A stretch of 64,000 nucleotides of DNA, taken from NCBI GenBank assembly GCA_964019335.1, contig OZ025664.1, forward strand, positions 697,524 through 761,523, in the 5' to 3' direction. Of this stretch, positions 1 to 64,000 are shown piece by piece (position 1 is the first letter of the stretch; every line of letters starts with the position of its first letter). A model generated the notes under the pieces. That model was given only the letters and a program-made list of their open reading frames with translations. It searched no databases and was not told the DNA's origin. Source of the stretch: Diplonema japonicum. Taxonomy: Eukaryota; Protista; Euglenozoa: Diplonemea. The translations under genes were made by a program, and so were the position numbers.

Positions 1-898
1 CCACTTTGGGATCACAGCATATCAGCATTCTCTATACTCGCACAGGTAGGAAGTTGAGAAAAAAGAAAAAGAAAATATGTTCGGTGTCAACACTTGTCTG
101 TTTTTCCTGGGGCCTTTCGCTCCCTTCTACCCCGTTGCCTTCCGTCTGTTCAACCTTAAGGTGACCCGGGCCACAAACGCTCATCATGCGACCCTCCTTT
201 TGAGCACTGTCGCCGCCTTCTTCTTGGCACAATCGGTATGAAAAAAAAAAAAAAAAAAAAAAAAGAAAATAAAGAATTATCACAGGCGACTGTTCGAGAG
301 AAGTCCGGCATGATCACCAGGAACACCCAGTTCCGTTAAGAATTTAAAAAAGAAGGGAAAAAAAAAAAAAAAAAAGAACATCCACTGTAAAATTTTTTTT
401 GACTTCGAAGGAAAAAAAAAAAAGATAAGGAAAAGAGGGGAAAAACCGTGCCATTTTCTCTTTCCACTCCACCGTCTCTAGAAGGGGGCGTTCCCATGAT
501 TGAAAGTGCACCGCCAGTCATTTTCTTTTTTTTCTTTTGAGTGTTTTTCCCCCCACCCACTTTTTCTTTTATTCATATGTCCCACCCAATATTTCTTTTT
601 TTCTTTACTCCCCCCCCCCCCCCCCCCCCCGGGTTTTTTTCTTAATAAGCGAAAGTCATTTTTCATTGGTGATTTAAATATTTTTTTTTTCCTTTTTTTT
701 TTTCCGGCTTTTTTCTTTCACCCTTCGACCCCCTGCAGGCCGAGATGTACCACATGGCGGTACCACTACCACGTAATAACCCTGTTATGGTTTTCTTTTC
801 CCCACTGCCAGCGGCCTTACCCTTCCCGTTTACCGCCAATGCTTTCCTTGTAGACATTGTAGAAGTGTGAAGGCAGCCTAAGCCTACAGGTACCAAAG

Positions 899-2971
899 AT
901 GCTGTGGTCCAGACGAGTGTTGTTGTTCGGCTGTGTCGTACTGTTTACTTATTTGAACATCTCTCAGCCGGACAAGGAGAACACGGAGCCCCCTCGCAGT
1001 TCGTATCCTCATGCAGTGCTTAGTCTCCTGAAGCACCTGCATGGCGCGCACGGCTCCCCCCGAGGCCTGGACATCAACGACAGCAGCGACACAGAGGACG
1101 CCATCGACCTCACTCTTGTCCATGAGCCTCATCGCACGGTGGTGGATCTTGATCTCATCCACCACCACGACCACCACGAGAGTGCCGGTGGTGCGTCTCA
1201 CAACAGCAACACTCACAGCAGAGGTGATGCGTCTCACGGCAGCAGCAGTAGTGCAGTTGACACAGATTTCTCCAAAGCAGACGGTGGCAGCAGTTCTTCT
1301 GCAATCGAAGAAGGTGAACCTGCAGGCAGCAGTGCCGGTTCTGCTGCGGAAGGCGATATGAAAACAGCACCAGTCTTCACGATCCACGGTTCTGAAACAC
1401 ATAACGATAGAGGCAGAGCGGCCCCTGCACCCGACGGTGGCAAGTCAGGCAGCCAAGGGGACAGTTCAGATTCAGACAGCCGGAATTCAAGCAGTCAAGG
1501 TGATACGTCAGGCAGTCAAGGCGACACTTCTGGTTCAGGTAGTCAAGGTGACACTTCTGGTTCAGGTAGTCAAGGTGATGTGTCAGGCAGTCAAGGCGAC
1601 ACTTCTGGTTCAGGTAGTCAAGGTGATACGTCAGGCAGTCAAGGTGATGAGTCAGGCAGCCAAAGTGCAAGTACTGACAGCTCTGCAGGCACAGACAAGC
1701 TAAACCAGAGTCGCATAGACGATGATGGGGTAGGCAGCAACGAGAATTATGACGAGGGCGGGATGGCAAATGCAACCCTTGTTCGTGTCCAAGAGTATGA
1801 TGAAGCACTGGCGGAGCTGTTGGGAAGTCCAAAACCCCTAGTCTCCTATGACCCACGCAAGGTGTGGTACTGGGGTGGGACTCTGCGGGAGACAATGCTC
1901 AAACTGCTTGTTGCGTCTGCACGCAATGCAGGAGAGGGCGAGTGCAGGCTGAATTTACTGGAGGAGGCGTACTGGTCAAGCAGGAACGGGTCAGATGCAA
2001 TTGGAAACGAAACCTTCGTTGCGATCACGACCGCCACCAGCCAAGGCCACGCAGACGTCGTGGCTGGGAGCAGCTTCACCACGTGTTTAATATCCGTCAC
2101 ACGGAACATCAACGTTGACAAGCTGTACACCCCAGACACCATCAGTGATGATGTGCTTCAGTTTAAGAAGAACCTTTCAGAGAGCTACCCATTGGCGATT
2201 AGACCCTTGGGCACAGTGTGCCCGTCTGAGTTGCAGATGAAGCAAGCACTTGGTGTGCTGTCGAAGGACCTTAGCTGGAAATCAGATTTTATAAACCTCC
2301 TTCTGAAGGCACACCCGCTGATAATGGGCGACTCCATCGCAAACGGTGTAGGTGTGACAAAGGAGCAAAGGTGGCATGCCATCTTCAGAGGACAATTGGA
2401 AAAGGTCACAGGTGTGAAGGCCAACTGGACGGTCCCTTGCATAGCTGCAAAGAGTGGGTTTTCGCTGAAGAAGCTACACTTTCGTGCAGTTAAAAAGCCG
2501 AAGTATTTCATGACCCCTGACCCAGTGGTGCAGATGAAGTTATGCTTAAAGACGCGACCTGAGGTGCTGATATTTGCCATGGGGACGAACGATTACGTAG
2601 AGAACACGAGTCTGAACGAGTTCGTTTCTTACATGGAATGGTTCGTGAAGTGGTCTGTACACAGGACCAAGGGTGGTATACGTGCTGTTGTCGTTTTGAC
2701 GCCATTAATCCCTCCCATTGGAAAGAAGTACTTGTCGCACACGGAGCACAGTTGGCACGGTGAGGTACTTGCCAGACTACGTGTTTCAGTGAAGCGCCTG
2801 AAGACCCTCCACTCGCTGGAGTACGCACTGCTTGCCGATGTCGACACGGCAGTCAGGTGGTGTGCCGAGCACAATTACGTGGACGGCGTGCACCCCAATG
2901 GACGGGGCCATCTGTTGATGGCTTTGGAACTTCTGCGAGCCACGCGGGCTGCAGATACATTTACACTTTAA
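899..2971 (+). CDS. SGNH/GDSL-family hydrolase (esterase/acyltransferase) with N-terminal signal-anchor and Ser/Gly-rich stalk
   Basis: 690-aa ORF; hydrophobic N-terminus (VLLFGCVVLFTYL); SGNH blocks LIMGDSIANG (I), FAMGTND (III) and DGVHPNGRGH (V); SQGDTSG(SG) repeats in the stalk. Confidence 0.8.
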   Translation: MLWSRRVLLFGCVVLFTYLNISQPDKENTEPPRSSYPHAVLSLLKHLHGAHGSPRGLDINDSSDTEDAIDLTLVHEPHRTVVDLDLIHHHDHHESAGGASHNSNTHSRGDASHGSSSSAVDTDFSKADGGSSSSAIEEGEPAGSSAGSAAEGDMKTAPVFTIHGSETHNDRGRAAPAPDGGKSGSQGDSSDSDSRNSSSQGDTSGSQGDTSGSGSQGDTSGSGSQGDVSGSQGDTSGSGSQGDTSGSQGDESGSQSASTDSSAGTDKLNQSRIDDDGVGSNENYDEGGMANATLVRVQEYDEALAELLGSPKPLVSYDPRKVWYWGGTLRETMLKLLVASARNAGEGECRLNLLEEAYWSSRNGSDAIGNETFVAITTATSQGHADVVAGSSFTTCLISVTRNINVDKLYTPDTISDDVLQFKKNLSESYPLAIRPLGTVCPSELQMKQALGVLSKDLSWKSDFINLLLKAHPLIMGDSIANGVGVTKEQRWHAIFRGQLEKVTGVKANWTVPCIAAKSGFSLKKLHFRAVKKPKYFMTPDPVVQMKLCLKTRPEVLIFAMGTNDYVENTSLNEFVSYMEWFVKWSVHRTKGGIRAVVVLTPLIPPIGKKYLSHTEHSWHGEVLARLRVSVKRLKTLHSLEYALLADVDTAVRWCAEHNYVDGVHPNGRGHLLMALELLRATRAADTFTL
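1445..1665 (+). repeat. Coding tandem repeat (21/27-nt units) encoding SQGDTSG / SQGDTSGSG
   Basis: Repeated units such as agtcaaggcgacacttctggttcaggt are directly visible. Confidence 0.85.
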
Positions 2972-3041
2972 TTAAATCAATTTGACTAGAGTATTTAGTA
3001 GTCAACCAAAAGCTTCTCTATCACCAAGCTCATACAGATTA

Positions 3042-4433
3042 ATGGGATGGGCATCAGATGTCGGCTTACTGCTGAGGAATAGAGGGGGCACGAAGGACAC
3101 TGACGATGAAGCGCTTCAGGCCTTGAAAGGACATCTAGTTGAGTTGGAAGACGTTGTGAGTGAGTGCGTGACTCTGGATAATAAGAAGGAGGCGGAGATG
3201 TGGCTTGTTGACAGAATAAGCAAGGTGCACATTGAAGGGTCCCTGCAAACCGACATCTTCCACAAGGTGATGCACAGCGAGGGAGCGCTTGACCCAAACG
3301 TTGTGTCGAGTGTGCTGGAGTGCATGTGTGAGCATGGCAAGGAGCTACTGGGGAGAGTGCTGTGCCACAATAGCGAGTGGGAGAGCGTCTTCGACGACGA
3401 TGACCATGTGCGGGCCTGGTTCCCTAGCATGGTGTTCGACGGTGGCCACGGTGTGGTGGCTCCACGGGGATCTGCACCCCTTCGAGATTTCATCTTTGCT
3501 GAACGGTGTGAGTTGTGGGAGCAGGTGGAATGGCGGTCTGGAAGCAGCGGCCACCCCCCTGTATTGACGGTAAACCGTCCCACGCTGCAGTTGGAGATAG
3601 ATACGTACAAAACAGCAAAGAGATTACTAAAACAGCTGCTGAGGTCGTCACAATGGGCTGCCTCGCTACCGGCGGGGGACGTGCTTGACGTGGACAGGGC
3701 GGCCTTTGTGAAGTATTTTGCATCTCTGCTCACAAGCAGCAGCAACGACCCTGTGCTGGTGGCCATGGTGCGTGATAGTATTAAGAGGTTTCTGCGAACA
3801 GTGCCTTGGGCCACTCTTGTGGCACACATTGCTGCAACCTGCGGTGAGAGCGTCGTTATGGACATCTGCAAGCTCCTCCCTAAGGGGTCCTTGCTAGAGT
3901 GGGACAGTTACAGAGAGGTGCTGTTGTACAACGCTCTGTCCGAAAAGCTACCTTTGGTGCTGAATATGATACGAAATGGGGACACAGAAAAGCTATGCAG
4001 TTTGCTGAATATTTACAGCACCCGCGCGGCTTCCAATGACTATGTCGCATTTGCAAGGCTAGGTACCACCCGTGCGCGCCTGTTGTTGCTATTTCGATCC
4101 TGTTTCATAACAGGATATTTACCTGTTCCGGATGTTGCACACGTCCTTCGCCTCGAGGGCTTCAGCGCCACTGCTGTAGAGCAGGACCCTGCGTACTTCG
4201 TGGAGCAGCTGTCGGATGATGAAGACCCCATGGCGTGTTTTTTGGCTGATCGAGAAAAGAGTGCCAAAAAGAAAAAGAAAAGCAAGCGAAAAACCACTCC
4301 CAAAAAGAAAACTTGCAAGCGGCGCAAGGCGCTGCCAACAATCGGCTGGACTATCGAGGGACACAGCGGTATGGTTAGCTGCCACGACATTGTTTACTTT
4401 GTTGCCTCTGTGTTTAAAGAGCGGTGGGGCTAG
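3042..4433 (+). CDS. Hypothetical protein with Lys-rich (NLS-like) C-terminal patch
   Basis: Long ORF; first ATG at 3042 follows a CAG acceptor; no recognised domain. Confidence 0.6.
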   Translation: MGWASDVGLLLRNRGGTKDTDDEALQALKGHLVELEDVVSECVTLDNKKEAEMWLVDRISKVHIEGSLQTDIFHKVMHSEGALDPNVVSSVLECMCEHGKELLGRVLCHNSEWESVFDDDDHVRAWFPSMVFDGGHGVVAPRGSAPLRDFIFAERCELWEQVEWRSGSSGHPPVLTVNRPTLQLEIDTYKTAKRLLKQLLRSSQWAASLPAGDVLDVDRAAFVKYFASLLTSSSNDPVLVAMVRDSIKRFLRTVPWATLVAHIAATCGESVVMDICKLLPKGSLLEWDSYREVLLYNALSEKLPLVLNMIRNGDTEKLCSLLNIYSTRAASNDYVAFARLGTTRARLLLLFRSCFITGYLPVPDVAHVLRLEGFSATAVEQDPAYFVEQLSDDEDPMACFLADREKSAKKKKKSKRKTTPKKKTCKRRKALPTIGWTIEGHSGMVSCHDIVYFVASVFKERWG

Positions 4434-4512
4434 CCATCGTTCACGGACTACATTGAGTACTTTCATGTTTGTTTCGCACATTCTGCATCAATTCAGCAGG
4501 TTGGGGTTTTGT

Positions 4513-6921
4513 ATGATGTTAGCTCCATGGTTGTTTCTGCCTGTTATGGCACAGGCGGCGGTTATAAGTGGCCCGAGCGACGAAATGATGTGTCGGGATG
4601 TGGTGTCTGTGTTTGACAGCGATGACAACGGGTTATTGGACATTGATGAGTTCAGTGAGTTCACACAGCAGTTCCCGTTGAACGAATCTGTCGACGTGAC
4701 AATATTCTGCAGTGTCTACCGGTGCGCACGGAAGAGCGAGGCCAGTCCAGTAGATCTCTGCAAGTACTATGATGGGGCGGATATTGCCAATGTGCACAGT
4801 AATCTTCGTACGCGAATTGTTTACATGCAAGGCAGCGCGGCCAGTGGTGGTGACGGTAGCTTTGAAAGGCCTATGAGCCTTTTAGGTGACGCGTTTGCAG
4901 CATGCTCCGTCGGGATGCCTTGCAAGATATATTTCATCCCTGACACAAGTCCCATTCAGGGCGTGGCACTTTCCGTGTCAAGCAGAACCCTGACGATAGC
5001 TGCTTCTCCATACAGCAGTTCAAATATTCCCTCCCTTGCCGACACTGGACCTGTTGCCTCTTTTGTCCAGATAGAGCCTATCCTGGACTGCATGTCGAAA
5101 GGCGGTTTGAACTTGACTAGCGGCACATACACCTTCAGAGGCTTTACAATGAAGAACTGCGCTAACCTAGGGTCGGGTGGCGCTATAACCATCTATGAAG
5201 GTAGCCTCAATCTCCACAACATGATCTTAGCCGACAACAGTGCGGACGACAACGGTGGGGCAGTTGCTGCGTCGTCGTCTCTCCTCACGTTCACTGGGAC
5301 GACCTTCTCCCGCAACTCCGCGGTGTGGAACGGCGGTGCTCTCTACACTGATAATTGCGGTGTAGAACTCGATGCCGTTTTCTTATCCAACCAAGCCTTC
5401 TTGGGGAACGGGTACTACTGCAAAGGCGGTTCAGGCAAGCACACCGTCACTAAGTTCGTGACCCGTGGGGTTGAGGTGGCATGTGATTCATGCAGCACCA
5501 GCGCCATGTCATGCCCGGATAGTTCCTTGCACCAGATGTGCTCGTCTGATAACGACTGTGATAGCATCAGTGAGTACTGTGCTGTGAACCGTCTCTGCAA
5601 GGCTTGCAAAGAGTGCACTATCTCAGATGCGCTTGTGGGGAGCTGCCGTCCTTGCAACGGAAGATCTGCATTTACACAACCACCACACACTGAGGCACCT
5701 AGAACTGGGGCCCCTATCCCCTACATCCATAACCAGACGACTGGCGAGAGCTGTCTCTGCCCTTTTTACGTGGGTGACGCAGATTCTAAACTCCCAGTTG
5801 TTTGTGTCGGCACCCATTCATGCAGGCAGCCTGAGCCGACGTGTCCCGGTGAAGGTGGCTACTACACGTGCAGCGGGAACACGAACAGCAAGGTCGGTAG
5901 GCTGTGGTACACACGTGTTGATGCCAACGAAGTGCACAGGATGCTGGCTAGTGTCATAAATGCTGAAAAGTTGAGCTTGGGGTATACTGTCACTCTACAG
6001 TGTCCTGCAGAAGTGTGCCAACCGACATGCAGCAGCAACAAAACAGAGCTGTTGACAAAGGGCTGCGTCGAGCCAAGAAGCAACGCGATGCTCAGGTCCG
6101 CAAACGAGAGTGGTTTTCTTGATTTTAGATTCGAGCTGGACCCACTGCTTGGCGTGTATCAGCGTGCAACTACCATGCTGCAGTTGAGAAGCCAGGTCTC
6201 TGTAGAGGTGGCAACAAGGGATCTGAACGAAGTGACGAAGTACGAGATAGTGGATGCACCGAGCACTGTGGACTCCAATGATCCGGAGCCACAGAAGGAC
6301 AGTGCAGAGGACTCGAAAACTATGTTCTATGTGGTTCTAGGTACCGTTTGTGTACTTTTCATATTTGCCGTAGTAATGATAGCTCTTGTGAATCTGACGA
6401 ATTTCGGAAAAAGAGTTCCAAGGAAGCCTGTCATAGAGGAAGAGCGTGAGGTGTACACCAATGTGAACGATTATAATGTGCAGCGGGCAAACCCCTTGGT
6501 CCTGCTGGACCAGGAAGTGGTTGACAGACGTATGATTAGTGCACCGGCACCTGTTGAAAAGGACAGCTCTAGTGAGCAGCATGAGGAAGTGCAGGCACCC
6601 GTCACCGAGTCAGATGGGACTGATCTTCAGAAGCTCGAGACGGAACCTGAATGTGAGGAGGATGGAGAAACAGCAGAACCATCACGTGTTCCAAAAGAGA
6701 ACCATGACGACAGTGAGGAGGAGCAGACTGCGTCCCCTGAGCCCCGTGGCCCGCCTTCTCTAAGGGGCCACACACATACACCCTCGTCTACCATAGCATC
6801 GGTTGACGGCTTCGGTATCTCAGTGATGCCCTCGCTGCCCCCTATGTCTACGTCCGTTGCCTCTGCCTCCCCTCAGAAGCCTTCGGAGGTCTTCTCCGAT
6901 GCTGAAGGCACCACACCTTGA
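4513..6921 (+). CDS. Type I membrane protein: signal peptide, EF-hand, GGA(I/V/L)-FxxN (Pmp-like beta-helix) repeats, Cys-rich region, TM helix, acidic tail
   Basis: MMLAPWLFLPVMAQA signal; DSDDNGLLDIDE EF-hand loop; GGAI, GGAV, GGAL with FSRN/FLSN; TM segment MFYVVLGTVCVLFIFAVVMIALV. Confidence 0.7.
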   Translation: MMLAPWLFLPVMAQAAVISGPSDEMMCRDVVSVFDSDDNGLLDIDEFSEFTQQFPLNESVDVTIFCSVYRCARKSEASPVDLCKYYDGADIANVHSNLRTRIVYMQGSAASGGDGSFERPMSLLGDAFAACSVGMPCKIYFIPDTSPIQGVALSVSSRTLTIAASPYSSSNIPSLADTGPVASFVQIEPILDCMSKGGLNLTSGTYTFRGFTMKNCANLGSGGAITIYEGSLNLHNMILADNSADDNGGAVAASSSLLTFTGTTFSRNSAVWNGGALYTDNCGVELDAVFLSNQAFLGNGYYCKGGSGKHTVTKFVTRGVEVACDSCSTSAMSCPDSSLHQMCSSDNDCDSISEYCAVNRLCKACKECTISDALVGSCRPCNGRSAFTQPPHTEAPRTGAPIPYIHNQTTGESCLCPFYVGDADSKLPVVCVGTHSCRQPEPTCPGEGGYYTCSGNTNSKVGRLWYTRVDANEVHRMLASVINAEKLSLGYTVTLQCPAEVCQPTCSSNKTELLTKGCVEPRSNAMLRSANESGFLDFRFELDPLLGVYQRATTMLQLRSQVSVEVATRDLNEVTKYEIVDAPSTVDSNDPEPQKDSAEDSKTMFYVVLGTVCVLFIFAVVMIALVNLTNFGKRVPRKPVIEEEREVYTNVNDYNVQRANPLVLLDQEVVDRRMISAPAPVEKDSSSEQHEEVQAPVTESDGTDLQKLETEPECEEDGETAEPSRVPKENHDDSEEEQTASPEPRGPPSLRGHTHTPSSTIASVDGFGISVMPSLPPMSTSVASASPQKPSEVFSDAEGTTP

Positions 6922-7366
6922 TGGAACCGTGCTGCACAGCTAGCCTAATCCTCCAGTCGCAGCCTATGCTGTTGTTAGAAATTCACTTTTTCCCATGTAC
7001 CAATTTCTTTTAGTTATAAATTTCTTAGTACGTTTCACTTCCAGAAGTAGTGGCTCCTTACAAAAATGAGCATTGCAACGCACCGACAGGGTTTAAAAAA
7101 AAAGGAACAGAGGAATTTTGGTAAGTGGCAAAGATGTTGCTCCCCCCACTCATCATAAGTGTAGATGAAAAAAAATAAAAAAGAAAATGAAAAAGAAAAA
7201 AAAGGAAAGGAGTTAAAAAGTTCTTCCTTAAAGAGTCGCCCGTCAAAAGAAGCACCTCTGTTCCCTGTCGTTTGGTTTGCGAACCCGTTCTTTGTTGATT
7301 TTCTCTTTTCCCTTTCTTTTTATTCGTCACTCGCGTATCACCGCTTCACAGGAAAGCTAGAAAAGT

Positions 7367-8634
<1,268 letters not shown>

Positions 8635-8722
8635 TTTAATGTGTCAGCAAAAAAAAGAAGAAGAAAAAAATGGAATCTCGAAAAGAAGAAATGAAATTTA
8701 TCTAACGCCGAGCTTAGTTCGA

Positions 8723-8754
<32 letters not shown>

Positions 8755-9064
8755 GTCCATTCCCCAATCACGTTGCCGCGTAGCGTTTTTGCTGCTTTAT
8801 TCCTTTTTTATTATCAGGAAAAAGAAAGAAGAGAAAAGGAGAAAGAGCACGCAATCCAGCGGCCCTGCCTACGTTCATATCTGTTTAGGTCGCTTTGTCT
8901 GTAGTTCCTTTAAGACTTTTTCTGGTGTGGTACATCATAGGCTTACTTTCTTGCGGTATGGGCTGGGCTGGGCTGGGGGCGTTGTGACCGTTGCCTTTGT
9001 ACTGGAATGGCGTAAGCAGAGCCCGTGTTCTGTACCGAGTAATAGTACTTTCTCCGCTATCGAG

Positions 9065-9102
<38 letters not shown>

Positions 9103-9806
9103 GTCACCGGCACCTTTCCTCCCCATCCCTGCGCGGGTCTTGCAAGTGGAAGCACCCAGCAGACAAGGATGGATATCTTGCCGAATGAAAGAGAAAAAAA
9201 AAAAAGAAATCCAACAAAAGAAATTTAAAAAAAGGAATGGAAGGGGGAAAAAAAAAAAAGGAACCGTTTTTTTTTTTAACTGCGCTTGCTGTGCGCACTA
9301 GCGGGAAGAAGAGAAAAGGGAATAAAATAGTAATAATACTTCACAAGAAGAAAGAGGGAAATGAAAGAAAGAAATAATGGGGGGGGGGAGAAACAGCTAG
9401 AGAGGGGTTTGAGGCTTGAGTTGTACCTCCACCTTTCCTTCCTTCTCGATTAGTGTTCTTCGTATAGAGATGTGTGGCTGCCTTGCTGACGTCAGGGATA
9501 ATAGTGCTATGTTTTTTTCGTTTTTCTCCTGGGGTAGTCGTTGCTAACACTCCCCCTTATGTATTCCCCTCTGATGGTCTTTCTTGCCTGGTTGTGCCCG
9601 GTGTTCATTGCCGCAGGTTACGCATTCTCGAAGCACGCAGCATGGCACCACGCGTCAGCAGATCCACCGGCTGTGGCCTTTCCACCCCCCACCCCCTCTT
9701 CTTCTTCTTTGTTTTCAGTTACGTATTCTTTACTTTTGTGCAGTTTTCCTTCTTTAAATACGTACTTCACTGTCAACTACCACACAACAGACGTTAGCCT
9801 CATGTG

Positions 9807-10325
9807 ATGAGACGTGTAGTAGTGCACAGAGCTGAGGACGGCAGGGTAGGCGTGACATGCGTGGGGCGCAAGGTGACTGAGGTTGAGCGAGAGTGCGGCA
9901 TCCGCAAAGGCGACACGCTCATCGCCGTGAACGGCATAGAGGTGCGTGACGACTCTGGGCATGTGGTCGATGCCTTCCGTACATGCCCGGACAGCTTCGA
10001 GGTGGTCCTGCATCGCGAGCATGGCGGCATTGAGGACACGTTGAATGTTGCAAGCTTACCGCAAAAGAGGGGTCCCTACTCCTTCAGCCCTCCTTTCGAG
10101 CATCAAGACGGTGTAGGTTGTGCTAGGATGGCGCACCGCCTGCGCACGCAATCTATACGCAGACAACAGTTGTCCAGTTCCCAGCTGGCAACACCTACCT
10201 TCTCATCCCCGTGGATTACACAAGACTCCCGCCCTCCATGGATGTCCACAGGCACCACTAGGCACCCCCCTCCAGAACTGCTCTCAAAGAGCATTAGCCC
10301 ACCAAGGCGTCGCCCGGCTTTGTAG
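9807..10325 (+). CDS. Small PDZ-domain protein
   Basis: RAEDGRVGVTC...GIRKGDTLIAVNGIEV...FEVVLHR matches the PDZ pattern. Confidence 0.65.
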   Translation: MRRVVVHRAEDGRVGVTCVGRKVTEVERECGIRKGDTLIAVNGIEVRDDSGHVVDAFRTCPDSFEVVLHREHGGIEDTLNVASLPQKRGPYSFSPPFEHQDGVGCARMAHRLRTQSIRRQQLSSSQLATPTFSSPWITQDSRPPWMSTGTTRHPPPELLSKSISPPRRRPAL

Positions 10326-10394
10326 TTTGTAGTTAGTACTGTACCTTGTTTATTGTAGCATCTCATCGTCTTGCTCTGCCCACACTTCTTAGGA

Positions 10395-11273
10395 ATGCGA
10401 CATGCGACACTGGTCTTAACATGCCTGCCGTGGGTGCTGCTGCTGTTGTGCTATAGTCACACGGCTGTGAGCACAAGTGCGTGGAGGATGGCAGCCCTGG
10501 CTGCAGTGGAGAAAGAGACAGCAAGGGCCAAGGGAGAAATCGAAACAGGGTTGGCAGACTTGGATATTTGCAAGAGCAAGATAGCGAACACCGAGGAGCT
10601 TACTAAGCAGTTGGTCCAGATACACGAGGCAATCATTAAGAGGGCGAAGAAGGTGGAAGAGCCTGTCATGCAGCGAATGGATGGGTTGTGGGATGTGTCT
10701 GTTGACGAACTGAGAAGGTACGTGAAGGAGGGCAACAAAGAAGCCTTGGCAGGGGTTTCGAGGGAGTATTTACGTGACCTGAGGTATGGGAATGACTGGA
10801 CGCTGATGCATGTGGCAGTGAGTATGAACAGCAGTGTGGACATACTGCGCACAATGGAGCATTTGAAAGACACACCGGACAGGTTCGGCTGCACCCCCAT
10901 GTGTCTAGCTTTAGAGTTGCGGTCTCCTACGCTACAGCATTTAATCGAGTTAGGCGCGAACCCCTTCATACCAACTAAAGATGGTCGTCCCCCGTCGGCA
11001 TCAACCTACTTAGCGGCGTACGTTACGTCGCTCTTTACTGAGAGCGTCACCCCTCAAGCCGAGCTGCCTGACCTTACCTCCGCCCTATCTCTCTACTGGG
11101 CACCGTTTCTTACGACACCCGACCCTGTGGATCTTTCTCTTTTCCACCCCCCCGATTACCCTCTCCCTGCTACACCGCGACAGGTGATGAAAACTCTCCT
11201 CGCATGGCGGCCTCGGGGTGAATCCACGGAGGCCGCCTTGCAGCGCATCACTAAATGGCTTGCGACACTTTAG
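10395..11273 (+). CDS. Signal-anchored coiled-coil plus ankyrin-repeat protein
   Basis: Hydrophobic N-terminus; ankyrin-like NDWTLMHVAV, DRFGCTPMCLAL, LIELGANPFIPTKDG; ATG 3 nt after a TTAG acceptor. Confidence 0.7.
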   Translation: MRHATLVLTCLPWVLLLLCYSHTAVSTSAWRMAALAAVEKETARAKGEIETGLADLDICKSKIANTEELTKQLVQIHEAIIKRAKKVEEPVMQRMDGLWDVSVDELRRYVKEGNKEALAGVSREYLRDLRYGNDWTLMHVAVSMNSSVDILRTMEHLKDTPDRFGCTPMCLALELRSPTLQHLIELGANPFIPTKDGRPPSASTYLAAYVTSLFTESVTPQAELPDLTSALSLYWAPFLTTPDPVDLSLFHPPDYPLPATPRQVMKTLLAWRPRGESTEAALQRITKWLATL

Positions 11274-11336
11274 GATATCAAATGATAGGATGTTGCCTGT
11301 TGTCACTTTGCTTGTAATTAATATCTCAGGTGAACG

Positions 11337-13106
11337 ATGTCGGGGCAGCTTGAAGCAAGTGACCCTCCCGAGCCACCTACTTCGCCGCCGGTCTATGACA
11401 CTACACAGCTACCGTCTTTGGTGAAGCCTAGGTCTTTTGACAGTGATTCATGCTCATCTGGTGTATCGCATCACACAGTGTCCGATAGCGAGCCCCCCTC
11501 CCCTCCTCCGGGCATCATGTCTCCAGTGGCTGTGACTGAGCAGCAAGAAAGTGTGACGCCTGAACCCCAGAGAGGCGTGAAGCCAGAGACACCAGATTCG
11601 TCGCCCCCACCACCACCACCACCACCACCAGGTGCGAGTGAAAGCCCACATAACTCTTTGCGGGAACCAACCAACACTCTGAATGTGGACTCCAGCATAG
11701 CATCTCCGGGGGTAGTACAATCCCCTGGGGGGACGGATAATGGTGCTAAGGTTGAACTTGAGGCCTCACAAGAGCCTGTGCGAAAGGCCGCTCTAGAGGT
11801 AGAAACGGAAGAAGCACAGCAGGTGCAAGATCCAATTCTATCCATGGAACTCCCGCTGCCGCCAGTGAGGCAAGTAACACCGTCACCACGCGTCTCTGAC
11901 CCTGGTCGCATATCCCAACCCAGCCGAGCACCTAGTTCCCACGCGAGCCTCGCATCTAACCCAAGCCCGGCATCCAACGCCAGTCCTGCGTCCAACCCTT
12001 TCCGGGTACCTGACCCCAGTCCAGCATCCAGCCCTGTATTCGGTGAGTCACAGCAACACGCTGTAGACCTGCGAGCTCCTGGTGTTGCACCTAGCTACAC
12101 CCCGATGGGCATTGTAGACCCCCCTGCGCTGGCGTCTCCTCCTGTACGTGCTCAGCCAGCACAACCAGCTGCGCCTGCTGAGCCAATTGTCGGGACTCTG
12201 CCGTCAGAGCAGCAGCTGCACAGCCTCGGGAAGAAGATATCTAGGCAGAGCATTTCTTCTGATGGTGTACGTCATGTGCAGAACTTGCTGACATCTCTGA
12301 AGGCAAGGGGAAAGCCTGTGTCTGTTGCACCAGAGGCGCAGGTGAGGGAAGGAGGAGGCGATGCTATTTTAAAGCTGCTTGCACCTGAAGAAGACATGGG
12401 GCGGGCTGTAATTGTGCAAAGCGAAGTTAAGATGCGAGAGAGCTTGCTTTGTACAGTATTTGGCAGCGGAAGCCGAGCGAGCTGCAACATGTCACCTGAA
12501 GAGAAAAAGAGGAAACTGGAACGCAAACGGGACAAAAAAATACAAAAGCTTAAAACACTGCGGCAAGCTGAGATTCACCGTGCTTGGCAGCAAGGGCGCA
12601 GGGAGCCATGTGATGTGACGGAGGTTGAGCGAGAAGAGGAAAGCAAGCGAGTGATGGAGGCAAATAAACTTACTAAGTCTTTGAGGCAACATTTCAAAGG
12701 ATGTTCGCCCCCCTTTGCTTGCAACGTACATGACTTGTGGAACCGGGGTATCATCGTGCCGCCTGAGGAGCAGCCGCACACGCCGGAGAACCCTATTGCC
12801 TCGGACAAGGCGTATCACGAACTGGCGGCAGGATTGCGGAGATCGTACTGGCAGCAGCGAGTAGACAGGGAGCAGGAGTGCAGGGAGGAAGAGTTTAAGT
12901 CGTCGCTGTCTAGCAAGCCCACTCGGGGGGACGGGCTGCCGTACCTCAGCAAGACCAACCCTACTACATCCGCCTCTCAAACACCCACCAGCTTCGGTTC
13001 CATCGTAGAAAGGTTTGAGTACGAACTGGAACATGGCCCCACAGATGACTGTGACCCCAGAACAGCCGTCTCACGGTGGAAGGACACCCGACAACCCTGG
13101 AAATAG
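11337..13106 (+). CDS. Pro/Ser-rich hypothetical protein
   Basis: 589-aa ORF, ATG shortly after a CAG; low complexity, no recognised domain. Confidence 0.65.
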   Translation: MSGQLEASDPPEPPTSPPVYDTTQLPSLVKPRSFDSDSCSSGVSHHTVSDSEPPSPPPGIMSPVAVTEQQESVTPEPQRGVKPETPDSSPPPPPPPPPGASESPHNSLREPTNTLNVDSSIASPGVVQSPGGTDNGAKVELEASQEPVRKAALEVETEEAQQVQDPILSMELPLPPVRQVTPSPRVSDPGRISQPSRAPSSHASLASNPSPASNASPASNPFRVPDPSPASSPVFGESQQHAVDLRAPGVAPSYTPMGIVDPPALASPPVRAQPAQPAAPAEPIVGTLPSEQQLHSLGKKISRQSISSDGVRHVQNLLTSLKARGKPVSVAPEAQVREGGGDAILKLLAPEEDMGRAVIVQSEVKMRESLLCTVFGSGSRASCNMSPEEKKRKLERKRDKKIQKLKTLRQAEIHRAWQQGRREPCDVTEVEREEESKRVMEANKLTKSLRQHFKGCSPPFACNVHDLWNRGIIVPPEEQPHTPENPIASDKAYHELAAGLRRSYWQQRVDREQECREEEFKSSLSSKPTRGDGLPYLSKTNPTTSASQTPTSFGSIVERFEYELEHGPTDDCDPRTAVSRWKDTRQPWK

Positions 13107-13172
13107 AGTATTAGAACTTGCCCCCCCATCTTACATTTCTATCCCCACCACCCAAACCTTACAGGAAACGAG

Positions 13173-15104
13173 ATGGCGGAGCTAAAGCTCGTCTTATGCG
13201 GTGACAAATGGCCTGCCCAGGAGAAATTGAGCAACAACCTCATCTTAAAGGTTCCAGCTGAGAAGCCGTTGGAGGACAGCTCAGTTGGGATTCGCCAGCT
13301 GTTGAAAGAGGACTCGCTCTCGAAGTACGATTTCCACAAGGGAAAGGGCAAGCCGCCTAATGTGATACCAGGAGCTAAGGTATCTTTGCAAAAAACTCCA
13401 AAGGAGATTGGTGACAAGGGAGGACTAGTAGTGCTGTATATCAAAGAGAAGGAAGACAAGAAGAAGGAAAAGCTCTCGGACACTGTGAAGCTGCTTCTAT
13501 GCGGAGAGGAGTGGAAGTCAATGACAAAGCTCAGCGACAACATCATCGTGCAATGCAAGAGGAGCGAAAAGCTTGAGACGGTTTTGCCGCTCATATTACG
13601 CGAGCTGAAGCTGTCGTCGTTTGATGACTACGAAATGTGCAAAGGAAGGGGGAAGGCTCCTGACGTCACGCCAGGTGCAGTTGTGCAGTTGTCAAGGACA
13701 CCAGACAGCTTGGGATTGAGCGGTGCGGCGTTGCTGTACGTTAGGAAGGTGAAGGTTGAAGTAAAAGAGGAGAAGAAAGAGGAAAAAGTACAAGAGCACC
13801 GCACAATCTACCAGCTGGGTGCCAGAGTTGATGTTCTTGACCCAGACAATGGCGAGTGGCTGCCTGGAAGCGTGACCTGCGTCCGTGAGGACGGCACATA
13901 CGACGTTACCTACGACAAGGGCAGCTCTGACAAGTACGTAGAGTCGGACGACCTGCGTCCTGGGAAGGTATGCATTCTGCTTTCTCGCACCGATACAAGG
14001 AGCTTCCCAAGACTGAGGCAGCACCGAAGAAGGTCTCGGTAGATGACCAACGGAAAGCGTTGAAGGCTCTCCTCGACGAGTTTCCCAACAAGAGCGTCCC
14101 CGAGGTGGGCGGCGTGTTGAAGAGCAAGGGCTTCGACGTCGAGGTATGCTGCGCACAGCACAAAACTCAATACAGGAAGCACGCAAATTACTGAAAGCGA
14201 CAGAACCTGAAGAAGAGGAAAAACCGGAGAAGAAGAAGAAAGTGATCAAGCCCATCGTGCTGGAAAAGTACACAATCAATCTGAGTTCGCCGACAGAGTC
14301 GCTTGGCCTGGAATTCCACACTATCTCGAACAAGGTGTTTATCGACCTCGTTGTTGAGGACCATCCCTTCGCGAGGGCGAAGGTGCCGACGGACTGCATC
14401 CTTATGAAAATGAACAACGAATTTGTGAAGGACAAAGCAGGCATTCTGACCGTGCTAGGGAACATCAGAAAAGATGGTATCATGCAGTTTGACATTGAAG
14501 TCGACACAAGACCAGAGGCGAAGATCTGGTTATACGCCCCTGTAGATGTGTGCTTCGACAGGGAGTGGGAGCGGGGGATCGTGGTGGCACTCAACGACGA
14601 TGAGACATTTGACGTGAAGATGGTGGAGGACGGGGAGACGGAACACAGTGTCGAGTACCAAGACATCAGGATAAGAACTGGGGACATCAAGGAAGCCAAC
14701 GACGCGGCAGAGGGGCTGAAGGATGCCCCCCCTACGAACCCACCCTCAACAATGCCTGACCACGAAGGCATCGTGAAGAAGCAAGGTGCTGACGTGGTGG
14801 GGCTTTACAAACTTCGCCGTTTTGCCTTGTACGGTACCGCACTGTATTACTTCCACCCAAACAAGCCCAAGCCTCTTGGTGTCCTTGACCTCAGGCAGTC
14901 TATCGTTGTCAGTGATGTTAAGAAAGGACAGGTATACAGTCATTCAACACAGCTCATCATCACCTACAGGACTGGTTCGCTATCGGCGGCAAGAGGCTTG
15001 ACCGAGTCTACAACTTCATTGCCGGCTCAACAGAAGAGAAGGATGATTGGCTGGTGGCTTTCCAGGAGGCCGGCAGCATCATCAAACGAAAGAACGAAGA
15101 GTAG
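13173..15104 (+). CDS. Multidomain adaptor: 2x ubiquitin-like repeat, Tudor-like, CUE, PDZ, Tudor-like, PH; 4 exons
   Basis: Introns 13968-13999, 14144-14175 and 14932-14969 join the frames; CUE-like LLDEFPNKSVPEVGGVLKSKGFDVEEARKLL; PH from HEGIVKKQG...YKLRRFALYG to EEKDDWLVAF; stop at 15102-15104. Confidence 0.75.
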
Positions 15105-15396
15105 CTTTGCTTACGTGAGGTGCACCCTCAAACAAAACAAGAATCGAAATGAAACCCGTCTCTTCAGTGGCATTCACAACCAGGTGTCGAATGCAGACAT
15201 TGTTTCAGGGTCGAATCACAACGGACGTCATAGCAGTAGTAGTAGTGAACAGGTGCCAGACCTGCTCCACCTTCCTATGGGATCTTTTTTGATTGTCTGT
15301 GAAGGCATAGTGTAGTGCGCGGTATTGTTGCACCGCGTTGTATCCGTCCCGCTTTTTAAATGGAATGCCGACAAAGCAACGCACACAGGATACACA

Positions 15397-18300
15397 ATGG
15401 ACAGCAGTGAGCCCAGCCCAACGGACTATGCGGCTGAGGTTCAATCCGCCCATGAGCTTGTTAGCCACCGTGATGAGCTGCTGTCGAATTCTACTTTCAA
15501 GCCAGACAAGCTATCCACTGGTGCTCTGCTTCTCTCAAAATTACGCAACTTGCTCGTCGCTTTGAAAGTCTTGAAGCCCGACGTGCCGCAAGAGCGCACG
15601 GTCGATATCGGTGTCAGAACGGAAGCAGGATGGTATGCCATCGAACACACTAGCACCCCACACGCAGCTTCCCTGCGAACGTTGTTCGCAATCAGAAATT
15701 CTCTGTGTTCAGCTTCCTTCCGCTCTCGCTCTATGAGCAGTTCCGTTACTTCTTCAACATGTATTTCCTGCTGGTGGCTTTATCGCAGTTTTACCCCCCT
15801 CTTCAGGTATATTGCTAACATTTGTACACACACGCACGCACACACACACACACACAGGTCGGCTTCTTGTTCACCTACATCGCGCCACTCGTTTTCGTCG
15901 TTGCCATCGCGTTGCTCAAAGAAGCTTACGATGACTTCCAGAGATTCATGCGGGATAATGAAGCGAACGGAGAGAAGTACGAAGCGTACCTTGGCAAGGG
16001 GAAGTGGGGACGCATTGCGAGCAAGGACATCACTGTGGGGATGGTGCTGCGACTCAAGCCTAACACGAGAGTGCCTTCGGATTGCATTCTGCTGAAGACA
16101 TCAGAAAAAGATGGGTCTTTTGTTCGAACGGACCAGCTGGACGGCGAGACCGACTGGAAGCTCCGTATCCCAGTCACCGCCACGCAGTCCATGAAGGACG
16201 AGGTTATCGTGAACGGCAGTATCAAGCTTTGGGCACAGGAACCACACGAATACATCTACGAGTTCGTAGGCAAGGTGCTGCACGAGGGCGAGTCTCACGA
16301 GGATGCAGACCCCCTCTCTCTGGAAAACACACTGTGGGCAAACTGCGTGCTGGCGACGGGGACCGCATTGGTGTGTGTGATCTACACCGGGAAAGAAACT
16401 AGATCAGCCATGAACGCCAACCAACCCAGTACCAAGGCAGGCCTCATCGATCTAGAACTGAACTTTCTTTCTAAACTGCTCTTCGTGATCACTCTCTTTC
16501 TGGCCCTCGTGATGGTTGCCTTCCAGCGTTTTGCTGGGGAGTGGTATATTTCATTTTTTCGCTATGTCCTGCTGTTCTCTTCCATTATCCCTATCTCTCT
16601 CCGTGTGAATCTCGACATGGGGAAGGCCGTGTACTCCTTCTTCATTATGCGAGATGACCAAATGCAGGGTGTCATGGTGAGAAACAGTAACCTGCCCGAA
16701 GAGCTGGGGAGGATTGGGTACTTGTTTTCTGACAAAACAGGGACGCTCACGAAAAACGAGATGGTGTTCAGGAAGCTCTTCACAGGGTCTGACGTTCCTA
16801 AAGGATGGCTACACACGGACAAGGAAGATATGGAGACGACAATCGACGCCAGTTTCAGTCAGAGTACTGTCAGTCCGAACTCGTCAAGCGGCAGCCTTCC
16901 AAGGGAGGAGACAGACTACGACTTCACTAGGGCTGCTTCTTCTAAGCAGATGGACGACCTGATCAGTGCAGTCACTGCTCTCGCGGTGGCACACAATGTA
17001 ACGCCTGTTATTGATCCGGACAGTGGGACTCGCGAGTACCAAGCTTCGTCACCTGATGAGGTGGCTCTGGTGAAGTTCTGCGAGTCCATTGGTGTCATCC
17101 TTGAGTACCGCGACCGTAGGTGCATGTCTTTAAGGAGCAGGCACAAGCACGCCACATTGACAGATTTAGTGAAACTGGAAAAGGACAATTTCGGCTACAA
17201 GTTGGTAGGCTCGGAGGATCCTAACGAGGAGCACATTGGGTGGTACGTCGTGCAGGCAGACAACAAGCCGTACAACGAGGAAATCGACATCAACAGCATG
17301 ATCAAGCTGAAGATGGGGGGCCTCAACGTTAAGGTAGAGAAGCGCATCAACTACGACATCTTGATCGAGTTCCCTTTTACATCCGAGTCCAGGCGCATGG
17401 GGATCATCGTAAGGAACATGGAGACCAAGGCCATCCACCTCTTCATGAAAGGCGCTGATACAAAGATGGCTGAAATTGTGAAGCCTTCTCTCTGGCTTGA
17501 GGAAGAATGTACTAACCTTGCACGCGAGGGTCTGCGAACGCTTGTCTTCGGTGCTAAGAAGATTTCAGATGAAGAGTTCGAGTCTTTTAGCGCACTGCAC
17601 AAGCAAGCGCTGAAGTCCAGGGACCCTAAGAAAGAGGTGGAGCAGATCCGCTTGCAGATCGAGGAAGACTTGGAGCTCATCGGGATGACGGGCGTAGAGG
17701 ACAAGTTACAGGACGATGTTGCGAAGACCTTGGAGCACCTCAGGAAGGCGGGGATTAGGGTGTGGATGTTAACAGGCGACAAGGTGGAGACGGCTACATG
17801 CATCGCTAGGAGTACGAGGCTTGTTGCAAAGGACGGTGGGATCTTCCCTTTCGATTGCGTAGGCGACAGGTACGAGTCACTGTGGGAACGCGAGGACGGG
17901 AGGGATGGGTGGCGCCCTGGGAAGATCGTCACAACCGAAGAACTGGCGCTCGACTTCTTGAGCTCATTCGAAAGATATGTGTCGAGCGGGAGCAGGATGG
18001 GCGGCGTCACAATGGTCATTGACGGCAAGTCCCTCGAGAAGCTCATCCTCTGTGAGGTGGAGTTCGTTGAGGCATCAGGCAAAGCGGCGTCGGTGGTAGT
18101 GGCGAGGTGCAGTCCAACGCAGAAGGCGGACATCGTGGAGATTATGAAGAAGAACATAAAGGGAAATCTGCGCACTGCGTCTATTGGTGATGGTGGCAAC
18201 GACGTGAGCATGATTCTTGCAGCCCATGTAGGTTTGGGTATCGAGGGCAAAGAGGGAAAACACGCCAGCCTTGCAGCTGACTACTCGCTTACAAAATTCT

Positions 18301-19079
18301 GCCACTGCTTGAGGCTTATCACGTGGCACGGAAGGAATTCTTACAAACGGTCAGCGAGGCTCAGCCAGTTCGTTATCCACAGGGGTCTTATTATATCCTT
18401 CATCCAAGCGGTGTTCTCAGCCCTCTTCTACTTCATGTCTGTGCCTATCTACACAGGGTGGCTTCTTGTGGGATACAGCACTGTGTACACAATGGTGCCT
18501 GTGTTCGCAATGGTGCTTGATGAGGATGCCACCGAGGAAGCTGTTATGGAGTTCCCAGAGTTGTACAAAGAGCTGCACAAGTCGCGTGCTTTGAACCTAC
18601 GGACGTTCTTGCAGTGGGTGTTCAAGGCAGTGTACCAAGGCGGGGTCATTATGTTGCTGGCGATGTACTTCTTCGAGTCGCAGTTCCTGCGCATTGTGAC
18701 AATCACCTTCACTGCGCTCATCATGACAGAGCTCATCACCGTGTGGTTCGAGATGCACAAGATCACGTGGCTCTTCGTGGCCGCCGAGCTTTTCAGTTTC
18801 TTCGTGTACGCGATATCCTTCTTCTTCTTAGAAGAGCTCGACAGTGATTATGTGAGCTCGAGTTCCTTCTGGTGGAAGACCACCGTCATCACCGTTGCCG
18901 CCTGCTTCCCCGTCACTGCTGCGAAGGTTGTGGAGCGTGGCTGCTGCGAACCATCGTCCTCGAAGCTAAAAGAAGACACCGACCCCTGGATCTTCAAGAC
19001 AATTATTGTAGTATCGGCGTGGCTGACGTCCAAGCGCACCGAACCAGATGTCCCCTCTGCTGCCGTCCCCTTGCTCTAA
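15397..19079 (+). CDS. NEO1: P4-ATPase phospholipid flippase, Neo1/ATP9 subfamily; 3 exons
   Basis: LDGETDWK, FSDKTGTLT, SPDEVALV, WMLTGDK, IGDGGNDVSMI; introns 15633-15667 and 15807-15857 restore FPANVVRNQKF...LYEQFRYFFNMYFL. Confidence 0.92.
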
Positions 19080-19286
19080 GGTGTAATACCATATTTCAAT
19101 TCGAGCAAAGTGGCCCTTATGTACTGACCTCTGAATACAGTACCTGACCACTTGCTTTGTTTCCATCATTCCGATTCTGACGGCGTGCTATGTTAGTGTT
19201 TCGTTTCCTTTTCAATTCCTTTTTGTCGTTCCCCTTATTTGTGTACGCTATCTCTGAGGCAGCAAAGGTAGAAATAAAAAGAAATC

Positions 19287-20258
19287 ATGGTAGTGGAGAA
19301 GAAGAAGAAGCCAAGCACAACGGTGCTGATAAACATCGATGTAGTGCTGTACGAGAGAGGGAAGCCGGAGACGCAGCTGCAACTGAGTGCGGTTAAGGGG
19401 TTAACTGTGTTGGGGTGCTGGGAGAAGGCGGTGGAGTTGATTGAGACAGGGTTGGGGTGGGCGGTGCCAAATTTGGAATTTAGATTCTCGGACAAAAGTG
19501 GTATTTTCCACGAAAAGCAGATGGCAGCAGGCGACACAATTGTGACGCACTTGAGAGAGCAAAAGGGCATGCGGCTAGTACTGGCTCTCAACGATCACTA
19601 CCTGATGTCGGAGGCGATGGTTGCGGATGAGGGCACACAACGGGAGACGATCGCCGCCTACCAGATGCACGAGTCGAGGCTACTCGCAAGAGCAACAGAA
19701 ACGTCCTGCCTCAAAGCAAAATTCAATGAAGACGTGCGTGTCACCTTCAACAGGAGGTCCATAGAGGTTGTCGACCTAGAGCGGACTGAGCGAGCGCGTG
19801 TAGTGGCCGAAGAGCGTAGCATGATAGAAGGTTTGATGTCTTGCTTCCGCACTGAGCTGAGCAAGCACATCGTGCAGTACACGAACAACGCTAAGAGGAT
19901 ATCAGCGCTGCGAAGAAAGCTGGACGAGGATTTAAAAGAAGCAAAGAAGCATTGTAATGACTCCCATCTCCAGTACAAAGTGCGTGAGGTGCCTGCGCCC
20001 TACGCACCTTCCTTATGGGCCTCCACTCTACCGCAGGCAAGTGACTTGCTCATCACTTCCTTCACAAAACGGGAGACCGGCAAACCCTACAAACGGGGCG
20101 CTCCTGACGGCCTCATGAAGTGCTCCGTTGAGACGCCCCATACCTCCCTGCGCGGCATTCCTCTCCCAGTCCCAAAAGGCTTCCTCTCCGGCATTGACAG
20201 GGGTGCCTTCCACCAGCTCGTTTCCAGACTCCACAATGATGCTTATGTTATTAAATGA
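19287..20258 (+). CDS. Hypothetical protein with central coiled coil
   Basis: 323-aa ORF on the cluster strand. Confidence 0.6.
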   Translation: MVVEKKKKPSTTVLINIDVVLYERGKPETQLQLSAVKGLTVLGCWEKAVELIETGLGWAVPNLEFRFSDKSGIFHEKQMAAGDTIVTHLREQKGMRLVLALNDHYLMSEAMVADEGTQRETIAAYQMHESRLLARATETSCLKAKFNEDVRVTFNRRSIEVVDLERTERARVVAEERSMIEGLMSCFRTELSKHIVQYTNNAKRISALRRKLDEDLKEAKKHCNDSHLQYKVREVPAPYAPSLWASTLPQASDLLITSFTKRETGKPYKRGAPDGLMKCSVETPHTSLRGIPLPVPKGFLSGIDRGAFHQLVSRLHNDAYVIK

Positions 20259-20415
20259 TGTTATTTCTCACCAAGGTTCTGCATTCCTGCAGCGCTGTCC
20301 TGATTTGAAAAGAAGGTGCTATGTGGTTGTGAAAGAATTCTTCCACGTGGCATCCCCGTGCTTTAAGGTTATATAATTTGCAGCTTTCTACTTTGTCATA
20401 TTTCAACAGGTGTCG

Positions 20416-21996
20416 ATGGGAGGGCCGAATGAGCCCTTCAAGGCTTTTTTGGGCATCAAAATCTTTGGCTACAGATGGGTTAACAAGGTCACCACGAAGG
20501 AGAGGCTTATGCGGCAGCTGCGGGTACTCGTAGTGAGCAAAACTCAGCTCGCAATGGTAAGCACTGACGGCACAGTACGGAGGAGGATAAGGCTGGCAGA
20601 GTTACAGACTATCAACATCAAAAGAGAAGGCGCCTGCTTCATGCCTATTTCAAAGAGCAATGATGCCCCCATGAACGTGATCTGGTCGGAGAAAAAGACA
20701 AGCGACCCTCCTATGATGGAGGAATTCCTGCGGAATGTCATCACCCTGTCACGCATCAATGGAGGTGTCCCCACTGTCGTCCACGTCAGGGAAGGTGACA
20801 CCATGCTGCGCAACGTGCCAATTAACGCCCAGTCTTGCGTGGCTCCAGGCCCCGAACCCTCTCCTGTCCCTATCCCTGGCACTGTTTCATCCTTTGCATC
20901 AGCTCCTCTCCCATCGGCGACCCATGGTCATCCTGCCGGTCCTAGTTCCCAGATGGCACCCTTCCGCTCCCCCGTCCATCCTGCCCATGCCCCTGAGACA
21001 GCCCCACCATCTGGTACTAATCCAGCTGCCCCTGCAGCTCCAGCACCTGTCGCTACCACTGCCGCTGATTTTGCGCCAGTGCGTACCTCGAACACCCCAA
21101 GCACGGTAGCTCCACCAGTTCCTCCTCCTCCTCCTCCTCCTCCTCCTCCTCCTCCTGTGCATACGCAAGAAGCTAAGAAGGCTCAGGAAGTAACGGCACC
21201 CGACCCGCAGATGTTGGAAGTCTGCATCCCCCGAAACAACAGCGAGAGCCTCGGTGTCGAGTTCAACAACAACCTTGAGGTGGTGCGAGTCATCCCGGGA
21301 TCGCCTGCGGAAAGGGCGGGGCTACAGGGACACTTGCACCGCCGGATACAGATGGTTGCAGGCAAGCGGGTGGACTCTATTGAAGATTTGAAAGGAATGC
21401 CGCTGGGGACAGTGACACTGGGATTGGGCCCTACCAGGGAGGAACAAACGGAAGAAGAGAAAAGTAATATCGCTGAGCAAAAGCGACTGGAATCAGAACA
21501 TAAAAAGAAACAAGCACAGCTGCACCGAGAACAGGGTGTAGGGGAGAAACATAGCCCATCTAATAAAGAAGAAGACAAAAAGGGATCTATCAAGGCGGAG
21601 AGCCTTCCGGACGAGGGGCATGCGGTGGAGAGAAGGAGCCACCAGAGCGACAAGCAGGGGTGCGAGCAAGTAACGAAAAGGAGTACACGGTCATCCGGTG
21701 AAGGCTTTGATGATATGTTGCTGTCTGCAAGGCACCTCAGCTCGCGGGTCCTGCCAGTCACAAGCCCCCACTCGAGCCCCGGTCTGGTCGCTGACACTGC
21801 CATCACAGAGCTGCGGCAAGAGATTGCCCACCTCAAGAGGCGTTGCAACGCCCTTCAAACCCAGCTGCCTACCGACCAGGTGTACTCGCCTCTTCACAAA
21901 GGCCACGTGTTCATCCCTACTAGCTGGGGGCAGAGCGTGGGCTTGGGGCGCTCCTTGGCTTTTCATTACAGCGATGATGAGTGGTGTGAGTTGTGA
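20416..21996 (+). CDS. Protein with PH-like N-terminus, polyproline tract and PDZ domain
   Basis: PDZ: IPRNNSESLGVEFNNNLEVVRVIPGSPAERAGL; (CCT)n polyproline at about 21121-21156. Confidence 0.65.
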   Translation: MGGPNEPFKAFLGIKIFGYRWVNKVTTKERLMRQLRVLVVSKTQLAMVSTDGTVRRRIRLAELQTINIKREGACFMPISKSNDAPMNVIWSEKKTSDPPMMEEFLRNVITLSRINGGVPTVVHVREGDTMLRNVPINAQSCVAPGPEPSPVPIPGTVSSFASAPLPSATHGHPAGPSSQMAPFRSPVHPAHAPETAPPSGTNPAAPAAPAPVATTAADFAPVRTSNTPSTVAPPVPPPPPPPPPPPPVHTQEAKKAQEVTAPDPQMLEVCIPRNNSESLGVEFNNNLEVVRVIPGSPAERAGLQGHLHRRIQMVAGKRVDSIEDLKGMPLGTVTLGLGPTREEQTEEEKSNIAEQKRLESEHKKKQAQLHREQGVGEKHSPSNKEEDKKGSIKAESLPDEGHAVERRSHQSDKQGCEQVTKRSTRSSGEGFDDMLLSARHLSSRVLPVTSPHSSPGLVADTAITELRQEIAHLKRRCNALQTQLPTDQVYSPLHKGHVFIPTSWGQSVGLGRSLAFHYSDDEWCEL

Positions 21997-22215
21997 TTTA
22001 CAAAAAGAGGAAGCCATTAAGAGATTTTTTTTTGTTTGTATGTTAACTTTTACTTACGCTGTTGTTTTGATACACCACAAGAGGCCGCCCTCAAGTGGGA
22101 TTGTCTTTTTTTTTTACTTTGAGCTTGATGTTGCAAGAAAAAGAAAAGGAGGAAAAAGAAAAAAACGACAAAACAAAAGGTTTCCCCCACATCACATTAA
22201 CAAGAAGCGAGAAGA

Positions 22216-22818
22216 ATGACTGTGACCCCTGCGATCAGATGCAAGGACAGCATCAACGTCTACAGCAGCACGAAGGACTTGCCGGTTCTCGTGGAGAAGA
22301 TCACGAGTTTGTTGGAGTGCCTGTGCAAGATGCACGACAGCGAAGGGTATGAAAGCGTGTTTGACTGTGCGAAAGTGCCTGTGATAGGGATCAAGGACTA
22401 CATCATGCGGTTGTGCTTAAAGGGAGGGTGCACCACGTCTGCACTGATAACGATGGTGGTATACATTGACAGACTTTTCAGGGTGGGAAAGGTGCGTGTT
22501 ACAAGGTACAACGTGCACAGGGTTGTGCTGGTTACCTTCGTGGCTGCCATTAAGAGCTACAGTGATGCATTCTACAGTAATAAGTACTACTGTGTGGTAG
22601 GAGGCGTGCAGCTTCGCGAACTCAACAAAATGGAGGCTGCCTTCCTCACCCTTGTCAACTGGAACCTCCTTGTGGACACAGAGTTTCCAATCTACCAGCT
22701 TCATTTCAAGACTCGCCTTGAACGTGTTCCCCCCAAGCCCCAACCGCGGGCCCTTCCTGCACCCCCTGTCGCGCAAGGCCACCTTAGATGCCCGCCCGTC
22801 CTGCCCCCCATCCATTGA
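22216..22818 (+). CDS. PHO80/cyclin-P(U)-type cyclin
   Basis: VPVIGIKDYIMRL, MVVYIDRL, NVHRVVL, AIKSYSDAFYSNKYYCVVGGVQLRELNKMEAAFL. Confidence 0.88.
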   Translation: MTVTPAIRCKDSINVYSSTKDLPVLVEKITSLLECLCKMHDSEGYESVFDCAKVPVIGIKDYIMRLCLKGGCTTSALITMVVYIDRLFRVGKVRVTRYNVHRVVLVTFVAAIKSYSDAFYSNKYYCVVGGVQLRELNKMEAAFLTLVNWNLLVDTEFPIYQLHFKTRLERVPPKPQPRALPAPPVAQGHLRCPPVLPPIH

Positions 22819-23288
22819 TTGGTAAGGGGTCCGGCCTTTTTTCTCTTTCCTTTCTCTTTTTTTTTTACCGAACAACAGAAAATTGCGAACTTATAAGAAA
22901 GAATTTTTTTTTTTTTTTTTGGTGCAAGTAGAAGATGAGAACAAGGGCGTCTCACTACGACTCCCTTAACTCATAAAAAAAAATATATATATATATGGGT
23001 CGATTTCAAACCCCCCCCCCCAAAATGAGGCCAATTGACACTTTCGTTGCATCTTTGGGCATGCCGCCCCCTTTAAAAAAAATTCTCCATATTTCCCGGC
23101 CCATATTAGGAAAGAACCCGGGTCAGAAATCGCTCAAGGGTGCTATTTTGACCTATGAAAAATTCAGTTTTAGGGTAAAAATCGGGTTTTAGCGGTTTTG
23201 GTAAAGTCAGAGATTCTGCTTCCAATAGCAAGAAATAGCGGAACTCACTGCTAGAAGGTGGCTGAAATGATGTTGAAGGTGGAAACCT

Positions 23289-25111
23289 TCATTTCTTAGT
23301 CTTCTGCAGTTTAGATGTGCTGCTGCTGCTGGGTGGGCGACCTCGTTTCTGTTTCATATTAGGCCTTCTACCGCGTTTTGGGGGGGTTTTAAGAAGCTCA
23401 TTCGCAGGTGTGCTTGGTGCTTCGGGCTTGTCATGCTCTTCTACGGGGGAAGTGTCGAGTTTCTTTTGTAACTTGATAACAATTCTTTCCCGTTTTTCAA
23501 GTCCGGGAAGGCTATCAGGAACGTCTTCATCCTCATCACAAGATTCATAGGCTGGGGGCCTTTTCTCTGCCCTGTCTGCATCAAGTTCTTTGATGACGTA
23601 CTTTAGTTCCTTCCAGCTCGTGGATGCACATGTTGTAGCAAATACACCCTCCGGAGTACTCTTGAACCCATATGCGCCTGTAAAGTCCGGGAACTCAAGA
23701 ATCTTCTTTTTGTACGGGCCAAATACATCAGTAACTACAAATGCAGAGGTGTACCGTATCGTATTGGTGATGTTCGCTATTTGTTCGACAGTTTTAATTG
23801 TTGTGGAACGAGACACCCGAAGCCAAACACGAGAAAGCACTCCGAAGTGGCTGTCCCTGCCGTTTTTGCCGTGTTTCTCCCCCAGAAACCACAGGGAAAA
23901 CGTCTTATCAGCATAGACGTCACGAAGACCAAAAAGAACAAAATAGCAAAATTCCTTTGCACGAAAGTGACGCCCACTGTCAGTCCAGAGAATCCACTCC
24001 ATTTTTTCGGGGATCGCAAACCCACTAGCCAGGACAGTTTTCAGGCACTCGATAACGCATTTCACGTCAGTATTCAGACTTGAAAGCACACAATCAACAT
24101 GCAGCGCCCCACGAACACCATGCCCGTCAATCCAGTACACCCCGATTCCCAAAACACTAAACGATTGCGAATGGTAAAAATCGTAGCTTGTTGATACAGG
24201 ACCCATTGGTAGGGACCCCTTGGACTTGAAGTCGATGTCAAGAACTAATGCATCCGGTGGGGGAGAAGTCCTGTGCTCATTGTACAACCTTCTTTGGGCC
24301 ATACACCTTTCAACATGTTGCTCCCAAGGCTTCAAGTTTGCAACAAGTTCACGTACCTTTTTCTTTGGGTACTTCCATCGAATCGCATCAATGCAATTTA
24401 GGGTCTCTTGCATGTCCGAAACACTGAACTGCAGGTCCCATTTGACCCCACGTGATGTCATCGTTTGCAATAGCGAAAGACGCATCCGTTGTGCTTTTGT
24501 ACAGTACTCGCACATATCCGTGGGTTTGGCACAGTGCATAAATTCCTTCCCTCTCCTCCTTCGGAATGTTGAATAGGAAATCTTATTCATAAGGGCGGAT
24601 GACCGGAAAACATCTTGATATGACACCTCGAGCGACCTTACGGTAGTCATCCTGTGGCGTTTGCGTGTGAGACGCCGGAGGACCCGCGATGTTGGCTGGC
24701 TGACTGATCAGAATTGATCTCTGTGTCATCCTCCAAGGACGTCGCACTGGGCCGGCCTGGCTTGCACACTGTACCCATGCTACTGTAGAACAAGTCTTTT
24801 CCAACAGTAAGGCCAGCTGCCCTTATTTCGTCGTGTGTGATGTGGTCAAGCCGCATGCCTCTGACCAATTGGCGCCGTGTGGCGTCTTGTTGTCTATTAA
24901 ACCAACCAGAAAATGATGGCAGAAGTGCCGCTAAAAGTTCCCCTTTACACACTACGTCACAAACTAGTGCAGCACAGTCGTTGCCACTGAGCTTCTCAAG
25001 AACCTCTTTGGCGAGTGTCCTGATCGCCGATGTGTTCCCATTTACCCTTTCTCGGTCCGAATACCTTTTTTTTACCCCTAGTTTCTCAACTTCAAGTTTA
25101 AAAGCGTCCAT
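23289..25111 (-). CDS. DDD transposase (Sola-like), split into 154-aa and 453-aa ORFs at about 24650-24715
   Basis: KPTDMCEYC; candidate triad LDIDF / WTDSGRHFR / FLGEKHGKNGRDSHFG; only long minus-strand coding region in the window. Confidence 0.7.
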
Positions 25112-25235
25112 TTTTGGAACCCCCCTCTTTTTCTGAAGTTGTTTAAAGTGGGAAAACCTTTTTTTGGAACCCCTCTCTTTTACTGAATTTATGCAAAGTG
25201 AAAAAACCCATTTTTGCCCCTAGGACTGAATTTTT
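25111..25235. repeat. Subterminal ~50-bp tandem repeats (2 full plus 1 partial) between the transposase start and the right TIR
   Basis: tttttggaacccc..tctttt..ctgaa..t.t..aaagtg..aaaacc at 25111 and 25161, partial third copy at about 25210. Confidence 0.7.
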
Positions 25236-27823
25236 TGGCTACTAGTAACACTCACTTTCCAATTTTATGGGGTGTTTTTTTTCCTAACCTGGGCCGGGAA
25301 AGTTGTAGAATTTTTTTTTTTTGGGAAAAAGTACTTAGAGAAATATTGAAAGTGTCAATTGGCCTCATTTTGGGGGGGGTTTTTTGAAACGATGCCATAT
25401 ATATATTTTTTTTTTTTTTTTTTGCATCAAGGAGAACAGAAAGAAAGAAAACGAAAAGAAAAAATGGGGAGAAAGAAAAAAAGAAAAAAGAAAAAAAAAT
25501 TGAAACACAGACAAAGAGATGAAGAGAATAAGCAAACTTCATTTTTACACATACATGTCAACATCCAAACCCCTCTTTTTTTTATATTTAGCTCTGGAAG
25601 CAGTTGCATCAGCATAGCTCCGGACTTGCCTGGGAGGGGGCTTCAGCATAGCTCCGGACTTGCCTTGGTGGGGCTATAATAGACAATAGATACGGAAAAC
25701 TTATTCTCGGGAGGGGCGTGGTTGTTTTTATTTTATTATAACTTTCTCCCTGGGAAGCCTGAAAACGAAAAACGGGCAAAGAAAAGGGGAAGAAAGAAAA
25801 AGGGAAAAAGAAAAAGCGCTTACACCCCCTGCTCTCTCCCACCCGCTAGCCTACTTCGTGAAAGCCGAGAATTACACAGGTTTTTTTCTCTTCTTGAATG
25901 AAATCCACTCCTTGTTTCTTTACACTCCTTGTTTGCTTTGCACCGGCTCATTAGAGCGTTGCGCATCTGAAAAGAATATTTTAAGAAAAAACTTCAGGCC
26001 TCAGGCCTATCCTGCGATACTGCCATATTCCTTTTTTCCCCCTCTGCTTTCCAATTTACACTACAAAGGGGATTTCACTCTGTTATGAAAAACTTGCCCC
26101 CTTTTTTTTTTTTTTTTTTTTTAGATTTGAAAAAAGAGAAAAGAAAAAGAAAAAGGAACGGATGCTTCCACAGCATTGAAATGCAAAGGGGGAAAAAAAA
26201 GAGGGGAGAAGAGGGAGAAAGAAAACTACTACTGGATCAATATTAGTTGATCCCCCTATCCACCTATCCAGTATAGTGGTGCACCTTGAAGTGACTGCGG
26301 TATATACCCCCCTTAGTGATTCCCCCCTCCCCACCCCCCTCAATTTATTTTTGCCCCCTTTTATTTATTTATTTCCCTTTCTGTTGCATTCACTCCAACT
26401 TTTGCTCCTTTCTGCTTTCACTAATATCGATGCGATAGAGTTGGCACCTAAATGGTGAAGGCAAGAAATGGAGGATTTTTTTTGGGGGGGTGTGGGGGAG
26501 AAGGGAAAACCAAAAAAAAGAAAGGAGAAAAAAAAAGCTTGAGTCCCTCCCTCTTTTGACGTGTCGAAAAAAAAAGAAAATATTTTTTTTTTCTTTCGCT
26601 ACTTCCTATTAGTGAGAGTTCTACCCCCCCCCCCCCCCCCCCCTCCCATCGCCATTTCCAAGCTGGATGAACTATAGTGGTCTCCAGCACCTTATTTCTT
26701 TTTTTTCCTTTTTTTTTTTGTACTTTTTTACTTTTTTGTTTTTTCCTTCCTTCTTTGTTCAGTTTGTGGTTAGGTTGTTCCCCTTCCCCCTTCAAATTTA
26801 CACGAAAGGGCCCAAAACTGCAAAGTGATGCCTGTCCTTCAGAGAGAAACAAGAAAGAATACCTCACTTATGTCACTACCGTCTGTCTTCCTCATCTTTC
26901 AACCCTCACGTCACATCTCTAAAAGTGTCTGAAGCAAAGGTTATAGGTTGGGGCAGTTAGCCGCAACACATGTTCTTAAGTGACCCCATGAGTTGGGGAA
27001 GGGTACTTTTCACGTTTTCACGAGATATGAAGGGTTTTTTTTTTTTTTTTTCTTTTTTTTTTCTATACCTATCTTTATGACTTCGGCCATTCGTTTTCTT
27101 TTTTTTTTCTTTTTTTTTTTCTGATTACTTTGCCTCCCTTCCCCACAGGTCTCACTTGGCCCATAAAAGTGGATTTTTCAACGAGAATAACAAGTTAAAA
27201 AGCTTTCTCATTTTTTTTTTGGACAGAACGAGGTGGCCGCGCTAGTGGGTGAGCGCAAGAACGCTGGCCCTTTTAAAAAATGTCCGATAGCTTTTTGTTT
27301 TTTTTGTTTTTTTTTTTGTTCATTGTCGCCCGCTCTGGTCAAATCAGGAATGAGTCTTGTACCCCTTTTCTCTTTTTTGTTTAATGTCTTTTTTAGCACG
27401 TGTCTTCTTCTTTGTTCTTTATTAAATGTTGAGCATCATCATGAGGGTGCGCCACTGCGGTGGGTCGTTGCTGCTTCTCCCCTATCATAGTTTTTTTTGT
27501 TTTTGAAATGCCCGCAGGAGCGAAGGCACTGTCCCAAAGAAGGTTGCTGCAAGAAATGACCTGAAAAGATCAGCGTAGCAACCGCGCCCCTAGCTCTTTG
27601 TGTTATGGATTGGTAACAGACGGAGCTGCTTTCCAGCAGCAACCAGCACAATACTCTACATGTCAAAAAATGGCACAAATACACCCAGCATCTAGCCTTG
27701 GATTAGATTATCACTACTTCCCGCAAGGGGATAACATTCCTCCCTTCCTTCCTCTCAGGTTCACATACTCTTATTGCCTTCCTTTCTATTCTTGCTGTTC
27801 TACCTTCCCACAGCACTACAGAG

Positions 27824-30277
27824 ATGAAGCGACGTCGCAGCGAAGACAGCAGCGAAGAAAGTGGAGGAATCGTGAAGCAGCCCCGTGTGGACGGACCCAT
27901 ATGGGTATCAGAGCCAACGCCCGGTACCAACCAAAACGGCACGAAGCTAGCGATGCTGCTGGTGGAAGCCTTTGGGGCAGGGGGTGCTGAAGCTATAAAG
28001 TTCTGTGCGCAGTGTGCCGACCCCATTGACAGGTGCACACGGTTCCACATGTATACCATCACAAAGACTTCGCTGCTGCGGTACGAGCCGGGCATCGAAC
28101 ACGCTATCCAGCAGCTGGTGCAATTCACGAACAACCAACTGAGCGAATTCATCAAGAAGGCCCTCCTGAAAGAATTGGTGCAGCCATGTGGTATCTCAGT
28201 GGTGATGGGCAACCGGTGCTACGCCGAGAGCGGGTCTCTCCAGGAATTGCGTATCTTGTGCGAGGCACCAGACCTTCAAACTAAGATCCTCTCTGCTATT
28301 GAGTGGTGGCCAAAGGACACACGCACTTCTGCAACACCCTACTGGATGGACCTAGAGCGGTGGGAGGTGTCCAAGCAGCAGAAGGTACAGGTAGCACAGC
28401 ACACTACGACGCCTGAAAAAAAAAAGAACAGCGAGGAGCTAGAAGAGAAGGAAGCGATGGAGGAGAAGGGATTGCAGGAGAATATTCTCGCCCTTAGTGA
28501 CGACGGGTCCGCCTTCTCATGGGAGGGGGACAGCGACATAGTTTCCGAGACTATGGGAGTGGCTGCAGATGCTCTAGTGACGATCTCAGAGGTTGAGGCC
28601 TTGGCGTTGGCCTGCTGTGTGGTGGCGATACGAGCAGGGGGGGGCATCTTCAGGTTCTACCTGAAGAACGACGCGGTGAACGACGTGCGGAACGCGGCAA
28701 GAGCGAGAGACCTGCGCTGCTGGATGGAGTGGGACTTGTCAGAACTTGATGACCCCGAAGAGGCATATCAAGGTCCCAGTCCCAGGTTCACACCCCGAAC
28801 CCCTAGATGGACACTAACGGCAGTGAGGCTGCACCAAGAAGCGGCCTTGAATTCAGCTTTCCCGACGTTTACCTCCGGCCCCAAACTGAAGAGTGGTGTT
28901 GTAGCCCTTCCTTGTGGTGCAGGGAAGACCATGGTCGGCGTGCTGGTGGCAGCTGCTATTAGGGCACCGAGTCTTGTTCTGTGCACTAGTGGTATCGCTG
29001 TAGAGCAATGGGTGGCTCAGTTTGGAAGGTGGGCGTCTCTCCACTCGGTGGATGGGAGGGTCGCAAGGTTTACTGGAAAGGTGAAAGACAAAGTTGACGA
29101 AAAGACTCAAATCGTTGTGACTACGTACAACATGCTCCTCCCTAGGAAGAGGGCAGGCACGGCGTCATCGATGGCTGTGAAAAGCCTTACTACTAAACAC
29201 TGGGGTGCTGTTGTTCTGGATGAAGTGCACGTCCTCCCCGCTGAGTCGTGTTCTAACTGTGTGAGGTCATTGCGTGCCAGGGCGTTCATCGGCTTAACTG
29301 CGACGCTCGTTCGAGAGGACAATAAGATCGATACTTTAGACCACTTGATTGGCCCAAGACTGCACGAAGCCGAGTGGGGTGACTTGGTGAAGATGGGGGT
29401 GCTAGCAAAGGTGAAGTGTATCGAGGTCAGATGCATGCTAACAAGTGAGTTTGCAGCAGAGTACGTGCGGGCTAAGAAAGCAGGGCTCAGGGAGTTTTTA
29501 GGGTGTCTGAATCCCAGGAAGTTGCAAGCAACACAGCGCATCATTGAGCACCACGAAGCACGTGGGGACAAAACGCTTGTGTTCAGTGACAGCCTGTTTG
29601 TCTTACGACAATTGCAGCAGTTGCTCCGCAGGCCGGCAGTGAGTGGGTCGACACCGTTGAAGGAAAGGCTACAACTGCTATCCGACTTTCAGTCGGGTAG
29701 GAGAATCAACACCATCATCATCAGCCGCATAGGGGACTGTGCCATCGACCTGCCTGCTGCGTCGGTTATCATCCAGGTTTCTTCGCACTTCGGCAGCAGA
29801 CGTCAGGAGGCGCAGCGTCTTGGGCGCATCCTGAGGCCCAAGGGGTCGCTCATATACCCTGTCTCATTCGTGAAGCAAGACGCATACGCGGAGGTCCCCA
29901 ACGCGTTGTTTTACTCGATTGTCAGCCAGGACACCTCTGAAGTGCTGTATTCGCACAGAAGGCAAGCATTCCTCGAAGAACAAGGGTATGCCTATCAGCA
30001 GGTGTTTTACACGGATGACGACCCGAAGCTGTTGGAAAACAAGATTGACCGTGTTGACTTGTTAGCGAAAGCACTCAGCTCATGGCAGCTCACGAAAGGA
30101 AGGGATGAGGTTCAAGAGAAGCGCAGCGTTTTAACTGAGCTGCAGGAAGAGTGTGATATCGAAAGGTCACCTTCACCGGAAAGAGTTCTCGAACGTAAGG
30201 CGGTGCCACTTTCTTCCCTCTCGATGTTGGGTGGTGCTAACTCACTCGTCTACGGTGAGTGGGAGTTCGGCAAGTAA
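27824..30277 (+). CDS. XPB: XPB/Ssl2/ERCC3-family DNA translocase (divergent, possibly the XPB-R-type paralogue)
   Basis: SGVVALPCGAGKT, LDEVH, GLTATLVRED, SSHFGSRRQEAQRLGRILRPK. Confidence 0.9.
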   Translation: MKRRRSEDSSEESGGIVKQPRVDGPIWVSEPTPGTNQNGTKLAMLLVEAFGAGGAEAIKFCAQCADPIDRCTRFHMYTITKTSLLRYEPGIEHAIQQLVQFTNNQLSEFIKKALLKELVQPCGISVVMGNRCYAESGSLQELRILCEAPDLQTKILSAIEWWPKDTRTSATPYWMDLERWEVSKQQKVQVAQHTTTPEKKKNSEELEEKEAMEEKGLQENILALSDDGSAFSWEGDSDIVSETMGVAADALVTISEVEALALACCVVAIRAGGGIFRFYLKNDAVNDVRNAARARDLRCWMEWDLSELDDPEEAYQGPSPRFTPRTPRWTLTAVRLHQEAALNSAFPTFTSGPKLKSGVVALPCGAGKTMVGVLVAAAIRAPSLVLCTSGIAVEQWVAQFGRWASLHSVDGRVARFTGKVKDKVDEKTQIVVTTYNMLLPRKRAGTASSMAVKSLTTKHWGAVVLDEVHVLPAESCSNCVRSLRARAFIGLTATLVREDNKIDTLDHLIGPRLHEAEWGDLVKMGVLAKVKCIEVRCMLTSEFAAEYVRAKKAGLREFLGCLNPRKLQATQRIIEHHEARGDKTLVFSDSLFVLRQLQQLLRRPAVSGSTPLKERLQLLSDFQSGRRINTIIISRIGDCAIDLPAASVIIQVSSHFGSRRQEAQRLGRILRPKGSLIYPVSFVKQDAYAEVPNALFYSIVSQDTSEVLYSHRRQAFLEEQGYAYQQVFYTDDDPKLLENKIDRVDLLAKALSSWQLTKGRDEVQEKRSVLTELQEECDIERSPSPERVLERKAVPLSSLSMLGGANSLVYGEWEFGK

Positions 30278-30360
30278 GCATTTTCTCCTATCTGAACCAT
30301 GTGCTATGTTGCCTATTGTATTTGTTTTTCGCCTTCTATTTGAATCACCACACAGAGAAT

Positions 30361-30888
30361 ATGTCTTTGCAACAGTCCGTAGCACTCTTTCAGGAGCTGC
30401 AGGGGAGGAGGGCGGCGGCATACACCAAGCTGCACGAGGCACTGAAGCCACAGTATACTGCTACTAGTGGTGCTGATCTGCAGCATGTTCAAAAGAACGT
30501 CCAAGAGGTCGGAAACGAGGTGCAGAACGTGTTTGTTGTTGCATCGAAGGCAGTGAAGGAGCTGGCGGCGAGGTTGGAGGAAGGTACGCATGAGGAGGTG
30601 ATACTCAGCAAGCACATCCTAAAGGTGCAGGCCTTGGAAAAGAAGAAGTTGGAGAAAACGCATGCCATGTACAAGGCAAGGTCCATGCTTCGTGGGATGA
30701 GGGACTACTCTGAGCGAGACAAGGACGAGTGGGAAGCAGAGGAAGAGTACTTCGGCTGTGACTACAATGGCAAGGCATCCCTCGAGGGGCAGCAGGAGGC
30801 CATACGGACAGCTACACTGAGCGAGCTGGAAGTCATTGTGGAGGAGATCAACGACTTGATTGACATGATCACCGACATGGCGGAATAG
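30361..30888 (+). CDS. REX1-B domain protein (C19orf60/REX1BD-like)
   Basis: FQELQGRRAAAY...F...SK.V...L...ILKVQALEKKKLEKT...LEVIVEEINDLI fits the REX1-B pattern as recalled. Confidence 0.6.
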   Translation: MSLQQSVALFQELQGRRAAAYTKLHEALKPQYTATSGADLQHVQKNVQEVGNEVQNVFVVASKAVKELAARLEEGTHEEVILSKHILKVQALEKKKLEKTHAMYKARSMLRGMRDYSERDKDEWEAEEEYFGCDYNGKASLEGQQEAIRTATLSELEVIVEEINDLIDMITDMAE

Positions 30889-30974
30889 AGGGTTAAAAGG
30901 GGGCAATCTAGCTGCATTTCTTATCCAACTCACCACATGCGGCACCATAAAGCACAACAACACAGGTTGGATGA

Positions 30975-33900
30975 ATGGACGATGTTGATGACTTACAAGC
31001 ACAACTTGCCAGTTACGTGCTTGCGAAGCCTGACAATAAGAAGCAGGTTACGAACCTGAAGCACAGACTACAGGTAAGTAAGTGGAATGAGGAGTTGATC
31101 GATAGCCTCGAGCGATACGATTGCGAGTACAACAGACTTGAGCCGCGCACTGTCACTCCTGATATAGTGCCAACAAGGCCTGGCACAGCAGCTCCCAGGA
31201 AATGGAGGCCAAGTGCGAGGGACATAGTGCCCTTGACAAGCGAGTGCTGTGGGGTAGATGAGTATGAGGAGTCGCTTTTGAAGCAGATTGATGAGATGCG
31301 CGAGGAGATATGCACTGTGCAGCAGGAAACGCAAAAGCAAGAAGAGCACTACGCGTCGCTATTCCAAAGGGCAAGTACGCGCAAGAAGAAAGCGGGCAGC
31401 AGTGCACTTCACGTGTCGATTGCCATGCTCCGCAAAAAGGTGAGCTCCGTGGCACCAGTCAGGAGTTTGATCAAGAGCAAGCGTGTTGCATTGGAGAAGC
31501 AATTGATGGAGTTGCACGACGTAGGCAGCACGCTGCGGCGGGACATGCTCAAAGCGCCCACCTGTCCTGCTGCATTCGTTGTGTCCAGCCACTTTCCCCA
31601 AGAAGTGTGTGATGTGATACAGAATGAGGTTTACAACCGCCATGGGTATGTCGCTCCGTTCACGGAATTTATGGCTGTTTTCGAGTCCATCTGCGATGTC
31701 CTGGAATGGGTGAAGGTGTCGCAGGGGATCCTTGCGAGATATGGGTGGGGTGGGGAGGTCATCAATGGCAGCGAGGCTATCCCGCAGCTATCATGCGGTA
31801 TATCCTTCGGGGATGCCGAGATGGTCGAAACAAGAGAGGGTGTAACGTACAAAGGCCCTGTCGTGCAACGAGCCGCCTTGCTGCGCGGGAAAGCAATGGG
31901 CGGGGAAGCTTACCTGTGTAATAGCGCCGCTGCAGAACTAGAGGCCATCCGTGCATCTATCAATAACCCACTGCCTATGCTTCAGGGCATGCAGATGCTG
32001 AAGGCAGAAGACGGTATCGTCCTTGTCGCACAAGGGGCGGCCATCAAGCGCAACGGGGCACGTGGTGCTGTTGCAAAGCAGCGGGGGCCGAGGGAAATAG
32101 AAGTAAGATTAGCAAGCTTGGAGCAAGCAAGAATGGTTCTGGAAGATCAACAGATCAAGCGTACGGCGCCTTCGGGGGTTGTTACCGTTGTCTTCACCGA
32201 CGTCCAGTCTTCCACTAGTCTCTGGGACACGTGCCCAAACGCCATGCGAATAGCACTACAGAAGCACAACAGGCTGTTCCTCAACCTGCTTGAAATATAT
32301 GGCGGCTATGCTGTGAAGACAGAGGGTGACGCCTTTATGATAGCCTTCAGTGACGCCGCTAACGCCATGCATTGGTGCATGCAGACACAGCTCCATCTTT
32401 TGAAAGAGAACTGGCCGCCTGAGATCATCGAGAGCCCTGAAGGAGAGAACATGTACGTCGATGGTGTGCTTGTGTTCCACGGTTTGAGAGTGCGGATGGG
32501 CTTCACAACAGGTGAGCCAGAGTGCACGACAGATGTCCTCACAGGCAGGATGGATTATTTCGGACCCATGGTCAACTTAGCGGCACGGATCGCAGGGCAG
32601 GGCAAAGGCGGTGAGACGATTATTGGGAGCTCAGCAATGGCAGCTCTAAAAAGGTGTAAGGCTCTCCCCTCTCCTGACGTAGCTGTGACGGGAAAAGGGA
32701 CTAAATCCCTAAAAGGCATCTCAAAGAGCGAGACCATGTTCCAGCTGGTACCAGTTGGTCTTACAGGCCGCAAGGATTCGCAGCAAGATGCTCCCAAGGC
32801 CGACAGACAGTGTGCCTGGGCTGACGCTGTCTTTAACGCCAGAAAGAAGAAAAGAGCACAGCAGGCTTTAAGCGCGGATACTTTGCGTCGATATTTGGAC
32901 ATGGAAAAGGTGTATCCCAAGCTGATAAGGAAGTACAGGTCGATACGGCGGACCATAGAAGCCAAGGAGGCAAAGCTGATGCGTTGCGAGGACACAATGA
33001 CTGCTGACATACCGCCCACAGGATCCGTCACCATTGTGTTCACTGATATACAGGACAGCACCTCCTTGTGGGAAGCTGACGCTGCCCGAATGAGCTTAGT
33101 GCTGCACATGCACAACAAGCTGCTCAGGAGCCTGATAAAAGAGCATGAAGGGTATGAGGTGAAGACGGAAGGCGATGCCTTCATGGTGGCCTTTCCGTCG
33201 CCATTGTACGCTCTTAATTGGTGCGTTGCAGCTCAGCTTGCTTTGCTGACCGAGCCATGGCCGGAGCCTTCCCCTGTTTATTATGAGAACGTGATGATTT
33301 TCAATGGACCACGCGTGCGCATGGGGTTGAACACAGGAGAGCCCAACTGTGACATTGACAGAATCACGTGTCGGATGGACTACCACGGAAGGATAGTCAA
33401 CAATGCCGCGCGAGTGTCGGGGACGGCACAGGGGGGTGACATCGCCATGGGGTTGGGCACTTACACGGAGTTGCTGAGGTTAGACGAAGAGTCGGGCAAC
33501 ATCTTTGGTTGCCTCAGCCTGAAGTCGAAGGGGAGTGTGCATCTGAAGGGGATCTCCACAGCGGAGATGATTCACTCTGTGCTTCCGTTGTCCTTAGCAG
33601 GGAGACGACTCTACTGGAAAAAGGAGGGGAATAAACAACAAGCGAAAGCCATAGTGGGCCGTATGGAGCAGGCGAAGTATGAAGAATACAGAGCGCCAAA
33701 TGAACTCCAGCTGCTCGGGCATCACGAGAAGGTTATGGAGAAGGTTTTCGCGGTGCACGAGATACTGAACAAGCCGTTCAGTCTGACACGGCAGGAGATA
33801 TCTGATGTTTACCCTGAGATGATGTCTGTAGTGAAGTACGTCACGATCCTCACACGCACGCTTACCGAGCACGATGAGTCGAAAGGCGACTGGGAAGAGA

Positions 33901-34013
33901 CCCTTGCTAATCTAATTTGCAAGCTCACGACAATCATTGGCAACGATCCTGAGGGAGTGCCCTTTCAAACGCTATCGCGCTCCATGCGCTCTCGGAAGTC
34001 GATGCGTCGTTAA
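30975..34013 (+). CDS. Soluble class III adenylate cyclase with one degenerate and two intact catalytic domains
   Basis: Twice VFTD(V/I)Q.STSLW, VKTEGDAFM, RVRMG, RMDY.G..VN.AAR; upstream degenerate copy FMAVF...LSCGISFG...YKGPVVQRAALL; no TM segment. Confidence 0.88.
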   Translation: MDDVDDLQAQLASYVLAKPDNKKQVTNLKHRLQVSKWNEELIDSLERYDCEYNRLEPRTVTPDIVPTRPGTAAPRKWRPSARDIVPLTSECCGVDEYEESLLKQIDEMREEICTVQQETQKQEEHYASLFQRASTRKKKAGSSALHVSIAMLRKKVSSVAPVRSLIKSKRVALEKQLMELHDVGSTLRRDMLKAPTCPAAFVVSSHFPQEVCDVIQNEVYNRHGYVAPFTEFMAVFESICDVLEWVKVSQGILARYGWGGEVINGSEAIPQLSCGISFGDAEMVETREGVTYKGPVVQRAALLRGKAMGGEAYLCNSAAAELEAIRASINNPLPMLQGMQMLKAEDGIVLVAQGAAIKRNGARGAVAKQRGPREIEVRLASLEQARMVLEDQQIKRTAPSGVVTVVFTDVQSSTSLWDTCPNAMRIALQKHNRLFLNLLEIYGGYAVKTEGDAFMIAFSDAANAMHWCMQTQLHLLKENWPPEIIESPEGENMYVDGVLVFHGLRVRMGFTTGEPECTTDVLTGRMDYFGPMVNLAARIAGQGKGGETIIGSSAMAALKRCKALPSPDVAVTGKGTKSLKGISKSETMFQLVPVGLTGRKDSQQDAPKADRQCAWADAVFNARKKKRAQQALSADTLRRYLDMEKVYPKLIRKYRSIRRTIEAKEAKLMRCEDTMTADIPPTGSVTIVFTDIQDSTSLWEADAARMSLVLHMHNKLLRSLIKEHEGYEVKTEGDAFMVAFPSPLYALNWCVAAQLALLTEPWPEPSPVYYENVMIFNGPRVRMGLNTGEPNCDIDRITCRMDYHGRIVNNAARVSGTAQGGDIAMGLGTYTELLRLDEESGNIFGCLSLKSKGSVHLKGISTAEMIHSVLPLSLAGRRLYWKKEGNKQQAKAIVGRMEQAKYEEYRAPNELQLLGHHEKVMEKVFAVHEILNKPFSLTRQEISDVYPEMMSVVKYVTILTRTLTEHDESKGDWEETLANLICKLTTIIGNDPEGVPFQTLSRSMRSRKSMRR

Positions 34014-34073
34014 CTTTATTATACTTTCCCATCTTATCACCACACCACTACTATCATAGGGTTATACATAAAC

Positions 34074-35276
34074 ATGCCGACGTACTATGACGCGGCATGC
34101 ACAGGACCACCTGCAATCGATGGGTCGGAGAGCAATGCGTGCAGAAATAAAGGACAGCCGAAAGAAAAGGTGACAAGGCCTCTTGACAGAAGAACGACAA
34201 CGTTGATGACACGTGAGAGAGTTGAAAAGTCGCGCCTAGAAGCACAGCAAAACCATGAGCCAGAACCAGTATCGCCTTCACCCGTTGCCTCACCAAAGGT
34301 GGAGGAAGAAGATGCAGGCCACAGTACCGCTCGATCCCTGACTAAGGAAGAGAAGGTCCAGCTGATCAACGAATCAGCAAATCACCCGTACCTCAAGAGA
34401 CTGCTGCAGGGCATGCACGTGTTAAGAGACAGGAGCGAAGAGACAGTGCGCTCGACGCATTCGAGCCAGCTGCGCGAGCGGAGATATAAAAAGCCCTCTA
34501 CCACTGCCATGTTCGCCACGCCGCCCCCTGCCATATTCACTGAGTCGAGGTCTCCGATTTCACCGTTGCCCACACCGTGGGAAGACGATGCACCTCCGCC
34601 GTGGGTGGCAAGCAAGCATAGCATACTCAACCAGAACAAAAATAAGAAAAAGAAAAAGAGAACCATTCACAAGACACCGGAACGCACCCCCCGTGGCACC
34701 CCCGGCTTCAGCTCTATCGAGAGAAGAAGTGAGCCGTCGCCCTTCCCCACGACCAGGTCGCACAAGACAGACGTCAGCGAGGGAGAACCTAATGACAAAA
34801 ATGATTTCCCGCAGCTTAAGAAGCTTACATCGATGTTAGCGAACGAGCCGAAGCCTGCAGAGCAGAACGGTGGACATGAGAATGAATGTACCACAGAGGG
34901 GGCCATGTATAAAGGGGAGTCATTTTACACCATGCTGCAAGGGGCCCTCACAAGGCTCGTGGGTGCCGATGCCTCGGACACCGAGACGCCCTCTCCTTCA
35001 CCTTCGTCGCCTACACCTGTTGCTGCGAAGCAGTTGAAGCCGAGAAGCCGACCCAAGCAGATGGGGAACACAACGAATAGAAGTAAAAGGAGTAGCGTAA
35101 CACCGGAGAAGAGGGGTTCCTTCGCACCACGTCCCTCGTACTCGCCGTCGCCGTCACCGTCACGCAGGAAGCCACTGCCGTCGCCTGGCGCAGAGAGGAG
35201 AAGGTATGTAACGGGTGCAAAGGGTGTCACTTTAAACAGCCCGGTGCCAGGACAGAGGCCAGTATGGCGGAAGTAG
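34074..35276 (+). CDS. Ser/Pro/Arg-rich hypothetical protein
   Basis: 400-aa ORF, low complexity. Confidence 0.6.
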   Translation: MPTYYDAACTGPPAIDGSESNACRNKGQPKEKVTRPLDRRTTTLMTRERVEKSRLEAQQNHEPEPVSPSPVASPKVEEEDAGHSTARSLTKEEKVQLINESANHPYLKRLLQGMHVLRDRSEETVRSTHSSQLRERRYKKPSTTAMFATPPPAIFTESRSPISPLPTPWEDDAPPPWVASKHSILNQNKNKKKKKRTIHKTPERTPRGTPGFSSIERRSEPSPFPTTRSHKTDVSEGEPNDKNDFPQLKKLTSMLANEPKPAEQNGGHENECTTEGAMYKGESFYTMLQGALTRLVGADASDTETPSPSPSSPTPVAAKQLKPRSRPKQMGNTTNRSKRSSVTPEKRGSFAPRPSYSPSPSPSRRKPLPSPGAERRRYVTGAKGVTLNSPVPGQRPVWRK

Positions 35277-35572
35277 TTTGATAGATAGAGCTGAACGAAA
35301 CTAGTGCATCTGCCGAAGTGTCGCCGCCTCACGTGCACATTGTATGAACCACCTTCTACCCCCCTTTGTGCGAAGCTAACTAGTCCTTGTGCCTGCACTG
35401 CCGTCCAGGTCGCTGGATGGCAGGGGCGGAAGCACCTGCACTGTCTTGGCTTACGATTGCGGTGCTCCGTGGCTGCCTCCTGCTGCTCGATACTTTCTTG
35501 AATGAAAGAAGGAAGAAAGGACCCTTGGCCCCGCAGTACTGAAGCTTGGCACTTTCACTTGCTGCATCGCAT

Positions 35573-35626
<54 letters not shown>

Positions 35627-36061
35627 TTCAACAAAAAGATTTAAAGGAAAGAAAAAGAAAGAAAGAAAAAAAGAAAATAACGAGCAAAAAAAAAAAAAAG
35701 GAAAAAGAAGACAACGATGCTTTGCACGGTGATGGGCAAGATTCCGCACACCGGTTGTAAGTTATAGCTTGAGCAACATAAAGAAAAGTTAAGAACAAGT
35801 GTAATTTTTTTAAGAGGAGGGTTACTTGTAGGCGTCCTTTTAGCGGTGGCGTACGGCAGTGGGTGCCGAACAGGGATTTGTAGTTTTTTTTTTTCTTTTT
35901 TTTTTTTTATTCTTTTTCTTTTATGTTTCCCCTATTCCCCCCTTTTTTCTTATCCCTAAAAGGTTTTTTTTTTTGTAATCCCTCCCATTTATAATCCTCA
36001 AGCTTTGATATCACCGACACGAAAAAAGAAGGAAAAAGAAAAGGAAAAAAAAAAAAAAAAA

Positions 36062-36623
36062 ATGTTCCGTGGATTGAGGGCCGCCAGGACGATCTCGCAG
36101 GTATGTGCCACACACAATATCATATATTCGTTTACAGGTGAGGAGCTTTGGGATGACTGCCCCCTGCCTCATGCCGGTGTACTACTCAAAGAGCCACGAG
36201 TGGGTGAGCATTGAGGAAGGCAAGGCAACAGTCGGAATCACCCATTTCGCTCAGGAAGAGCTTGGTGAGGTGGTGTACATTGACTTGCCTGAAGTCGGTG
36301 AGACTGTGGAGCCCAGTATGCAGCTTTCCCCTTCCTTTCCCCTTTCACAACTTTTTAACAGACGAGACCTACGGCACTGTGGAGTCTGTGAAGGCCACCT
36401 CCTCCCTCATCTCCCCCGTCGGTGGCACCATCGCCGATGTCAATGAAGAGCTTACTGAGAACAGCGGTATGAATGCTGTGAGGAAAAAAATATTAAAACA
36501 GGGCTTGTGAACGAGTCCCCCGAAGACAAGGCATGGACCATCAAGCTTGAGGGCATCACCGAGCCCGAGGGTCTTATGACCAGAGAGGAGTACGAGAAGT
36601 ACCAAGCAGAAGTAGCGGAATGA
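36062..36623 (+). CDS. GCSH: Glycine cleavage system H protein, mitochondrial; 4 exons
   Basis: [27 protein letters not shown], lipoyl motif [17 protein letters not shown]; introns 36101-36137, 36316-36361, 36467-36501. Confidence 0.95.
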
Positions 36624-37146
36624 TCTTAGTGAAGAAAGAAGAATTTTAAAGGTCGTGCTTCATAGTGTTTGATTTTTTTTTTTTTTTCCTTTTCCCTTCT
36701 TTGCTTTTCGCGGTGTCTGCGGCACCCTACCTGCGACCCATTCGGTCCATACTTCAAAAGGACGACGCCTGCAGCACCATGACAGGGGAGGGTGACTACC
36801 CATACCCTTAGTGCTTTCTGTTTCTTTTTTTCTTTCTTTTTTCCACCATTATCTTTTTCTTTTTTTTCTTTCTTTCTTTCTTTTTTTTTTTTTTTTTACG
36901 CGCGTGTCGTGGCACGTTTTTCTTTTTCTTTTTTTGGACAGCTTGGGCTATTCACGCCAGATACATGCTTTGTTTGCCTTGAGGGTCTCGGGCTTGTACT
37001 CGTTAAGGCTGCCGGGTTTGGACCGCACTTTTTGGGTTTCGTTCCTTTCACGTTGGTGGTTATGAGCATGTGTAATGTGCTTCATGGCATTACTTTCCTC
37101 TCTTTTTTGGCATATTTCGCGCTAACTACTGGGCACTGCAGGTATA

Positions 37147-39401
37147 ATGTACCCTCACTTGTCGCTGCTTGCGAGTCTAGCAGGTCAGTCGCTTGCTGTA
37201 CTTATAGGCTCTGAGCAAGTGGGCTCTGAACAAGTGGACTCTGAGCTAGAAAAGGCAAAGTTGATCCTATGTCTCCGGGAGCAGGTGGAAGCGCTGACCA
37301 CCAATGTCACAGAGGCACGGAAGCAGCAGCACAGTGCAGAGAAGACTAATAAGCAGCTCAGCGATGCAATCACCGCGGGGCGTGCAAGGCTGAGTGTCAG
37401 GGACTGCGACATGCAGGTTTTCCAAGAGAAGCTGGCCACCTCAGAAGACCAGCTGCTGCTCAGCAAGATGAAGCTGGAGATGCTGCAAGAAGAGGGTATA
37501 AAGCGCGAAGCAGTTTACAACAACGAGAAGCAAAAGCAGAATGAAGCACTACGAGAGGAGCGGGTCGGCCTCATGCAACAGAAGGTAGAAAAGAAAAGAG
37601 ACGACACTGAGAACGCCCTCCTGCTGCGCCTCATCAACGCAGAAGCCGATAAGTGGAAACACAAAACGCTGGAACTGCATTCTGTTATTGACGTGCAGGT
37701 GCGGGAGGAGGCGAAGAACAACGTGTTGTTAGCAATAGTGAACGCTCAGCTGATCGGCCAAAGAGAAGAAAACAACGCCCTGAGGAAGGAGGTGGGAGGC
37801 TACAGAGAAGAGATTACGAGGAAAGAAGAGCAGCTCCAAGATGCTGAGGAGAGACGCGAACAGTTATTACGACTTAAAGAGCAGCAGAGCGACTATGCCA
37901 TCACTACGGAGAAGGAACACCACTTCAAGATCATGAGGCGCAAGGCACACGAAAGCAGGCAGCAGACGCTAATCGAAAGCTCGGAAGTAGAGCTCAAGGC
38001 CAATGTTACGGAAATCGAGTCATACACTCACAGAGCAAGCCTAGGGCTGAAGACGGCTTATGAGAAGCAGGCCGACCTGACGGGGCAGTGCAACAGGCTG
38101 ATCGCTATCAACAACGATCTGAAAACTGCACTGCGAGAAACAGAGGTATGATTTTGCCAAGACTGCATCAACGCAGGAGATCGAAACATCACGCTACGTC
38201 GAGAGGAAGAATGAAATCACGAAACTAGCCACGCGAAGAGAAACAGTGGCTAAGAAAATGGAGCTGGCAGATATGGTATGCAGCTTCTCATCTTGTGTTT
38301 CTTGTATGCATAGCAGAAACGCTTTGAGGAGATGGTGAGTAATGATAACAGTATAAACCTTCTTAAGTCTCAAGTAGAAGTTCTCAGCAAGAAAGCGAAG
38401 GCCTTCGGAGAGAAGGTTGTGATCAAGCAAGCAGGAATCAACGACAAGTATGAATATTAGATATATCTAATCCACCTAGGATCGAGAGCGCCAGGGCCAC
38501 GGCAGCTGCTATCCGACTTCAGGAGATGGAGAGCGACACCGACAACTTCAAGACTATCACGAAGATCATAGCTGCCAATGAGTGCCTGCGCAACCAGATT
38601 GTGGTGTTGGAGAAGACAGCAGCTGCGCGCAACGAGGCGCACATTCAGGAGAGAATAGAAATGGCAGAGCAGTTGGCGAAGTATAAGAAGATGAAGGGCG
38701 ACCTTGAAGAAGGAGTGAGAGACAAAACGACGGCCCACGAAGGCACTATGGCCGACCTCCGAGCCCAGCAATTGAATGTGTCGGAGAAGCAGGTGGGGGC
38801 TGAAGAAGTTCAGCACACTGCAAGTCATTTGCGTGAGCGGTGTATCATGGTGGATCGTGAGACGGGACATTTAACGAAGCACCTCCACGCGCTGGAGAAG
38901 GAAGCCATGCGCAGCATGAGGTTTTTTGAAGGCAAATGTAATGCATACGAATCAGAGGGCAAGGTGCATAAGAACGAAATCGCAAGGCTCGCGAGGACAG
39001 TATCACGACTGGAGGTGAGGGTGGCGGAGACGCAAGAGTACCGCACCAAAGCGGAGGAGAACACCAAACTAGAGGGGGAGATAAAGGAGTATAAAAAAGA
39101 ACAGCGGTATCTCCAGAACGTGATATCGACAATGACAGTAGAGAAGGGCCTCCTTGACGGTTACAAGGCAAAAGTACTCACAGAGCAGAACGAATCTCAG
39201 CTGCAGAAGCTGAAGTCCTTGGAGGGCCTCAAAGCGCGGTACGTCCCACTTCTGAAGGAGCTCCTTGCTACGGCACGAAAACATGACATCAAGTCAGACG
39301 CGATCAAGAACGCCGAGCGGGCGGCCCTTGAGCTCGGCATTTCGTGTTACCACACTCCAGCTCCTCCGAAGGCTCTTTGGGCAAGCCATCAAAATTATTA
39401 G
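37147..39401 (+). CDS. Long coiled-coil protein (multi-exon; exon boundaries approximate)
   Basis: ORFs 37147-38151 and 38526-39401 linked by short GTATG...AG intron-like gaps; heptad-rich. Confidence 0.55.
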
Positions 39402-39479
39402 TGCTTTCCAGTACTGAGTGTTTAATAAGTATTAGTGCCTTTGCGTTTTTGTTTAAGTCTTATTTCAGTTAAATGAAGG

Positions 39480-42400
39480 ATGCACGGATTTAAGGAAGGG
39501 CACCTCAGGGCACGCACGCCACAAGACTGTGTGTCGTCACAGTATGTGTCACCTCCTCGCAATGCACTCCTGCCAAAGCGGTTTCCTAAGGCGGCAAACA
39601 GCATTGCCTTGACGCCTGAGGGGACAGCACACGATGAAACAGCGCCGCCATGGCTCACACCCACGCACGACGAGACCGCAGATTTGGTCATGTCAAAGCT
39701 GCACAGTCACTACCTCGCCTCAACCCCTGTGCAAAGCACTCCTTTACGAAGGACCCCTGTGCAAAGCACAGTGAGTCGTGTTCCGAGAACAGCTCCCAAG
39801 ACACGTGCCCCAAACACTGAAGCGCACCCACTCCCGAATTCGCAAACCAAGCTCCCTCCCTTTTTATCGTCTTCGCGAGGCCTCCACATTGTCAACAAGG
39901 CACAAAAAGCAGCATTGGGTAGGTTAGCAGTGGCAGAAGAAGAGCTACGGCTTCTGCTGTCTTCGGAGGGGATATCGAATTCAGCACTGCACGACTCATC
40001 AGCGCCACCTGGGAAGCGTATTGCCGATGCAAAGGCAGCGCTTGAAGAGCTCAACAAAGCGAAAGCACCAGTTAAGGATGCAGGTGATGTACAGCAGGAG
40101 GTGTGCATGCTCGATTTCGTATCCGAGAGCACACAGCCGGGATCGTGCACGGATAAAGCGGTCTTTGAAGAGGCTACGACAGTTGAACCGACTCACAGCA
40201 AAGAACCGATTCAATCTATAAACATCAAGCTTGAAGGCCGACAGCATGAGCCGATCCGAAGTAGCCAGCAGAACGTACACCAGCAGGAGGAACCTGCAGG
40301 CAAACTCGTCAAGCTTGAGCACAAGCAAGAATTTTATGCCGTGCCGCTTGGTGTTCAGCAGATTGCACCCGAACAGATTCAAGTTGTTCCTGCTGAACAG
40401 CCAATTCCTCTCGAGGAGGTGAGTAAAACTAGCAGAAGGTCTGCACCTGCTCCTCAAGCACCAGTTGCACCGGAGCAGATCCGTACTGAGTGCCAGCGTG
40501 AGGCACCAATTCAAGTGGAGGCTGCACACTTCCCCATCAAGCATGTCTCTGTATCGTCGAGCACATGTGAAATGTCACAGCGAGGGTCGCTTATGAGTGT
40601 AACCTTCTTAGATGGTACGCTGCCGCAGGACACCCGCACTCATGACTGCACCGTTCGCCTTATATTTGACGACCCCAATCAGTCCTTGGGTGTGAAGTGG
40701 CGGTATAACAACGGATATATTGTAGCCGACAGTTTCGATGAGAACGGTGTCTGCGACAAGGCAGGGATGCAGAAGGGGTGGTGCGTTGTGAGTGTAAACA
40801 AGATACCTGTGTGCACCATTCAGCATCTCAACAAGGCCGTCTCGGATGCTAGGTGTGAACAAGAGTGGGTCGATCTGGGAGTTCTTGTGCCTCACAGCGC
40901 AGAGGGAAAGCCTGAAATGAAGGATACTGCAATAGAGTGTGCGGCGGAGGTAGCCGACATCGCTGTGTCTACTGACGTGCCTTACCCGAACGAAGACTAC
41001 GAAAACCTGACGGGGCGGTTAGAAGAGTTGCAAACTGTGTTGAATGTCGCACTTAAGGAGCGTGATGACTTTGCGAGCAAGGTAGAGATGACGGCTGGAA
41101 TTGCAGAAGAGTATAGTTTGGAGAAGGAAAAATGCACTGAGCTGCAGTTGTTGCTGGACAACTGCAATGAGATGCTCGCGAGCCATGAACGGATAGCCGA
41201 GGAGTGCAAGAACGATAATGCAGGACAAGAGCAGTTCATTCTTACATTAGAAGATGAGAAGAGAAAATTAGAGCACCAAGTCAAGATGAGCGAGCACAAT
41301 ACGCAAGAAGTGGTGGATAAGTACGAACTGCTGCAGCGCAGGATACAGCTGCTGGAGACAGACCTAGAGATGGTATGCATAACGCGAAATAGTCATGACG
41401 TCAACAATAGGCCAACAGGAGGTGTCAGTCACAAAAGCAACATATCGAGTTTCTTGAAGATGACCTCTCGAAGGTACGTATGGTGTCAGAATAACAAGAA
41501 CTGCCAACAGCTGCGGAAAGCAGAATCTGATTTGACGCGCAAATTGAATAGCACGAGTGGCGACCTAGAAGGTGCGAAAGATCTAGTGAAACAGTTCCAA
41601 GGCAACACGGAATTGCTTGTTGCGGAAAACGAAGAGAAGACAAAGAGCCTTGCCACCACTAAACACGAGATGGCTAAGGTGTGCATAAGTCCTGCCTCAG
41701 TACCAACAGATAACGCGGGAGAGCAACGAATGTAAACGACTGCATGACAAGGTGACGTTCCAGTCTAATGAACAGAGCATTGCTCTCGTACAGGTAGGTT
41801 GTTTTTTCTTGTATATGCTCGCTTACAGGCGGATGAGGAAGTTGAGAGACAGAAGGTCATTATTAGCACCTTAGAAGCAGCTCTGCGTGACCATGAGCTA
41901 CGGTCCGTAGAGCAAGCACAGGTACAGCATTCTCACCCTGTTTCACTCACTCACAGCACATGCGCGATGTTGTTGAAAGGAACGCCTTGTTGGAGGCAGA
42001 GATTGGCAAGATCCAATCGGTATGCCCCGGCATTTAACAACCCCGACACACAGGCCGCCGCTGATGAGCGACAAGGCACCGTGCGAAGGCTGACCAATGC
42101 AGCAGAAGAGAGGTTGTCGACAATGCAAAGCACGCACGACAGAGAAGTTTCATTCCAAAGACAGGAATTGGATCAGATGAGGGAGAGCGGCACCAATGAA
42201 ATGAAAATCAAAGAAGAACTTGAACGAGAGGTGCTCGTATTGAAGGATGAGAAACAGGTGCTGCTCTCTAAACTGGGTGCCTATGAGGCAGAGGCCTTCG
42301 AGCGCATGAGGTCGCCTAAGGCAAAGAGGCTTTCGTCACGTATGGTCTCGCCGTTGTCGCCTTCTTTGGGTGCGCGTATTGCAAGCAGCTCTATTGATGA

Positions 42401-43109
42401 TCTAGAGTCGCCCTACTCCCGTGGAAAGCAGAGCGTCTACTTCCTGGACAACGTCCACCCGCCTGACGACGGTTCCTGTGATGAAGTGTGGACACCGGTT
42501 AGGTTGAACGTCGTAGCTGCTAACTATGGTAAGTTCAGATCCTCGTCTGACTTTGCGCGATCATCCTTTGCAAGATCACGGACGGCGTCGTGGCGGAGTG
42601 GCGAGCTGTTCATGGACACAAGGATCGTTCCCCATCCAGTCGACGGCTTCATGGTGACCAGGGACAGTGCTGTCACGCAAGTGCCCAATGACGAGCCTAC
42701 AGGTGACAGTGGCTTCCCTCCTGTCGCACCGTCCCCCGAAAGTATTGAAAAGTCAGAACCCGACAACCAACAACCGACACCCAACCGACCCACAAACCCT
42801 CTGCAGCAGGCAGGGCTTACGTTAGATGAGGTTTTCTCCACATGCTTTGAGCAGAGAACCCAGTTGGCATCGTCCTTCGCAACACTAGATGTCCTGAAGA
42901 CCGAGATGGTGTCCACGAAAGAGCTCCTGTCGCGCCCCAGCACTGCATGCATGCTCGATGACACTGTGTGGCAGGAGCTCACTGACATCGAGCAAATATA
43001 CCTGTCGTTGAAAGGCTCTCTGGAGGGCTGTAGTGAGACCTTTGATAAAAATGAGCTAGAAGCGAGAGAGCTCGCCATTATCGCTGACTCCTTGGGGTCG
43101 TGTGCGTGA
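39480..43109 (+). CDS. Large PDZ plus coiled-coil protein (multi-exon; model approximate)
   Basis: PDZ-like DPNQSLGVKW...DKAGMQKGWCVVSVNKIPV; several short GT-AG gaps between 41370 and 42050. Confidence 0.55.
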
Positions 43110-43204
43110 TAAACGTGTTGTATATAAGTACTTTGTTGTTATAGTAGATTAAGTTACAGTGTTGTATTTAAGTCTTCTGCCTTCACATTCACAATAGGGC
43201 AGAT

Positions 43205-43597
43205 ATGTTTACGTTTATCGTAGGCATCGACTGGGCGGGGTACAGGAGAAACACGGAAGTCGTGATACAGAGCAATATCCCACCTACAACAGAAGAGCTG
43301 CGGGATGCAGCAGAAGAAGTGTTTACTATTGACGCGAAATGCGAGAAAGCAGCACCGTGGCATGAGAAGCAAGATGCAGTGTTGCGAGTGAATGACATGA
43401 TGATATGGGACAGCGTGTTACAGGGGTGGTCCAATTTGCTATTTAGTTCACAGTTGCGTGAGTGGACGCAGATATGGTGTGTGTGCGACGGCACACCCCT
43501 TCCGACGTTGCACGAGATACCGAAGACAAAAAGTGGTTTCTCACAATTGACGAAACACACCATCAGTCCACCCATCCACATCCAGACCCAACGTTAG
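43205..43597 (+). CDS. Stand-alone BILBO1 N-terminal (ubiquitin-like) domain protein
   Basis: FIVGID..G...N.E...PT..ELRDAAEEVF...MMIWD...W..L...QL....Q aligns by eye with the trypanosomatid BILBO1 NTD. Confidence 0.65.
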   Translation: MFTFIVGIDWAGYRRNTEVVIQSNIPPTTEELRDAAEEVFTIDAKCEKAAPWHEKQDAVLRVNDMMIWDSVLQGWSNLLFSSQLREWTQIWCVCDGTPLPTLHEIPKTKSGFSQLTKHTISPPIHIQTQR

Positions 43598-43642
43598 CTT
43601 CTTGTCTTTGCGTCCATCATATCACTCACCAAAGGTTACACA

Positions 43643-44653
43643 ATGTCTCATGCCGATGACGAGCTCTATGAGATAACAGTGGTATGCCACCCGTACCCTC
43701 CCACCACAGCAGGGCAACTCGTCAGATGGCAGTTTTACCGACAAGCAGGATGGATGCGGTAAGCAGTCTTTCCCTGACAATCAAGAAGGAGCTGAGGTGT
43801 GGTAGCTTTCTCTTTTGTTACCGTACAGATATGCCCAATGTGCTTAGATCCGAAGCAGCAGAAAGCCGACGGTTCTCTATCTGTGATCCAGCCTTGCCAA
43901 CATGAGTTCCATACCAACTGCATGTATTTGGTATTGTGGCTCTTTTCTCCCGTCCGACTCTTTTCCCAGTTATTTTCGAAGTGCTTTGTACGGGAGTGTC
44001 CTATGTGCAGGGGGCCAATTATGGCCATCAAGAAGGACAACGAGGCGGTTGTGCCGGTAGCAGAGCTGCGGAAGCTGTTCAGACATCAGTGCTACGGTGT
44101 GCGGTTCCGTAAGGAGTCATACATAGAGGACAACTCACCCTATGGTGCTGAGGTGTGCGTGGTGTTGCGTTTTTATACCTCACAGGTGACGTCGTTCCTT
44201 ACCTTCTCTGAGCAGACAAGACGGCTGAGGATCAAGAAGCATTGTAATTCCGCAGGTGAGAGACTGTACAAGGCGAAGATACCCAGCGTCGTCATTGAGC
44301 TAGTAGACAGCGACGGTGTGCCCCAGGAGTCGCACAACGAGAACATTCTTGTATCTCTCCTGCACTCTAACCAGAACGGCAGCACCACTGTCGCTCCCGA
44401 TACAGTCATGATGCACCATGGCGTGGCCGTCTTCAACCAGATCGATGTCGAGTGCCGTGAGCCTGGCATCCTTGCAATGAAGTTCGTCATCCAAGCCCCT
44501 GGCCTCTTGGTGCACCACAAAGCTGTCTTTGCAGCAATTGATTTTTATGACCCATACAAATGCAGTCTGCTACTTGTCTTCCTGAGTAGCATCTGTGTTT
44601 TGATCATCATTTCCGTCTCGTTGATAGTGACCGTCTACGTCACCGACCCATAG
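43643..44653 (+). CDS. RING-finger protein with C-terminal TM anchor (putative E3 ligase); multi-exon
   Basis: CPMC...PCQHEFHTNC...CPMCR; C-terminal LLLVFLSSICVLIIISVSLIVTVYV; short introns near 43682 and 43797. Confidence 0.7.
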
Positions 44654-44739
44654 ACATCTTTACAGGTGGCGTGGAAAGTGTAGTAAGTAAAGTAGATGAT
44701 TCATTCGCATTAAGTGCTCCTTTTAAAAACCTCACAGCA

Positions 44740-47700
44740 ATGAGCGAGAAAGCGTTGCTCATTAAATGGATACTAAAGAAGCACGCGGATGTGGACAGCC
44801 TGGGTGACATTGACGTTGAGGGCATCAAGGCAGCGGTACTCATAAGGGCGCTGGACGAGGGGAAATGTGTTGATATTAATGAGCTGATAGCTTTGTCACG
44901 GGAACCGCCTGCAGACGAGCGAGGTAGACCTAAACGTGTTTCTGTTGATCTTCTGGCGACAGGCACGTCAGCCTCGCAGCCCTCGTCACCAAACCTTCCT
45001 TCGCAGGGGGTTACATCATCCTCCGCGTCGTGCACTTCTACATCCCCCAGGTGCCTTACGCACCCTGACTTTCTGTTCTTCCCACCGGTTCTCCTCAGGC
45101 GGCCTATCCAATCTGACGTAAGACCCTTCCATTCCCACCACAAGCAGCTCTCCTTACTGAGGGATAAGATGATTTCTTCACAGTCCTATCGGACCCGCCT
45201 CGTACACCTTGCAGGACTGGAGTCTGCACTTATTGCGTGCAACCTGAACGGTAGGCGTGTCATGGAGATCGAGTCGGCTCTTGACCTTCCCTCCGCCGTG
45301 GTGAGAGGGATGACAAGCATGCTGAAGAAGGGTGTACAAGACCGCCCGAACACAGAAACAACCAGCAGTCTGCAATGGCGAGTGGAGTGCCTGAAGTGGA
45401 GTTTCGAACATCAAGTAGAAGCGGTAAAGGCTTTCAGTGAATGTGAAAACTCGCTGAAAGACTGGCGTGTGTGCTGTGTGTTGCTTATAATAGATTCTTT
45501 AGAAGGTAATTTTACGGAGCTTTGCTCAAGGCTTCTTACTTGTGCTAATAAGCCTACGCAGTGGGAGGATCCCCTGCAGGAGCTGAGTAGTGCGATACCC
45601 GAGGGTGCGATGATGTCTTCGCACGTGGCACTGGAGCTTTACTCAGGTTTGGTTGCGCTTTTCATGTCGCAAGACGACGATGAGCCTGTGGACCAAGAAG
45701 TGGTGTATGATGTGCTTGCTCCTTTGCGTGAGATGTGGGGTATATCGTCATACGTGCACGGCGTTGTGAAGTCTACGATGGCTGTCGAGCTGCTCACCAT
45801 TGAAGGGTCAAAGGACGCTAGCACGCAGAATGCTATGTGCAGAATGGTTGAACTATTCCCTAAGCCCGAAGATGAAAGCGACAAAGACTGGTGTCTGTCC
45901 CTGATAGCGTCTGTGATTGGCAGGCTCTACCAAATGTTCCTCGTCCCCTCCTTTACATCCCCCTCTTCTAGCATACACGATATTGTGCGGTGCTGTGCAT
46001 ACCTGGGCGACCAGTATCTTTACAAAGACCTGGAGCCATATCTCTCAGCTGTTCTCAATACCATTGGTGCCACCAGTCCTTTCAGCGTGGACGACGACAT
46101 CAGCAGCGTGGCGCGTGACCTTGTGAACAATGGTGTTTGGTTTGGTGTCAGCATCAATTGGAAGATGTTGCAAAGCAATGTCAAGAAGCAGCTTGAACAA
46201 GAGCTGCCGCCGCCTGTAGTGACGAGGAAGCTGTCTGCGTTGTTAGATGGCAGTGATTACATCCCTGAAAAGGCTGAATTGCCACGTATCACTCTTGCGA
46301 TTGGTATTCTCAAGAAGTTGCCCCGCGAAATGGAAAAGCACATTTCTCTGCTGTCTGCTACGAATTCTCAGCCGCTGCGCGCAGTGGCGGCGGCATCGTA
46401 CTTCAGGCACATCATCAGCCTTTTCGATGACGAAGACGACGCACTCAACATGGCGTGCGACGAGACGATGCAGATGCTGGCGCTCATGAAGGGCATCGTA
46501 CAGCGCCACCCAGCAAGCAGTTGCATCATCGATACTTTATCCCTGTTGTCGCCGAGGCTGATGAAGTCAGCAGGCAAGCGCATCACAGCACTGCAGGAGA
46601 GCATGTCCGATTTTGTAGAAAGTGCAATAAGAAAAGCTGACTGGATGGTCGAGGAAGGGCAAAAGCTCGTTCTGCCAGAGATCATCGACTGCTTCGCTTG
46701 TTTCAACGAAAACATGAGCACCGTAAACAATTTCTTTTTCCCAAACTCCACAGTGTTTGCAAAGGGCATCGTGCAGTGTGCCTCAGGCAGCACGCAGTGC
46801 CTAGCAGAGCATGTCTCTCGCAGGTTCCATATGCCTACTGCAGCGGAGGGGTCGCTGGATGGCCTTATGATGCTGCAGTGCGGCGGCTCTTTAGGACATG
46901 CTGTCATCGCTCTCAACTCCCTTCTCGCGATTGAAGAAGAGTACGTCAAAACGATAAGTCTGTTTTCTGAGTCTTGGTCAGCTGTTTGCCCTTTGATTGG
47001 GGAAGCTTCTCTAAATACCGCATCTCAGACGAAAGGAACCCTGGCCTACTTGGGGACGAAGAAAGACGAGTTGACTAGATACCTGGCGGCAGTGATGACG
47101 TTCGGGAACCAGGCGGAGGACTGGAAGCAAGGACTGTACTCGATAGATATGAAACATTATAAAAAGTACAAGCACGACAAGAAATATTTATTGAAGAACG
47201 GTGCTTGCAGCCATCTGAGGTTTTCCGGTGTTTCTATACGCGACATGCTAGCTGTGGTTGATCAAGGGATGAATAGCAGCCTTCCGTTCCTGTTGCAGCC
47301 TGATGTGCGGATGCACGTAGTGGAGTACTCCCTTAAAATGTGGTGCATACTGTTTGAGTGGGTGTTGCTAGGCGATTCCTCAACTGAGAAGTACGGCAGG
47401 CACTTCCACGAGGAGCAAACTCCTCGGCTCCTGGAGGACATCACATACATAGAGGGCTTCTACAACGCTGGTGGAACAGTATGCCTGTTTGCGACTACAT
47501 AACACCTTCACCCCAGGGCCTGCCCCACTCAGTTATGAAGAAGTATTTAGGACGCATCAAGCTCATCATTCAGTTGGTTATGAGCAGGCCAACCGAGGAG
47601 TTGCTCGATGGCGGTCCCTTGTGCCTTCCTTACAACAGCCTGTCAGAGGTATCAGACGGAGGAGGAAGGGAAAAAAAGGAAAGAAAAAAAAACAGGACGA

Positions 47701-47797
47701 TCCTCAGAAGCCCGCTTGCAAGAGAGTTGTCCGTGATACACTGTCCCATCGCAAAGACCCACTTGCAAAGAAATTTGTAAAAAAATTGTCTTCTTAG
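44740..47797 (+). CDS. Munc13-homology (MUN/MHD2) domain protein, PATROL1/unc-13-like
   Basis: C-terminal WVLLG...RHF...LLEDITYIEGFYNAGG.GLP...TEELL...LSHRKDPLAKKFVKK after removing introns 47479-47516 and about 47649-47695. Confidence 0.65.
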
Positions 47798-47853
47798 TTA
47801 TGTACTAGCTTGTGTGTTGCAGTGATAGAATTTCCAGGTAAAATAAAAAATAA

Positions 47854-48799
47854 ATGATGAGGAGGTTTGCCTGCAGGATAGGAAGGGCAAGGGGAGTGAG
47901 GTTTGTTGGGGATAAGCCTGGAACGGATGTAGGCTTTGGTCAGAACGTTGACGAAGTCATCAACAATATTCATCTGAGTGACGAGGAGATGAAGCGTTTA
48001 GTGAAAGTAAGCAATCGAGCGTCGCTACCAGAGCTCTTGGGGGAAGACCCACAGAACATCATTCCAGAGGCTTTCTATGAGTCAGAGACGGTAGACCTCG
48101 CGTTGGCGTTTATTACAGCAGTGGATAGTCTGAACCTCAGTGCCGAAGAGACGCGGACAGTGGAAGACTTGTTTGATACTGCGTTTGAGGGAAAGGAACC
48201 AAGTGAGTTATTCGTAAAGGCGTGTCTGTGTTTGGAGGTGCAGACCCTCAGGGAGAACAGTGAATGCTTGTTGTTGATCGGAAAGTTCATTCGCGACAGC
48301 ATACACCCTACGCACAGGAGGGCAGTCTTGTCGTTGACGTACCAATGCTATCCGCTTCCACATTTTGAAGAACTGTGGACGTTGCACAAACTTCCTGCAG
48401 GAGTCGCTGTCTCGCAGGACATGCTCTTCGACTTGGTGCGGACGGGGACTTCACAGCACTATGACGTGCTTGTCGAGAACATTGCCTCCGATGTTGAGCT
48501 TTCGTCGATGGTAACGAAGGTGAGTGCCGACACGAAGCTTGCGGTTCTCTTAAAGGTATGCTCCCTCTTCCCCTCCTCATCTTGTGCAGGAAGCGTTTGC
48601 GGCGTTCCAACAAGGTGACGACCTTGTTGACGCTGAGGATGTCATCAAGACATTGGCGACACTCCCGGACAGCAAACAGTGGTATGAATTGTTGTGTTCC
48701 ATCAGCCACCACAGGATCGAACGAGTTGATAAATTCAAAGACGAGAACAATAAGTTAAATCTGCGAAGCTTCATCAGCAGCTTAGTTTACGGCGAGTAG
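47854..48799 (+). CDS. Hypothetical protein with Arg-rich mitochondrial-type presequence; 2 exons
   Basis: MMRRFACRIGRARGVRF; GTATG...CAG intron near 48556-48589 joins the 48584-48799 frame. Confidence 0.6.
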
Positions 48800-48865
48800 C
48801 AGTTGTGCTAACACTGCACACCATTCTACACGACACATTCTGATCACTATTCCTCACAGGCTAAA

Positions 48866-51800
48866 ATGGCGGAGGGCATTTCAGACATGCCGTCTACTGT
48901 TGTGATCTTCTACAGCCCAGGTGACGCCTGGCGTATGGGGACTGTTCTTCCCTATGAGCCAAACGCGACAACAGGTCAAGTGCAGGATGCGGAGAACAGG
49001 CAGCTGTACACAGTGAGACTCCCCGAGGATATATATTACATGCGAAGTCCTCTGCCGTTCCCAGATGAGATAGAAGACTTGCTGCTGTTGTCGGACGTGC
49101 ACTGGGGCCCCCTCCTGTGCTCTTTGAGGATCCGCTTCCAAGATGAGCGATTCTGTACGTCAGTGGGCAGGGACAGCATGCTTTGCATCAATCCAGCAAA
49201 ACCAATCGCCAACGACATGACGCCTCACTTGTATTTGCAAGACCAGCAGAACCTCCCTCCCCATCCCTGGATGCAGGCGTCCAGGGCTCTCATGCACGTG
49301 AATAATACAGGAAACGATGCCGTTATTTCTCTTGCGGGGGACCCAGGTAGTGGTAAGACGACCGCTGCTAAGCAAATGATAGATTTATTGCTTACACAAC
49401 TACCCCACACTGCACAATCTCAGTCTTCAGTTGTCACCCTTCGTGTTGCAGCTCAGGTTTCAGAGGAGCTCTTCGTGACCACTGTTACTAGCGCCTTTGG
49501 GTTGCCCCCATCGTCTTTGAAAGTTCTATCCGTGCAGCCAGAGAGCGAACATGCGGAATACACTTTTAGGTTCCACGACGCAGGTCAAGAAGGAGAGCGC
49601 CGTGCGAGGGACTTCCAGTCTTTCGCAAATCTTGTACCGCCTGAAATCAGGTCCAGTTTAGGGGCTGTGTCATCATCAGTGAAGGAAGCAAGAGTATGGC
49701 CTTCTCGCAGTGTTGCAGTCATCACGGAGGCCTTGTGTCACGCGAGAACAACCAGAAATGCTAATGCATCAAAGGCCATTGTTCTGCATCGCTTTGCAAT
49801 GGCTAACAAGTGTCTTGTGGGGACAGAGGTGCGTACCTATCTATTGGAATCAAACCGCGCAACGGGACCACCTCATGGCGAGCGGACCTTTCATATTTTC
49901 TATTATCTGCTCGCAGGGGCGTCTGACTGGGAAAGAGCGCGGTACCACCTACCGTTAAAAGAAGAACTGGGGGAGATGGCCTTTGCTGTGCTTGGAAGGT
50001 CGAGAGCAGCCGCAGATTCGTCAGGTCGCAGTCCTTGGGAACAATCGATGGCTTCGCTGCACTCGATGGGTGCTTCCGGTGACTGGACGGCGGATATTGA
50101 AGAACTCACATCTAGCTATGAAGAGCTCATCGACGCCTTCGACGCGTGCAAAGTAAGCCACAGGCTGCAGGACTGGATCTTCAAGATGCTGTCAGCTATT
50201 CTGCATCTTGGTCAGCTCAACTTCGTGTCGTCGCAATCAGGTGCCACTGTTGTAGCACCGACATCGCAGGACTCACTCGCAAATGTTGCTGACTGCCTGC
50301 AGGTTAACAAAGACAGTCTGGAAAGTGCATTGACGAAGCACATACACAAGGTGCGAAGTGAGCCAGTAGACATCAGACTGACCCCGATGCAAGCGTGCTC
50401 TGCAAGGGACTGCCTTATGCGGTCGCTGTACGAAAAGGTAGTTGATATCACCGTGGCGACGCTGAACAACCAACTGATGCCACAGGAGGAGGTTAGCGGA
50501 TGGGTGTCGATCTTGGACTACATGGGCACGGAAGATGGTGTTCACAACGACATCAACGCCTTGGCCACAAACTACGCGAATGAGGTGTTGCAGAATTTCT
50601 ACAACAAAGTTGTGTACAACGACGACGTGAAAGAGTGCAGAGAAGAGTTGGGGGAGGACTACAACGTTTCCAACGCCGCTTACACAGATGTGTACTGCAT
50701 TGTGAAGCTCATGCGTGCTAACATGGGACTCTTCTCGATTATAGATGAAGAGAGTTCACAGCAAGCGCCTTCGGACACTACACTGTTGGATACACTGCAG
50801 AGCCGTTTAGGAAACCACCCCAACTTCGAGCGTAAGACTATTGTTGGGAACACCTTTACTGTTTCCCACAGCTCCGGACCTATCGACTACAACACAACTG
50901 GTTTTTGTGCTTCCAACAGAAATGTTGTGCTACCCAACGACTTGCGGCAATGTCTTGCTGTGAGCTTGTGCAAGTACACGTCTCAGGTCTTCCTGACGCC
51001 GCAGGAGTTGAAGCAGAAGCAGGCAATAGAATCGGAGCACGGTAAAAGGTGTGGATCATTAAATAACATTATTACCACCACCACACAGCACTCAAGGTGA
51101 CATGCCTGCCGACTTCGTTGCTGTCAATGCGAGGCTCCAACTGGCCAAGTCGGCAAGCAATAAAACAACCTTCCTCGCAAAGGTGAAACATCAGCTATTT
51201 TCTCTATTGTCTCTGGTTGAAGAGGCAAAGCCGTTTTTTATCAGATGTATCCGACCTGCAAAAGGGCTTTCAGGAACAGGGCCATTGTTTCACGGAAGGT
51301 ATTGAAAATACTAGAAGCAACGCTTACAGGCATGTTATGAAGCAGCTGCATTCATTCGATGTCCTCAGCACTCTTCAGCAAAAGCAGATGAGCTATGCAG
51401 TGCGGCAGCCGTTCAGCAGTTTGTTGCAAACTTTGTGGCTTCTGTCTTATGACCTGCCACAAAGCCCTGATCCTCGGCAGCAGGTCTGCCAACTCTGCGA
51501 GTCCTATGGCTTAGGTGAGGATGCTTTCAGGGCGGGTATGCATACAGCAATGAAGTAAAACCAATGCAGGAAAGACAATGGCATTCTTGTCAAAGAGCGC
51601 GTATACCTTGCTGCTTGATAAACAGAAGGCGAAAGAAAAAGCTCTTGCAGAAGTAGTGCAAGCCTTCTGCAGAGGGGCACTGGACACCAATAATTTGCAG
51701 CACAGCAGGGATGCTCTTATTAAAGAGATGAAGGAACAGCTCAGTCTGAAAAATACTGTGCAGCAAAAGCTGAAGTGGGAAGGTGAGAAAGCACAACGCG

Positions 51801-53092
51801 AGTTGATGGACAAGCAGAGTCTCGTACAAGAGGAGGCGAGGTCCAGGAGGAACGTCGACAACCAAGAGGCAGTGGACTACATCGCGATAATGACGGGGCT
51901 TATTGAAGGAGTCGAGCACGTAAGGGAGGCGAGGTCACAAAAGAGGAAGCAAGAGGAGAGGGAGAAGCAGCTCCGTTTGAGGTCTCTGTTGAGTGAGGAA
52001 CGCAATCTTGAGGAGCGAAGATCTAATGACAGATTGACGCAGCGGATGCTTGCACAGGTATGTGGGTTCACTCTTCAAATAGCATCAAAAACAGGGTGGG
52101 AGGCTGGACAGGATACTGACGAAAAAGTACCAGGTCGAGGAAGGGTTAAGAGAGAAGAGGGATAAGATGGCAAGTACGCAGCAGCGGCTAATGGAGTTTC
52201 GTGTCAACCAAGAGAAGAAGCGCATTAAGACAGAGCGTGAGCTGCTTAAGAAGGAAGCGAAGCATGACTCATTCATAGAACGCAAGAGATTCCAAAGATG
52301 TCAGCTGGAAGAGAAGAAACTCGCGATGGAATCCAGTGACAAGAAAGCGAGAGAGGCGAGGTTACGCGCCAGGAAGGCATGGGAGGAGGCCAAGCGTGAA
52401 GAGTTTGATCTTGACATGATCGAGCGTGAGGTCATTCATAAGGTTGAGGCGGAGCTCCTGGAGTCGAAAAATCGTGAGAACCATGTGAAGAAGGCACAGA
52501 AGGAGGAAGCACTTCGGTTAGAGAAGGAGAAGCTAGAGAGGTTGGAGAAGATTCGCATCGCGAAGCAGTTGCAGAGAGAGAAACAAGAAAAGCTAGACAA
52601 AGAAAGAAGTGCTGAGGCGCAAAAGAAAAAAGAGCGTGATGCATGGAATGCTCAACAGCAACAGAGACACCTGAAGTCGGAAATGAGCAAGATTCAAGAA
52701 GCAGAGGAGAAGCGGAGGTTTGCAAGAAGGCAGCGCGACAAGCTCAGGGTGGGTGCCCCCGAGGTGTTCAGCCAGTTAGTAGAGCCTTTGGTATGTTGGT
52801 GTACACAAAAAAACCCCCAGCAGATGCGTGGCTCGAGCGTAGGAGTTTCTCCGAGCAGGAGGTCAGTAAGGTATACCAAGATCGCAAGACACATTTTATA
52901 TTCATCCACAGTCAACACCGCCTTCCTTCCTACATGGCACCGCCGTCGCCTTTTGTGATGACAAACGGAAAAGCTATCCATTCCCCCATGTTGGGACCTT
53001 CCAAGAAGGCGGGCTTGTTTGACTACCAGGAGTCGATACACCGCAAGTCACGGTCTTCTTACTCTGTGTCGCCTACGCGTTTTAGGCCTTAG
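48866..53092 (+). CDS. Divergent myosin heavy chain (motor, IQ-like segment, charged coiled-coil/SAH tail); multi-exon
   Basis: LPPHPW, GDPGSGKT, YLLE, ERTFHIFYYLLAG, SAILHLG, NYANEVLQ, GLFSIIDEE, FTVSHSSG.IDY, PFFIRCIRP. Confidence 0.85.
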
Positions 53093-53179
53093 ATTTGTGT
53101 ATTTATTGTTGTTAAATCTGTATTAGAGTAGTGCCAGTGTCGTTGTCAGTACAGCCGCACCCACCACATTGCAGGTTGG

Positions 53180-54853
53180 ATGGAAAGAAATGGTGAGAAA
53201 CAGCTAGCGAACTTGCTGACAGCGCACTTCAAGGAGCAGGGGACGCTCTCGTACTTAGAAAACAACATCGACTGTGATGTTGAAGAGCTGTTAAACCAGC
53301 TGGAGGGGAATGACGTGCGGAAGAGGCACGACATACAACATGGCTACTTGCAGGTAGAGCTGAAGAGCTGCCACTCGCTGCTAGACCCTCCGGGGAGTGG
53401 GATGCAGTGTTCGATGCTGTTTGAAGGCACGCGGCATGTCACACCCACATGCATGGCACATAACGAAGAGGTCGTCTTTGACACGACATGCATATTTCCC
53501 CTTTTCCCTCGGGGGGACTTGCTCCAGTGCAACACGCCTCTGCACATCGTGCTGCTGAAAACAGCTGATCAGCACCTCTACAAGCTGTGTGAGGCTTTTG
53601 TCGAGTGGCGCACTGTCCTCAGCACGGGTTCCGCCACCATCACGGCAGATCTCACCTCTTCGGCCATTTCTATTCCCACAGGCGTAGTTGTTTTGGACAT
53701 CAAATTCTTCCCCAAAGCGGGGTGCATTCTCTATGCGCCGCATGAGGTTGAGCAACAGTTGTGCGGCGAGAAAGAACAGCAAGGCCGCAGCCAAGTAGGG
53801 CTATCTAGGTACCTGCGCGACTGGTACAAGACTAGCAGTCTTGATCTCAACGCGCACCCCCTGTCGCAGCTGACGGACGGCCCGCCTACGTCACTCCCTG
53901 TGACAAGCTTCATAACACGTATGACGTGCAAAGACTTACCTACTCCATTGGCGGCGGCACGTTATGTTTCGTTGTTCCGCCATGAGGACCGCACTACGTT
54001 GAGTATTACTGGAGATGTCAAACCCAGAGACGTGTGGGCCTCGATGCATGTTGTTGTAGCAACGCGTGCTGCAAATGTGAGTGAGAGGTGTTGCCTTCTG
54101 TGTTGTTTGCTGCTTGGGTTTTCGATTGATGCGTGGGTTGCAGCTGGTGTGATGTCAGAGAAGAAATTCATGTGCGTGCTGACACGTGACGGGGAAAGTG
54201 TTACCTGTTGGGACGCTGAGCTAGGGACAAGTTACGCTTACGGGAAGCAGGGTGCCTTCACAGTGCATCAGGTGTTTAATGATACGAGGTGCTTGTTCAA
54301 CCAGCAGCTGGCTTCGGGCTTTACTTCATTCTCGTTTGACGAGCCTGAGTTATGGAAGCCGTTCGAATGGGATTTTCCAACCGCAAATATGGTGCGTAGT
54401 CTGACAACACTGCGTGTTCTGCACAACGGCATCAACGAAGAGGAGCTTGAGGAGCGACTGGTGACAAACATCAGGGGCTGCAGAGCTGGGCTTGGCCTCA
54501 GGGGGCGAGTGATGCGGGAAGGGGGGCTTTACGAAGTGATGGGTCAGGCGCTGTGGCAGTATGAGATGGCTGCTGTGACCAATATGCAAACAGGAGGCGA
54601 GGCCTTGTTTCGAGCTGCGTGCTACTCTCAGGTACCAAAGAGGTACTCTCTTAAGTTCATTCCAACGCATCATACGTGTGCACACCTGCCATCAATTATG
54701 TCGTCGCTCATGGAGCATAGGGACACTCGCGAGCTGGTGGAAACACACAACCGCGACACAAGCATCACGGTGCGGTGCAAGATAACCGAGTACCCGGAGG
54801 GTGTAACATCTACATGGGTTTCAATAGCCGTGCTGCACCATAACATTGATTAG
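53180..54853 (+). CDS. CEP76: CEP76-like centrosomal protein (C2 plus transglutaminase-like domain)
   Basis: EAFVEWRTVL, TPLAAARYVSL, DVWAS.H, LLCCLLLGFSIDAWV, YPEGVTSTWV. Confidence 0.72.
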   Translation: MERNGEKQLANLLTAHFKEQGTLSYLENNIDCDVEELLNQLEGNDVRKRHDIQHGYLQVELKSCHSLLDPPGSGMQCSMLFEGTRHVTPTCMAHNEEVVFDTTCIFPLFPRGDLLQCNTPLHIVLLKTADQHLYKLCEAFVEWRTVLSTGSATITADLTSSAISIPTGVVVLDIKFFPKAGCILYAPHEVEQQLCGEKEQQGRSQVGLSRYLRDWYKTSSLDLNAHPLSQLTDGPPTSLPVTSFITRMTCKDLPTPLAAARYVSLFRHEDRTTLSITGDVKPRDVWASMHVVVATRAANVSERCCLLCCLLLGFSIDAWVAAGVMSEKKFMCVLTRDGESVTCWDAELGTSYAYGKQGAFTVHQVFNDTRCLFNQQLASGFTSFSFDEPELWKPFEWDFPTANMVRSLTTLRVLHNGINEEELEERLVTNIRGCRAGLGLRGRVMREGGLYEVMGQALWQYEMAAVTNMQTGGEALFRAACYSQVPKRYSLKFIPTHHTCAHLPSIMSSLMEHRDTRELVETHNRDTSITVRCKITEYPEGVTSTWVSIAVLHHNID

Positions 54854-54912
54854 AATCTGATATTTAAAATAGCTAGTTTTTCTTGCACTCTTTACAACAT
54901 ATACCAGAGACC

Positions 54913-56254
54913 ATGCATCGTTTGGTTTGGGCAGTAAGGAGGGCAAGATGCAGGTCAGCTTCGCTGTACCCAGGGTATAAACTTCTTTCTTAGTCGCTCA
55001 CAAACTAATAGGATCAGCTCTGTAGAGTATGTGGAAACACCTGAGTTTAAACGAGACGTAGGGCAGTTCAAGATCCTCCAGCAGATGGGCACCGACGGTA
55101 AGGTGGCGGAGGGTGTTGAGATGCCGTTTTCGTGGGAAGACGCCACCAAGATGTACGAGTGCATGGTGAGGAGCAGTGTGTATGATGTGGCGCTTAGCGA
55201 GATGCAGCGGCAGGGCAGGATCACCTTCTACTGTACGAATCATGGTGAAGAGGCAGCGTCGACTGCGTCAGGTGCTGCATTTGAACCGCAGGACATGATC
55301 TGGCCTCAGTACAGAGAGCTTGGAATGTTTTTGTGGAGAGGCCTCACGACAGAGAGTATTGTAGACTGTTGCATGGGCAACGAAGGTGACGAGGCAAAGG
55401 GTAGAGCACTCCCGGTACACTACATGCTGCCCGAGGCTAACGTGCAAGTGGTTCATGCCGTGTTGGGCACACACATTGCGCAGGTATGCAAATGCAACTC
55501 GATTGTTCATGTTTCAGGCACCTGGTGCAGGGTACGCTTACAAGCTGAATGGTGAGGACAGATGCTCGGTCGCCTATTTTGGTGACGGTGCTGCAAGTGA
55601 AGGTGATGCTCTGAGTGCTCTGAACTACGCGTCTGTGTTGAAATGTCAGACAGTTTTCGTCTGCAGGAATAACGGGTACTCGATCTCAACTCCTGTTTCA
55701 GTATGAATGTTATTCCATGACAATGACAACACCCACAGGACCAGTACGCAGGTGATGGCATCGCAGCTAGAGGGGCTGCCTTCGACATCCCCACAATCAG
55801 GATCGACGGAAATGACGTGTTTGCCGTGTACAACGGCGTCAAGGCCGCAAGGAAACACTGTGTCGAGAACAAAGAGCCAGTTCTTGTCGAGCTGATGACG
55901 TATCGTGTGGGTGACCACACCACCTCTGACAACTCGAGTGCCTACAGGCCTGAAGGTGAAGTGGAATCCAATATTGAAGAAGGGAAGCACCCCATTGATC
56001 GCTTTAAGTTATATTTGGAGGCAAACGGAAGGTGGGATGCGGAGAAGGAAAAAGCACTGCGAAAGAAGGCGCACACGGAGATTATGACGGCTATGAAAGC
56101 TGGCGAGAACAAAAAGAGGGCGAATCCCACACATATGTTTACCGACATGTACGACGAGCTGCCATGGCATCTTAAGGAGCAACATGACTCCATGCATGCC
56201 CACATCCAGAACAACCGTGACAAGTACAACACTAAAGCCTACAGGGATCTTTGA
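54913..56254 (+). CDS. BCKDHA: Branched-chain 2-oxoacid dehydrogenase E1 alpha subunit; multi-exon
   Basis: QRQGRITFY, GEEA, PQYRE, ThDP motif GDGAASEGD...RNNGYSIST, TYRVGDHTTSDNSSAYR, MFTDMYDELP. Confidence 0.9.
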
Positions 56255-56417
56255 TGTCATGATGAGTGTGTGCGGTATTCGTTGACTGATTCTTCTCGAC
56301 GAAATGTGTTTGTTTTTCCCTTCTTTCATGTTTTAACAAAGGTGTGTCTTTGATACCTATGTTATTCTGTTACAGTTTTACGTTGTCTTCACCCTTAAAC
56401 AGCTTTACATTAATAAA

Positions 56418-58007
56418 ATGTTGCTCAAGGTTCTACTTGCAGCTGCGCTGTTTGTCTCGACGGAGGCGCACTACTACTACAGGTACGCCTTGCCCATGCA
56501 CCCGCACTGGCCAAGGCAAAGGGATTGGAACCGCCTCAAGGAGAGAATAGATGGTGGGGTCGTCATAAGGGGTGAGGACGAGTACTCTGTTGATGGGATG
56601 TACTACAATTCAAGGACTAACAACCCGCAGCCAGCTGCCATTGCGACACCGAACACCGTGTCTGAAGTCAGGTGCCTGATGCGCTTTGCTCGCAGGCATA
56701 GGATGAGGGTCTCTGTCATCAGCACTGGACACCACACCGACATGCGCTCTACTGCCGATAACTCTCTCATGATCTACATGAAGAACATGAAGGACATGTC
56801 TATCGACCACAATGCCAAGGAGCTCACTGTTGGCCCTGGCAACAACTTCCAAGACGTGCATGCGTTTGTCAAGGCGCAGACCAACAGCACCTTCGTACAG
56901 CTCACAGGTGCTGACTACACCGTAGGCCCTTTCGGGTGGGCTTTAGGTGGTGGTCACGGTATGTTGGGCAGGAAGTATGGTCTCGGGGCTGATGCAATTC
57001 GTGCTGCCACCATTGTCCTTGCTTCTGGTAGGGTGCTGAAGATCAATGACTGCAGGCACGAGGAGCTGTTCAGAGCCATCAGGGGTGGTGGTGGCAATGC
57101 TTTTGGTGTGTTGACCAGCCTCACTTTCCAACTGTTCCCTGACCCTGGTGCCGTTCATGCCTGGTGGGGTGCCTATGCTATTGGTGATGAAGTGACTGAG
57201 AAGTACTCCGCGTGGCTCGCGTCGGCTCCGGACCACGCTGGTGCCTACTGGGTCCCCAGCAATGCTGGCTCTGTTGTCATCTTCGCTTCCTGCTTCGGTG
57301 ACGACTGTACCGACGTCATCGCTGAGCTTGCCGCCATCCCCGGCTGCCTTGCTTCCAACTCTGCCTTCTGTAACTCTGCCCTTGTCTTCCCTGACTACCC
57401 CACGTACGTCAACGCTTTCCCCCAGATCAATGCAAGGGGTGCAAAGCAGTACTGGATGGCAGGTGCCACTCTGGCTGAAGACCTGGATGAGCAGCTGAAG
57501 TTGGTGAACAAATGGATTATGACGCCTGAGGATGTGCCCGTGACGAAGGCATGCTACGCCAACGGGATTGTCGGTGGTGCCAGCAAGTTCATGGATCCCC
57601 ACGGTGAAAAGACAGCCGTCGCACAGGCCATGAGGGACAGTGTGCAAGCCATCACATGCGCGCTCGTGTGGAACAACTTGACCCCTGAGCAGGAGAAGGA
57701 CCTTATCGCAACTGGTGACGTGTTTTCCGAGACAGTGCTGAAGCCTTTCAGCCCGCAGGGGTGGGTGTACTGGAACGAGGCGCAACATAACTTCCCCCAG
57801 AACGACTGGAGGGAACGTTACTGGGGCGGGCTTGACAACTACCTGAGGCTGAGGGCTGTGAAGCTGCGCTACGACCCATGGAACTTCCTCACATGCCATC
57901 ACTGCGTTGGGTGGCAGTTCGACGAGGAAGTAGACCCCGCTGTCTGCCCCGAATCGGGTTGCAGCTGTTCCAACACACCTAGGGGGGAGTGTGCTACGTA
58001 CGCCTAG
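56418..58007 (+). CDS. Secreted FAD-linked oxidase, berberine-bridge-enzyme/VAO family
   Basis: Signal peptide; ISTGHH (flavinylation His), GWALGGGHG..GRKYGLGAD, LFRAIRGGGG..FGV, C-terminal YWNE...YWG..NYLRL..VK..YDP; intronless. Confidence 0.88.
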   Translation: MLLKVLLAAALFVSTEAHYYYRYALPMHPHWPRQRDWNRLKERIDGGVVIRGEDEYSVDGMYYNSRTNNPQPAAIATPNTVSEVRCLMRFARRHRMRVSVISTGHHTDMRSTADNSLMIYMKNMKDMSIDHNAKELTVGPGNNFQDVHAFVKAQTNSTFVQLTGADYTVGPFGWALGGGHGMLGRKYGLGADAIRAATIVLASGRVLKINDCRHEELFRAIRGGGGNAFGVLTSLTFQLFPDPGAVHAWWGAYAIGDEVTEKYSAWLASAPDHAGAYWVPSNAGSVVIFASCFGDDCTDVIAELAAIPGCLASNSAFCNSALVFPDYPTYVNAFPQINARGAKQYWMAGATLAEDLDEQLKLVNKWIMTPEDVPVTKACYANGIVGGASKFMDPHGEKTAVAQAMRDSVQAITCALVWNNLTPEQEKDLIATGDVFSETVLKPFSPQGWVYWNEAQHNFPQNDWRERYWGGLDNYLRLRAVKLRYDPWNFLTCHHCVGWQFDEEVDPAVCPESGCSCSNTPRGECATYA

Positions 58008-59994
58008 GTACGGTAACGGCACAATAAGTTCTTTTGAATGTTTTCAACATGCAACTGTAAGATAATTTCTCACAGCCATTGTGTGTCTGTGTGCTCAGCT
58101 TTTTTATATTTTTTTTAAATTTAGAAGTACTTTCGAGACCAAGACTATCCGTTTGGAAAAGAATTCAACGCGAAGGTTTTTTGCCTTGCCCAACGTGAAA
58201 AGCAGTTGTTCTAGGACGGAAAAGCTTCACAAAAAGGGAACGGATGCAAAACGTTTTGGTCTCTAAATATACTTCCCCCTTTTTTCGTCAGTGAGCGCAA
58301 AAAACGCAATCCTTTTTTTTTAATATTCAGTTGTCTTTCCTTCTTTATTTTTAGACCTAGGGAAGACTGGGTTTCACATATTTTTTAATTGTGATCACCC
58401 ACGTCCCTTGCCACTCTGTAGGTTCCCTTGCTTTCGTTTCCATTTTTTCTTCCAACTCTTGGTGTGGCAGGAACTGCGCCGACTGCCACACTTGTCACCT
58501 TCAGCGGCTGCGGCAGGCAACATAATGGGTGTGCTTAGGATGCCACTCTGCCTTTTAGGAAGCTATTTGCTTTTGTAAAAGGATGTTATCTGGCGAAATT
58601 GGTGACAGCACTCTCACTTTTTACTCCTTTTACTTTCTTCAACCTCTTCCTCCTTCACTTCACTTTTTTTTTCTTTTATTGCGAGATCGAATTTGCGATA
58701 GTTTTTTTCGAATTACTTTTTTGCTCTTTTATTGATAATTCACCAGGCTCTTTTCAACGTTTACAAAAACATTTGGTTTTCTTTCTTGATCGGCTCCACT
58801 TCTGTCTATTCCAATTGCGACAGGTTTGGTATATGGCCGTATCTTGTCACCTTCCTTTTTTCTTTTTTTTCTTTAATTTTTTTTTTAATTTATGGATTTC
58901 TCCTCTCCCGTTCCTTTGTTTCCTTCTCTGTTCTCGTGATGATTGGCAAGTTGGAGGGTGCTTTTCGGAGTTGCTGACAGCTTTCCATCACTCGATTTCT
59001 TTCCCCTCCCCCCCCCACTTTTTTTTAAATGTCTCTTTCTTTTCTTCTTCTTTTAAGGCTTCCTCATCTCACGAAGCACAAATACAGACGATAAACGACA
59101 AACAAATGTTCTGCACAGTACGCTGAATAAGTGGGGACACAATACGAGTTGAGAGCTAGGGCCCGGGCTGTGTCAATGCTGAGAAGTACACCTCTGACTA
59201 GCAAACGACGAGGTGGGCAAGATTTTCCGCAACATCGTGATGCACTTCTGTTTGTTTATTGCCACCCCGGTAGCTTCCACACGGATTTCGCGGACAGGCC
59301 TTCTCCTTCGGCTTCCGCGCCACAACCCTCCGAGCCGGCAGGCTCTCAGATACGTCAGCCAAGATTCGATACGCCTCGGCAACGTCCTCGAGGCTTTGCA
59401 TAAACCCTTTAACGTGTAGCAGCTCGGCGATTCTGTCAGCAAACATTCCAGAGAGATCCGTGTGGACGTGACGACCTCACCTTTTGTGCGAGAGCCAAGG
59501 TGAGGGGGGAACTGTTCACTTTTTTCTTTTCTCTTTTGCCCTCTTACGGATATGCCATTATTTTTAGCAAAGGACAATGTGGGTAAAGCAGAACAAGAGA
59601 TGGGTCTAATAATACTAACGTAAAAGCCGAGTACCTACCTACCCCTTCATAGTTTTAACCTTTTTTTTTTTTTTTTTTTGTCTTCTCTGAGATTTTTACC
59701 GGTAAAAAGGTGGTGGCGGACTGAGTAGAGGAGGGTTTTGTTTCCCACTATTTTATTTCAGTAGCACCCCCCATGCACACTGAAACCTTATCGAATTTAT
59801 TTTGCATTCTATTCATACCAACCTGCACTCTCAATCTAATATCTCTTTTCTTCTTATTCCCCCCCTCCCCCCCCCCCCCTTTATGAACGATTTGAAAGGT
59901 AATTTTGTTTTCCCCGTGTTCAGCTGTTTTTTTATCCTTGCCCCCCTGTAGGGGGGTACAGTTTTTACACGAAGGACACCCATCTTCTCTTCGT

Positions 59995-60037
59995 CAAACC
60001 CGCAAACCCCACAAACCCGCAAACCCGCAAACCCGCA
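59995..60037 (+). repeat. Short tandem array of CAAACCCG-like units (about 5 copies)
   Basis: caaacccgcaaaccccacaaacccgcaaacccgcaaacccgca. Confidence 0.75.
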
Positions 60038-60071
60038 CGAGAAATAAAGCAATCACTTGGTTTTTTAGAAT

Positions 60072-60233
60072 TGTGGGTGTGCGTGTCTGTGTGTGTGTCT
60101 GTGCTGGTGCCTGTATGGGTCTGTGTGCTTGCATTTATCTGCGTGGTGTGTCTGTGCGCGTGCGTGGTCTGTGTGTGTCTGTGTGTGTGCGTGTGTTTGC
60201 GTCTGTGCCTGTGTGCGTGCATGTGTCTGTGCT
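60072..60233 (+). repeat. Degenerate (GT)n/(GTCT/GTGC) microsatellite
   Basis: Directly visible dinucleotide-rich tract. Confidence 0.85.
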
Positions 60234-60509
60234 TGCGGCAGCGTTGTGGAAGAGGCCGGGGAGCGACAGGAGCACCCGCAGGTCAAGGGTACAGGTGGGG
60301 CCCCGAGGGGATGAATGGTCCGCCGGGGGGCTCGCTTGGCTAGCAGTAGGGGGCACTCTGGTGGGAAGCACTTCAGTTTGGATAGGGGGGCTGATGTCGG
60401 GCTAACGCCGCAGCCGCCCCTGCCGCCTTGAACGCTGCAGCCGCCCCTGCCGCAACTGAGACCGCCGCAGCCGCCCCTGCCGCAAGCCCGACCTCCGCAG
60501 CCGACCCTG

Positions 60510-60547
60510 ACCAACGATTCTAAAGCTACAGTTTCTGTACTTTATTG
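60510..60547 (+). other. Spliced-leader (mini-exon) sequence, nt 2-39, without the SL RNA intron
   Basis: ACCAACGATTCTAAAGCTACAGTTTCTGTACTTTATTG; ends in the euglenozoan-conserved CAGTTTCTGTACTTTATTG and is near-identical to the diplonemid SL as recalled; followed by GCAGAC rather than a GT donor. Confidence 0.9.
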
Positions 60548-60620
60548 GCAGACAGGGTACACACTCCTCCGGTATCCCCTCCCCCAACACACACTTTAAA
60601 AAAAAATAAAAAAAATAAAA

Positions 60621-63600
60621 ATGGATCCAAGACGGAACGCAAGAGGAGGTGACCGCGCAAACCGCAGGGAGAAGGAACCCCGACAGGCCGCCAGGCTGCA
60701 CACGACGCCAGGGCCGACCCAACCAGACTATCTGGTTGGGCAGTATGAATCCCCACCCCCACCCCCTAGATCCCCCCACCCCCCTTTAGAAAAAAAAAAT
60801 AAAATAAAAAAATCACTAGCAGAGACCGCGGTTTTGACCGCCGCTGCTACAGCCACGGCCGCCCCAGCCGCCCTGAACGCCGCAGCCGACCCTGCCGCCC
60901 TGATCGCCGCAACTGAGACCGCCGCAGCCGCCCCTGCCGCAGCCACGACCGCCGCGACCACGACCCCTGCAGCCGACCCTGCTATTGTTGAAGAGGGAAG
61001 AAAAGAGGGAGAAAAAAAGGGGTGGGTACTGGTGTATGGTGAACACCCTCCCGGGTTGAGGACGGGCCCGGCCCCTGCCTTCCCGAAAGCCCTGCTTTCA
61101 GGAAAGTGGGAGGCCCTGTCTGGGAACTCAGGGAGGGAGACCCTCCAATACGGGTACCGGTGGGAGGGGACGAACGCCAAGGTGCGCCCCACCACGGGGA
61201 TCCCAGGGGGGCGGAGGGGTGGGTGAGGGAGGTGGCCGCCGCCGCAGGGCTCGAGGTGGTCCCCAACCAGGTACTTGTCAACAAGTACAAGTCTGGTTGT
61301 GGGATTGCCGCCCACAAGGACGACGCGAGGCTGGGACCGATTGTCCTAGTCCTCTCGTAGGGTGGTGCTCCTCCCCCCCATTTGTCCCCCCCTTTTTCAT
61401 TTTTAGAGCCCTCTCCAGAGGAACCCTCCACGGAGGTAAAAAACAGACCCTCTTCGGAGGAAAACAGAGAGAGAGGGGAAGAGGTGGCACTCCCGAGAGA
61501 GGGTAGTGTTCCTCCCCCCCATTCGTCCCCCCCTTTTTCTTTTATAGAGCCCTCTCCAGAGGGACCCTCCACGGAGGTGAAAAACAGACCCTCTTCGGAG
61601 GAAAAAAAGGCAGAGGGAGAGACAGCACGCCCGAGAGAAGGTAGTGCCCCTCCCTCTCTGCCCCCCATTTTTTCTGGACCCTCTACGGAGGTGTACACCC
61701 TGGTCCCCAAGGGCCGGGGGCTTTTTTTGAGGGTGGAAGGGAAAGAAAAAAAAAAAACAAACAAGGAGGAACCTTTTTTCTTTTCAAACAACCAGGGGGA
61801 CCCAGCACCCACCCCCACCGCCCGCCAAGGTGTGGTTGGGGCGGAGGCTGCGAGCGACGTGAGAGCACCACTGCACACCCTTGTGAGAAGACAGAAAAGA
61901 GCCCCCTGGATTGCCATGGGTGGCAGGGAACCTAAGCCAGCGCCCAAGCGGAAGAAGAACAGGAGGAGGCACAGGAGCGAAGCGGCCCTTCAGAGGCGTC
62001 GGGAGAAGAGGACCAAGGCGAGGGAGGGGGCGAGGGAGGCTGCCAGACAGGAGAAGAAAAGGCACCGTCGTGCGAGGAAAGAAGGGAGGAGGAGGGCCCG
62101 CAGAGAGGAACACGAGGCCGCCCTGGAACAGAAGCCAGATGACCCTGCAATGGGGCTGAAGCGGACCGAGGTGGGAACGCCTGGAGCCCAACCCCTGGCA
62201 CCCAGAATCCCGGCACCTGGGGCTGCAACCGGCACAAGGAGGCACCGCAGACGGACGGGACACAGCAAGGAAGGGGTGAGATGGGAGCACCTGGGGGCGT
62301 GGGCCTGGGTCGCCCTGTTCTCCCTCTTGCTGATCCCAGGGGTGAGGCAGGTGCTGGGGGCGGGCATCGGGATGGCCCCCTCCTTCCTGCATGCGGCAGT
62401 GTTGTGGAAGAGGCCGGGGAGCGACAGGAGGACCACCCGCAGGTCAAGGGTACAGGTGGGGCCCCGAGGGGATGAATGGTCCGCCGGGGAGCTCGCTTGG
62501 CTAGCGGTAGGGGGCACTCTGGTGGGAAGCACTTCAGTTTGGATAGGGGGGCTGATGTCGCTCTGGGCCATGGTGGAAGTGATGGTGGGGAAAGCTGGTG
62601 CTGGCCCGACCCAGAGATTCGGACCGGTAAAGCTGAAGAAGACAAGACGCGGATCGAGAGGTCACTACCGGCCGGTGTACTTGGGCCCGCCTAGAAGCTC
62701 AAGACGCAGAAAAAAGAAGGAGGACGCCAAGCAAGCGGCGAAGGAACGAGCTGAGACGGAGGATAAGCTCTTTCAGGCCGAACACCTGGACCCCTTTGCG
62801 GACTTGACGCTGGCAGGGGACGCGTTGCAAGGAGGTGGTGACCCTCCCCCCATGGATTTGGATGATGAGCACATGGAGGCGCAGAAGGAGGGGGAAAAAG
62901 AAGGATCAGACAAACATCAATGCCGGATGGAAGACTGCTCTTTCCGCACCAGTGTGGCAAGCTGTCTAGTTAAACACCTCAATGCGGTCCACCATCATTT
63001 TGTGAAACAAGAGCAGGCGAGGAGCATGAAGGTGAACCTCTGTGGAACGTGTGCTGCGGCGTGCTCGTCGAACCAGACGCACTGTGCACTACACAGGCAG
63101 CGGAATCTGTGGAACCCCGACAAACAACCCAGGGCCGGCAAGTCAGTGGACGAGATCATGAAGAGCTTCAAGCTGACGAGGAGATCGACGGAGAAGGACG
63201 GGAACTGCATGTTCCACGCCCTGGCCGGTTCGCTCGGGGAAGCCTACGGGGACCACACCCACATCAGGAGCGAGGTTGTAGAATGGATGAAACACCGGGA
63301 GGAGCACTATGCCCCGTTTTGCAGTGAGGGTTGGGACCGGTACTTGGAAGGGATGGGCACAGCAGCGACGTGGGGAGACCACTTGTGCCTGGCAGCCGCA
63401 GCACAAGCGTTTGGCCGCACGATACTCGTGGTTGCTGGGGGGAACAACCCAGTCCTGATGATAGGGGAGTACAACTCCGACCACGAGAAGGTGGTGGTGC
63501 TGGCGTACAACGGCAACCACTACGAGTATGCAGTCGGAGAGGAGGAGTCGATGATGATGCTCCTTGATGAGTCCCAATCGGTAGCTCTACAAAAGGCAGG

Positions 63601-64000
63601 TAAGCAACCCTCCGAGGCCCCGGGTGAGGACATCGGGGAGTGGGACATAATAGACCGTGCGATCCCTGGATACGGGAAGGCAGGGGTGTTGGACCAGATG
63701 GGGGCAAGGAACCAGCAATTCCTGTACTGTCCGGTGGCGAACTGCGCTAGGTCGAAGTGCAAAAGCACGACCCCGTTCAACTCGACAAGGGTATGGAAGT
63801 GTCACCTGGATGGGCACCTGGAGAGTGATGAGATCCCGGAGAGCGTTCTGAGGAGACTGGACCTCGAGAGGTGCCTGGTGTGCAGGGGCTGTGTGTGGAA
63901 GGGTCAGGGGTGCCACGACGAGTGCAAAAAGGCGGTGCGAAGGGAAGGGGAATACACGACCCCCCCGCCGGCCCCGACGAGGACCGAGTTACCCAGCCTG
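60621..64000 (+). CDS. Retroelement polyprotein (partial): Ala/Pro-rich N-terminus, AlkB-like domain (frameshift at about 61205-61222, TAG at 61358-61360), repeats, basic region, hydrophobic segments, C2H2 finger, OTU, zinc finger
   Basis: Manual translation: RETLQYGYRW / PNQVLVNKYKSGCGIAAHKDDARLGPIVLVLS*G; CRMEDCSFRTSVASCLVKHLNAVH (62921-62992); KDGNCMFHAL...WGDHLCL...YNGNHY (63194-63523); no stop in that frame from 61361 to 64000, first in-frame ATG at 61916. Confidence 0.75.
61361..61693 (+). repeat. In-frame tandem repeat (141-nt and 138-nt units plus a partial third) inside the retroelement ORF
   Basis: Units start at 61361, 61502 and 61640 (ggt.gtg..cctccc...gaccctc.acggaggt). Confidence 0.85.

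Follow-up and report, generated by a model that had tools for sequence, protein, structure and literature searches.

Every mRNA of the Euglenozoa needs a spliced leader (SL) and a special cap, and the locus described here raises the question of why, in a diplonemid genome, an SL is encoded in the DNA immediately ahead of the open reading frame of a mobile element. In the window, by which we mean the whole 64-kb stretch of DNA analysed, positions 60510-60547 on the plus strand read ACCAACGATTCTAAAGCTACAGTTTCTGTACTTTATTG, corresponding to SL nt 2-39, and these are the initial 38 nt of the element. The assignment comes from direct reading, from counts in window and genome and from comparison with the SL gene: the 19-nt 3' half of the SL occurs once in the window, where zero occurrences are expected, and 217 times genome-wide, against none in a reversed control. 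As the original prediction had stated, the SL is followed by GCAG... with no GT at that position, 73 nt (60548-60620) separate it from the ATG at 60621 that opens the element ORF, and a search of the 64-kb window found no second SL, no SL intron and no SL array.

The first A of the SL had been described as missing, and this was confirmed by the probable true SL RNA gene of the genome, at whose head stands a 39-mer starting AACCAACG... with one 5' A more than the window copy. This gene, SL+GTACCCAATCTGATCC, is found at nine sites with a common upstream flank (...GAGAAAGAGGTCCGGGAGGTTA) and an intron reading GTACCCAATC..., in a 352-bp tandem adjoining a 5S rRNA gene. A retro-copied SL RNA in the genome also begins at SL nt 2.

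The sequence from 60510 to 64000 covers the opening 3.5 kb of one copy, young but defective, from a non-LTR retrotransposon family (LINE, putatively RLE-type) of about 10.7 kb, whose home is the chromosome ends of this diplonemid genome. The contig ends at window base 64000, inside the element, and the part encoding the reverse transcriptase (RT) falls past this point. In a longer copy (C115), ORF1 encodes 1361 aa with AlkB-like (1.5e-13) and OTU domains, and a LINE-type reverse transcriptase was recognized (RVT_1, 1e-16), which was the only match of the ORF2 protein in a Pfam search that gave no APE match. Among solved structures, the best relatives of this RT are R2 proteins (5.5e-07), and the best database match of the RT-RLE protein is a Diplonema papillatum protein annotated as SLACS (39% identity). 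Motifs noticed by eye and without profile support at about residues 583-697 of ORF2 in the same copy (CHDPRC...HAQGC, RHDRV, RPADVFF, MDVVIV and KRQKY) suggest that ORF2 carries, besides the RT, a CCHC motif and a putative restriction-like endonuclease (RLE). At its 3' end the C115 copy finishes with some 45 A residues, after which comes the 8-mer end repeat. The identification of the element as a retrotransposon, made originally from the window, is thus upheld by the RT plus the putative RLE of family copies; a published description of an SL-headed family of this kind was not found in the literature.

The SL proved to be a trait of the family, extending the earlier claim that the genomic 5' end of this element is an SL exon. 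At 81 genomic sites the SL is joined to the leader GTCGTTCG, and the normal 5' end of the family consists of the SL and then a 124-nt A-poor leader that opens with GT and closes with AG. When 5' junctions of the genomic copies were compared, as had been recommended, the SL head was shared and all flanks differed: the upstream flanks of more than 60 SL-headed copies are mutually unrelated and none equals the upstream flank of the SL gene. The junction between SL and leader (TTG/GTCG, the slash marking the junction) has no AG, and the 62 exact copies of the leader each come directly after the last G of the SL, none of them after AG, so that a search for an SL-less master copy with AG before the leader returned none. 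The leader was also considered as an SL intron and rejected, given that GTCGTTCG... has only the GT in common with the intron of the SL gene. Host SL nt 2-39 are the inherited initial 38 nt of the family elements. Among 63 SL sites outside the SL genes, 35 start at nt 2, the commonest start, and nine at nt 3, while the 16 apparent starts at nt 1 match the chance rate of a flanking A; these figures support the proposal that the RT stops beside the modified cap.

Rarer forms of the family head were also found. Four sites read SL/GATCCCC, where the entire GT...AG leader is gone exactly after AAAG, and at seven sites the SL is followed by a 16-nt relic of itself that begins directly after an SL-internal CAG. 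Six SL junctions of deletion type have an identified source; three of these lie after AG, the other three do not (TCG/G, TTG/C and TCG/T), and all six follow G, so that microhomology with the terminal G of the SL explains all of them. As a means of telling splice acceptors from microhomology, however, these junctions were not decisive (AG in 3/6, G in 6/6). Other copies show a 5' stutter, with chains of partial SLs (L024, L059), an SL-GTCGTT-SL arrangement (L033) and SL heads abutting RT coding sequence (L035).

Set against the normal family head, the window copy is a rearranged derivative in which 28 nt from the RT region of the element itself (60548-60575, plus strand) stand where the 124-nt leader would be. 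This filler has 52 genomic matches with at most three mismatches, its source form has 43 exact ones, and in a full copy the source is located some 5.2 kb further downstream, in the context ...GGGGAG/GCAGACAGG...GGTAT/TGC; the window differs by one mismatch, at 60566. Both filler junctions show microhomology, G/GG at one end and, at the other, the AT that it shares with the following piece, the last 47 nt of the family 5' UTR (60574-60620, plus strand), a C-rich box and then an A-rich run, with homology to other copies starting at 60574. The GCAG (60548-60551) and ACAG (60552-60555) that follow the SL, where host read-through transcripts were originally suggested to be trans-spliced again, lie within the filler. 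No re-trans-spliced form was present among the listed pieces of the public short Logan contigs.

The coding part of the window copy is damaged as well. ORF1 (plus strand) starts at 60621 and runs for 201 codons to 61223, ended early by a G that is missing at 61205 relative to other copies, and it continues in a shifted frame (61043-61360) through the N-terminal half of the AlkB-like domain to a TAG at a deletion junction. This deletion of about 270 nt, also present in copies on C24 and C64, removes the C-terminal half of the domain, and Pfam leaves no AlkB match in the window copy, compared with the clear match in the C115 copy. The remainder of ORF1 (61361-64000, plus strand) is open for 880 codons to the contig end and includes the OTU protease domain (63197-63514, 1.6e-12).

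Upstream of the SL lies a chromosome-end patchwork, all of it described here on the plus strand. The last host gene, encoding an oxidoreductase of the FAD-binding/BBE type (Pfam FAD_binding_4 9.7e-24, BBE 2.3e-08), occupies 56418-58007, and insertion at the end of a polycistronic unit, as originally envisaged, does not describe an element that sits in this patchwork about 2.5 kb beyond that gene. Subterminal junction sequence shared with chromosome end C11 (59868-59995, 93.8% identity to L024/L025) leads into a short run of 8-mer end-repeat units, (CAAACCCG)n, one of which is variant (59990-60035, by direct reading), and then into AGAAATAAAGC... plus a TG-rich module (60036-60238) that recurs at chromosome ends (93-97% on C16, C43, C6 and C71) and, in L014, within the leader of another copy. 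Block A (60230-60399) is a sense copy of an internal ORF1 segment whose native place in the same copy is 62388-62560 (direct repeats D3/D9, 94-98%), with 95-97% matches to about 35 family copies. A 4-nt filler, GGCT (60400-60403), absent from the native continuation of either block, separates it from block B (60404-60509), a sense fragment deriving from the Ala/Pro-repeat portion of a sister subfamily's ORF1, cut at ...GACCCTG. Block B is 98-100% identical to L059 501-666, where the sequence runs on into CCATAGTTGAAG and not into an SL, and 76% identical to the window copy's own 60876-60981. Blocks A and B thus stand directly upstream of the SL in sense orientation with their native order broken.

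At the level of the family, copies next to the terminal repeat keep a constant orientation, lying on the minus strand at low coordinates and on the plus strand at contig ends. The repeat (CAAACCCG)n stands directly upstream of many SL heads and at contig ends; it terminates contigs C2, C11 and C71, and its complement opens C5 and C59. In the window copy the repeat tract is 474 nt of patchwork away from the SL.

These observations bear directly on the original reading of the locus as the footprint of a trans-spliced mRNA copied back into the genome. The SL head is real, and the window copy has a DNA-encoded SL at its 5' end, a cap-proximal start and an unrelated flank (block B), as a relic-SL retrocopy should; the fresh, clean print of a spliced message did not stand, the copy being rearranged. 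Nor is it a plain full-length cDNA of the element mRNA, since the 124-nt leader is exchanged for the RT-region piece and family fragments lie upstream. For the same two reasons the absence of GT is taken here to reflect a secondary rearrangement, by RT template switching or by microhomology repair, and it is no proof of a fresh trans-spliced cDNA.

The best explanation, to which we give about an even chance, is that of an SL-headed LINE family of chromosome ends with a window copy that was rearranged, most likely by RT template switching. On this view the lineage acquired its SL a single time, when a trans-spliced RNA was reverse transcribed, and the SL has since been passed on whenever the element was copied; the templates for new copies would be RNAs that begin with the 5' end of an SL, on which the RT would come to a halt at SL nt 2, beside the cap. 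In the window copy, repeated template switches by an R2-like RT close to the 5' ends of RNAs, aided by 1-2 nt of microhomology, would have taken the enzyme from an element RNA with a shortened 5' end onto the RT-region piece, from there to the SL-headed leader and then to blocks B and A, and a last switch would have led from the blocks to target DNA made of end repeat and TG-rich module. End-to-end template jumping is reportedly an established property of the R2 RT (Bibillo and Eickbush). Against template switching, the AG before the filler source fits a cryptic trans-splice junction equally with microhomology, and DNA-level repair would yield an identical sequence.

We tentatively propose, with less than even confidence, that the SL serves the LINE as a functional 5' module passed on by inheritance. 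An internal promoter, located in the SL or the leader, would start element RNAs exactly at SL nt 1 and so give them an SL-type 5' end with no trans-splicing, and the GT...AG leader would act as the element's own intron, set between the SL exon encoded in the DNA and the rest of the element; unspliced RNA would then give the 81 common copies, and spliced or re-trans-spliced RNA the rare SL/GATCCCC and SL-plus-relic copies. No re-trans-spliced form was present among the listed pieces of the public short Logan contigs.

A doubtful, though possible, alternative for the window copy is that its SL was added afresh by trans-splicing at a cryptic acceptor in the RT region, GGGGAG/GCAGACAGG, giving an RNA with the junction SL-GCAGACAGGGTACACACTT. 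The RT, working on a 5'-shortened RNA, would have jumped once onto this SL-capped RNA, 28 nt from the SL junction, run to the cap and stopped at nt 2. A single jump, and not two, suffices in this scheme; all three readable source copies have an AG just before the 28-nt piece, and the SL/GATCCCC and SL-plus-relic sites look like (trans-)splicing prints of element RNAs elsewhere. However, a pyrimidine tract is absent upstream of this AG, no other genomic copy has the SL joined at the same site, the SL/GCAGACAGG junction being a single occurrence in the genome, and half of the deletion-type junctions have no AG whereas all have G.

Repair at the DNA level, which we hold to be unlikely, would start from a break in the leader of a canonical SL+GT copy, followed by microhomology-mediated end joining with a short insertion templated by that element or by a sister of it. 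In kinetoplastids, the sister group of diplonemids, the end joining described proceeds mainly through microhomology, and a single such event gives the deletion of about 124 nt, the 28-nt filler with its one mismatch and the 1-2 nt of microhomology at both junctions. It leaves unexplained the out-of-order blocks A and B upstream of the SL, for which further events are required, and the template would be 5.2 kb distant or on another chromosome end.

It is very improbable that the junctions of block B with the SL and of the SL with the 28-nt piece are assembler chimeras in a repeated chromosome-end region. Each of the two occurs only once in the assembly, the contig comes to an end 3.5 kb downstream, and among the listed public short Logan contigs no piece bridges 60509/60510 or 60547/60548. 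Yet in a genome note, very probably the one for this assembly, the data and assembler are PacBio HiFi reads and hifiasm, which would not normally create 28-nt fillers with microhomology, and similar mosaics occur at many other chromosome ends.

Insertion into an orphan SL RNA gene in the manner of SLACS, CZAR or CRE, with the SL as target DNA, was raised originally as the alternative and, despite the SLACS annotation of the best named match of the RT-RLE protein, is almost certainly wrong, given that the upstream flank is element block B and did not match the SL RNA gene unit (...GAGAAAGAGGTCCGGGAGGTTA) when the two were compared, that the flanks differ at every SL-headed copy, that a whole SL minus one base stands 5' of the element with no split SL, and that the C115 copy ends in poly(A) and end repeat with neither SL remainder nor SL intron.

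The SL-headed chromosome-end family nevertheless resembles SLACS, CZAR and CRE1-2 in its euglenozoan host, its association with the SL and its SLACS-annotated relative, and also, if the family's nuclease motifs were correctly read by eye, as a single-direction LINE of the RLE type in which a CCHC motif and a PD-(D/E)xK-like nuclease come after the RT. It differs in that those elements occupy a fixed site inside SL RNA genes, where the SL is the target, whereas here the SL is the element's own first 38 nt, and the family lies in the chromosome-end repeat with flanks unrelated to the SL gene flank or intron; neither insertion within an SL exon nor SL gene sequence on both sides, by which the CRE clade is recognized, was found. 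We know of no counterpart to an ORF1 that combines AlkB-like and OTU domains.

Relic-SL retrogenes of dinoflagellates, described as 'recycled' cDNAs of host genes (PMC6050394, PMC5585692, PMC12014239), likewise have a DNA-encoded SL at the 5' end of a retro-copied transcript, and the second, truncated SL after an SL-internal AG that they may carry has its counterpart at the seven relic sites of the diplonemid genome. Those copies are of host genes and were made by a foreign RT, whereas in the present family the SL heads an autonomous element and is inherited with a GT...AG leader in 81 copies. A DNA-encoded SL heading an autonomous element in Euglenozoa was not found reported in the literature. 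If our reading is true, an SL-carrying autonomous retrotransposon is a new route to a host-type mRNA 5' end for a mobile element, and the print of SL 'recycling' extends beyond dinoflagellates.

The joins of the window copy resemble the 5'-junction jumping of R2, to which the family RT is closest among solved structures, and the chimeric retrocopies of the U6/L1 type, with sense RNA pieces, untemplated bases and 1-3 nt of microhomology. Compared with these, the chain, in which an SL is included, is of unusual length at three or four joins. The window copy would then be a natural record of how 5' ends are made, through arrest of the RT at nt 2, switches of template and perhaps also a cryptic acceptor. 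For RNAs that start at the element's own first base, a possible model is the Pr77 internal promoter of L1Tc/ingi, euglenozoan LINEs whose RNAs are unspliced and without SL (PMC1874656, PMC8190864); in the window family, by contrast, the first bases are the SL itself and a promoter role for them is putative.

The family also builds chromosome ends, beside an unusual 8-mer repeat. Its concentration beside the terminal repeat of chromosome ends, with a single orientation, is shared with TRAS/SART of Bombyx, GilT/GilM of Giardia and Zepp of Chlorella, although these belong to other LINE clades, TRAS and SART using an APE-type nuclease, and the present repeat differs from those of telomere-repeat LINEs in being an 8-mer with its C-rich strand 5' to 3' towards the contig end.

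In folding predictions, the canonical SL+leader RNA was no better than its shuffles overall (z = -0.46), with SL nt 4-10 predicted to pair with the GGUCGUU donor; this pairing is gone in the window copy, whose SL and leader give a modest fold (z = -2.6).

The retrotransposon copy that starts at 60510 opens with the spliced leader (SL): direct reading of 60510-60547 gives ACCAACGATTCTAAAGCTACAGTTTCTGTACTTTATTG, and the 3' half of the SL occurs once in the window versus no occurrence expected by chance. The SL is followed directly by GCAGACAGG and not by GT, and the ATG of the element ORF lies 73 nt past it, at 60621, so that the original prediction, which had described the SL, the missing GT and the ATG at these positions, held in all its observations. 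Given that a genuine SL gene begins AACCAACG, the window copy lacks SL nucleotide 1.

The genome (62.5 Mb in 132 contigs, the window being the final 64 kb of contig C17) contains 217 occurrences of the SL 3' half. Its SL is of the diplonemid type; in D. papillatum the SL is 39 nt and the SL intron 75 nt long. Nine sites with SL followed by GTACCCAATCTGATCC were taken as the true SL RNA genes, the only likely ones that the assembly holds. Those examined as individual loci have the same flank 5' of ACCAACG, with GGAGGTTA as its end, and adjoin a 5S rRNA gene, located about 400 bp away on the opposite strand at locus L029. Two pairs are tandem (L029/L030, C15:~779,000-779,450, and C59:~512,400-512,770), with spacings of 352 and 346 bp. 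In the public sequencing run X1, the most frequent surroundings of the SL are exactly the SL-gene flank and the SL-gene intron. At another locus, L004 (C2:150576), SL nucleotides 2-39 and the SL-gene intron lie behind a foreign, T-rich flank, apparently as the retro-copy of an SL RNA that had not been spliced.

As comparison sequence for the element family we used a longer copy on contig C115 (L062+L066, minus strand), which consists of the SL, a 172-nt 5' UTR, an ORF of 1361 aa with 2OG-Fe(II) oxygenase (AlkB-like) and OTU protease domains, a reverse transcriptase (RT), then a CCHC motif and a pattern of restriction-like nuclease type (both recognized by eye), a long 3' UTR that is rich in T and carries about 17 tandem units of 26 nt, approximately 45 A and the 8-mer repeat (CAAACCCG)n. 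One retrotransposon ORF, this ORF1, combines the AlkB-like dioxygenase with the OTU protease; the corresponding segments of the window copy are 61043-61360 and 63197-63514. The RT region of the C115 copy is doubled at a distance of about 1.8 kb, with two RVT_1 matches, and a short nuclease-coding-like piece lies between its poly(A) and the end repeat, beyond which comes a stretch of N. The nearest solved relatives of the RT are R2 proteins, and the best database match, a protein of D. papillatum that carries the annotation SLACS, has 39% identity. The family works like R2/CRE-type LINEs, but it lacks the defining trait of the CRE clade, the position inside SL genes. The SL head is comparable to the relic SLs known from retrogenes of dinoflagellates, here carried by an autonomous element. 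We found no description of SL-headed LINEs in Euglenozoa in the literature; the SLACS-like gene models listed in the D. papillatum paper do not include it, and the published genome note makes no mention of telomeres, SL or transposons.

The SL is the 5' end of the family as a whole, since SL followed by GTCGTTCGTGTTCTGCTGG is present at 81 genomic sites. The normal leader after the SL comprises 124 nt, starts with GT, ends with ...CTTACCGAAAG and contains only five A. In all 62 exact leader copies the last G of the SL stands directly 5', and in none does AG; therefore, the assembly contains no SL-less "master" whose transcripts could be trans-spliced into SL+leader RNAs. The flanks 5' of the SL heads vary from copy to copy, including end repeat, A- or T-runs, 3' UTR pieces, and RT and other coding sequence. 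Among 63 distinct SL sites, SL genes excluded, the SL starts at nucleotide 2 in 35 and at nucleotide 3 in nine, while an apparent start at nucleotide 1 (16 sites) is about as frequent as expected if an unrelated flanking base is A by chance. The retro-copied SL RNA of L004 likewise begins at nucleotide 2. These starts support the proposed RT stop beside the cap, the cDNAs ending next to a putative modified cap.

Signs of spliced family RNAs copied back are found at four sites with SL|GATCCCC, where the entire GT...AG leader is gone, and at seven sites where the SL is followed by TTTCTGTACTTTATTG, a relic starting directly after the SL-internal CAG, as in recycled dinoflagellate cDNAs; at these seven, a simple tandem duplication of 16 nt would give the same sequence. 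Both forms are rare versus the 81 SL+leader copies, and thus the usual template retains a DNA-encoded SL and leader. One possibility is that an internal promoter regenerates its exact 5' end. RNA folding indicates that the GGUCGUU donor region of a normal leader (L066 8347-8558, minus strand) can pair with SL nucleotides 4-10 (AACGAUU), a pairing absent from the window copy. Of the distinct sequence classes 3' of genomic SLs (L001-L030), which span several unrelated element families, nearly all start with G and most with GT; this may stem from a preference for AG|G acceptors or from a junction rule of the RT.

The window copy departs from this organization. The 124-nt leader is missing, homology to other family copies begins only at 60574, and in place of the leader there is a 28-nt piece (60548-60575, GCAGACAGGGTACACACTCCTCCGGTAT) matching the family RT region with one mismatch. 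This piece matches the genome at 52 places, 43 of which show the source form exactly. In the C115 copy its source lies about 5.2 kb farther 3' and is present in two identical copies; the SL|GCAGACAGG junction occurs once in the genome. In the source, GGGGAG stands directly before the piece and TGC directly after it; the homology at one junction is therefore G or GG (with SL|G), and that at the other is AT (with GGATCCCC of the leader). Upstream of the SL, block B (60404-60509, sense) has 98-100% identity to the Ala/Pro-repeat part of ORF1 in a sister subfamily, where the native continuation is CCATAGTTG, and block A (60230-60399, sense) is a family internal segment also present in the window copy at 62388-62560. 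Their native order is lost, with four extra bases at their join, and 5' of them lie a TG-rich module, which other ends carry too, and a short tract of end repeat (59990-60035). Within the copy, ORF1 is broken at 61205 by a missing G and at 61362 by a deletion of about 270 nt, which removes half of the AlkB-like domain, leaves TAG and is also found on C24 and C64. The rest of the window copy matches the C115 copy at 99.6% identity, which indicates that it is young. The ORF1 linker region carries a 141-nt tandem duplication at 61359-61605 (106 nt aligned, 93%), and the contig terminates inside the copy.

The mosaic consists of sense-strand pieces in a chain, with 0-2 nt of homology or a few additional bases at each join, the signature of template hopping by an RT near RNA 5' ends. 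The RT of R2 jumps in this way, and the family RT would have done so while making the window copy. Similar behaviour is seen elsewhere: partial-SL chains (e.g. nucleotides 3-14 or 5-26, repeated) directly 5' of a full SL head or end repeat, at the end of L024 (C11) and in L059 (C102) at 1280-1340, look like repeated template-switch stutter, L033 reads SL-GTCGTT-SL, and in L035 SL heads abut RT coding sequence. Because of this behaviour and the sense-strand mosaic, template switching is the reading that we prefer. The same DNA would result if the SL had been trans-spliced at a cryptic AG|GCAGACAGG site and the RT had then jumped once, and the AG before the 28-nt piece in its source is suggestive of this, though not decisive: of six variant SL junctions with traced source, three follow AG (the window copy, SL|GATCCCC and SL|GTAGAGCGG), the others follow TCG, TTG and TCG, and all six follow G. 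Mending of a canonical copy at the DNA level, by microhomology joining and templated insertion, would also give the same DNA.

Expression of the window copy by read-through and renewed trans-splicing at GCAG| or ACAG|, as originally suggested, is plausible on sequence grounds: the 3' half of the relic SL forms a pyrimidine-rich tract, these are the first AGs past it, and a normal copy has no AG after the SL until the leader ends. Runs X3 and X8 look RNA-derived, given that the SL is covered more than 1000 times as deeply as its flanks; both contain family sequence, and among the rows listed no informative junction appeared. The suggested insertion at the end of a gene cluster did not hold as a specific placement, the last host gene ending at 58007 and the patchwork starting at ~59868.

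Most family copies lie no more than a few kb from a contig end and are oriented outward. Long arrays of (CAAACCCG)n on the plus strand close right contig ends (L005, L024, L035) and their complement opens left ends (L012, L055); the C-rich strand therefore runs 5' to 3' toward the end, opposite to its direction in usual telomeres. No TTAGGG runs were present in any genomic locus examined. The module at 60036-60238 (end repeat, AGAAATAAAGCAATCACTTGG and about 180 nt of TG-rich sequence) is found at several chromosome ends, and also inside the 5' leader of one element (L014, reverse complement, 1601-1820).
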